DNA from: Marinoscillum sp.
GTDB lineage: Bacteria; Bacteroidota; Bacteroidia; Cytophagales; Cyclobacteriaceae
Reading direction: 5' to 3'
NCBI GenBank assembly: GCA_047633875.1
Contig: JBLIFO010000001.1
Coordinates: 1-45,690 of the forward strand
Length of the DNA: 45,690 nucleotides
The notes below the pieces were generated by a model. The model ran no database searches and was not told where the DNA came from. It saw only the letters and a program-made list of their open reading frames with translations. Each line of letters opens with the position of its first letter. The stretch's first letter is position 1. The position numbers were made by a program, and so were the translations under genes. Below are positions 1 through 45,690 of this stretch, one piece after another.

Positions 1-2
1 CG

Positions 3-2129
3 AATGCGCAATCAGAGCTTGGTGAATTGGATACCTCTTATGTGCAAGACAGTACTTATGTGCTTTCTATTAGCATTTTCGATGAGAATGGGGTCATGCG
101 CTTGCCCGACTTAAAGGAGTGGCGATTTAAGGAAGGAAATGACACTATTTGGGCTGATCCCAAATTTGATCGCTCAGATTGGGTAAAGTTGAGTCCAGAG
201 GAGATAAGTGCAATCGAAGTAAATGAAGATAGGGTATTTGAAGGCTGGTTTACCATTAAAATCAAACTTGATAGTAGCTTCTATAAACAACCCTTATATC
301 TAGGACAGTCAAATACTGCCGCTGCAGATATTTATGTAGATGGTCAGCTTTTTCAATCTTTTGGAAATACCAATTTTAGAGATAAGGAATACAAAGGCAA
401 GCGAAATTTTATCGACTCTCCACAAGGTATTTCTTGGCCTATCAATCAGGAAATATTTCTGGCTGCACATTTTGTGGAGTACCATGAATCATTCTACCAA
501 ATGCCAAAAGGATTTAGCACGCTGGGTCACCAGTCATTTCTCTATTTCTTCAATAAGAAATCATTTCAACGGTTTCAAAATGTACATTTAAGTCATAATA
601 GGCTAGGTGTCATCATCATCACAACGCTATCGATCTTAGTAATATTATTCTGGCTCATCGTATTGTTTAATAGGTCACAAGTACACATGATCTATTTGGC
701 TACCACCACCACACTTTTCCTTTTACCCACCTTATTTTCTTTTTTGGGTAGTTTTTCAACATCTACCTCCAATTTGACATTCTTTTTGGAGGTCTTAGAA
801 TTTCCCGTAGCAGTCGCATTCATGTCTTCTTTTATTTTCCTTATTGCTAATATTCTCGGGGTTCGAGTACACTGGCTGATAAAACTTTATGTCACGGTGG
901 GTATTTTGATATCATTTAGTGGTTACTTTCTCTCAGAAATCACAAAGCATTATGCCATGGCTATGGCGATCCCTGTTGCAGCAACATGCCTCTATTATTT
1001 AATAAGATATCGGAAAAACTTAAAAGGTCCGAAAGCTATCATAGTTTATGGCCTATTACTGACATTATCATTAGGTATTTTTTTCCGGTTGTTTCCCATA
1101 TTAGAATCATACTACGTGCCTTTTGCTCTTCCCTTAAGTCTATTGGTATATTTAGCCTTCTGGCTAAAAGACATGATCCGGGATATTCATGATAAAGCAG
1201 ATGAAGTAGTCCGAGTATCTAATGAAAAAAAGGAACTGGTGGAAAACCAAAATGTGATCTTAGAAAATCAAGTTTCAGAAAGAACCTCCGAACTGAATCA
1301 ATCCTTGGAAAACCTCAAATCCACCCAAACCCAGCTCGTCCACTCCGAAAAAATGGCTTCCCTCGGAGAATTAACAGCTGGTATTGCCCATGAGATTCAA
1401 AACCCCCTCAACTTCGTCAATAACTTCTCCGATCTGAATAAGGAACTACTCGAAGAACTCAAAGATGCAGTTGCACAGAATGATCAGGAAGAAGTAACCG
1501 CCATCATTAAAGACCTCTCCGAAAACGAACTAAAGATCAATCACCACGGCAAGCGCGCCGAGGAGATTGTCAAAAGCATGCTTCAGCATTCGCGCACGGG
1601 CAGTGGAGAGAAAGAACTTACAGATATCAATGCGCTAGCTGATGAATACCTGCGCCTCTCGTATCATGGATTGAGAGCCAAAGACAAATCCTTCAATGCG
1701 GACTTCAAAGAGGAGCTTGACCCTGAGTTACCAAAAATCAAAGTAATTCCACAGGACATTGGGCGTGTGATTCTGAATCTGATCAACAATGCTTTTCAAG
1801 CAGTGAAGGGTGTGGAGAAGCCGCTTGTACTGGTGTCTACGAAGAAAATCCCCCTAGCCCCCTTTGAAAAGGGGGATTCTTCCAAATCCCCCCTTGAGGG
1901 GGGACAAAGGGGGGTGTTGATCACAGTCTCAGACAATGGCTCAGGAATTCCAGATAATATTAGAGAGAAGATATTCCAACCATTCTTTACCACTAAGCCT
2001 ACAGGCCAAGGAACAGGACTCGGCTTGAGTATGAGCTATGATATAGTGACTAAGGGTCATGGAGGGACAATCGAAGTAGAGAGTGAAGAGGGGATAGGGA
2101 CAAAATTTACAATGCACTTACCAATTTGA
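3..2129 (+). CDS. Membrane sensor histidine kinase (extracytoplasmic beta-domain, several TM helices, HisKA, HATPase); 5' end probably outside the window
   Basis: H-box [24 protein letters not shown]-box NLINNA, G-boxes DNGSG and GQGTGLGLS. The frame is open back to base 3 (NAQSELGEL), so the TTG at 27 is probably not the true start. Confidence 0.93.
1848..1916. repeat. GC-rich multi-hairpin (REP-like) element translated in frame within kinase 1
   Basis: CCCCCTTT-GA-AAAGGGGG (1858-1875) and TCCCCCCT-TG-AGGGGGGA (1887-1904); encodes [23 protein letters not shown]. Confidence 0.75.
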
Positions 2130-2131
2130 GT

Positions 2132-4141
2132 ATGATAAAAAACATTTGTCTAATAGTCATTTTAGTTAGTTGCGGGCTATTTGGCTATAGCCAAAATCAG
2201 TACGCAGATAGTTTAAGATCTGTTTTAAAAACAACAACAGATCCTGTTGACAGGTTTGACCTGCTTAACAATATCCTTTTGGACATTACCAGTTATCGGG
2301 GGAGTAATATTGATTCACTAACAACTATGCAGATGGTTCAGGTTGCTCAGAAGCAAAATAATGATTCCCTATCAGCCATTTCTTACAATTGGTTGGCTTC
2401 ATATTTCTACCAACAAAAAGGAGATAATGCTACAGCCTTGGAATATTATTTTAAAGCCATTCCTCTAGCTGAGACAACAAATGATAAACGACGGATAAGC
2501 TCTATATATTTTGACATGGCTTTGGTCTATTTCGAGATGCTTGATTATGAAATGGCGCTAGAAGTGACGCGAAAAGGTGGAGAAAACCTACCTGACAAAG
2601 CCCACCCAATGTATTATTTCATGCTGATTCAATACCAAGCAAACCTTGTTCAATATTTTCTTATCAAAAATAATCCGGACTCTGCATTTCATTATGCCTT
2701 GGAATCTCGAGAAACTTTAGCGCATTTTAACAAGGGTAGCTCGTACATTTTCTTAGACTATACCAACTTTGCTGCGGCTCATGCCATTTTGGGTAATACA
2801 CTAGATGCTGATGAATACTTCAAAGGCGCACTTACCCTACAAGATTCTATCGAAAACATTACTTCTCAGTTGTATTTCTTCAACGTTTATATTCCATTTC
2901 TCTTGGCTAATGGCAGATATGCAGAAGGGGTCAGTGAAAGTAATAAACTTTTATACATGGGTTTTCAGGCCGACAATAACAACCTTAAACTGGCAGGAGC
3001 CGCTTTTTTGAGACAGTTCTATGATGCTCTAAATCAAATAGATAGTGCCTATTATTATTCTCGATTGGAGTCGACAATCAGTTCTCAAATTTTCAGCCAA
3101 GAAAACAAAAACAAAGTACAGTCATTGGTATTTAACAACCAATTGAGAAGTCTTGAAGAAGAAAGTAAAGCTGTAGCTTATCAAAATCAACTCAAGCAAT
3201 ACAGCCTAATCGGTGGTCTGTGCATGACATTTTTAATCGTTCTGATCCTGTTCTATAATAACCGGCAGAAGCAACGTGGAAATAAAGTTTTAGAAACAAC
3301 ATTAGCCAATCTCAAATCCACCCAATCCCAACTTATCCACTCAGAGAAAATGGCCTCCCTCGGAGAGCTCACAGCAGGTATAGCCCATGAGATACAAAAC
3401 CCATTGAACTTTGTCAACAACTTTTCTGATCTGAATAAAGAGCTGATTGATGAGCAGTTGGAGGAAATTGAAAAGGGAGATTGGGAAGAAACCAAAGCCT
3501 TGGCACTGAGCATCAAGGAAAATGAGACTAAGATTACCTTCCACGGCAAGCGAGCTGAGGAGATTGTCAAAAGCATGCTTCAGCATTCGCGAAATGGAAG
3601 TGGAGAGAAAGAACTCACAGATATTAATGCCTTGGCAGATGAATACCTTCGTCTTTCCTATCATGGACTTAGGGCCAAAGACAAATCCTTCAACGCAGAC
3701 TTCAGAGCAGAACTAGATCCTGATTTACCCAAAGTGAAGGTGATCCCGCAGGACATTGGGCGTGTGATTCTGAATCTGATCAACAATGCCTTCCAAGCGG
3801 TGAAGGGAGTAGAAAAGCCAGAAGTGGTTGTAACTACTAAGAAAATCCCACTAACCCCCTTTGAAAAGGGGGACTCAACAAAATCCCCTCTTGAGGGAGG
3901 GCGGTCCGACGTTTCGGCTAGGGGGGTGTTGATCACAGTCTCGGACAATGGCTCAGGAATTCCAGATAATATCAGAGAGAAGATTTTCCAACCATTCTTC
4001 ACCACCAAGCCTACAGGCCAAGGAACAGGACTTGGTCTGAGTATGAGTTATGATATAGTGACTAAGGGTCATGGAGGGACTATTAGTGTGGAGAGCGAGG
4101 AAGGAAAGGGTACTAAGTTTATTATTCTTTTACCAGTCTGA
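2132..4141 (+). CDS. Sensor histidine kinase with TPR-like periplasmic region
   Basis: Signal peptide, helical repeats ([13 protein letters not shown]), one TM helix, and the same H/N/G boxes as kinase 1. ATG 2132 preferred over TTG 2126. Confidence 0.93.
3845..3928. repeat. Second in-frame palindromic element, within kinase 2
   Basis: Same position and hairpins as 1848-1916, 15 nt longer and with an extra mini-hairpin CCGA-CGTT-TCGG; frame is preserved. Confidence 0.75.
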
Positions 4142-4262
4142 ATCACTGATTTAGAGGATTAAAGGATGACACGGATTATGAAATGAATCAAGAATTAAAA
4201 GACTTGTACTCTAAAATGAAATCAGTGAAATTTATCAATCCTTTTAAATCCGTGATGCTGAC
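4136..4262 (+). mobile_element. Non-autonomous (internally deleted) copy of the GxxExxY element
   Basis: IR-L 4136-4177 and IR-R 4220-4262 match those of 4354-4829. The interior keeps only the gene start (ATGAATCAAGAATTAAAA) and end (GACTTGTACTCTAA). Confidence 0.75.
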
Positions 4263-4266
4263 GAAA

Positions 4267-4359
4267 TATGATACCGTGACTAAAGGCCATGGAGGAACGA
4301 TCAGCGTGGAAAGTGAAGAAGGAAAAGGAACGAAGTTTATAATTTCAATACCCGTCTGA
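4267..4359 (+). pseudogene. Orphan histidine-kinase 3' tail, copy 1
   Basis: Translates [30 protein letters not shown], homologous to 4049-4141. Confidence 0.85.
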
Positions 4360-4829
4360 ATCACTGATTCAGAAGATTAAAGGATGACACGGATTATGAG
4401 ATGCAGCAAGAATTAAAATATAGTGACATAACGGAAAAGATCATTGGAGCTTCTTTTGAGGTTCACAAATTCTTTGGAAACGGATTTCAGGAAGTTATAT
4501 ATCAGCGTGCGTTAGCTTATGAATTTTCTCAGCTTAACCTTGATTTTGCTAGAGAAATAGAGCAAGAAATTTATCACAAAGAACTACGAGAACCCATTGG
4601 AACTCGAAGAGCAGATTTCGTAGTAGAGGGAAAAGTATTGGTAGAAATAAAGGCCGTAATAAATTTGGAAGATGTCCATTTGGCTCAAGTTCTTAATTAT
4701 TTGAAAGCTTATAAATTGGATGTAGGCTTACTTATTAACTTCGGAAGTAAAAGTCTTACCTTCAAACGATTAGTACTCTAAAATGAAATCAGTGAAATCT
4801 ATTAATGCTTTTAAATCCGTGATGCTGAC
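4354..4829 (+). mobile_element. Putative GxxExxY-nuclease element bounded by ~43-bp imperfect inverted repeats
   Basis: GTCTGAATCACTGATT...GACACGGATT (4354-4395) is imperfectly complementary to AATCAGTGAA...AATCCGTGATGCTGAC (4787-4829); kinase-tail copies lie on both sides. Confidence 0.7.
4401..4781 (+). CDS. GxxExxY protein (PD-(D/E)XK nuclease superfamily)
   Basis: GFQEVIY signature, RADFVVEGKVLVEIKA catalytic-type motif, QVLNYLK and GLLINFG. Confidence 0.93.
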   Translation: MQQELKYSDITEKIIGASFEVHKFFGNGFQEVIYQRALAYEFSQLNLDFAREIEQEIYHKELREPIGTRRADFVVEGKVLVEIKAVINLEDVHLAQVLNYLKAYKLDVGLLINFGSKSLTFKRLVL

Positions 4830-4833
4830 TATT

Positions 4834-4929
4834 TATGATATCATAACAAAAGGGCACAACGGAGAGATTAAGGTAGAGAGCAAAGAAGGAGAAGTAACAA
4901 AATTTATTATTTCATTACCAATTCACTAA
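4834..4929 (+). pseudogene. Orphan histidine-kinase 3' tail, copy 2 (probable original gene end)
   Basis: Translates YDIITKGHNGEIKVESKEGEVTKFIISLPIH*, ending 10 nt before the response regulator. Confidence 0.85.
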
Positions 4930-4939
4930 AGCCAACAAA

Positions 4940-5317
4940 ATGAGAATACTCGTAGTAGATGACGAAAAAGACATTCAGCCTTTATTTCAGCAGCGATTTC
5001 GCAAAGAAATCAGAGACAAGGAAATAGAAATAGAATTTGTGCTTTCTGGAGAAGAAGCACTCGAGTACATTGAGAAACATGGATACGAAAACAGTCTTAT
5101 CCTTTCTGATATCAATATGCCAGGGATGAGTGGTTTAGAACTTCTTGAGAAAGTTCGTAAAACCTACACACCACCGCCCCCAATTATCATGATGATATCT
5201 GCCTATGGCGATCAAGAAAACCGTGACACTGCCCACGATTTAGGAGCTGAGGAATTCTTCACAAAACCCCTTGACTTCAATCTACTGAAAGAAAGAATCA
5301 AAACACTGAACCAATGA
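4940..5317 (+). CDS. Single-domain response regulator
   Basis: ILVVDDE, SDINMPGMSG, ISAYG, TKP. Confidence 0.93.
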   Translation: MRILVVDDEKDIQPLFQQRFRKEIRDKEIEIEFVLSGEEALEYIEKHGYENSLILSDINMPGMSGLELLEKVRKTYTPPPPIIMMISAYGDQENRDTAHDLGAEEFFTKPLDFNLLKERIKTLNQ

Positions 5318-6468
5318 CCAGAATTCTTGTAGTAGACGATGAGCCAGACTTAGAGGCGTTGATAAGACAGAGATTTCGAAAGCAAATCAAGGAAAGTGAC
5401 TATGACTTCCTATTTGCTGGCAATGGCCGTGAGGCTCTAGCATCTCTTGAGAAAAACACAGATGTCGACTTGGTATTGACTGATATCAATATGCCCGAAA
5501 TGGACGGTTTGACACTCTTGTCAGAACTGAATAACAAGAATTACTTCCTTGAAACGGTCATCGTCTCAGCCTATGGAGATATGGATAACATCCGCACAGC
5601 CATGAACCTTGGTGCCTTTGACTTCATCACCAAGCCTATAGACTTCAAAGATCTTGAGGTGACCATGTCTAAGACCATCAAGCATGTACTTCAACTCAAA
5701 GAAAACGCCGAAACCCTTAGGGAAAATGACACGCTAAAGATCTATCTGAACGAGATCAACGCCCAGAAAAAGCTAAAGGATCGCTTTTTTGCAATCATTT
5801 CACATGACTTGAGAGGACCGGTGAATTCCTTTCAAGGATTGACTACCATCTTAGAAAATTATATTCAGAAAAAGAAATACGAACAACTAGAAGGAATGAT
5901 CACAGAAGTGGGACAAGCCACGAATCAGCTTTCTAGGCTCTTGGACAACTTATTGAATTGGGCTTCTTCTGAGCTCAGTATTATACCTTATGAGCCTGTA
6001 AAAATCGATGCAGCTCAAATGATAGATGATTTGATCCAAATCTTTCACTCCTCTGCCAAGGTTAAGGATATTGCGATGACTAGCCATATCAAACCTGAAA
6101 CTTACATCTGGGCAGATATGAATACTACGCTGACCATTTTTAGAAATCTGATCAACAACGCGCTCAAATTCACAGAGGAGAATGGAGCAATAGAAATCTC
6201 AGCGCAACCTGATGCAGAGTTCTTGGCGATTTCTATCAAAGATTCGGGAATTGGTGTTTCTCAAGATAAACTAACCGAAATCTTCAAGCTGTCCGGGCAG
6301 TCTAGCACTTTTGGAACTCAAGGAGAAAAGGGCGTAGGGCTTGGTTTGCCTCTAGTGAGTGAATTTGTGAAATTGAATAAGGGCAAAGTGCGCGCGGAGA
6401 GTGCCGATGGATCTGGAACCACCTTTATTGTATCACTGCCAGCTAGTAGCGAGTCGGTCAGTCAATAA
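5314..6468 (+). CDS. Hybrid response regulator-histidine kinase (REC-HisKA-HATPase)
   Basis: N-terminal REC (TDINMPEMDG), SHDLRGP, NLINNALKFT, GVGLGL; ATGA overlap with the upstream gene. Confidence 0.92.
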   Translation: MTRILVVDDEPDLEALIRQRFRKQIKESDYDFLFAGNGREALASLEKNTDVDLVLTDINMPEMDGLTLLSELNNKNYFLETVIVSAYGDMDNIRTAMNLGAFDFITKPIDFKDLEVTMSKTIKHVLQLKENAETLRENDTLKIYLNEINAQKKLKDRFFAIISHDLRGPVNSFQGLTTILENYIQKKKYEQLEGMITEVGQATNQLSRLLDNLLNWASSELSIIPYEPVKIDAAQMIDDLIQIFHSSAKVKDIAMTSHIKPETYIWADMNTTLTIFRNLINNALKFTEENGAIEISAQPDAEFLAISIKDSGIGVSQDKLTEIFKLSGQSSTFGTQGEKGVGLGLPLVSEFVKLNKGKVRAESADGSGTTFIVSLPASSESVSQ

Positions 6469-6838
6469 TTTCTCGGATCAGTTTACCAAGTCTTTCAGCA
6501 TTGGTAACGTGACCTTTATTAATATATCCCGCCACACCTTTCACCTTCTCCTCTGGGGTAAAATTCAGCGATGAGATAATAATGATTTTTGGAGGCTTAT
6601 CCATTTTCTTGAGCCTTGGACCAATCCAATCGACTAGATAGTTTCCATCCACATATGGCATCTCCATATCCAAAAACAATATATCAGGATTCACATCAAA
6701 AATAGCCTTTGCACCTTGAATAGGGTTATTATAAGTAGCGACTAAATTCAACCAATCCAGCGATTCAATATAGATATCTAATGTTCGCAAAAACAGTGGA
6801 TCATCGTCAATGGCGAGACAATTGTAGGTAGTAGACAT
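6458..6838 (-). CDS. Single-domain response regulator (LytR-like receiver without output domain)
   Basis: CLAIDDD, PDILFLDMEMP, IIISS. Confidence 0.88.
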   Translation of the reverse strand: MSTTYNCLAIDDDPLFLRTLDIYIESLDWLNLVATYNNPIQGAKAIFDVNPDILFLDMEMPYVDGNYLVDWIGPRLKKMDKPPKIIIISSLNFTPEEKVKGVAGYINKGHVTNAERLGKLIREIID

Positions 6839-7244
6839 GGTGCTGGGTTTAGTTTATAAATATAGTGCAAAGGAGGTGGAATCTTGAGTATCTATTTCAT
6901 TAGGATGGGGGAGATTTGCATTTTGAAATAGTGCATTATGTAGTGAGCAATGTTTTTTGTTGCCACAGCTTCTGTAAGTCAGTTCTTCCAATTCATCTTT
7001 TTATCAACTGGTCATTACCCCTTGCTTTAGTAAAAAATTACATCTGTCGGAATAGTATTAATGGGCTCTTGTTTTTCTCATTCTGGGAATGAATTTCTCA
7101 TATCGAGAATATGAATATTGTCAAAAGCGCAATTGAGGTGGTTTAATACTGATTAACGATTCTGGAACAGTTTTTCCATGTTAATAGAGCATCAACGTGG
7201 TGAAAGCTACTTTTAATTACTCTATTAACTTAAAATATATAATT

Positions 7245-7760
7245 ATGGAAAACACGATTTTAGAAAACGGAATGGCGGAGATGAAAAAGAGGGTTCATAA
7301 AAAATTAGGTTATTCCACAGGAGGAGCTGCAGAATTGATCATTGTGATGAACACGCTGATAGCCAATTATAGCGTGCATTATCAGAAATTGAGAAACTAT
7401 CATTGGAATGTCAAAGGGCCTGAATTCTTTGATGTTCACGAGAAGTTTGAAGAACAATACAACGAAGCGAAGGTCGACATAGATGATCTCGCCGAACGTG
7501 TACGTGTATTCGGGAGCACTCCTATGAGTACCATGAAAGAGTATCTCGAGAACTCAGACATCCTAGAGACAAGTACAGATTTGAAAGCCATGGAGATGGT
7601 CAAAGAGATTCTAAAAGATTACAGAATCCTACTCGAGCATTTATTTTCACTGGTAGAAGTATCTCTACAGCATGGTGATAGCGGCACTGAGGATCTAGCC
7701 AAACAAATTATCAAAAGGCTAGAGAAACACCATTGGATGATGACATCATTCACCAAATAA
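7245..7760 (+). CDS. dps: Dps family DNA starvation/stationary-phase protection protein
   Basis: HWNVKGPEFFDVHEKFEEQY, DDLAERV, EKHHWM; ATG 7245 preferred. Confidence 0.93.
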   Translation: MENTILENGMAEMKKRVHKKLGYSTGGAAELIIVMNTLIANYSVHYQKLRNYHWNVKGPEFFDVHEKFEEQYNEAKVDIDDLAERVRVFGSTPMSTMKEYLENSDILETSTDLKAMEMVKEILKDYRILLEHLFSLVEVSLQHGDSGTEDLAKQIIKRLEKHHWMMTSFTK

Positions 7761-7788
7761 TCTAAAGTGCCAATCAAATCTATTTTTA

Positions 7789-8068
7789 ACCCCGATTACG
7801 CAACAGAACAATTTTAAAATTTAAGAAAAATATTCTATTGCATAATGCGAATCCACGCCGGAACGAAAAACTTCATAAACATAAAGTTTTTGTCAGGTGA
7901 TGATGCGCAAGCGATCACACTCTGACTGAAACGTCCTGAGGTTAACCGCGCGGCGGACCGCCCAGACAAAGCAAAGCTTTCGTCTGCTGATGACGCTTCA
8001 GTCACAGTCAGACAAGCCATGCTTCGTCTGACCCTTCGGGTAAATTATGCCTAATGCATAACTTGGGT
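7789..8068. mobile_element. MITE-like structured element, long form (280 bp)
   Basis: Imperfect terminal IRs ACCCCGATTACGCA / TGCATAACTTGGGT, flanks TTA/TCA, many internal hairpins; an inverted homologue lies at 37530-37691. Confidence 0.75.
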
Positions 8069-8089
8069 TCAAACTTAAAACAGGAAATT

Positions 8090-8284
8090 ATGAATTTAAT
8101 AAACGACGGAAACTGGAATATTTTAAAAGGAAAACTGAAAATGAAATACGGTGATCTCACTGACAATGAATTGGCGAAATCCGAAGGTGAAGAAGATCAA
8201 GTCATTGGAATACTCCAAGAGAAACTCGGTAAGACCAAGATTGAGATTATCGATGAATTGAAAACGCTACTTTCCGACAACTAA
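8090..8284 (+). CDS. csbD: CsbD family stress-response protein
   Basis: GNWNILKGKLKMKYGDLTDNEL...GILQEKLGKTK. The ATG at 8054 lies inside the MITE, so 8090 was chosen. Confidence 0.88.
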   Translation: MNLINDGNWNILKGKLKMKYGDLTDNELAKSEGEEDQVIGILQEKLGKTKIEIIDELKTLLSDN

Positions 8285-8310
8285 TAATACAAGCAATTTT
8301 CACTTGACAT

Positions 8311-8342
8311 AAATGCTACCCAATTGGGCAGCATTTTTTTTG
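8311..8342 (+). terminator. Intrinsic terminator after csbD
   Basis: AAATGCTACCCA-AT-TGGGCAGCATTT followed by a T-run. Confidence 0.7.
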
Positions 8343-8576
8343 ATACGCCAATAAATGGGTCTTGTTGAATTTAATACATTAGTCTGTTGATTGAGAAAAT
8401 ATTAAGAAAGCAGCTTCAAAGCTTTTATTAATATGAGAACTAAGCATTTACTCGTGTCACGTGTGGGACAAAATAGTTCTCCAAGGCTCAAGAACTCAAA
8501 AAATCAAAGTAATTTCAAAACGAAAACGAGGCTTTTTGTTTAGCAACAGAGCTTATCTCTAGATTAAAATCCCCAC

Positions 8577-9923
8577 ATGACCATGAATAAGAAAAAGGAC
8601 CTCACTCAGGGAAGTGTCACTAAGAACTTGATTCAGCTGACACTACCGATGATGTTGGGCGTCATCAGCATGGTAGCCTTTAACTTAATAGATACCTTTT
8701 ATGTAGGTCAGTTGGGAAAAACCGAGTTGGCGGCACTCAGTTTCACCTTTCCCGTGATCATGGTCATTTTTAGTTTTATCCAGGGGTTGGGTATAGGAGC
8801 CACGGCATTAATCGCCAAATCGATCGGTAAAGGAGACCGAGACAAGGCTGCAAGAGAAACCACAGACAGCATTGTGCTTACGCTTTTGATTACAGGCTTC
8901 TTTGTGATTATCGGATTGCTCACGCTCAAGCCTACTTTCCAGCTACTTGGTGCGGATGCCAATACGGCACCTTTAGTGGAGGAGTACATGAATATCTGGT
9001 ATTTCGCTTTATTCTTTGTGTCTGTCCCTTTTGTTGGCAATAGTGCCATACGCGCCACAGGAGATGCGCGCACTCCAGCCTTCATCATGTTGTTTGCAGT
9101 CATCATCAATGCCATACTCGATCCCATTCTTATCTTTGGCTATTTGGGAGCCCCAGCCATGGGACTCAAAGGTGCAGCCATTGCCACTGCAATATCTAGG
9201 GCTATGACTATGGTATTGGCTTTTTACATTCTTATTGTTCGTGAAAAGCTCATCACTTTTGTGGTACCTACAAGAAAGGTGCTCTCTGGATGCTGGAGAA
9301 GTATTCTTAACATAGCCGTGCCTTCTGGTCTAGCCCGCTTAGTTGTGCCAATCGCTACAGGTGTAATTACCGGTTTATTGGCGAGTTATGGAGATTTTGC
9401 AGTAGCTGCTTTCGGTGTAGGTAGTCGCTTGGAGTTTCTTGCTTCTAGCATTTTATTCGCATTGTCTGCATCTATTGGACCTTTTGTTGGGCAAAACTTT
9501 GGAAGTGGACAACTAGATAGGGTGCGTGAGGCAGTGAATATAAGTGTCCGATTTGCAGTAGTCTGGGGATTATTTGCATGGGGCGTATTAGTAATTTTTG
9601 CTCGGCCGATCGCTTCCATATTCAATGACAATCCAGAAGTCATCGATACTGTACAATGGTATCTTTGGATAGTGCCAGCAGGGTTTGGCTTGCAAGGAGT
9701 TTTGAGTATAATCAATAGCCATCTGAATACCATCGGCAAACCGCTTCAAGCATCTATGATGATATTCGTTCAGATGCTTGTGCTAGGCCTGCCAGCCATT
9801 TATCTAGGCAGGGAACTGGGCGGTATTCGAGGTATTTTTGTGGCGCTTGCATGCACTTATATTTTGGGGGGCGTTATCTCCCTTTTGGTCAATCGACAGG
9901 TTATGAAGAAGTTTAGTATTTAG
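8577..9923 (+). CDS. MATE family efflux transporter
   Basis: DLTQGSV, NLIDTFYVGQLG, RATGDARTP, NAILDPILIFG, GQNFGSG; about 12 TM segments. Confidence 0.93.
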   Translation: MTMNKKKDLTQGSVTKNLIQLTLPMMLGVISMVAFNLIDTFYVGQLGKTELAALSFTFPVIMVIFSFIQGLGIGATALIAKSIGKGDRDKAARETTDSIVLTLLITGFFVIIGLLTLKPTFQLLGADANTAPLVEEYMNIWYFALFFVSVPFVGNSAIRATGDARTPAFIMLFAVIINAILDPILIFGYLGAPAMGLKGAAIATAISRAMTMVLAFYILIVREKLITFVVPTRKVLSGCWRSILNIAVPSGLARLVVPIATGVITGLLASYGDFAVAAFGVGSRLEFLASSILFALSASIGPFVGQNFGSGQLDRVREAVNISVRFAVVWGLFAWGVLVIFARPIASIFNDNPEVIDTVQWYLWIVPAGFGLQGVLSIINSHLNTIGKPLQASMMIFVQMLVLGLPAIYLGRELGGIRGIFVALACTYILGGVISLLVNRQVMKKFSI

Positions 9924-9960
9924 GATAGGCAATTCGTTAAGTATACTAGCCTTCAAAAAA

Positions 9961-9994
9961 AATCGGGATCAATTTTTTGTAACTGATCCCGATT
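9961..9994. terminator. Hairpin between convergent MATE and GH16 genes (probable terminator)
   Basis: AATCGGGATCA...TGATCCCGATT with an A-run on the left, i.e. a U-run for the minus-strand transcript. Confidence 0.7.
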
Positions 9995-10048
9995 GATGAT
10001 GCCTTGATTTAGAGCAACTTTGATCTAATAGAAGAATTTTCTGTTGTT

Positions 10049-11425
10049 CTAGTTTGAAAAATAGATATCGTCTATCAGCAATGTAGCTGTCACGAATCCC
10101 TTGTTGGCATCTAGTGGATTCCAGATAGAAAATGGGATGGTCAACTCAGCAGTATTGAGTCCTGTAAAATCTGACAATGGTATAGAATAAGTAGTGAAGT
10201 CATTGGCTGCACTCGTTCCTGTATAATTTTTAAGAAATACAGTCGCATTCGTTGACTTGCTTTCCAATTTGATTTCTGCATCTACAAATGCCGCTGGCTT
10301 ATTGAGTGAGAAATTAAAATGTGTGAAGTTACTGATGTTCTTAGGTGCTTCTAGTTCAATATATGCGCCTCCCCATTTTCCGCCAGGGAAATCAAAAACT
10401 AAGCTCAAGTCCCCTTCAATGGCAGTCTCTGAACTTGAAATTACTGGTTCACCACCTCCACCATAAGCGATTACTTTGAGATTGCCCAAAGCTGTAAAAT
10501 CAGTTCTGATGGCATTGTCAGCAATACTTTGCTCTATGATCTGACCGATCGTTTCTTCCTCGACATTCAAAGCAGGTGCTGCAGGTGCTGTGAAGTCTAT
10601 TTTCTCATAGACACGCACATAATCAACAAACATGCTCTGTGGGAGTACGGTAGTATTATCAGGATCTCCTGGCCAGTAGCCACCTACAGCTACATTCATG
10701 ATCAAATAAAAGCCACGAAGAAACTCTTTCATGTCGTCTTCAATGGGCATTGCACCTGTTTGAATACCATCCAAGCTGAAAATCAATGATTCAGGGGACC
10801 ATTCCAGGCCAAATACATGATAAGACTCACTGAAAGTACTTGTCGATTCATAAGATGTCTGTATTTCGTCCTTGCCATTCTCACCATTTGTAAAGTGAAT
10901 TGTGGAATAAGCCTTAGCAGGTTCATGACCCAATAGTTCCACAATATCTATCTCACCACAGCCTGGCCAATCGATCAGGTCTCTATTGTTTCCTAGCATC
11001 CATATGGCAGACCAGATACCTTGGCCTTCTGCTAGCTTCGCTTTCACATCAATCTTACCAAATCGCATGTCGAGGTTTTTGGTTTTTAGTTTGGCTGATG
11101 TGTATCCACCAGATCCATCAGACAGAGCGGTGATTTTTAGAACCGATTCATCTTGGTCTGTAGCTATTGATGAGTTCTCAGTACTAATTGTATAAATCTG
11201 TTTTTCATCATTTCCCCATCCAACAGGTAGTCCAAAGTCTGTTCCATCCCCTGTTTCGTAGGTCCATAGATCAGCGTTAATCTCGGATGCATCAAATTCA
11301 TCTGACCAGACCAGTTGATAGCCTTCAGGAATGTCAATTTTATCCTCAGGTTTTGGATCAGTACTGTCACATGAAACAAGACTGCCTATGAAAATGGCTA
11401 GTAATAAAAGGGTGTTTTTTCTCAT
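10049..11425 (-). CDS. GH16 (laminarinase-like) lipoprotein with C-terminal CBM-like domain
   Basis: Lipobox LVSC, WSDEF, GWGNDEKQ, catalytic GEIDIVE, VAVGGYWPG. Confidence 0.9.
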   Translation of the reverse strand: MRKNTLLLLAIFIGSLVSCDSTDPKPEDKIDIPEGYQLVWSDEFDASEINADLWTYETGDGTDFGLPVGWGNDEKQIYTISTENSSIATDQDESVLKITALSDGSGGYTSAKLKTKNLDMRFGKIDVKAKLAEGQGIWSAIWMLGNNRDLIDWPGCGEIDIVELLGHEPAKAYSTIHFTNGENGKDEIQTSYESTSTFSESYHVFGLEWSPESLIFSLDGIQTGAMPIEDDMKEFLRGFYLIMNVAVGGYWPGDPDNTTVLPQSMFVDYVRVYEKIDFTAPAAPALNVEEETIGQIIEQSIADNAIRTDFTALGNLKVIAYGGGGEPVISSSETAIEGDLSLVFDFPGGKWGGAYIELEAPKNISNFTHFNFSLNKPAAFVDAEIKLESKSTNATVFLKNYTGTSAANDFTTYSIPLSDFTGLNTAELTIPFSIWNPLDANKGFVTATLLIDDIYFSN

Positions 11426-11488
11426 TATTAATATTATTTGATATTAAGGTCAATGATATTAACCATAGTCAGTAAATAAAAATTTAGG

Positions 11489-11509
11489 ACTACATCATTA
11501 CTACATCAT
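11489..11509. promoter_or_regulatory. Tandem 10-bp direct repeat upstream of GH16 (candidate operator)
   Basis: ACTACATCAT-T-ACTACATCAT, 11-bp period. Confidence 0.45.
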
Positions 11510-11642
11510 GGTGGTTGGTAGATGCTTTTAATTCTGAAGTTTCACAATTCAAGTAATGCTAGACTTTTCATTGTATAGGAGAAAAACAATAAATTACTAT
11601 TCCTATCCGACCTATACAAAGTCCATTTCAATTCCTTAGACC

Positions 11643-13064
11643 TCACTGAAGATACGCTGCTACTGCAGTAGCTCTTTGGCTGGCATGAGATTTCAACGTG
11701 CTCACCGCGGTTTCGAAATCCGAACTGCTCCGCAGGAAAGTATAGCCTTCGAGCTCGGTAGTCGCATATGGGCTGATGAGCGTAGCATAAGTGCTATATG
11801 TAGCTTGAATATCGGAAGTATTGAATGAGCTATTGATGGTTTCTTCCACATAGGTGTCATAAATCCCTTTGTAAGTTTTGTCGGCATAGAGGAAACTGAT
11901 TAGCGGCCATTGGGAGCTGGAGAGGCCTGAGAAGTTTAGCGGGAGGGAACCACCCATTTTACCATTTTGTAACGCTTCATTATTGTCCCAGGGTATCCAA
12001 GTGAGGAGGCCATTGTCGGGATTGTTGTAGAGATAGTAATTATGCGTCATTTTACCGTAGGTATCCCAGTTTTGTATGACGGTATTGACAGCCAAATACT
12101 TGAGAAAGGTATCTGTATCCAAAACGGCATCAAGTTTTGACCGCCAAGCAGCAGGGTTGGAGGTACGTGTAGCATCGTGTAACGCGGCGAACAATCCTTC
12201 TATATCGGACCAGTCAGCTGCGTCTTCATTGTTTTCTTTACCAAAATCAGCTTTGTTAAATGATCCTGCCGTGAAGCTGGCGGCATCACCATCGGGTTCG
12301 TAGAGGTTTCCGTCATTGTCGGCAAATTGAGTATCTATCACCGTATCGCTGATTTCTTCCACCACCGTATAGAGTCCGAAGTAAATAGGGCCATCGCCAT
12401 GACCCACATAAACGGTATAGAAAGCTGTGCGTGGACTTGCTAGTCCGGCACTACGAAAAATATCCGAACTGACTTTCTCACGCATCTGCGAGAGATCGTC
12501 ATAGTTGTTTTTCAAACTGAGCTTTTTAAAACCGTAAAATCGCTGGTTTTTTATTTCTGGGTAGTCTTCTTCAAACTCATCGAAATCTAACTTGAAGGAC
12601 AGTTTCATATTGCCGCTTTTCCAAGTACTCGCAAGGCTCGAGTTGCCTTTGAATCTTACTCCTACTCGGTACCATTCTTTGCCCTCAAAGAGGATTTCAG
12701 CAGGTACGAAAATTGGGTTTTCATCAGAAAATCCACCACCACCTGGCCCGCCTGTATTCACACCAAAACTGCCATAGAGCTCCGTCATGTCGTCTAGCAT
12801 GGCTTGCCATCGATCTGCCGTGATGACCAGATCAATTCGCTTCACTTCATTGTCTGCAAAAACCACCGCAAAATTCGGTTCTGCGTCATTGCTATGGGTT
12901 TCGGTGGTCCAATCTGGTGTTTCGAAATCAGTATCATACGTGACATCCACAGTTACATCCTCCATTGCATCCTTCTCCTTGCATGATCCCATAAGGATCG
13001 AAAGTGACAAAGCAAGCAAGGTTAACTTGATAGAATTTAAGGTGATTGTCTTTATAGCTGTCAT
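11643..13064 (-). CDS. CotH kinase family lipoprotein
   Basis: Lipobox MGSC, VGVRFKGNSS, SFKLDFD, NWDTY..HNYYLY, WIPWD. Confidence 0.88.
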   Translation of the reverse strand: MTAIKTITLNSIKLTLLALSLSILMGSCKEKDAMEDVTVDVTYDTDFETPDWTTETHSNDAEPNFAVVFADNEVKRIDLVITADRWQAMLDDMTELYGSFGVNTGGPGGGGFSDENPIFVPAEILFEGKEWYRVGVRFKGNSSLASTWKSGNMKLSFKLDFDEFEEDYPEIKNQRFYGFKKLSLKNNYDDLSQMREKVSSDIFRSAGLASPRTAFYTVYVGHGDGPIYFGLYTVVEEISDTVIDTQFADNDGNLYEPDGDAASFTAGSFNKADFGKENNEDAADWSDIEGLFAALHDATRTSNPAAWRSKLDAVLDTDTFLKYLAVNTVIQNWDTYGKMTHNYYLYNNPDNGLLTWIPWDNNEALQNGKMGGSLPLNFSGLSSSQWPLISFLYADKTYKGIYDTYVEETINSSFNTSDIQATYSTYATLISPYATTELEGYTFLRSSSDFETAVSTLKSHASQRATAVAAYLQ

Positions 13065-13152
13065 TTTTTAGTCTTTTCTGAGATTACAGGTATTAAACGA
13101 CAAGAAGCTAAAAAACCAGCATCTAAAAGTTGAGATGGTTCAACTTAAGTGA

Positions 13153-13632
13153 TTATTTTGGTGCCTCGGGCAAAGGACTGCTGTTCCAGATATTGATGTG
13201 TAGTTTCCATTCGCCAGCTTCCTTTTTCCAAATATTGACATACTTCCCAATGTCTTCTATGCTGTCACCAAAGAGCAGATAAGAGGTGCCTTCGTCAATA
13301 TAGAAGTCGTCAAAGCCATAGTAGGAGTTACTTACTTCATCAAATACTTGGATATCATAGTCGACCCATGCTTGATTGAGTGTAGAGATGGATTCACGAC
13401 CGGCAACAGCGTCCATGTCTGGGGGTAAGATTTTGGCATCACTTGTAAAGATATTGTTAAGGAAAGCTGTATCGCGGGTGATATGTGCCTTGGTAAATTG
13501 CTTGGTTTTATAATCAATGATTTTTTTCACTTCTGACAGATCGAAAGTCTTACCTAATTTTTGTTGGTCGGTCTTTGGGCCACAGCTCATGAAAAAGATG
13601 CAGGTGATGGTGATAAAGAAAGGGAGCTTCAT
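13153..13632 (-). CDS. DUF4440/SnoaL-like (NTF2 fold) lipoprotein
   Basis: Lipobox FMSC, GKYVNIWKKEAGEWKLHINIWNS; ATG 13632 preferred. Confidence 0.8.
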   Translation of the reverse strand: MKLPFFITITCIFFMSCGPKTDQQKLGKTFDLSEVKKIIDYKTKQFTKAHITRDTAFLNNIFTSDAKILPPDMDAVAGRESISTLNQAWVDYDIQVFDEVSNSYYGFDDFYIDEGTSYLLFGDSIEDIGKYVNIWKKEAGEWKLHINIWNSSPLPEAPK

Positions 13633-13687
13633 TTCGTTTTTCTCAAAATCTATTAGGAAGGAAAGCGTCATAGCATGATGTCATCTA

Positions 13688-16600
13688 TTAAGTATATTTC
13701 TCACTATAATCCTCTTTGGAAATATACATTGCTATTTTGGAGAGAAGTACTTCTTCATCTATGGGTTTTGAAACATAGTCATTGAAAATGTCGGGGCTGT
13801 ATTTATCATGTGACAAAATATCATATCCAGTTTGCGCGATGATCGGCATATTGGGATTTATTGCTTTAATCGCGATAGCTGAATCAAAACCATCCATCAC
13901 AGGCATATTGATGTCCATTAAGACAAGCGCTATGGATGGATTTTTTTTATAAAGTTCTATTGCCTCTTCGCCATTTAGTGCATGGAGGATGTCGCATTTA
14001 AAGCTTCTTTGAATGAGTACTTTGAGATAATGAAAATTGATAGCCTGATCTTCGGCTATTAAAATGGTGTTGCTTTTTACCGCAGTTCCTGTTACCCCTG
14101 ATTGAGAATTTGTAGGTTTGATCTGATAATGGGGGAGGGATACATAGAACTTGGAACCTCTACCCACCTCTGATTCGAACCAAATTTTGCCGCCAAGTAT
14201 CTCTACGAGTCCCTTTGAGATGGAAAGTCCCAAGCCTGTACCGCCATACTTCCTGCTTACACTTGTGTCAGCTTGCTGGAAACTCCCAAATATTTGCTTA
14301 TGGTGGTTAGTTGCCACTCCTATACCAGTATCTTCTACGAAAAAGAGTAATTCTCCCTCGTTCGCCTCACAGCCAAATTTCACAAAGCCTTGATGTGTAA
14401 ACTTCAATGCGTTGGTGAGGAGGTTGGTTATGATCCTTGTCAACTTGGATTTATCTGTGGCCATCACAGATTGTTCACTTGAAAGCGAAGTTGAAAATGA
14501 TAGCTCTAAATTTCTTGTTTTGGCTTGTGAGGCAAATTGCTTTTGCAATTCAGAAAGTAAATCATTGATGTTTACGTCTGATTTGTTGACATGCTCTTGC
14601 TTTGTCTCTAGCAAAGAAAATGAGGTGATATCGTCGATTATAGAGAGCAGTTGATTGGAACTATTGACGACAATGCCAGAGTATTCCGCACGATCCTCTT
14701 TGGTGGTATCAGGCGCTATCATTTGCCTTGAGAAGCCCATGATCACGTTCAAAGGATTGCGTATTTCATGACGCATATTTGCCAAGAAAGCACTTTTCAA
14801 TCGATCATTTTCTTCTGCTTTTTCTTTCGCTTTTAATAATTCAATCTCCTTTTCTACTCTTTCAGTTATATCATAATTAACACCTATCATTTTGATTCGT
14901 TTGCCATTGGCATCACTTACAAAATTTGCTAAGGCTTTGATGTGACGTATGGATTTGTCTTGCCAAATAATTCGAAATTCGGTATCAAAATTTTCACCAG
15001 TGGCGATCGCATTTTCTAATTCCTGTTGGCTTCTTTCAAGATCATCAGGGTGCAATGATGAAGTCCAAGCGTCATAAACTCCAGAAAATGTATCTCTGGT
15101 AATACCATAAAGGTCAAACATTTTATCATCACAAATCAACCGCTGATCATGCATATAATACTCCCAAATCCCGATTCTGACAGCATCTTTGGCGATACTT
15201 AGGATGGTGTTAGATGCTTCCAATTCAATTTGTCGCTCTACACGATCCGTTAGATCATAATTAACGCCAATTAGTTTGACAACCTTTCCCGTATGGTCAG
15301 TCACACATTGCCCAAAGGCTCCAATGTAATGGATGGATTTATCAGGCCAGATCGCCCTAAACTCTATATTTAGAATACTATCGTTGGCAATTGCTTCATT
15401 CATCATCTCCTCTGCATACTGAAGATCTTCAGGATGCACAGTGGATTTCCAACCCTTGTAATTCCCTGAGAAGGTCTCCTTTGTGAGGCCAAATAGGGCA
15501 CAGTTCTGATCATCCCAAAATAAGAGATCTTCCTCAATACTGAACTCCCATATTCCGATACTTGCTGACTCTGTAGCTAGACTCAAGCGAGTGGTATAAG
15601 TTTCTATTTCGAGCTGTGCTTTCCTTTGTTCGGTAATGTCCTGAAAGATGCCTGTTAGTTTTATTGGTTTGCCATTCTGTATGGTCACTGCACAGGTGGT
15701 GCGCACATGTATTCTGCTTCCTTTGGTAGTATAGGTTTCTAGATAGAGATCATATCCTTCGCCTGTGGTCATTGCTTTTTCTAAAGCCTCACTGATTGTT
15801 TTTCTGGATTCAGGGAGGAAGTAATCTACGCCTGCATCTACAGTGGGATCAAATTCTTCTGGAGAGGTTTCGTGTATTCTGTAAGTCTCAGCGGTCCAGT
15901 AAAGCTTGCCAGTGATGATGTTTAGTTCCCAACCACCTAGCTTTGCTACTTTTTGGGATTCTTCTAATAGCAGATAATCTCTTTTGTACTTCTCTTCACT
16001 TTCTCTCAGAGACTTCTCTACCAATTTTTCTTTAGAGATATCTTGAATGATCCCCGATAGTTTCGCTGGTTTTCCATCTAGCAAAGTGACTTTACATGTG
16101 GTGCGTACATGTATTTTTCTACCCTTGGTGGTGTACTTTTCCAAGGTTAAATCATAGCCTCTTCCTATGGTCTTTGCTGCTTCTAAAGCTTCGTCAATTA
16201 TTTTTTTAGATTCTGGTAAGAATAAGCTAATACCTTCATCTATATGGAGGTTATACTCTTCCGGGGAGGTTTCGTGTATTCTATAAGTCTCTGCGGTCCA
16301 GTAGAGTTTATCTGTGATTAGGTCCAGTTCCCAGCCTCCTAGCTTAGCTACTGATTGGGATTCTTCTAATAGTAGATTTTGTCTTTTGTATTTTTCCTTA
16401 CTCTCACGCAAGGCTTTTTCGGCCAATTTCTGTTGGGTGATGTCCATCGCTACAGCAATTAATCGAGTAGGCTTTCCACTCCCGTCAAGATATACCTTGC
16501 CGCTTGTTTGTAAATAATGCACCGAGTTATCTTCCCATACTACCCTAAACTCTGCATTCATCGCATCCGCATTCTGAATGGCCTGTTTTTGTGTTTTAAT

Positions 16601-18172
16601 TATTGTATTCCTATCATCGGGATGAATGAGACTATGCCAAGCATTAGCGTCATCCTTTACATTTAAGCTACTTTGGTCTGCTATCCCAAACAAATCATAC
16701 AGCGTGTCATCCCAAAATGCCGTATTGTTCTCTATATCCCTGTCGCTAATTCCAATTTTTCCTGCTTTAGCCGCTAAAAGGAAACGGGTGTTAGAAATGG
16801 CCAATGCTTCTTCGCTTTCACGAAGTGTTTGTTCATATAAATTTTGTTCGGTTACTTCTATTATTGTACCGATCAATCGAGTAGGCTTACCACTGCTATC
16901 TCGATGGATAATGGCATTGGCCTGTAAATGATGAATAGATTGATCCTCCCAAATCACTCTATACACCATCTCGAAAGTTTCTTCTTGACTGAGCGCATTT
17001 TTAAATGTAGCGAGGGTGTCTTTTAAATCATCTGGATGAATAGCTGAGCGCCAAACTCTGGTTTCGTTAATATCAATGCTGGTGTCTTTGATGCCATACA
17101 AAACATAGAGGGTGTCATCCCAATAGGAGTAATCGTTGACCAAGTCTCTGTCCCAAATCCCAATATTGGAGGCTTTGGCAGCCAATTGGAAACGGGTATT
17201 TGAAATGGCCAATTCCTCTTCTCTCTGTCGCAGCGCTATCACTGCTTCTTTCTGCTCAGTTACATCTATCACCGTCCCAATCAATCGAATGGGTTTGCCA
17301 CTGCTATCTCTATGCACAATGGCATTGGCTTGTAAGTGATGAATAGACCCATCTTCCCATATCACTCTATACGACAAATTGAATTTATCACTTCCAGCTA
17401 GCGCTGTTTTAAATGCATCATCGACATCATTTAAATCATCTGGAAGTATGTTTTTACGCCAGATATTGCCATCATTTATATCAACGTTCTTATCAGCTAT
17501 ACCAAATAAATCATAGAGGACGTCATCCCAGATAGAATGATCATTTACTAAGTCTCTGTCCCAAATTCCCACCTTTGCTGCATTGGCAGCTAATTCAAAG
17601 CGGGTATTAGACTCTTCTAATTCCTCTTCTCTCTTTTTAAGCAAGGCATTAGCCTTAGTCAAAGCTTCATTTGTTGCTATTAACTCCTCGTTTAATTTTT
17701 GGTATTCCTTTTTAGCTTCTAGTTCTGCTTTTTGTGTTTCGAATAGTCTAATATTTTGCGCGACTAACTCGGCCTGCACGCTTTTATTATCAGTGATATC
17801 AGTACGAATGGCTATGAAATTATTAATGTCACCCTTAGCATCTTTGAGCGGGGCGATCGTGGTGGATACCCAATAGAAATTGCCGTCTTTTGCTTTGTTT
17901 TTAATGTCACCCTTCCAAACCTTTCCAGCATGGATTGTTTCATACATGCGATGAAAAAATTCTTTAGTGTGATGACCTGAGTTTACGATCCGGTGATCTT
18001 GCCCTATAATCTCTTCGCGAGTGTATTTTGATAGCTCACAGAAATTGTCATTCACATAGGTAATACGTCCCTCTTTATCTGTGATAACAACAATAGAGTG
18101 CTGATTGATTGCATACTTATAGTCTAGTAGTTCATCTACAGCGTTATTATTGTCTTCGTTCTCATTACCCAT
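13688..18172 (-). CDS. Cytoplasmic multi-PAS hybrid histidine kinase (about 8 PAS/PAC, HisKA, HATPase, REC)
   Basis: Repeated GIWD/GGWE...HPDD...DIT motifs, FLANMRHEIRNPLN, GGTGLGLSI, LMDINMP. Confidence 0.93.
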   Translation of the reverse strand: MGNENEDNNNAVDELLDYKYAINQHSIVVITDKEGRITYVNDNFCELSKYTREEIIGQDHRIVNSGHHTKEFFHRMYETIHAGKVWKGDIKNKAKDGNFYWVSTTIAPLKDAKGDINNFIAIRTDITDNKSVQAELVAQNIRLFETQKAELEAKKEYQKLNEELIATNEALTKANALLKKREEELEESNTRFELAANAAKVGIWDRDLVNDHSIWDDVLYDLFGIADKNVDINDGNIWRKNILPDDLNDVDDAFKTALAGSDKFNLSYRVIWEDGSIHHLQANAIVHRDSSGKPIRLIGTVIDVTEQKEAVIALRQREEELAISNTRFQLAAKASNIGIWDRDLVNDYSYWDDTLYVLYGIKDTSIDINETRVWRSAIHPDDLKDTLATFKNALSQEETFEMVYRVIWEDQSIHHLQANAIIHRDSSGKPTRLIGTIIEVTEQNLYEQTLRESEEALAISNTRFLLAAKAGKIGISDRDIENNTAFWDDTLYDLFGIADQSSLNVKDDANAWHSLIHPDDRNTIIKTQKQAIQNADAMNAEFRVVWEDNSVHYLQTSGKVYLDGSGKPTRLIAVAMDITQQKLAEKALRESKEKYKRQNLLLEESQSVAKLGGWELDLITDKLYWTAETYRIHETSPEEYNLHIDEGISLFLPESKKIIDEALEAAKTIGRGYDLTLEKYTTKGRKIHVRTTCKVTLLDGKPAKLSGIIQDISKEKLVEKSLRESEEKYKRDYLLLEESQKVAKLGGWELNIITGKLYWTAETYRIHETSPEEFDPTVDAGVDYFLPESRKTISEALEKAMTTGEGYDLYLETYTTKGSRIHVRTTCAVTIQNGKPIKLTGIFQDITEQRKAQLEIETYTTRLSLATESASIGIWEFSIEEDLLFWDDQNCALFGLTKETFSGNYKGWKSTVHPEDLQYAEEMMNEAIANDSILNIEFRAIWPDKSIHYIGAFGQCVTDHTGKVVKLIGVNYDLTDRVERQIELEASNTILSIAKDAVRIGIWEYYMHDQRLICDDKMFDLYGITRDTFSGVYDAWTSSLHPDDLERSQQELENAIATGENFDTEFRIIWQDKSIRHIKALANFVSDANGKRIKMIGVNYDITERVEKEIELLKAKEKAEENDRLKSAFLANMRHEIRNPLNVIMGFSRQMIAPDTTKEDRAEYSGIVVNSSNQLLSIIDDITSFSLLETKQEHVNKSDVNINDLLSELQKQFASQAKTRNLELSFSTSLSSEQSVMATDKSKLTRIITNLLTNALKFTHQGFVKFGCEANEGELLFFVEDTGIGVATNHHKQIFGSFQQADTSVSRKYGGTGLGLSISKGLVEILGGKIWFESEVGRGSKFYVSLPHYQIKPTNSQSGVTGTAVKSNTILIAEDQAINFHYLKVLIQRSFKCDILHALNGEEAIELYKKNPSIALVLMDINMPVMDGFDSAIAIKAINPNMPIIAQTGYDILSHDKYSPDIFNDYVSKPIDEEVLLSKIAMYISKEDYSEKYT

Positions 18173-18493
18173 AGCTCATCATTTCACCGTTTGGCAAGCT
18201 CAATTTATCTATTTACGATTTATATTCAAAGACTATCGAGTGCAGAGGTTCATGACTATTATTAAATTCTATAAATGCAGATATGATTTTCATCAATTTG
18301 ATTTTTAATAAACTATAAAGCATAGATCTTTTTTTTGTGACTCATTTAAATTACTCTCATCAGTAGTCAGGCTCATGATCTGCTTTTATGGAACTTCCAT
18401 CGCTTCAAATAAAACAGAGATATTTGGAAGCGTAAAACAAGGTAAGCACTTATCTATGAATCTAATGTGAATGAAATTATTCATTTTTGATAG

Positions 18494-21400
18494 GTGGAAG
18501 AGCTACAGCACGTGCCTTGGACTTTTATAATGATTGCTTCGTTGATCTTGTGCACGGGTCTTTTAGGATTGGTGCTGTTGATCATGAAGTTCCCTGCTGC
18601 TCGGCTGCTCGGCAAGTTGCTCTTTACAAATATCGCCTTATTGGTCATCGTTCTAGTACCTGATTTGGAGGTGTTTCAGATTTGTGTGCTAGTAGCTATT
18701 GCCATCCAGCTTCGTCTTTATATCGATTCTTTTTTCATTCAAAAAACGAGGGTCAGTTATTGGAATTGGTTGCCTATGCTCACCATAGTTGCCCTGTATT
18801 GGACAAGTGAATCCATCTATACCATTGGAGGGTTGGTTGTTATTGCGATTTACCTTGTGTTGTCGTTTAGGTTATTAAGCAGGGAATCAGAGAAGCGAGG
18901 CATAAGTTGGTTTACCAACCCAGGGGATCGGCTTGGGTGGTTTCGCGATTTCATCTGCTTAAATCTGGTAGTGCTCATATCAGCCTACTGGGCGCCTGCA
19001 TGGTTGCTCTGTATTTTGGTATTGCTCGTTGTGTCCATGGTGCTTTATCAGATAGTTAAAGAATCCAACTTCATCACGCCAATTCCGCTAGGCAATAAGT
19101 ATCAGAAATCCACTTTGACACCTCATATCAAAGTTGCTATCCTCAGCAAGATCGAAGATGTGATGGACAAGGGGGAGTTCTATCTGCGCGATGATGCTTC
19201 CCTCTCTAATTTGGCAACACAATTGGGAGCCACTACCCATCACCTCTCACAAGTGCTGAATGAATCCATGAAGATCAGTTTTCAGGATTTGATGGCGCGC
19301 TATCGTATCAGGCATGCCTGCCGGATGCTACGCGATCCAGCCAACGATCAGATGAAGATTGAGAATATCGCTTCGGTGGTGGGTTACAATTCTAAGTCAG
19401 CATTCAATACTGCTTTTAAGAAGCGAACGGGCCTTACACCATCTGAGTATAAGGAGTCCAAGGACGTGCGATCTTATGGGGAAGAACGTCTATCCGATCG
19501 GAAAATACCATCAGGCACGCGTGGTGCTTTTAGTTTGAGTCATGTTTTCAACTTCAAAATGAACAGCGACATGATTCAGCATTTTTTTAAAATCTTTGGT
19601 AGGAATGTAAAGCGTAATGGGCTCTTTTCGTTTCTCAATATTCTTGGTCTCTCTGTCGGATTTACCTGCAGTATTCTCATTTATCTCTTCATATCCGATG
19701 AGCTTTCTTACGACAAAGACATAGCTGATTATGAGCAAATCCATCGTATCGCTTGGCTAAATGAAAACCCACAGACCCGTACTCCGCACCCTATGGCACA
19801 AGCCATGGTCAATGACTTTCCAGAAGTAGATGCGGCAGTGAGTCTCTCGCCATGGTATGGCAATGGACTTAGTAAGTCAATGGTAAGAGTGAAAAATGTA
19901 GAGAAGAATATCGTCTTTGAGGAGCCAGATTTCTACTTCGCGGACTCCACTTTTCTGGATGTATTTCAGCTAGAGGTGCTGGAAGGTGATAAAGATGCCC
20001 TGAAGCAACCTTTCGCATTGGTTATCACAAAACCACTTGCTGAGCGCTATTTTGGTGAGGAGAGTGCCATTGGTCAGGAGTTGCAGCTCAATGACATGCC
20101 TATAGCAGTGACTGCCGTGGTAGGGCCTATGCCAGAGCATTCTCATTTCCATTTTCAAGCAATCATCCCTTATGTAACGCTTAAGCAGATCAATCCTAAT
20201 GATTCGTGGATGAAGTGGGAAGATTTTGGACATTTCAATTATATCAAGCTCAAAGAGGGGGCAGATGCTGCCGTGGTAGAAAGTAAAATCTCAGAATGGG
20301 TGGTGGGTTATTTGGATTGGGGTCAGACTGATCTGGAAATATTGAAATCAGGCGAGGCAAGATTCGATTTGCAGCCAATCGCTGATATTCACTTGTCATC
20401 CCACTTGCGTTGGGAGTTGGAAAATAATGGTAACATCCTATATGTCTATATACTCCTTGTTACGCTAGTCTTTTTGATCTTAATCGCATGTATCAATTAT
20501 GTAAACTTGACCACTGCCAAATCGATGGAGCGTGCCAAGGAAATAGGGGTGAGGAAGACACTCGGTGCGGTCTCTATCAATCTTTCCATTCAGTTCTATT
20601 TTGAAGCCATTCTTTTCAGCGTGCTTGCAATGGCGCTCTCTTTGGGATTGGCTTTGCTCTTCTTAGATAGTTTCAATTTTCTTGCGGCAAGTGCTTTTGA
20701 TTTGCAAATGATTCTTAATGCACCTTTTATTCTTAAAGCATTTAGCTTAAGCATTGTTATAGGGTTGTTGGCTGGGTTTTATCCGGCAATAGCCCTGGCA
20801 GATTTCAAACCTTCAGAAGTATTGAAAGGCAAATTAACCACTCAGTCAAAAGGGGTGAGAATGCGTAGCGCCTTGGTGGTGGTGCAGTTTGCTGTATCCG
20901 CAATATTGATCACGGGCAGTCTGATGATCTTCCGCCAGATCCAATACATGAAAGACAAAGAGTTGGGCTTTGATAAGGAAGCGATTGTTTCCATAGACAT
21001 ACCAATTAGCGTAGAGCATGGTGGGCTGAATCTGCCTTTGGTCTATACCGTACAGCAGCAGATCGAAGCTATCGCTGGTGTAAGAGGTACTTCCATGATG
21101 TCCAACATTCCAGGAGGGCAGTTCAACCAGCATCCGTATTATCCAGTTGAAAATCCTGAGAATAGAGTAGATATTAACAATGTCATGGTGGGGTTTGGTA
21201 TCGAAAAAGTACTTGGATTAGAGATTACTCAGGGGAGGGCATTTGATCGCTCTTTTCCTTCTGATTCTATGACCAACTGCATCATCAACGAAGTTGCTTT
21301 GAAACAACTGGATATAGAAAACCCAATCGGAAAATCTATCATGTATGCTGGTGCAGGAAGAAATCACGAATCTAAAATTATAGGTGTGATGCGCGATTTT

Positions 21401-21997
21401 CATTATCGGTCTTTGCATCAGCCGATAGAGCCCATGATCTTTCATGTGCAGCCTTTGGGAGTGAGTAGCATGTTGGTAAAGTTTGACGGCAGTCAATTTG
21501 GCTCGGTGATTGAAAAAGTGGAGGCTGCATATGCTGAATTGAATAAGGACCTTCCTTTTGAATACCGATTTCTGGACGACCAGATGTCTGAACTTTATGA
21601 TCAGGAGATTCATACGCTAAATATCTTCTCGGTCTTTTCATTGATTGCTTTGCTCTTGGCATGTCTGGGACTGCTGGGCATGGCCATTGCTATTTTGAAT
21701 CAGCGAACAAAAGAGGTAGGCATGCGCAAAATACTTGGCGCCAGCGCCTCTCAGATCATGGCAATGTTTGTAGGTCAATTCCTTCGCTTGGTGGTGATTG
21801 CATTGGTGATCGGGCTGCCTATAGCGTACTTCCTCATGCAGCAATGGATCGCGGAGTTTTCCTACCAGGCGCCATTTGGCATCATGCCTTTTGCATGGTC
21901 TGTGGTCATCTTAATTTCGGTTTGCGTGCTCAGTGTGGTTTCAGCTATTGCTAAAATCATCTATGCCAATCCGGTGAATGCCTTGCGGTACGAGTAG
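18494..21997 (+). CDS. Fusion of a membrane-anchored AraC-family regulator and a MacB/FtsX-type ABC permease
   Basis: N-terminal TM helices; AraC HTH (HHLSQVLN...VGYNSKSAFNTAFKKRTGLTPSEY); from about 19571 a permease (FSFLNILGLSVG, RAKEIGVRKTLGA, RTKEVGMRKILGAS, ANPVNALRYE). Confidence 0.85.
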   Translation: MEELQHVPWTFIMIASLILCTGLLGLVLLIMKFPAARLLGKLLFTNIALLVIVLVPDLEVFQICVLVAIAIQLRLYIDSFFIQKTRVSYWNWLPMLTIVALYWTSESIYTIGGLVVIAIYLVLSFRLLSRESEKRGISWFTNPGDRLGWFRDFICLNLVVLISAYWAPAWLLCILVLLVVSMVLYQIVKESNFITPIPLGNKYQKSTLTPHIKVAILSKIEDVMDKGEFYLRDDASLSNLATQLGATTHHLSQVLNESMKISFQDLMARYRIRHACRMLRDPANDQMKIENIASVVGYNSKSAFNTAFKKRTGLTPSEYKESKDVRSYGEERLSDRKIPSGTRGAFSLSHVFNFKMNSDMIQHFFKIFGRNVKRNGLFSFLNILGLSVGFTCSILIYLFISDELSYDKDIADYEQIHRIAWLNENPQTRTPHPMAQAMVNDFPEVDAAVSLSPWYGNGLSKSMVRVKNVEKNIVFEEPDFYFADSTFLDVFQLEVLEGDKDALKQPFALVITKPLAERYFGEESAIGQELQLNDMPIAVTAVVGPMPEHSHFHFQAIIPYVTLKQINPNDSWMKWEDFGHFNYIKLKEGADAAVVESKISEWVVGYLDWGQTDLEILKSGEARFDLQPIADIHLSSHLRWELENNGNILYVYILLVTLVFLILIACINYVNLTTAKSMERAKEIGVRKTLGAVSINLSIQFYFEAILFSVLAMALSLGLALLFLDSFNFLAASAFDLQMILNAPFILKAFSLSIVIGLLAGFYPAIALADFKPSEVLKGKLTTQSKGVRMRSALVVVQFAVSAILITGSLMIFRQIQYMKDKELGFDKEAIVSIDIPISVEHGGLNLPLVYTVQQQIEAIAGVRGTSMMSNIPGGQFNQHPYYPVENPENRVDINNVMVGFGIEKVLGLEITQGRAFDRSFPSDSMTNCIINEVALKQLDIENPIGKSIMYAGAGRNHESKIIGVMRDFHYRSLHQPIEPMIFHVQPLGVSSMLVKFDGSQFGSVIEKVEAAYAELNKDLPFEYRFLDDQMSELYDQEIHTLNIFSVFSLIALLLACLGLLGMAIAILNQRTKEVGMRKILGASASQIMAMFVGQFLRLVVIALVIGLPIAYFLMQQWIAEFSYQAPFGIMPFAWSVVILISVCVLSVVSAIAKIIYANPVNALRYE

Positions 21998-22038
21998 TGA
22001 TTATTTTTTGATAGCATATCATGAGTGATGATTGATTT

Positions 22039-22103
22039 TAGCCAAGGTTCATATCCTCACAGACCTTCAACTTAGTGTCTCGTGAAGACACGATCCATGG
22101 CTA
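22039..22103. repeat. REP-like inverted repeat pair (family with GAGGACACGAACC-like core)
   Basis: TAGCCAAGGTTCATATCCTCAC vs GTGAAGACACGATCCATGGCTA; relatives at 35116-35175 and 38387-38412. Confidence 0.65.
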
Positions 22104-22127
22104 TGAGAATTAGTTTCTTTGCTTATT

Positions 22128-23408
22128 TCATAGATTAGGTGATTTTTTTCTTCTGAGAAAGCCAATGAGAATTGCACTCACGAAAATTACAAGCCAGCCA
22201 ATAAGTATCGTGGAAACCATCTGATCTTTCATCAATGTAAATAGTGTTAGGTCTACTTTACCCTCCTTCCAAAATACCCATTCGCTCGCCAATTTAGTTG
22301 CCAAAATGGGGTGACCCGTTTCGAGAACAATGATTCCATTTCCTGTTTCAGGATTTAGTCTTATGGCAGTGTTTATTGAGGGAGTACTTTTGCCATCGTG
22401 CCCAAAGATATAGTCGCCATTGTCTGTAGTGGTATAGAGAATTGTCCCTAGCCCCCAGATGTCCATCCCCATGGTGCTGGCGTGAGGGGAGCGCATGGCT
22501 TTGAGCGTTTCGGGGTTCAACACTCCTCTTCCGATCGGCTCATTATTTGCCCCCTTTAGAAAGACATTAAATAGAGATTCCAAATCGGCAAGTGAGGTAT
22601 AAAGTGACGTTGCAGCTAGAGCGGTATATCGATAATGAACAGCTTCCGCTCCATCAGCGTGATAAAATTCAGCTAAGTCCAATTTTGAAGAGTCGTCCCA
22701 TACATAAGACGAAGCAGTCATGCCTAAAGGATTTAGAACCTCTTCTTTCATGTAAGTGGCAAATGATTGGTTCGTAACTTCTTCTATGATTAGCTGAAGT
22801 AATGTGTAACCTCCACCTGAGTATTTAAATTCACTTCCTGGTTCAATACCCACCATGACAGCTCCCTTTATGCCTTCATCAGCATCAGCAGCCTTTGTTA
22901 AGGATTCTTCTAAATTTTGTATTGGGGTACCAGGGGCAAACCCTGAGTATCCGAGTCTATCTGTGAGCCCCGCTGTGTGACTTAATAATCTTCTCACAGT
23001 GACACTATCATTGTTGAATTCACTTTCGGGTAATGCCCATCTGGTGAGATATTGACTGACAGGCGTATCCAAATCAATGTTTCCTCTTTCCACAAGTTTC
23101 ATGATACCAATTGCAGACACCCATTTACTCAAAGATGCTACCTGAAATACCGTATTTCTAGAAACAGGTTTGCCTGCGGTATGAAAAGTTTCACTGATTA
23201 CCTCGCCATCTTCAATTATCGCCAAAGCGAAATTCCCTACAAATTCCTTTTCTAATTCATTCGATACAGCTTTTGTAAATGCTTCCGTAGTTCGCTCACT
23301 GGAGATTGGGGTATGCATGCACCCAAGCTTTGTACCGAAAAAGGCAATGACTGTCCAGCAGGCGATTGCGAACAGTGTGGCAATGAAATATTTTAAAAAT
23401 CTTTTCAT
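22128..23408 (-). CDS. Serine hydrolase (class C beta-lactamase/PBP-like) with C-terminal TM helix
   Basis: FQVASLSK (SxxK), LLSHTAGL, FKYSGGGY, GHDG. Confidence 0.9.
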   Translation of the reverse strand: MKRFLKYFIATLFAIACWTVIAFFGTKLGCMHTPISSERTTEAFTKAVSNELEKEFVGNFALAIIEDGEVISETFHTAGKPVSRNTVFQVASLSKWVSAIGIMKLVERGNIDLDTPVSQYLTRWALPESEFNNDSVTVRRLLSHTAGLTDRLGYSGFAPGTPIQNLEESLTKAADADEGIKGAVMVGIEPGSEFKYSGGGYTLLQLIIEEVTNQSFATYMKEEVLNPLGMTASSYVWDDSSKLDLAEFYHADGAEAVHYRYTALAATSLYTSLADLESLFNVFLKGANNEPIGRGVLNPETLKAMRSPHASTMGMDIWGLGTILYTTTDNGDYIFGHDGKSTPSINTAIRLNPETGNGIIVLETGHPILATKLASEWVFWKEGKVDLTLFTLMKDQMVSTILIGWLVIFVSAILIGFLRRKKSPNL

Positions 23409-23436
23409 TGGTTTTTTAGAGTTATTTAAGTAAAAG

Positions 23437-23452
23437 AACAGACAAGTCTGTT
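23437..23452. promoter_or_regulatory. Candidate TetR operator upstream of the hydrolase
   Basis: Palindrome AACAGAC-AA-GTCTGTT; second copy at 24055. Confidence 0.7.
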
Positions 23453-23473
23453 TATAGTTGATAAATGGAAAGG

Positions 23474-24034
23474 CTATTCAAGTAGTAGTTCACAAACGCT
23501 TTTCGCTGATGTAATTGGCCATACATCATTCTGAATTTGTGCAGATATAACTGCCCCGTCAATTAAAACGAAAATTTGTCGTGCCAGCGGCGGAATATTA
23601 TCTGTTGCGTATTTTGAGTCTTCCTCAAGCACATTTTGAATCCAGCGGATGAGTTCATTTTTATGGAAGAGCACTTCTTGTTTTATTTTAGAGTGCTCTC
23701 GAGGTAAGTCAGCTATAATATTTTGAAAACCACACCCTCTAAAAGCGGCGTTTTCGAGCCAGTGTGAGAGGAAATCAAAAGAGCCAAGAATTTTTCGGTT
23801 CGCATTGGGTTCCTTAGCAACAAAGTTGGTGAGTTGATCCATCCACCAGTAGTGTCTATGGTTAAGATAAGCGACCGCTATATCCTGTTTTGATCGAAAA
23901 TGCTGGTAGAGACTTGCCTTAGCTACCTGCGATTCTTCTATTATTTGATTGATCCCAGTTTGGTTATAGCCATTCTCGTAAAACAGCCTTGAGGCTGTTT
24001 GAATTACTCTTTCTTTTACATTGGGACGGTTCAT
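23474..24034 (-). CDS. TetR/AcrR family transcriptional regulator
   Basis: LFYENGYNQTGINQIIEESQVAKASLYQHFRSK HTH, FRGCGF. Confidence 0.93.
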   Translation of the reverse strand: MNRPNVKERVIQTASRLFYENGYNQTGINQIIEESQVAKASLYQHFRSKQDIAVAYLNHRHYWWMDQLTNFVAKEPNANRKILGSFDFLSHWLENAAFRGCGFQNIIADLPREHSKIKQEVLFHKNELIRWIQNVLEEDSKYATDNIPPLARQIFVLIDGAVISAQIQNDVWPITSAKSVCELLLE

Positions 24035-24054
24035 GTCGGCAATATATCTAAAAA

Positions 24055-24068
24055 ACAGACAGGTCTGT
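24055..24068. promoter_or_regulatory. Candidate TetR autoregulatory operator
   Basis: ACAGAC-AG-GTCTGT, 20 nt upstream of the tetR start. Confidence 0.7.
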
Positions 24069-24157
24069 ATGTTTTGTATGTTAACTTTTAGAATTGACCT
24101 GATTTGATTTCTTGGAGGAAGTTACTTACTTATAATAATGGGCGGAAGTGATTGTAT

Positions 24158-24217
24158 TTTTCCTGTCAAGCGCCATTTGGCATCATACCTTTTGCATGGT
24201 CTGTGGTGATCTTAATT
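24158..24217 (+). repeat. 60-bp direct copy of the permease 3' region 21857-21916
   Basis: 55/60 identical by manual alignment. Confidence 0.85.
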
Positions 24218-24502
24218 CTTTCTTCATTAGTCGTACGTTTAGATTTCTTTTATTTTAATAAAAGTATCCGATCTGATTTGGCTTAGCAAAAAGCTCTTTT
24301 GGATTATTTAAATCACCACTCTTAGTGGAAAGTAAAAGGGTCATTCAGAATATCTCATCGATATGGCTCGTCGTAATACTCAAGATGGATATTTGAGGTT
24401 ATCTATTTTCTTTTCAAATGCAAGAAATGGATAGACAGAAATTTAGTGACCTAAATAGAGGGAGTTCAAATACTCAAAAGTAATTTTCAAAAGTTCCGAT
24501 TT

Positions 24503-27166
24503 TTATCCGCATTTCGAATAGCCGCAACTGCGGCAGTTTAGACAACCTTCTTCATATACAAGCGCTTCATCCCCACATTCTTTACAGACATTCTCGAGTG
24601 GTTGTGTTCCATCCGCAATGAACTTACTCAGTGCGCGTATCACTCCGTTTTTCCAGGTATTGAGCGAGTCATCACTTAGATGCAAATGCTCTATCAGATT
24701 GATGATATAGACCAGTGGCATACCATGCCGGATGATGCCTGAAATTAGTTTCGCATAATTCCAATATTCGGGATTAAAGGATCGGCTGAGGCCCTCTATA
24801 GTGACCTTGAATCCGTCCTTATCTTCATATTGAAAATCGTAGCGACTTTTTTGGTCGTCTTTTTTATTTTTGATCACCCATCCTTTTTTCACGTGGTTTG
24901 GCAGCAAGAAAGAATCTTCAGCTTTTCCTGTGAAGATTTCATATGGGCGGTCATTGAGCAACCCTATCACGCCGATCCACTTTTCGTCATTGTTATTGAA
25001 CCGAACAACTTCAGCCTCCATTTTTTGAGGTCGTTTGGGTGCTTTGGACTCAGAGAATTCCTTTTGTTGGGACTCAGGATTGTTGGAGATCAAAACCCCA
25101 TCTCTCGAACCTTCTCGATAGATAGTCATCCCTTTACATCCATGTTTCCACGCTGCGAGGTAGATGTCTTCTACCACTTGCTCAGGAGTTTCTTTTGGGA
25201 TATTCACAGTAACACTGATACTGTGGTCCACCCATTTTTGAACCATACCTTGCATCTCCACTTTCTTGAGCCAGTCTATATCCGCTGCTGAGGAGCCATG
25301 GTAAGGAGACTTTTCAATGATGACTTGTAAGTCGGCATCATCCAATTTGGAAACTTGCTTGGGATTATATCCATTCTGGGTGAGCCACATTTCAAATTTG
25401 TGGTGAAGAACGTGAAATTCTTCCCAGGAATCACCAGATTTATCTATGAAGTCAACTTTTGCATTTTGGTCGTTAGGATTGACTTTTTTGCGCCTTTTGT
25501 ATGAGACCATGAATACAGGCTCTAAGCCAGAGGTAGTCTGGGTCATAATGCTTGTAGACCCAGTAGGTGCTATAGTAAGGCACGCTATGTTTCTACGACC
25601 GTATTTCTTCATCTCACTTTGTAAGTCTTGATCTTCCAGAAAAAGCCTCTTAATGAAAGGATTATTCTCTTCTCGGGCAGGATCGTAAAAAGTGAATCCT
25701 CCACGATCTTTTGCCATTTCCACAGAGGAGCGATAGGCAGACAGAGCTAGTTCTTTTTGAACGCTTTCAGCGAATACATTCGCTTCGTCTGTGCCGTAGG
25801 TCATGCTAAGAGCCGCCATCATGTCCCCTTCAGCTGTGATGCCTAGTCCTGTTCGTCTTCCTTCACTGCACTTTTCTCTAATTTTTTCCCAAAGCTGACG
25901 TTCAGTCATTTTGATATGATCCGACTCAGGGTCAGAACCAATTTTTGAAAGTATACTGTCTATTTTTTCTATCTCAAGGTCTACAATGTCATCCATAATT
26001 CGCTGGGCTTTTCTAACATGCTCCCTGAATTTCTGAAAATTAAAACTGGCTTTTTCTGTGAAAGGACTGTCCACATAACTGAATAGATTAATTGCAACCA
26101 AACGACAAGAATCATAAGGACAGAGCGGAATTTCACCGCACGGGTTAGTTGATACCGTTTCATAGCCAAGATCAGCATAGCAATCTGCAACGGACTCCTT
26201 TTTGATGGTATCCCAGAAAAGGACTCCCGGTTCAGCAGAAGCCCAAGCATTATGAATGATGTTCTTCCATAATTTACGAGCATTGATTCTTCTCGTACTG
26301 ACGGGATTTTTATGGTTAATAGGAAAGCTCTGAATGTATTCCCTATCTTCCTCTACAGCTTGCATAAAGTCGTCGTGCAGTTTGATACTGATGTTTGCGC
26401 CGGTGATTTTGGTGGTATCTATTTTAGCATCTATGAAATCTTCGGCATCAGGATGTTGTATTGAAAGTGATAGCATTAATGCACCCCTTCTGCCATCTTG
26501 AGCGACTTCCCGGGTGGTGTTTGAGAAACGTTCCATGATGGGAACCACACCAGTGGAAGTCAGGGCACTGTTCTTCACTGGGCTTCCTTTCGGACGGATG
26601 TGAGACAGGTCATGTCCCACGCCTCCTCGTCTTTTCATGAGTTGAACCTGCTCCTCATCGAGTTTCAATATGCCTCCATAAGAGTCAGATTCACCTCCAA
26701 CTCCGATTACGAAGCAGTTTGAAAGCGAGGAAATTTGAAAATTATTCCCAATTCCTGCCATAGGCCCACCTTGCGGGACCACATATTTGAAGTCCTTCAG
26801 CAAGTCATATATCTCCTGCTTGGAAAGCGGGTTAGGGTATTTCTCTTCTATTCGGACCAATTCACTAGTCAATCTTTGATGCATGTCTTCAGGAGATCGC
26901 TCATAAATGCGCCCTTGCGAATCCTTCATTGCATACTTATTGATCCAGACATTGGTTGCTAGTTCGTCTCCTTTAAAATATGCTTTAGTAGCTTCGAATA
27001 TTTCTTCCCGGTCTAAGGCTTTTAATGGTTTTTTTCGGATTTCTTTTGGTTGGTTTTTTTCGTTTTCACTAGTCAAATATTCTTCCCTGTGAATGGGTCT
27101 GTTGAAATCGAATTCTAACGTTAAGCTATTTAGGGCAGTTTTATTTTTAGCAGGAGCTTGTATCAT
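24503..27166 (-). CDS. nrdJ: Adenosylcobalamin-dependent (class II) ribonucleoside-diphosphate reductase
   Basis: SLSNCFV, GRRGALM, TNPCGEIPL, TIAPTG, KGMTIYREGSR, C-terminal CxxC...CxxC; no beta subunit nearby. Confidence 0.93.
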   Translation of the reverse strand: MIQAPAKNKTALNSLTLEFDFNRPIHREEYLTSENEKNQPKEIRKKPLKALDREEIFEATKAYFKGDELATNVWINKYAMKDSQGRIYERSPEDMHQRLTSELVRIEEKYPNPLSKQEIYDLLKDFKYVVPQGGPMAGIGNNFQISSLSNCFVIGVGGESDSYGGILKLDEEQVQLMKRRGGVGHDLSHIRPKGSPVKNSALTSTGVVPIMERFSNTTREVAQDGRRGALMLSLSIQHPDAEDFIDAKIDTTKITGANISIKLHDDFMQAVEEDREYIQSFPINHKNPVSTRRINARKLWKNIIHNAWASAEPGVLFWDTIKKESVADCYADLGYETVSTNPCGEIPLCPYDSCRLVAINLFSYVDSPFTEKASFNFQKFREHVRKAQRIMDDIVDLEIEKIDSILSKIGSDPESDHIKMTERQLWEKIREKCSEGRRTGLGITAEGDMMAALSMTYGTDEANVFAESVQKELALSAYRSSVEMAKDRGGFTFYDPAREENNPFIKRLFLEDQDLQSEMKKYGRRNIACLTIAPTGSTSIMTQTTSGLEPVFMVSYKRRKKVNPNDQNAKVDFIDKSGDSWEEFHVLHHKFEMWLTQNGYNPKQVSKLDDADLQVIIEKSPYHGSSAADIDWLKKVEMQGMVQKWVDHSISVTVNIPKETPEQVVEDIYLAAWKHGCKGMTIYREGSRDGVLISNNPESQQKEFSESKAPKRPQKMEAEVVRFNNNDEKWIGVIGLLNDRPYEIFTGKAEDSFLLPNHVKKGWVIKNKKDDQKSRYDFQYEDKDGFKVTIEGLSRSFNPEYWNYAKLISGIIRHGMPLVYIINLIEHLHLSDDSLNTWKNGVIRALSKFIADGTQPLENVCKECGDEALVYEEGCLNCRSCGYSKCG

Positions 27167-27538
27167 GGGGGTTGGCTTTTTAGCGTTGGCATTAAGATTA
27201 ACAGAATCACACTTAAAGATATTCCACTACCATTGCAGAAAAATTGATAAATGTAAGGTGGTCATGTGTCATTTGTTAGTTTTTGAAATTTCACAATGAT
27301 TGTGGCTTATTCTATCTCAAATTCTAATGGAAAGAGCCATTTTATCCGATTTTTCAAATGGAAACTGAATCCTAATTACGGAAATATTTAAAAGAAATAT
27401 CCACGAAGGATAATGCTGTCCTTCTCAAAATTGGACAGTTGTTTGGTATTAAATATTTCAGATTGATCCTTGACCTACACTTTATTAAATCCCCTCACAT
27501 ATTAGCAGCTTCCATCTAAGTACCCGTAATTTGCATGT

Positions 27539-28300
27539 ATGGAGGATGTAGAAAGAATCAAGGCAATCAATAAGGTGCTTACGGCTTATTTTAGAGTGAA
27601 TAAAGATCAAGATTCCGTTCCTGTCAAGGCGCTGATGCCTGATTTTATCAAAGCTGGGATATTCGTTGCTGACGAGAAGAATGGCCTTCCGATCCGAAAA
27701 ATCCTCCGTACTTTGGATAAGGAAAATGCGCTGAAGAAGATTCCTCGTGTCCATGCGGAGCGCAAAGTAAAAGATGTCTATTGGTATTTTGTGAGGAAGG
27801 ACGCACAGTTCGTACCTGATTCGGCAAATGATACTGGTATTTCCAAAAAGAAAAAGGCCAAGGTGGCTGTTGCCAATAGTGATAAAAACTACTTAACCGA
27901 CCTATGCGATGAGCTTTTCCAGCTTGAGGCTTCTAGGCAGCACCGCTTTGACTTCCTACTGGGAGACGTGCACAAAGACGGCAAGACCCAAAGTACTTTG
28001 CCCGTGGATGTTTACTATGAACAACACAATTTGGTGATTGAAATCATGGAAAGCCGGGACATTGATCCGATTATCATCCGCGAAAAACCAAGCCGTAAGA
28101 CGCTAGAGGCTGTGAAACGCTCGAAGCAAATCAAAGTCTACCAAGAGCGCAAGCGTAATGGACTTATCGCGAAGGAAATCGATCTTGTACTTGTCAAGAC
28201 TAAAGACTTTGAGTGCAATGAGGAAAAGCACTTGATCAGAGACAAGGAGAAAGACTTTGCAGTATTGAAGGAGCTTCTTGCCGAGTATTTGGCGAAGTAA
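27539..28300 (+). CDS. Hypothetical protein with Vsr/DUF559-like C-terminal region
   Basis: 253-aa ORF; RQHRFDFLLGD...LPVDVYYEQHNLVIE resembles restriction-like nuclease folds. Confidence 0.6.
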   Translation: MEDVERIKAINKVLTAYFRVNKDQDSVPVKALMPDFIKAGIFVADEKNGLPIRKILRTLDKENALKKIPRVHAERKVKDVYWYFVRKDAQFVPDSANDTGISKKKKAKVAVANSDKNYLTDLCDELFQLEASRQHRFDFLLGDVHKDGKTQSTLPVDVYYEQHNLVIEIMESRDIDPIIIREKPSRKTLEAVKRSKQIKVYQERKRNGLIAKEIDLVLVKTKDFECNEEKHLIRDKEKDFAVLKELLAEYLAK

Positions 28301-28306
28301 ATCGCT

Positions 28307-29914
28307 TTAATTCATCGCCACCAAGTCTCTTTTCCAGAAGACATCTAATATGTTTTGAACTTCCGCAGCTTCATCATATCGTTCGAGCATATTGAGGGCT
28401 TTTATCTTACCGAGTAATGCTTTCGAGCGATTGGTTCTATTGGTCAGGCTGATCTCAAATTGCCCCAAAGCTTCTTCTGGACGGTCTTTGGTCAATAACC
28501 ACTCTCCATATTGCTCGAAGGAAGGATAAGCGATTGCAGGTGGACCTGAGTCGTAGTTACTACTTGCCTCAAGTGCAGTGGCTTCTTTGAGATGTTGCTC
28601 GACATCTTCATCCTTTTCATTGAGCATGGCCAGTAAAGCTTCCATTTGGTGAATGACTACATTGGTTTTGGTAATGCCTTCCTCAGTAGGTGCATATCGG
28701 GTAGGACCAGCGCTGCACATGGCGATTCCTTTGTCGCCCACTACTAGTTTAGCAGCTTCTACCTGAAGCGAGAGTCCGTTGATTTCTTCTACTATCTGCA
28801 AAGCATCTTTGCTGTTGAAGGCCATCATGCTATTGAAGAAATGCTTCTGCGATTTGGCTTCCAAGCCCATCTTGCTATACTCGATATCTATCGGCGCAAC
28901 ATCATCTAGCCAATTGCCAGTCTCAACCAAAAACTCGTTTTGCATGTTGATTGTGTAGCCTTTGGAAGCCGTAGAGTCAGAATTGTAGCTGATAATGTCT
29001 CTCAGTAGCTTCTCTGCTTTACCGTATTCCCCCTGTTGCAAATAACCATAGTGCAGCCATGCCATGGAGTGGTAGCCTCTATCATTTCCGGTAAGGCCTT
29101 TGCGCTCAATCCTGTTAAGGCTCGCTTGGTAAGATTCTTCGTTGGAAGAGACCACCTCATTCCACATGCCTAACGCCACATAAATATGTGATGGCATATG
29201 CAAAGCGTGAGCTGCATCAGGCGCAACTTTAGCATATTCATTTGCGGCAAGCACAGCCTGCTTTGCGTGCTCAGGGTTGTCATTGGAGTGGATCATGTAA
29301 TGGAGCGCTCCGGGGTGTGTTGGGTTTTCCTTCATGATACCAGCGGCTACTTCAGCAGATTTGTTAAGGTTCTCCTGATTGTCATAGTCTGCCCACATGA
29401 GCCCAAGCGCATAAAAGGCTGCGACTTCCAAATCTTTAGGATATTGCTCATAGAGGCTAGCCATGTGCGCTACATACTTTTCATTTCTTTCTTTCAGTTC
29501 GCCCTCACCAAAGAGCAACTCTATGCCTTCCCAAAAGTCACGCTCTATTCCTTCGGAGGCTTTCGCTAAACGCTCCTCTTTTGTAGCACCAAGCCTTGCC
29601 ATCACTTCTCTTCCTTTTTCCACATTTTGGAGTCCCCAGAGTGCTTTGTAGTTGCACATGGACTCACCCCAGTAGGCCATTACTTCAGTACTATCTACTC
29701 TCTGCGCTTCGAGAAAAGCATCATTGGCATCATCATACTCGAAGCTGTGTAGCAATAGTAAACCTTTGTTAAAGCCTTCTTTAGCAGATTCAGAAACAGG
29801 GAATTGATAGTTGATATCTCCCAAAGTGTAACTCTCGGTTTGAGCTTCTTTAGGTTGGCTACAGCCAAAAAGAATGATTATGGCTAAAAAGGGTAGGGCA
29901 AAGTGTTTGAGCAT
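28307..29914 (-). CDS. TPR-like helical repeat lipoprotein
   Basis: Lipobox LFGC, GLLLLHSFEY, HPGALHYMIH, HALHMPSHIY. Confidence 0.75.
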   Translation of the reverse strand: MLKHFALPFLAIIILFGCSQPKEAQTESYTLGDINYQFPVSESAKEGFNKGLLLLHSFEYDDANDAFLEAQRVDSTEVMAYWGESMCNYKALWGLQNVEKGREVMARLGATKEERLAKASEGIERDFWEGIELLFGEGELKERNEKYVAHMASLYEQYPKDLEVAAFYALGLMWADYDNQENLNKSAEVAAGIMKENPTHPGALHYMIHSNDNPEHAKQAVLAANEYAKVAPDAAHALHMPSHIYVALGMWNEVVSSNEESYQASLNRIERKGLTGNDRGYHSMAWLHYGYLQQGEYGKAEKLLRDIISYNSDSTASKGYTINMQNEFLVETGNWLDDVAPIDIEYSKMGLEAKSQKHFFNSMMAFNSKDALQIVEEINGLSLQVEAAKLVVGDKGIAMCSAGPTRYAPTEEGITKTNVVIHQMEALLAMLNEKDEDVEQHLKEATALEASSNYDSGPPAIAYPSFEQYGEWLLTKDRPEEALGQFEISLTNRTNRSKALLGKIKALNMLERYDEAAEVQNILDVFWKRDLVAMN

Positions 29915-30048
29915 AGCTATGGTATTTTACTTAAAGATAATTGAACCCAGACAAAGCATCGATTTTCGTTATTTTCTCTGGACGCATTCACGATTACTCT
30001 GTGTGCCTTTATTAGAATCGTTGGTAAAACTTCAATTCCCCATTTTCC

Positions 30049-30501
30049 TTAAATCACTCTGCCTTCGCTTGTTGCTTTGGCGTCCAGAGACCGGCCTATG
30101 TGTAACCCGATAGTTGCTCCGATTCCCAAACCCAATGCAATACCCATAGACTGATCAAGACTCGAGAAGAATATTATGCCAAGAAGAACGCCTAAAGTCG
30201 ATCCTAAGCCCACACCCATTTTGGTGTAATACCCTTTGGTAATTAGGGAGAATGTATCAATCAATTTTTTCTCGAATGCATGGAAGGCGTTTCCGAAATG
30301 CTTTTTTCTATTCTTGGCAATAGATGATAATTGTAACCCATCAAGTTCCAATTCGATGGTTTGCATCTCATCTTTTGAGAATTCTCTTCTTTCCAACTGA
30401 GCGAGAACTTGAAGGAACTTTTGATAAATCTTGATTTCAGACTTTTTGGTGGTTTCGTTTTTTAACCTTTCAAAAAGGTTAGCTGCTTCTTGTAATTTCA
30501 T
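30049..30501 (-). CDS. Hypothetical membrane protein with two Gly-rich C-terminal TM helices
   Basis: ATG 30501 (MKLQEA) follows an ECF-like promoter motif. Confidence 0.7.
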   Translation of the reverse strand: MKLQEAANLFERLKNETTKKSEIKIYQKFLQVLAQLERREFSKDEMQTIELELDGLQLSSIAKNRKKHFGNAFHAFEKKLIDTFSLITKGYYTKMGVGLGSTLGVLLGIIFFSSLDQSMGIALGLGIGATIGLHIGRSLDAKATSEGRVI

Positions 30502-30521
30502 AGTATTTAATGTTTTCTTGA

Positions 30522-30549
30522 TTAGTGGCTCCAACCAAAAATCATTACA
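30522..30549 (-). promoter_or_regulatory. Candidate ECF sigma promoter
   Basis: TGTAAT-N14-GCCACTAA, matching the motif upstream of the sigma gene. Confidence 0.6.
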
Positions 30550-30590
30550 TCTGGGGCTTATTTTTTTTAAAATAATATGCGTGATGCGCC

Positions 30591-31253
30591 TCAATCAGTA
30601 GCTTTTAGGCTTTCTATATCCGTGATGATTTCTTCTAGTTTCTTGAGAACGCGCCCATAGACCAGATTCAAATCAAATCTGTAAATCCTCCCAGCAAAGT
30701 ATGCCAATAGGAGTATGATGATGAATGCTCCGATCAGTCCATACAAAGGGAAGCCAAATACGACTACCATATCGGGAAACTGGATTAGAAGCTCGGTGAC
30801 CAATTTATCTCCAGGGACATCTCCACCAAATGGGCCGAACCAAAAACCTGCAACCATTGATAAAAATACCCAAGGATACATCACGCGAGCAATCTTGGTA
30901 TTGATGGTTATCTGCTCTTTCATCCACTTATCAAAGGATGTGAGGTATTGGTAGCTGTTTACATTTTTATCAATTTTCTCTAAACCCTTCAGTAGTTTAT
31001 AATTGATCACTACGAGGATATTCAGAATGATAAACATGCCAATACCTAGATATGGAATCTTTACTAGATAAGATGCCGGAAGGATGAAAATGGAGAAGGC
31101 AACTATTCCGATCAAATTTACTTTGAACATCCTCGTGAACTTGTCTACGATATGTACAGATTTTTTATTGTAAAGGTCATTTACCTTGGGAGCGATCAAT
31201 GCGTCGCTGCTCAAAAAACCTTCTTTCCAAATTGTTTCAATTGACTTTTCCAT
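30591..31253 (-). CDS. Membrane protein, probable anti-sigma partner
   Basis: Four TM segments; overlaps the 3' end of the ECF sigma gene. Confidence 0.7.
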   Translation of the reverse strand: MEKSIETIWKEGFLSSDALIAPKVNDLYNKKSVHIVDKFTRMFKVNLIGIVAFSIFILPASYLVKIPYLGIGMFIILNILVVINYKLLKGLEKIDKNVNSYQYLTSFDKWMKEQITINTKIARVMYPWVFLSMVAGFWFGPFGGDVPGDKLVTELLIQFPDMVVVFGFPLYGLIGAFIIILLLAYFAGRIYRFDLNLVYGRVLKKLEEIITDIESLKATD

Positions 31254-31728
31254 CTAATATTTTCTTTAAGCGTTCCTTAATTCGTTTTATGCGCACCCCA
31301 ATATTGTTGGCGCTGGTGCCTATGATATCAGCGATTTCCTGATAGGATTTCTCTTCCAGATAGAGTAGAATCACTCCTCTGTCCAATTCCGAAAGCTGCC
31401 TGATAGCATCGTAAAGTTGGGCGAGCGATTCATCAGCAAATGCCTTGCTATCCTCTGTTACCTCTTCCGGCAGGTAGTCCGATGCGAAATGCTGAGGATT
31501 GTTTTTCTTTTTCTTCAGTAACGTCAGGCAGACATTAAGGGTGAGTCGATACACCCAGGTAGACCACTCAGATTTTCCTTTGAAGCTCTCTTTGCTTTTC
31601 CAGATCTGTAAGGACACCTCCTGATAGTAGTCTTCAAAATCTTCTTGCGTATTGGTATATGCCCTGCAGATCTTGATAATAATCCCCGCATAGGGCAATA
31701 TGGATGACGTATAAAAATCGCTGCTCAC
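31237..31728 (-). CDS. ECF RNA polymerase sigma-70 factor
   Basis: EDYYQEVSLQIWKS, STWVYR, LYLEEKSYQEIADIIG; GTG start. Confidence 0.92.
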   Translation of the reverse strand: MSSDFYTSSILPYAGIIIKICRAYTNTQEDFEDYYQEVSLQIWKSKESFKGKSEWSTWVYRLTLNVCLTLLKKKKNNPQHFASDYLPEEVTEDSKAFADESLAQLYDAIRQLSELDRGVILLYLEEKSYQEIADIIGTSANNIGVRIKRIKERLKKILDGKVN

Positions 31729-31743
31729 TACTTTTTTTCTTGT

Positions 31744-31772
31744 TTAGTGGCTAAAGTCGAAGATTATTACAC
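31744..31772 (-). promoter_or_regulatory. Candidate autoregulatory ECF promoter
   Basis: TGTAAT-N15-GCCACTAA, 15 nt upstream of the start codon. Confidence 0.6.
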
Positions 31773-32087
31773 TTGAATGAAATATTTGTGAAAAAACACA
31801 CCAGTGATGTTTGTCTGTTCAGTTGAAATATCCGTCTGGAATATTCTTTGAGCTTATGCAAAAGCCGTCTGGGTCGCATAGTCTGGGTCGCACAGACTTT
31901 TGCCAATTTTAAAGATAAGTGAACTCAGATAAAGGACTGTTTCAGTGGGCCATTTGTGGATATGATTCTTCGGTTCCCTTTGGGTGCCTATTTAATCTTC
32001 TAGCGGCTCTTCCTGTGGTTTTTAGCAGTTGATGGCTCTTCGCTGCGAGGTATGTTTTGGATTTCAATAAGATTCTACTGTAAACTA

Positions 32088-32972
32088 TTATTCCGTTTCC
32101 GAATAAAAACGAGACATAATCATGACGTGAGGCAAAGTAATAAGAGATACCAGCACAAAGAATAAGGTAACGAGTGGCCAACTCAGGTCCAACTGGACTG
32201 CTAAAAGAATGATGACGATTATCCCAACCCAACTGATGACTGTGTAGGGTGTCGCATTCCTGATCCAGGCACGCATCCCAAATCCTTTTTTGATCTCGCT
32301 TAGTTTCAGTAGTTGGAAGCTAGTCGCATCATAAGCATGCCATAAGGCAAAAAATACTGCAAATCCGACTAAAAGGGAGGTGTAGCTAGAGATGATATAA
32401 AGCATTGCCAACTCTATAGATTCTCTAATAAAAAGAGCGCGTGAGCTAAGAACTAATAGCAACAATAAAGGCAAGCCGAAAATACCGAGAATAAACAGGG
32501 CATAATTTTGAAAAAACTCAAATGTATCGATACCAATTAGGTAGGGAACGATCAACCCTTTTGTTTCAGTAAGATGAGGAAGGAAGAGCACCAATAATGC
32601 GCAACAGCCCCATAGGAAATACGTGAATCGCGCTATTCTGAGTTTATTTTTGTGAATCATGAGCTGAGCCTCACCGAAATGATAAGCAGATATGATCAGG
32701 AAAATCAAAAAAGCAAGACCATTAAAGAAGTACCATAAGGCCGCATAGGTCATCATGATGGACAAGTAGGCTCCAATAAACTTCCAAAGTGGCCATTTCT
32801 TCATCTTACTAACAGGCAGGTGCTGTACCAATAGGTGGTCAGTGGCGCCATGAGCAATACCCATGATGGCTATCAGCGCAAAAGCGAATACCAGCTCAAG
32901 CTTTGTATCGCCTATCAAGTAGAAGATCAGTAGGCTAGCGAACGTAATGATGCCTTTATGAAATAACGGCAT
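32088..32972 (-). CDS. blh: Brp/Blh beta-carotene 15,15'-dioxygenase
   Basis: GIAHGATDH, SAYHFGE, FALWHA, ITLPH; downstream of the rhodopsin. Confidence 0.92.
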   Translation of the reverse strand: MPLFHKGIITFASLLIFYLIGDTKLELVFAFALIAIMGIAHGATDHLLVQHLPVSKMKKWPLWKFIGAYLSIMMTYAALWYFFNGLAFLIFLIISAYHFGEAQLMIHKNKLRIARFTYFLWGCCALLVLFLPHLTETKGLIVPYLIGIDTFEFFQNYALFILGIFGLPLLLLLVLSSRALFIRESIELAMLYIISSYTSLLVGFAVFFALWHAYDATSFQLLKLSEIKKGFGMRAWIRNATPYTVISWVGIIVIILLAVQLDLSWPLVTLFFVLVSLITLPHVMIMSRFYSETE

Positions 32973-34098
32973 TTCGTGTTCTTTTCATAAGTGTGCTCAA
33001 AAATGGTTGCCAAGGTAACTGACCTAAGATCATCATCTCTTCGGGCAAGGTTGTCTCTTCATCCAAAAATTTCAATACTCTGGCTATGGGTTGATTTTTG
33101 AATAGAAATTCCATTATTTTCTTTACCATAAGGGGTTGTTCCTTCATGATCTGCAGCAAGAGTGTATCATAAAAGTCAAACCTGCCTTTTTCTTGTATAG
33201 TCTCTGGATGGCCTAGTAGTTCCTGTATGATCGACTTTGCATGCTTCTGAACATTCATGAATGTATAGCCCGTAGTAGCTTTCGTGTCACCACCTACTGT
33301 ACCAATCCTAAAAACCCTTTTGTGCGGTTTAGCATCGAATGGGTAGTTCGTCATAGGAATGTTACCCTTCTCTCGTTCGATGATGGTATAGGATGTTATT
33401 CCAAGCTCATCTAAGATGTAATTTTCTAATTCACTTTCGAATTTCACTTGGTTAAAATGAAAGTCTGTACTGAACTGAGTGTACTCCACTAAAGCCTCGT
33501 TTTCGGAATAAGGTAAAAAATACACGAAGCTTGGCGCTTCCTGTTGTGCAACTCGAAAATCCATCAAAATAGGCTTTTGGCGATCAAAAACTGGCTTTTC
33601 GGTTTGGATAGTCCATCCGACAAAATTTTGCGATAGCATAAGGATATCTGAAGGGATGGCCTTGGGCTTGGTAATACTATCTATGAGATACTCAGCATGA
33701 TAGCTCTGATCTCCTGCTTGCACTGAGATCAAATGATCTTCATGGATGATAGCTGATACTTTTTCTTGGAGAAAAGTGATGCGCTTGTCTGCACGAATTT
33801 TATCGAAAACTTCCTGATAAAATTCCTTGCTATGGATCGTATAGTAAGTATAAGGAGCAATAGCTTCGAAACGCAAATAATCATCGGAGGCAAAACCTAA
33901 CTCCGACCAATGTTGCTTTTGAGCACATTTATAAAAGGCATTGTTTTCAGTCCAAAAACTCCAGGTTCTATCATTGGTGTTTTTGGTATCATGATCTATG
34001 ATCATGATAGAAGCAAAAGGAATCTCCGATGCTATGAGGTGGTGGATAAAACTTAAACCACCGAGCCCGGCTCCTGCAACAATGTAGTCGTAGATCAT
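32956..34098 (-). CDS. crtY: Lycopene beta-cyclase family protein
   Basis: YDYIVAGAGLGG FAD motif, NDRTWSFW, LMDFR, EKGNIPM, KATTGYTF. Confidence 0.88.
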   Translation of the reverse strand: MIYDYIVAGAGLGGLSFIHHLIASEIPFASIMIIDHDTKNTNDRTWSFWTENNAFYKCAQKQHWSELGFASDDYLRFEAIAPYTYYTIHSKEFYQEVFDKIRADKRITFLQEKVSAIIHEDHLISVQAGDQSYHAEYLIDSITKPKAIPSDILMLSQNFVGWTIQTEKPVFDRQKPILMDFRVAQQEAPSFVYFLPYSENEALVEYTQFSTDFHFNQVKFESELENYILDELGITSYTIIEREKGNIPMTNYPFDAKPHKRVFRIGTVGGDTKATTGYTFMNVQKHAKSIIQELLGHPETIQEKGRFDFYDTLLLQIMKEQPLMVKKIMEFLFKNQPIARVLKFLDEETTLPEEMMILGQLPWQPFLSTLMKRTRNAVIS

Positions 34099-34109
34099 CT
34101 TTAATTATT

Positions 34110-34194
34110 AGAACTGGTCCGTGCTACTTGCGGAGGTTCCGGTAATCGATATTTGCTTGCATCTGATGCAAGGAGAGTATCACGAACCAGTTCT
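34110..34194. other. Branched stem-loop between the rhodopsin gene and crtY
   Basis: 19-bp outer stem (17/19 Watson-Crick) plus inner CTTGCATC-T-GATGCAAG. Confidence 0.65.
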
Positions 34195-34207
34195 TTTTTT
34201 TTACTAC

Positions 34208-34948
34208 TTAAGCGGCAGTTGATTTACTCTTTGATGCGATCGCTAAGCTGTAGATCACCAAGCCAAAACCAATCTTATTCACAGCATCACCGATGTTGTA
34301 GATTAGATCCATTGAAGCAAGAGGCAAAACTCCACGAAGAATACCGTCAGTTTCGATAGCCATATAACCGATAGGATAGATAGCCCATCCTACCAATACG
34401 AACCATCCAAGTGATTTGAACGCTTTTTGAAGTATTGGATCATTGGATCCATCAGCAAGCTTCTTAGCACTTCCGAGCCATATCTCGTATACAATACCTA
34501 TGTAACCGAGCGTTGAAATCGCACCCCAAATGGCGCTACTTTCTCTGAAAACGGTTTCCCCAAGATATCCTGCTACGAGCATCCATAAAGAATAGGCGAT
34601 CATTTTCCACATCAATCCAATCTTAGCACCGAATGCTTTCAGGATCAAATAGAATTCTACGCACATCAAAGGAACAGTTAAGGTCCAGTCAATGTATCGT
34701 AAGGCAGTTGGACTGTATCCGTTTTCAATCCAAAACTCTCGCATGTAGTAGTAATGCACTGCTGCGATAAATGTGATAAGGCCTGATACTAGAAGAGATG
34801 TCTTCCATTTGCCTTCTACGCTACTTCTTTCCATAAAAAAGAAGATAGTTGCGGCAGCCATAGCCATAGCCCCAACAAAAAAGGTGAATCCTACGTAATC
34901 ATTAGGAAGCAGGGTGGCTGCCAAAAGAGAATTAAAATTGTTCATAGC
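34208..34948 (-). CDS. prd: Proteorhodopsin (DTE proton pump, green-tuned Met)
   Basis: RYIDWTLTVPLMCVE (D/T/E, M at the tuning site), AVHY His, retinal Lys in DAVNKIGFG; ATG 34948 preferred over GTG 34981. Confidence 0.95.
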   Translation of the reverse strand, partial: AMNNFNSLLAATLLPNDYVGFTFFVGAMAMAAATIFFFMERSSVEGKWKTSLLVSGLITFIAAVHYYYMREFWIENGYSPTALRYIDWTLTVPLMCVEFYLILKAFGAKIGLMWKMIAYSLWMLVAGYLGETVFRESSAIWGAISTLGYIGIVYEIWLGSAKKLADGSNDPILQKAFKSLGWFVLVGWAIYPIGYMAIETDGILRGVLPLASMDLIYNIGDAVNKIGFGLVIYSLAIASKSKSTAA

Positions 34949-34994
34949 ATTTATAAGTTTGGTTATACGGGTGGTGAACACCCTGTTTTTTAAT

Positions 34995-35028
34995 TTTGTT
35001 TAAAATATTCCCTCTATTCTTAAACAAA
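34995..35028. promoter_or_regulatory. Inverted repeat upstream of proteorhodopsin (candidate operator)
   Basis: TTTGTTTAA-N16-TTAAACAAA. Confidence 0.5.
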
Positions 35029-35115
35029 TTGTAAAAATATTTTTCCTCACATCGTATTATTGACAAATTCCCATCAATCACGAAGATCTAGACCATTTTT
35101 TTATGGTGTCTAATA

Positions 35116-35175
35116 CCATGGTTTGTATTTTCACAAACCTTTAGCATTTCGATTCGTGAGGACACGAACCGAGGC
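35116..35175. repeat. REP-like inverted repeat pair (same family as 22039-22103)
   Basis: CCATGGTTTGTATTTTCACAAA ... TTCGTGAGGACACGAACCGAGG. Confidence 0.6.
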
Positions 35176-35315
35176 TTAGGGGGCTCAAGACATTAACCTT
35201 GGCTCAAGGTCTAAATAGGTTCAGACCATAATGTCCGAAGTGATCCTTGCCTAATAAACTATTCTCCCTTCATTCAAAAAAGGTTATTTTACAACCCAAT
35301 CAAAAACCTACGATT

Positions 35316-35867
35316 ATGCTGAAGAAAATTTTATTAGGATTAGGAGTACTTTTACTGGTTTTCGTGCTTTATGCTGTTTACGCCTTATTTATTGCTGCAC
35401 CTGCAAGCCCTCCGGATGCAGTTTCCTATAGCGATCAGGGCATCAATATCAAAGTGGACTACAGCAGTCCCTATAGAAAAGACCGGTTACTTTTTGGTCC
35501 AGAGGAAGCAGGCGCATTGCAGCCTTTTGGAAAGTACTGGAGGCTTGGGGCCAATAAGCCAACAGAAATCACCTTCAATAAGGATATTCTTTTTGCGGGG
35601 CAGCCGCTAGCTGCAGGCAGCTATAGAATGTACGCTGTGCCTGGGAAGGAAGCTTTTCAAATTATCTTAAATAGCGAATTGGGTGCTTTCTTTGGTGCAG
35701 CTGAGCCAGATCCTGAATTGGATATTTTGAGCATAGATGCCCCAGTAACTATGAAAGGTGAGAATACTGAGCAATTCACCATTGGTTTCACCAGTGATTC
35801 TAAGGCCATTCAAATGAACTTCGATTGGGGACAAACTTCATTCAGCGTACCCATTACTAATCAATAG
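35316..35867 (+). CDS. DUF2911 domain protein
   Basis: ASP, YSSPYRKDR, PFGKYWRLGAN, AGSYRMYAVP; ATG 35316. Confidence 0.85.
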   Translation: MLKKILLGLGVLLLVFVLYAVYALFIAAPASPPDAVSYSDQGINIKVDYSSPYRKDRLLFGPEEAGALQPFGKYWRLGANKPTEITFNKDILFAGQPLAAGSYRMYAVPGKEAFQIILNSELGAFFGAAEPDPELDILSIDAPVTMKGENTEQFTIGFTSDSKAIQMNFDWGQTSFSVPITNQ

Positions 35868-35873
35868 ATTGTT

Positions 35874-36983
35874 ATGAAAAAATGGTTCCTTATTCCTCTT
35901 TCAGTGTTGATCTTTCTTGGACTGACTTATTGGATTGTTGGCAAGATTCAATACCGGATGAACGTGATGGATGTGGAGGACTATGACCCCATTTCTACCT
36001 TAAAAGTCCCAGAAACAAAGCTGACCAAGGCTAAATTTCCTTTCGTAGATGTTCACAATCATCAATGGATTATGCCGATTCAGAATCTGGATAATCTGGT
36101 GGTAGAGATGGATTCCTTAAACATGGGGGTGATGGTCAATCTTAGTGGCTTCAGAGGTAAAGTGTTGGAGTGGTCATTGGACAATGTCAATGAAAAATAC
36201 GGTAATCGTTTTGCACTTTTCCTCAATATCAATTTTGAAAATCTCGACGATGAAGGGTGGCCTGAAGAGCCACTGCGCATGCTTGAAGAAGCGGTGGACC
36301 AAGGCGTGAAAGGACTAAAGGTCTATAAGGGATTGGGTCTGACGGACAAGGACAATGAAGGCAATCGTATCGCAGTAGATGATGAACGATTGGATCCAAT
36401 CTGGGCCAAATGTGGAGAGCTAGGGATACCCGTTTTGATTCACTCAGGGGAACCCAACTCTTTTTGGAAACCAAAGGATAAGAACAACGAACGCTGGTTG
36501 GAGCTGAAGCAATATCCAAGTCGCTACCGTGATCCTGAGGTACTACCTTCATTCGAAGAAATAATGGCCGAACAACACCGCGTTTTCAGAAAGCATCCTG
36601 GAACCAAATTCATTAATGCACATCTGGGTTGGTTTGGAAATGATCTGGCAAGACTAGGCGAGCTGTTTAATGAGTTGCCCAATGTTTACACCGAATTAGG
36701 AGCTGTGATTGCTGAACTTGGAAGACAACCTCGATTTGCCAGAGCTTGGATGATTCAATATCAGGATCGGGTGATGATGGGAAAGGATACCTATAAGATG
36801 GAAGAGTACTATACCTATTTTCGTATCCTGGAAACCGCCGATGAGTACTTTGACTACTACCGAAAACGTCATGCACATTGGAAAATGTATGGACTTGACC
36901 TTCCTGATTCCGTACTTCAAAAAGTATATTATCAAAATGCCCTGAAGGTAATTCCGGGTCTGGATCGGTCCTTATTTGAATGA
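35874..36983 (+). CDS. Amidohydrolase family protein
   Basis: DVHNH, GLKVYK, PVLIHSGEP, INAHLG. Confidence 0.88.
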   Translation: MKKWFLIPLSVLIFLGLTYWIVGKIQYRMNVMDVEDYDPISTLKVPETKLTKAKFPFVDVHNHQWIMPIQNLDNLVVEMDSLNMGVMVNLSGFRGKVLEWSLDNVNEKYGNRFALFLNINFENLDDEGWPEEPLRMLEEAVDQGVKGLKVYKGLGLTDKDNEGNRIAVDDERLDPIWAKCGELGIPVLIHSGEPNSFWKPKDKNNERWLELKQYPSRYRDPEVLPSFEEIMAEQHRVFRKHPGTKFINAHLGWFGNDLARLGELFNELPNVYTELGAVIAELGRQPRFARAWMIQYQDRVMMGKDTYKMEEYYTYFRILETADEYFDYYRKRHAHWKMYGLDLPDSVLQKVYYQNALKVIPGLDRSLFE

Positions 36984-37021
36984 AAGCAATCAGTCATTGC
37001 CTTAAGTAGATAGCCTCGTAT

Positions 37022-37342
37022 TTATGTCAGGGAATACATCATCATGCAGTCAATTAAATCGGTCAGCATATGGAATAAAAGTCCTATTCCAATTATGTAG
37101 AACGGCTTACGAAAAAAGAGAAGTATCACATACACGATCATTGCATAGTATGTATGCAAAGGGTGAAAATTGATACTACACCTATCTGCTTGGAAAATTG
37201 GATTCGCAATCAAGTGGTCTACATCCACTAACATGGTAGCAATCATTATCAAATAGGCTTTTTCCCAATCTTTCCTAAAAAATGCATAAGCAATGAAAAA
37301 TGGGATTCCTAAATGCAAAAAGTAGTGTATAAATGTCTGCAT
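37022..37342 (-). CDS. DUF6122-like small membrane protein
   Basis: MLVDVDHLIANPIF...RCSINFHPLH, HMLTD. Confidence 0.78.
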   Translation of the reverse strand: MQTFIHYFLHLGIPFFIAYAFFRKDWEKAYLIMIATMLVDVDHLIANPIFQADRCSINFHPLHTYYAMIVYVILLFFRKPFYIIGIGLLFHMLTDLIDCMMMYSLT

Positions 37343-37418
37343 AACTACTTGTTATTAAACTGCTTCAAAGTTGTTTCTTTTACTGAGGTTTGAACCTCAC
37401 TTTTGCCCATTCCGTAGT

Positions 37419-37513
37419 TGGTGCGAGCTTTTAGCTCGTATCCATACCTTCAACAACTTAAAGTCCGAGTAAAAGCTCTAACTAGCGGAACGAACACGCT
37501 CAGGCCAGCTGGG
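37419..37513. repeat. REP-like palindromic repeat, copy 1
   Basis: TGGTGCGAGCTTTTAGCTCG...CCAGCTGGG; direct homologue at 38932-39027. Confidence 0.75.
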
Positions 37514-37529
37514 GGAGTTTCTTTATTAA

Positions 37530-37691
37530 ACCCAAATTATGCATTTGGCATAATTTGCGCGAAGCGCAGACGAAAGCTTTGCTTTGTCAGGGTTAACCCT
37601 GACAAAAACTTCATGTTTATGAAGTTTTTCGTCATTATGCGATAGAATATTTTTCTTAAATTTTAAAATTATTCTATTGCATAATCCGGGT
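37530..37691. mobile_element. MITE-like element, short form (162 bp), inverted relative to 7789-8068
   Basis: ACCCAAATTATGCA...TGCATAATCCGGGT flanked by TAA/TAA; abuts the stop codon of the EF-hand gene. Confidence 0.78.
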
Positions 37692-38239
37692 TAAACTTCG
37701 GAGCGCCAATCACCAAAAATCCAATTTCCCGGAGAATCAGAGTCTTCGGAAAGCAGAAATTCACGAAACGCATTGATCAATTCTCTCAAAGAAATAGTAC
37801 CATCCTTATTGGTATCAAGTTTATCAAATGCCTGATCTATATAATGTTGATCAATGTTATATATCTGAAACATATTAGCATATTCTTTTCTGGAAATCAT
37901 CTTATCGTTATTTTGGTCGAAAAGCATAAATATATAAGCTGAGGTATGCATTACATATTTATTAGCATAACCTGTTTCTTCAATTCTCAGGAAGAAGTTT
38001 AACCATTCCGAACGATCAATATTAACGCCTTGTTTGCCCATGTCCTGAACGAGCTGCACGTAAAACCTTGTAGCTTTAAACCTCATGGTGATGAGTGCCT
38101 CTCTTTGACTTTGTAAAGCCTCTCCGATTTTATCTGCAACCATTATGAAATCATCGGATTGGATCACGCCGTTTTTGTTGGTATCCAATATGTCAAAAAA
38201 GAAAAGTAACTTTTTTGAACGTATATCTTTTTGTGGCAT
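37691..38239 (-). CDS. EF-hand calcium-binding protein (calerythrin-like)
   Basis: DTNKNGVIQSDD, DQNNDKMISRKE, DTNKDGTISLRE. Confidence 0.88.
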   Translation of the reverse strand: MPQKDIRSKKLLFFFDILDTNKNGVIQSDDFIMVADKIGEALQSQREALITMRFKATRFYVQLVQDMGKQGVNIDRSEWLNFFLRIEETGYANKYVMHTSAYIFMLFDQNNDKMISRKEYANMFQIYNIDQHYIDQAFDKLDTNKDGTISLRELINAFREFLLSEDSDSPGNWIFGDWRSEV

Positions 38240-38517
38240 CTAAAATCTATTTTCCTCGGAAATAAAAATAGTGGAAAAGATCCCTAATTCCAGCATTCTA
38301 CATAAAAAGTCGGAAATTCATAGGGTTTAATATCGTTGCAAGGAGACAATTGTTTTAAGTCCCCAGACCAGCTGGATGGAGAGATTGATTCGTTAGGACA
38401 CGAACCATGGCGAAATAAGTAATATGATGTTTGATGTCTTGTGTATTGATTTGAAACATCAAAAGATTGTAACTTAGAGATAATCTTCATTCAAATTAAA
38501 CGAACAAGCCTAATCTT

Positions 38518-38922
38518 ATGAGATCAATAGAAGAATTATTGCAAATATTGGTTCAACTTTCCATTGCTGATAATGAGTTTGCGAAAGAGGAACAAAATTA
38601 TATAGTGGAAATAGGTATTGCAGGTGGTCTCACCAAAGAGGAGATTGAGGTAATCGTTTCGGGAGCTTATGAAGCTAAAGATCTCAAGAGTCTTCCGTCT
38701 AAAGACCGGTTATCATATATGGCAAATCTAATCCAGCTCATGAAAGTGGACGGTAAAGTGCGTAGAAGTGAAATTGCATTTTGCGAGAAAGTGGCGGTTA
38801 GTTTGGGTTATTTACCAAGCGTTGTTGCTGATATGTCACAATATGTCTATGCCAATCCCCAAATGATTAATCATGCGAAATTGGAGGAAATAGCTAAGGC
38901 GAATTCTATTCACAAAGATTAA
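38518..38922 (+). CDS. TerB-family protein
   Basis: ADNEFAKEE and LMKVDGKVRRSE duplicated motifs. Confidence 0.8.
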   Translation: MRSIEELLQILVQLSIADNEFAKEEQNYIVEIGIAGGLTKEEIEVIVSGAYEAKDLKSLPSKDRLSYMANLIQLMKVDGKVRRSEIAFCEKVAVSLGYLPSVVADMSQYVYANPQMINHAKLEEIAKANSIHKD

Positions 38923-38931
38923 TTCCGCCAC

Positions 38932-39027
38932 TGGTGCGAGCTTTTAACTCCCATCCATACCTTCAACAATTTAAAGTCCCAGCTACAAGCTCGAACTAGC
39001 ACAAAGAACATGCTCAGACCAGCTGGG
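38932..39027. repeat. REP-like palindromic repeat, copy 2
   Basis: Aligns end to end with 37419-37513. Confidence 0.75.
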
Positions 39028-39070
39028 ATTGAAAAGCATGCTCATTTTGACTGTTACTTTCCGTCAGCAT

Positions 39071-40174
39071 TTATTCTTTATTGGTCTCCAACACTTCATC
39101 AGCAACGAATTCTATTGAATTGTCAGTATTCTTATCGAGGGCTTCAATAAATGCGTTTTTAAATATGCTGATTATTGATGGCCACACTTTTGATTTCACG
39201 TTATTCAAATCACCATGCAGCGGAACTTTCAATGCAAACTGGTCTTTCTTTTGATTGGAGAATACCTCAACTGAAAGCCCTACAAATGATTGCCAAATCA
39301 AATTAAGTGGCGCCTGCTTATCGGTTTTCCAATTGACAATTTGCATGTCTTGTATGATAGGCTTGGCATATCCTGTCAGCTGACCACTATCGATTTTCAA
39401 CTCGGAGTACAAGTCGAAAGTGCCTTTTTCAACGTCTATCTTACTATAGGCCTGGAAGAAATCATTAAGTGCAGGAAGGTTGACTTTTTCAAATTTCAGT
39501 TCCATATCAAGATCGGGCACCTCCTTTAGGATGTTGATGTCAGCAACGATCGTAAGTTGTCCATCACCAATTGAGACAGCAGTGGCGTTAATTTTAGAGG
39601 GGAGCAACACACTTTGTTTGTAAGCATTGCTGATGTTAGTAGCAAGTAAATCACATTGCCTCAAGTGCAAGTTGACTTTTGGCTCTGTGGTGAAATCATA
39701 GAAGAGGATCGAGCCGTTGATAATTTCAAACCTGTTGATTTGTAAAGGCATCAGTCGTTTTAGTGGTATGGTCCAATCGACATCCACACCCGTTTGATTG
39801 GTTGTTTTACCTTCAGTATTTTCCTGATCTCCTCCTATAAAATTAATAGCAGGCTTGTTGAGTATTATTTCACCAACCAGCTTGCCCTTAAAAATGGCTG
39901 GCCATTCAATGGATAAGTCTGCAATTGGAATCTCAATAAACGGAATTTTTCTGCTGCCTTCTATCCAAAAAAGGTTTAATTCTTTGATCACATAGGCACC
40001 CCGATACAAGTGAATGTCTACTCCCTCAATGGAGCCGTTATATTCGGGTATTTCTGACAATACTTTATTGACAGATCTTGTGACGAAATAAGGAAGCATC
40101 AGGCGGGCGACTAATAGGAGCAGTACCACGCTTCCAATGACGATATAGGTCTTTTTCCATCTTTTGAGTTTCAT
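39071..40174 (-). CDS. DUF748 domain protein
   Basis: N-terminal anchor, LMPLQINRFEI, GYAKP, NQKKDQFA, FKNAFI. Confidence 0.75.
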   Translation of the reverse strand: MKLKRWKKTYIVIGSVVLLLLVARLMLPYFVTRSVNKVLSEIPEYNGSIEGVDIHLYRGAYVIKELNLFWIEGSRKIPFIEIPIADLSIEWPAIFKGKLVGEIILNKPAINFIGGDQENTEGKTTNQTGVDVDWTIPLKRLMPLQINRFEIINGSILFYDFTTEPKVNLHLRQCDLLATNISNAYKQSVLLPSKINATAVSIGDGQLTIVADINILKEVPDLDMELKFEKVNLPALNDFFQAYSKIDVEKGTFDLYSELKIDSGQLTGYAKPIIQDMQIVNWKTDKQAPLNLIWQSFVGLSVEVFSNQKKDQFALKVPLHGDLNNVKSKVWPSIISIFKNAFIEALDKNTDNSIEFVADEVLETNKE

Positions 40175-41103
40175 TTCTTAATGTTTTTAAGTGGATCACC
40201 ATCACTGGGTATTTCTACGATCTTAAACTTGACAGCATGTTCATAGGGCTCTATTGGCTTACCAAATTTGGCGGCATATTCATAAGTGAGTTCAGCTCCA
40301 AAAAGAAAAATAATGGTTGAGAAATAAACCCAGAAAAGAATCACTACGAACGACCCTGCTGCACCATAGGCTGAGTGAATGCCGCTATTGCCTAAGTATA
40401 AACCAATTAAATATTTGCCTGCGGTAAAAAGAAGGGCGGTGATAAAGGAGCCAACCCAAAGATCCCTCCACCGAATTTTGGCATCAGGAAGCACCCTGAA
40501 AAGTAGTGCAAAAATGAAAGTAATGATCAATAATGAAACAACGAGATTGACAGCTGTTATCAGGTAAGTCATGGTTCCATCCAGGATCTCTGAGATAAGA
40601 TTTCGAAAAATCGCGAGAAGGGCATCTACGAGCAAGGAGACCAGCAATACAAACCCAAAGCTCATCACCATGGCAAATGACAATAGTCTGTTGATAATAA
40701 ACTTCAGCCAACTCTTTTGTGGCTTAGGCTTGACACCCCAAAGATGATTCAAACTAGACTGAAGGGCTACAAAGACAGTGGTAGCACTAAAAATCAAGGT
40801 AGCTAATCCAATGATACCCGCTGTTACACTATTAGTTTCACGGGTGGAATTTTGAATAATTTGCTCTATCTCCTGAGCACTCCCGTTCCCTATTAAGCCC
40901 TTAAATTGTTGCAAGAGTTCATCCTGTACAAGCTGTTCCTCGAAAAATAGGGAAGCAAGTGAAAGCGCAATGATCAGTATGGCGGGTAATGAAAAAATGG
41001 TTGAAAAGGCAATGGCTGCAGCGTGAGAAAACGAATCGTGTTCTAGAAAATGAGCGAAGGTGTTTTTGGTGAAAACCCAGTAAGTATGGAAATATTTGCG
41101 CAT
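40171..41103 (-). CDS. YihY/virulence factor BrkB family membrane protein
   Basis: AAAIAFSTIFSLP, FRVLPD, AYGAAGSFVVILFWVY, LFGAE. Confidence 0.92.
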   Translation of the reverse strand: MRKYFHTYWVFTKNTFAHFLEHDSFSHAAAIAFSTIFSLPAILIIALSLASLFFEEQLVQDELLQQFKGLIGNGSAQEIEQIIQNSTRETNSVTAGIIGLATLIFSATTVFVALQSSLNHLWGVKPKPQKSWLKFIINRLLSFAMVMSFGFVLLVSLLVDALLAIFRNLISEILDGTMTYLITAVNLVVSLLIITFIFALLFRVLPDAKIRWRDLWVGSFITALLFTAGKYLIGLYLGNSGIHSAYGAAGSFVVILFWVYFSTIIFLFGAELTYEYAAKFGKPIEPYEHAVKFKIVEIPSDGDPLKNIKK

Positions 41104-41223
41104 ATCTATGAATACAAAGGTCTCCAGATGTGGAATCGGTCTTGCAGTTATTTATAACAATGAAAATAATGGTTCTAACAATCTAATTTGGGGAAGAGGT
41201 TGCTGAGTAAACTTTATCCGCTA

Positions 41224-43740
41224 TCATTTGGGCTCAGCAAGGTCGCCCAAAACTTCAAGCGTAACCAATCGATACTTTTCATCTGGAATAATATCTATGA
41301 TAACCGTACGGTTATAAAAATGACTCTCTGGCAATTTATTATCAAACGGAGCATATTTTAAGTCTTCACCAAACCCGTGGACTAAAAGTTTGATATCGGT
41401 TTTTCCAGCATCTGAAAGGCCTTTTTCTAATATTTTCTGAACATCATTAGCTCTGGCTATGGATAATTCCATGTTATGTGCTACTCCACCAATAATGTCT
41501 GTAAAGCCCTGAATTACGACTGTGTCTCCTGATTGAATCTTTGGGATCACAATATTTACAAGGTAATTTTCATAATGAGATATTAATCGCGAGTCATCAA
41601 ATTCAAATATGATACTGAATCTGGTCACTTCAGGCATGATGGGTGGTACATAGATTGCCAGATGTAAAGAAGTATCTTTCTTTATAATCCCGCCTGACTT
41701 GGTTTGCCCTGTCATCGTCACCTTGTAGGTGTTCATGGCGCTTTTACCCAATAGGATTTTTTCTTCTATGTCCATCATATCTGCCGTAAATGGACCTAAA
41801 TGTTGAACTTCTCCTTGCTCATTCACAAGTTCCAGTTCCCATGATGTAAGTGTTTTTTCCGCTCCTACTACATTGAAACATACAAGACGATCATGTGCTG
41901 ATTCTTGTGCTGTGACCATTTCTACTGGCTTCAAAGGAACATCGTATGTGCCACTATGAAATTCCATCAACAAGATAGGCGAGGCACTTTCAACCGATAC
42001 TCTCTCGGCTTCTTCTTGAAGATGCGCAAGTTCAAGTACGCCAAACCGTGTTTCTGAAGGGATTTTCGGTTCAATACGACCTTCGATGAGAATCCTGGAT
42101 GCATCGATTCCAAATATGTTCACTAGGTATATTTGACACGATTCGGCCATTGCAAGGGCGTGTTCAGTCCCCTTATCTGAGGATCCTACCAGCTTAATGG
42201 ATGATAATGGATTTTTGCCCATCCGATCACCCAAAATATTCAGAATATTGTAATAGACAATCATTTGGCGGGCCGAACGACCACTATCAGTCAAAGGAGC
42301 TGTGCTTTCAAGATGGTCTTCTTTAAAGTTCGTCACCTGCTCTTTACTGAGTAAAACATATCGTTCGGGTATCTCTGTAGAGCTTGGTTCAAAGAATATA
42401 TAATTCCTAAGAGGAAAATACTCCCTTAAGCCAACCTTAACAGGAATATGCACGGGCACTTTGACTATAAACTCCACGTCTTCAGGCTCCAAAATATCAA
42501 AAGAATAAATATCGTCACCTCCACTGCCTCCAGGTCTATCTGATGAGAAATATCCTTTACTCAATTTGTTATTTACAATGAATGCAAAATCATCATATTG
42601 TGTATTGATGGGTGCCCCCAGATTGGTCACAGGTCCAAACCCTGATTCATTCATCAAGCAAGTGAATACATCTAGCCCTCCAAGGCCAAATTGTCCATTG
42701 GAAGAGAAATAGAAGTTGTTACTTTCTTCTTCTAGAAAGGGAAACATTTCATCTTCCTCAGTATTGAGCTGGTTGCCTAAGTTTTCTTCTTTGCCCCACA
42801 CTCCGGCTGAGTCTCTAGTAATTCTATAAAGATCAGTTCCGCCTATGCCTCCGGGCATATCACTTGTGAAATACATGGTTCTCCCATCAGCTGTCAGATG
42901 TGGTTGTCCCACGGAGTATTTAGGATTATTAAGAATAAAAGGTTCTGGATCAGACCACAAATCGTCAATGTAGTTACTTAACCAAATCTGAAGCTCAATC
43001 ACCTTATCCTTTTTCTTATAATCATAATTGTTTTGTGTGTAGGCTATTTGGGTTCCGTCATGGTTAAAACTTACCGGACCATCATGTAGTTTGCCATTCA
43101 TTTTTAAATTAAAAATCTCTGGGCTTTTTAGTTGGCCAGAATCGATTTCTGAACTGTAGATGCTCCAGTAAGGCATTCTTGTCCAGCTGTATTCTCTCAC
43201 AAAGATTCGGGATTTAGATCTGGTCGACGCAAATACGATTTTATCTTTATAGTAACTGGATCCAAAATCGAGGGATTCACTGTTAACAGATAAGTGCTGA
43301 ATTTTATATTTCGAATGATCCTTTAACAATGCTGGTAATAAAGATTTATTGGCTAAATAATCTTTGGATCTCAAATTATCCGGTTTTGATTCGGCAAATT
43401 TATCCATCCATTTCTCTGCTTCATCATATCTACCATTAGACTTGAGCACCATTGCATAGTTGTAATAATCTTCAGGTAAAATATCTTTCCCGTCGGTTAT
43501 TAATTTTAGATACGCAGCTTCAGATTGGACGTTTTGACCAATATGGCTGTAGTTCTCCGCCAGATTTCGCTGACCTCCTGTTGTCAATTGATTCGCTCGA
43601 TTGTATTTATCAATGGATTTGTGAAATGAGTAATTGAAAGCGTATTTATCTCCTTTTATCTCTTTGTGTGATTTCTCTTGCGCAAAGACATTTTGGCCAA
43701 ACCCGATAAATATGATGAAGAGTATAAGTAATTCTTTCAT
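41224..43740 (-). CDS. PorE-like OmpA-family protein (TPR, PD40 propeller, OmpA-like C-terminus)
   Basis: MYFTSDMPGGIGGTDLY, FSSNGQFGLGGLD, FSSDRPGG, GFTDIIG..HNMELSIARA, NRTV. Confidence 0.85.
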   Translation of the reverse strand: MKELLILFIIFIGFGQNVFAQEKSHKEIKGDKYAFNYSFHKSIDKYNRANQLTTGGQRNLAENYSHIGQNVQSEAAYLKLITDGKDILPEDYYNYAMVLKSNGRYDEAEKWMDKFAESKPDNLRSKDYLANKSLLPALLKDHSKYKIQHLSVNSESLDFGSSYYKDKIVFASTRSKSRIFVREYSWTRMPYWSIYSSEIDSGQLKSPEIFNLKMNGKLHDGPVSFNHDGTQIAYTQNNYDYKKKDKVIELQIWLSNYIDDLWSDPEPFILNNPKYSVGQPHLTADGRTMYFTSDMPGGIGGTDLYRITRDSAGVWGKEENLGNQLNTEEDEMFPFLEEESNNFYFSSNGQFGLGGLDVFTCLMNESGFGPVTNLGAPINTQYDDFAFIVNNKLSKGYFSSDRPGGSGGDDIYSFDILEPEDVEFIVKVPVHIPVKVGLREYFPLRNYIFFEPSSTEIPERYVLLSKEQVTNFKEDHLESTAPLTDSGRSARQMIVYYNILNILGDRMGKNPLSSIKLVGSSDKGTEHALAMAESCQIYLVNIFGIDASRILIEGRIEPKIPSETRFGVLELAHLQEEAERVSVESASPILLMEFHSGTYDVPLKPVEMVTAQESAHDRLVCFNVVGAEKTLTSWELELVNEQGEVQHLGPFTADMMDIEEKILLGKSAMNTYKVTMTGQTKSGGIIKKDTSLHLAIYVPPIMPEVTRFSIIFEFDDSRLISHYENYLVNIVIPKIQSGDTVVIQGFTDIIGGVAHNMELSIARANDVQKILEKGLSDAGKTDIKLLVHGFGEDLKYAPFDNKLPESHFYNRTVIIDIIPDEKYRLVTLEVLGDLAEPK

Positions 43741-43760
43741 GACGGTTTTTTTTAAGAGGT

Positions 43761-44702
43761 TTAAAAATATCTTGGGGAGTGAATTTGTCTTTTGTTAGAA
43801 AAGATAAAATCATATCTCAGCATTATTTCGTGAGTTCCCTGGTTATAAACAGTTGTTGTGAGACCATAGGAAAAATCGTATGAATAACCAAAGTGCAATT
43901 GTTCTGTAATATCCAATCCTACTAAAACTCCCATGGAATCTCCTGTGCGCCACATGCCACCAAGTATGAACTTTTTCATGAAGATAAAGGAGGCTGTAAT
44001 GTCAGCTTGAATGGGTGCAGCCTGTGTTACTTTAATAAGTGTTGTGGGTTTTAATGCCAACGACTCAGTTAATCGAAGGATGGTACCAGCGATTACATAG
44101 TATTGTCTTCGTTCATTTCCTAATACGGTAATTTGATCTACCTGATTTAAAGTTGAATATTTGTTTTCGACCAAATAAGGGCTCGAAATACCCGCATAAA
44201 AACGCTCTCTCGAATAATACACACCTAAACCAAAATTGGGTGTCATATAATTGCTGAAGTTGTTCTGAAACGTAGGATCAACAGGCATATCCAAATTAAG
44301 GTTATCAAAATTGGCTTGAAACATATTCAACCCCGCACCTAATCCAAATGCTAACTTCGATTTAGATGTTAATCTCATAATATATGAATAATATAAAAAT
44401 GCTGATGTATTGTTGGTTGGACCGATTTTATCATTCACTACAGATAGCCCGAGACCTATGTGCTCATTTTCTAAAGGTGTATGCACAGTCAAGGTTTGAG
44501 TTACTGGAGCACCTTCAAAGCCTACCCATTGCGAACGATGGAGTGCCGTCACTGTTAATGCATCTCTACTTCCAGCATAAGCCGGATTTACAGATAGCAT
44601 ATTATACATATAATGAGTGAATGCCGGGAGTTGTTGAGCACTGATGGATAAGCTCCCTAATGTTAAGGTCATTGCTGCTAGTATATTTATAAAGAGTTTC
44701 AT
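43761..44702 (-). CDS. Type IX secretion membrane protein, PorP/SprF family
   Basis: FTHYMYN..NPAYAG, HRSQWVGFEGAP, GYSYD, GTHE, SPRYF; ATG 44702. Confidence 0.92.
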   Translation of the reverse strand: MKLFINILAAMTLTLGSLSISAQQLPAFTHYMYNMLSVNPAYAGSRDALTVTALHRSQWVGFEGAPVTQTLTVHTPLENEHIGLGLSVVNDKIGPTNNTSAFLYYSYIMRLTSKSKLAFGLGAGLNMFQANFDNLNLDMPVDPTFQNNFSNYMTPNFGLGVYYSRERFYAGISSPYLVENKYSTLNQVDQITVLGNERRQYYVIAGTILRLTESLALKPTTLIKVTQAAPIQADITASFIFMKKFILGGMWRTGDSMGVLVGLDITEQLHFGYSYDFSYGLTTTVYNQGTHEIMLRYDFIFSNKRQIHSPRYF

Positions 44703-44733
44703 AATAAGTGATTTATTTTTTCGCCTTACTGGT

Positions 44734-45690
44734 TCATTTTTTAATATAAACGTAACTTCTATAGACCTCAGAGCCATCACCCAAATCCAGTATACAGAAG
44801 TAGGTACCATCGGGCAATTGATCTCCTCCTACTAGTAAACCAAAATCCGATGTGCCATCCCAAGTATTTTGGTAAGGACTAGATTTGAATACTTTATTCC
44901 CCCATCGGTTATAAATTACCATGGTATTATTGGGGTAATGCTCAATTCCTCTGATGACAAATTTGTCGTTGATTCCATCATTGTTTGGAGAGAATCCTTT
45001 TGGAATATTAAAATCACATTCAGATTCGGCAATTGAAATTATTAAAGGATCCGAAGTACATCCTGCAGCATTGGTAACTGTGAAATTGTATGTCGTGGCA
45101 GCCAAACCGGATAGGATGGTACTTGAGGTTGAACCTGTTATTGCGCCTGGGTTAATTATCCAGTTTCCTGTAGGTAACCCACTTAAAACAACACTTCCAG
45201 TTGCAACCGTACAGCTAGGCTGTGTGATGGTGCCTAATGTAGGAGCTGATGGTAAACCCAATGCTGCATTGATGACAACATCAGCTGATGCTCCTGAAGT
45301 ACATCCGGCTGCATTGGTGACAGTATAAGAGTAAGTGCCAGCGGATAAGCTGGAAAGGGTAATACTTGCAGTTGAACCTGTTATTGCTCCTGGATTGATT
45401 GTCCAGTTTCCAGTTGGTAATCCGCTTAATACTATGCTTCCTGTTGCTGTTGCACAAGTTGGTTGTGTTATTGTTGCAATAGGTGGCAGTGCCGGTGTTA
45501 CAGGCTGCGCCTCAATGACAATATCTACTGATTCTACTGAAATACAACCCGCTGCATTGGTAACTGTATAATTAAATGTTGTACCTGCAGCTAATCCTGA
45601 TAGGGTAGTACTTGCAGTTGAACCTGCAATTGCTCCTGGATTAATGATCCAGCTTCCAGTTGGTAATCCGCTTAATACTACGCTTCCTGT
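44734..45690 (-). CDS. 3' end of a large repetitive surface protein with T9SS type-B (gliding-motility) CTD; continues beyond the window
   Basis: Frame open to the window edge; three ~78-aa repeats (TGSVVLSGLPTGxW..YTVTNAAGC); GFSPNNDGIND, IYNRWG, DGTYF. Confidence 0.9.
   Translation of the reverse strand, partial: TGSVVLSGLPTGSWIINPGAIAGSTASTTLSGLAAGTTFNYTVTNAAGCISVESVDIVIEAQPVTPALPPIATITQPTCATATGSIVLSGLPTGNWTINPGAITGSTASITLSSLSAGTYSYTVTNAAGCTSGASADVVINAALGLPSAPTLGTITQPSCTVATGSVVLSGLPTGNWIINPGAITGSTSSTILSGLAATTYNFTVTNAAGCTSDPLIISIAESECDFNIPKGFSPNNDGINDKFVIRGIEHYPNNTMVIYNRWGNKVFKSSPYQNTWDGTSDFGLLVGGDQLPDGTYFCILDLGDGSEVYRSYVYIKK

What the first reader, a model, noticed from the sequence alone, without database searches (positions are those of the whole stretch)
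4049..4929. Candidate new mobile system: GxxExxY nuclease cassette that replaces a gene's 3' tail
Seen: the order is tail(4049-4141), IR-L, deleted gene, IR-R, tail(4267-4359), IR-L, GxxExxY, IR-R, tail(4834-4929). Both orphan tails begin at exactly the same Tyr codon (TATGAT of SYDI), 4 nt after the IR-R end GCTGAC. IR-L supplies the last codon and stop (GTC TGA) of the two upstream tails, whereas the last tail, which has no IR-L, ends differently. No transposase or integrase is present; the only cargo is a 126-aa protein. Established: GxxExxY proteins are predicted PD-(D/E)XK nucleases of unclear role. Inference: the unit [replacement tail + IR-L + nuclease + IR-R] integrates site-specifically near a conserved gene end, restores the gene and pushes the old tail downstream, here twice in succession.
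Basis: partly seen in the sequence, partly recalled or inferred. Interest (0 to 1): 0.9.

Follow-up and report, generated by a model that had tools for sequence, protein, structure and literature searches.

The report
Gene-tail-replacing GxxExxY nuclease cassette
A half-kilobase DNA cassette holding only a small predicted nuclease sits at the end of a sensor-kinase gene, with a spare copy of the gene's last 30 codons in front and the gene's original end left behind it; the same layout recurs in many other bacteria, and the cassette likely spreads by recombination without any integrase or transposase.

Summary
Observation confirmed; an independent run assembles it too. The layout is general: 37 of 80 close GxxExxY loci lie at the end of this kinase family, and 27 of those 37 have an orphan tail at the same codons. 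Three hsdM families show the same layout, and DUF6090 genes a mirror-image head duplication. Empty alleles show that the orphan is the native end (window tail 3: 75/87 nt to an empty relative, against 57 for tail 1). At hsdM the upstream tail is cassette-specific and scattered over the gene tree. So 'replaces the tail, displaces the old one' is supported. 'Site-specific integration' is not: the junctions lie inside the unit, crossovers vary, and occupied kinase alleles carry no immunity change. 'Twice in succession' is unproven. Distant GxxExxY cassettes have arms but no tail copy (0 of 27), and non-nuclease genes at hsdM ends also end in tail copies. Best reading: the cassette spreads by homologous recombination, and the orphan is the right homology arm where the next gene is hypervariable. 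That the nuclease drives this is inferred only. The scan noted the armed cassette before on other DNA, not tail replacement. Closest known: fungal mitochondrial C-terminus-carrying homing endonucleases.

The parts
2126..4141 (+). Host sensor histidine kinase HK2 (TPR-HisKA-HATPase_c), last member of a tandem kinase array; stop codon supplied by IR-L1
   Evidence: sensor orthologues in G008 (74.5%) and G622 (84.8%)
4049..4141 (+). Tail 1: the functional last 30 codons of HK2 (upstream or replacement tail)
   Evidence: 67/87 nt to tail 2 with 14 synonymous and 3 non-synonymous codon changes; 57/87 to the empty-allele tail of G622
4136..4177 (+). IR-L1, left arm; supplies the last Val codon and TGA
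   Evidence: same arm at most of the 80 related loci
4183..4214 (+). Internally deleted GxxExxY remnant (start and end only); differs from the intact gene at 4 of 32 nt
4220..4262 (+). IR-R1, right arm, private GCTGAC end variant
   Evidence: 46/49 nt to IR-R2
4267..4359 (+). Tail 2: orphan kinase tail, in frame and undamaged, ending in IR-L2
4354..4395 (+). IR-L2, left arm
   Evidence: 44/47 nt to IR-L1
4401..4781 (+). GxxExxY protein, 126 aa, minimal Cas4/RecB-like PD-(D/E)XK fold with intact E31, D72, E82, K84, Q96, Y100
4787..4829 (+). IR-R2, right arm
4834..4929 (+). Tail 3: the displaced native end of the array's last kinase, still joined to the response-regulator start region
   Evidence: 75/87, 73/87 and 69/87 nt to the last-kinase tails of empty alleles in G622, G549 and G008
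4940..5317 (+). Downstream response regulator (host gene, marks the orthologous position)

Best explanation
The unit is a cassette of two inverted arms around a predicted nuclease gene, with a copy of the host gene's tail on each side, and it likely moves between alleles and paralogues by homologous recombination, probably stimulated by the nuclease acting on its own arms. Shown: the architecture, its recurrence, that the downstream tail is the native end, that the upstream tail is cassette-linked at hsdM, and that the catalytic residues are conserved under strong purifying selection. Inferred step 1: the left crossover falls in the conserved gene body and the right one in the orphan tail (or in IR-R of an already occupied allele), so the recipient gene gains the donor's tail and the IR-L stop while its own tail ends up behind IR-R. 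Inferred step 2: the tail copy is found where the next gene begins with hypervariable sequence (kinase sensor, HsdS recognition domain), because only a duplicated tail gives a right homology arm there; between conserved housekeeping genes none is needed. Inferred step 3, least sure: the protein binds or cuts its arms rather than a target sequence and so raises the exchange rate, also for gene-less units. Stacks such as the one here arise by repeated entry or by unequal crossing-over between tails.
For: Recurrence: 37 of 80 loci at kinase ends, 27 of those 37 with an orphan behind the full unit (26 pattern hits less one false hit, plus L017 and L037 seen). hsdM family A 7 of 8, B 2 of 2, C 2 of 2. 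Head duplication in the DUF6090 gene L078 and in L354, whose family I did not scan. Native end. The cassette-type hsdM end is on 31 of 123 proteins and needs 21 changes on the body tree, at least 5 forced by starred branches; one clade is rejected at p-AU 0.04 on a 40-row subset. L041 and L045 have almost identical nuclease genes, and identity falls from about 98% to 62% just upstream of the replacement tail. L075 and L079 share tail (96%), arm and gene (100%) but not the orphan (62%) or the next gene. Orphans look like recently functional tails: 145 synonymous against 118 non-synonymous codon changes, neutral expectation 42 against 234; 1 of 19 with a stop against 55% expected; pN/pS 0.26 against 0.27 for native tails. 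Nuclease: catalytic residues invariant in 68 of 68, median dN/dS 0.048. Nuclease lineages track the site (kinase label 4 changes against 27.4 shuffled). Distant subfamilies carry different arm motifs.
Against: No call shows nuclease activity or a nuclease-dependent event. RhuM-like and ORF6N genes without nuclease end in a hsdM-like tail in 6 of 68 hsdM loci, while the cassette occurs in 1 of 68. Across 14 kinase loci nuclease-gene similarity follows the kinase body (r=0.48-0.50) more than either tail (upstream 0.26, p=0.07; orphan 0.14), which points to much co-descent. 10 of 37 kinase loci have no orphan. In the window, tails 1 and 2 are of the local TKGH type, not the KAHG type of most loci, so they did not come from a distant donor. 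The L075 kinase is only a 78-residue end fragment. The orphan set left out frameshifted orphans such as L017, L034, L063 and L080. The cassette-type hsdM label was read from the protein end, and context was seen for only 9 loci.
Confidence: 0.5

Rival explanations
1. Passive hitch-hiking: same architecture and same host recombination, but the nuclease plays no part in the tail exchange. One ancient event per gene family made the tail copy, and ordinary shuffling of kinase arrays and hsdM-hsdS cassettes carries and refreshes it.
For: Non-nuclease cargo shows the same tail copy at hsdM (6 of 68). A different 277-aa gene sits before IR-R plus orphan in the G465 array. The nuclease tree follows the kinase body. 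Arrays without the cassette also show similar bodies with unlike tails. Near-identical tandem empty units in L330 and L110 look like plain unequal crossing-over.
Against: The nuclease is under strong purifying selection although gene-less units are common. The family is in 160 of 301 Bacteroidota genomes and 0 of 14 controls. Orphans start within a few bases of the IR-R end at all four 3' target families, which suggests end-directed events at least at their origin.
Confidence: 0.27
2. Classical free-standing homing endonuclease: the protein recognises and cuts a sequence at the junction of the empty allele, and double-strand-break repair copies the cassette in.
For: The architecture is that of fungal mitochondrial endonuclease ORFs that carry a foreign C-terminus (PMC3630166, passages). 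At hsdM family A the replacement tail differs sharply from the native one right at the junction, with variable co-conversion upstream. Site-linked nuclease clades.
Against: At kinases no position from -57 to +32 around the junction separates 30 occupied from 45 empty alleles at p<0.01, and 11 of 30 occupied alleles have a 24-nt junction window identical to an empty one, so donors would cut themselves and their paralogues. Proteins 80-89% identical to the query occupy targets with no shared motif that I could see. The model has no extra DNA-binding domain.
Confidence: 0.1
3. Each insertion is a transposition-like event that creates a long (25-90 bp) target duplication; the copies diverge afterwards.
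For: The arms form precise TGT...ACA-type ends, and the duplicated stretch runs exactly from IR-R to IR-L. Some loci have close copies (L018 0.90, L010 0.88, L040 0.85), and within-locus identity is slightly above between-locus identity (0.727 against 0.695). It may well explain the first event in each gene family.
Against: Differences between the copies are mostly synonymous, far from neutral decay. At hsdM all cassette alleles share one distinct upstream tail regardless of host allele. Indel state differs between the two tails in L074 and L063.
Confidence: 0.07
4. RNA-guided homing: the transcript of IR-R plus the adjoining orphan tail serves as scaffold and guide to the empty allele, in the way transposon right-end RNAs guide TnpB (recalled, no call).
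For: One nuclease lineage serves unrelated targets, and the orphan is always the native target sequence flush with a structured arm.
Against: Upstream and orphan tails are nearly identical next to the junction in several loci (L018, L034, L040, L110), so the donor would be its own target. The protein is a bare 126-aa catalytic core. Many family members have no orphan.
Confidence: 0.03
5. Random deletion remnants of three full kinases, or a misassembly.
For: In G622 and G008 another full kinase lies between the HK2 orthologue and the response regulator, so loss of a kinase at this one locus cannot be excluded.
Against: The same start codons recur in 27 loci of several families, and hsdM genes, seen as one copy per locus, show the same layout. 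An independent contig spans the region.
Confidence: 0.03

Closest known systems
Fungal mitochondrial mobile endonuclease ORFs that carry a foreign C-terminus (Allomyces atp6; Glomus atp6, atp9, cox2, nad3; PMC3630166, passages read)
   Same: Gene body, inserted foreign C-terminal part, endonuclease ORF, displaced native C-terminal part; the native part matches empty relatives, and the inserted part is diverged in DNA but similar in protein.
   Different: Those use LAGLIDADG or GIY-YIG enzymes that cut the ORF-less allele. Here the enzyme is a 126-aa Cas4/RecB-like PD-(D/E)XK core, enclosed by inverted arms, in bacterial chromosomes, at several unrelated genes, with gene-less derivatives and no immunity signature at the kinase site.
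Free-standing homing endonucleases of phage T4 (seg, mob; intronless homing; PMC2988022, passages read)
   Same: Promoter-less nuclease genes between co-oriented genes; inheritance by recombination in flanking homology with co-conversion.
   Different: GIY-YIG or HNH enzymes with a recognised target; the passages read mention no terminal arms and no duplicated gene end.
Prophage e14 in E. coli icd, with the icdC C-terminal pseudogene (PMC13626634, passages read)
   Same: A bacterial element flanked by a gene that extends into it and by an orphan C-terminal fragment with mostly synonymous differences; excision recombines the two.
   Different: A 15-kb prophage with a site-specific recombination system and a fixed crossover; here 0.5 kb, no recombinase, variable crossovers.
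MITEs and REPIN-RAYT pairs (recalled; also named in earlier scan notes)
   Same: Short inverted-repeat elements, gene-less copies beside a gene-bearing copy, in-frame insertions into genes (L041, L045).
   Different: The cargo is a PD-(D/E)XK protein, not a HUH or DDE transposase; no short fixed target duplication was seen; copies are confined to gene junctions.
PDDEXK_3 / PF13366 / TIGR04256 GxxExxY family (PMC3424549, table row read)
   Same: The protein is a member; the paper lists its function as unknown, with multiple horizontal transfers.
   Different: The passages read say nothing of flanking arms, target genes or tail replacement.

Membership tests
GxxExxY / PF13366 | Profile score over the curated cut-off, GxxExxY motif | tested here: met
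   117.5 bits against 22; 125.8 against 35
PD-(D/E)XK nuclease (Cas4/RecB-like) | Fold and catalytic E, D, ExK, QxxxY residues | tested here: met
   pLDDT 96.7; best matches Cas4 SSO0001 (Foldseek E=4e-4; Z 8.4, rmsd 5.0, 103 aligned), then restriction enzymes and Hjc at Z about 7; residues invariant in 68 of 68
PD-(D/E)XK nuclease (Cas4/RecB-like) | Nuclease activity | not testable with these tools
   needs purified protein
C-terminus-carrying homing endonuclease element | Inserted tail + nuclease ORF + displaced native tail that matches empty alleles | tested here: met
C-terminus-carrying homing endonuclease element | Occupied allele differs from the empty allele at the cut site (immunity) | tested here: inconclusive
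   not met at kinases (11 of 30 identical over 24 nt); compatible at hsdM family A
C-terminus-carrying homing endonuclease element | LAGLIDADG or GIY-YIG enzyme | tested here: not met
   only PF13366 matches
C-terminus-carrying homing endonuclease element | Enzyme cuts the empty allele and drives inheritance | not testable with these tools
   bench assay needed
Integrative element restoring a target gene (e14/icd type) | Own tyrosine or serine recombinase | tested here: not met
   only cargo is PF13366; none found among 30 window proteins scanned
Integrative element restoring a target gene (e14/icd type) | Fixed crossover point | tested here: not met
   exchange points upstream of the tail, mid-tail and in IR-R
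IS / MITE | Terminal inverted repeats | tested here: met
IS / MITE | Short, fixed-length, identical target duplication | tested here: not met
   duplications of about 25-90 nt, diverged, or absent
IS / MITE | A transposase elsewhere in the genome with matching ends | tested here: inconclusive
   no further arm copies in the own genome, 79% complete; other genomes not searched for this
Diversity-generating retroelement | Adenine-specific differences between template and variable repeat | tested here: not met
   differences at 30% of A, 38% of C, 22% of G, 22% of T in 19 orphans
Known structured RNA family | Rfam match | tested here: not met
   0 matches at E<=0.1 in 3700-5100

The most novel reading that the evidence does not exclude
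GxxExxY cassettes are an undescribed class of minimal selfish element. A 126-aa nuclease recognises its own inverted arms, not a target site, and drives homing-like spread; targeting comes from captured host gene ends, so one nuclease lineage invades kinase arrays, hsdM genes and DUF6090 arrays simply by carrying the matching tail or head. A by-product would be faster shuffling of sensor-kinase arrays and restriction specificity. (A still bolder RNA-guided version has about 0.03.)
Probability: 0.3. Interest if true: 0.88.

Novelty: new variant of a known kind. Interest (0 to 1): 0.7.

Why it matters
PF13366 is a large family listed as of unknown function, present in 160 of 301 Bacteroidota genomes searched. 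These loci give it a concrete, testable job and ready-made substrates: matched empty and occupied alleles. The tail-replacement design is described for fungal mitochondria with other nuclease families and for a prophage with a recombinase, and I found no paper on a recombinase-free bacterial version (searches; most subscription journals are not in the library). The rule that the copy appears where the next gene is hypervariable also applies to non-nuclease passengers at hsdM-hsdS, so these junctions may be general landing pads. For annotation, a C-terminal 'IV*' or 'VV*' on such kinases and HsdM proteins often marks the cassette.

Tried and rejected
Immunity polymorphism at the kinase junction: none. 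Tail duplication in distant GxxExxY loci: 27 of 30 testable, 2 passed the shuffle test but both hits were translated repeat arms, so 0 real. DGR-type adenine bias: none. Rfam: none. PADLOC: only weak Cas4b matches for the window protein, E>=0.0036. Stable hairpin of the whole unit as single-stranded DNA: no better than shuffles. Homodimer prediction: no verdict. No RNA holder listed. AU test on all 123 hsdM rows did not finish in two runs, so it was run on a random 16+24 subset with a simpler model (borderline). Mantel tests did not show the upstream tail tracking the nuclease better than the kinase body does. A depth-2 contig in run X6 joins 4240 to 4808 (loss of one unit): too thin to use. 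Strain pair G465/G467: no clean gain of a full cassette into an otherwise identical allele, because the upstream kinases differ. I-Ssp6803I did not appear in the fold lists, which excludes nothing. No supplements were read.
Full report
1. Observation. The arms are imperfect inverted repeats well above shuffles. The three tails are in frame and mutually 68-77% identical, mostly at third positions (tail 1 against tail 2: 14 synonymous, 3 non-synonymous codons), while the two units' arms are 94% identical. Run X3 gives one contig over 4051-5400 with two differences, so misassembly is unlikely. The genome (79% complete) holds no second copy.

2. The layout is general for this subfamily. The 80 closest loci (80-89% protein identity; Bacteroidota, Ignavibacteria, Chlorobi, cyanobacteria, best 80 of 465 confirmed) mostly show the same arms, beginning TGTCTGAATCAC and ending in its complement. 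37 of 80 lie at the 3' end of this kinase family, with IR-L supplying the stop; 27 of those 37 have an orphan tail right behind IR-R and 10 have none (L011/L014 and L072/L073 are near-duplicates). 24 of 80 lie in type I restriction operons (some assigned by eye). Three hsdM families show an orphan hsdM end (7 of 8, 2 of 2, 2 of 2), and in the other 12 I saw none. The DUF6090 gene L078 and the similar L354 (family not scanned) show the mirror image, a duplicated head; the four differences in L078 are all synonymous by my reading. Stacks with gene-less units are common.

3. Which tail is native. Relatives without the cassette have a kinase directly before the response regulator. Its tail matches window tail 3, not tail 1: G622 75 against 57 of 87 nt, with the first 30 nt identical; G549 73 against 56; G008 69 against 65. 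The kinase in front of that tail differs in each relative, and the HK2 sensor orthologue sits elsewhere in the array, so arrays are shuffled and tails stay with the gene downstream. The hsdM case is cleaner. Empty alleles end ...EESAEILNSILELI* and run into hsdS; this is the orphan of occupied alleles, which end instead ...READEVLESIANLIV*. That end is on 31 of 123 proteins (a share inflated by my query), needs 21 changes on a tree of the gene body (shuffled mean 27.8; at least 5 forced), and one clade is rejected weakly. The length of cassette-type sequence upstream of the junction varies between alleles, as co-conversion would give.

4. Natural pairs. L041 and L045 share an almost identical nuclease gene, and identity drops just upstream of the replacement tail. 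L075 and L079 share tail, arm and gene but differ from inside IR-R onward; L075's kinase is only an end fragment. In the 99%-identical pair G465/G467, one junction is empty in one genome and carries tail, arms and orphan in the other, and the last 45 nt of the orphan equal the empty allele's functional tail. Exchange points therefore vary, as expected for homologous recombination and not for a recombinase. Orphans keep the signature of coding selection, with the caveat that the most decayed ones were filtered out.

5. Limits. Distant family members (33-46% identity) mostly have their own arm motifs and sit between housekeeping genes without tail copies (0 of 27). At hsdM, non-nuclease RhuM-like and ORF6N genes end in frame with a hsdM-like tail in 6 of 68 loci, while this cassette is in 1 of 68 (two of the six were typed by Pfam); other repeat families sit at the same end in 6 of 28 loci. 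So the design is a property of these junctions as much as of this nuclease. Occupied and empty kinase alleles are indistinguishable around the junction, against a target-recognising homing enzyme. Nuclease genes cluster by site but also follow the kinase body, so lateral moves are occasional, not constant.

6. The protein. The model (pLDDT 96.7) is a bare PD-(D/E)XK core closest to Cas4, with restriction enzymes and Holliday-junction resolvases close behind; a shared fold shows no function. Catalytic residues are invariant in 68 of 68 close members and median dN/dS is 0.048 over 79 unsaturated pairs. Activity is therefore likely selected, but on what substrate is unknown.

7. Mechanism. I commit to spread by double-crossover recombination with the gene body and the orphan as arms (about 0.85 for this part, summing the readings that share it), and to the nuclease helping through its own arms (0.5 overall). 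The arm-directed role is inferred from subfamily-specific arms, the lack of a common target, junctions flush with arm ends and the abundance of gene-less units; an earlier scan note proposed the same role. In the window, the private IR-R variant shared by both units and the local type of tails 1 and 2 suggest that the stack was built within this lineage; whether by two entries or by duplication and conversion cannot be told.

8. Comparison and novelty. It works like the fungal mitochondrial endonuclease ORFs that bring a foreign C-terminus (PMC3630166, passages), and resembles T4 intronless homing (PMC2988022, passages) and e14/icd (PMC13626634, passages), but it fails or cannot pass their defining tests. 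'GxxExxY' is held by 3 papers (2 listed): one passage read concerns a gene beside a reverse transcriptase, the other paper was seen as a listing only. PF13366 is listed as unknown (PMC3424549). Further searches gave nothing relevant (listings only). Earlier scan notes describe the armed cassette many times; none of those shown describes tail replacement. Verdict: real, recurrent and apparently undescribed; new variant of a known kind; interest 0.7.

Noticed in passing
window 3836-3935 and 1839-1925: Both kinases carry an in-frame G/C-run palindromic insert inside the ATPase domain (KKIPL...KSPLEGG). The HK1 copy folds at z=-2.9, the HK2 copy does not. Shorter versions occur in G008 kinases. 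Its likeness to repeats beside DUF559 genes is recalled, not tested.
   Followed up: partly
L054, about 220 and 120 nt before and 545-650 nt after the GxxExxY start: Kinase tails separated by a different short hairpin (CCCC..TTAGGGG type), with orphans starting at HGG: a second element family that leaves tail copies at the same kinase end.
   Followed up: no
L188, L197, L237, L239, L245, L248: Genes between hsdM and hsdS (RhuM-like in L248, ORF6N in L188) whose own C-terminus is a hsdM-like tail overlapping the hsdS start.
   Followed up: partly
L128, L129, L130, L132, L133, L136: Other short-repeat families sit at the same hsdM end and alter its last codons; L136 keeps a short duplicate of the native end.
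   Followed up: no
L041 and L045, about 520-630 nt after the GxxExxY start: A gene-less arm pair inserted just after the hsdS start codon, leaving an open frame into hsdS.
   Followed up: partly
L330 (G468 C8), 2308-3400 on the minus strand; L334: Five near-identical tandem units of tail plus a sister arm type (TGTCTGAATTGGG...), with the same junction before the Tyr codon.
   Followed up: no
L321:9812-10645 (G465): A 277-aa unrelated gene sits between a kinase end and IR-R plus orphan tail: cargo exchange inside the arms; family not determined.
   Followed up: no
window 4183-4359 and 4783-4929: An ATG at the start of each IR-R region opens a frame continuous with the orphan tail (58 and 48 aa ORFs); the same frame recurs in many loci. 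Expression unknown.
   Followed up: no
window 18494-21997 +: A 1167-aa ORF joins an AraC-type HTH to MacB and FtsX domains.
   Followed up: no
window 32088-34981 -: Rhodopsin gene with lycopene cyclase and beta-carotene dioxygenase genes; ordinary.
   Followed up: no
L016:445-2946: An HsdM with a DUF559 domain inserted at residues 415-523.
   Followed up: no
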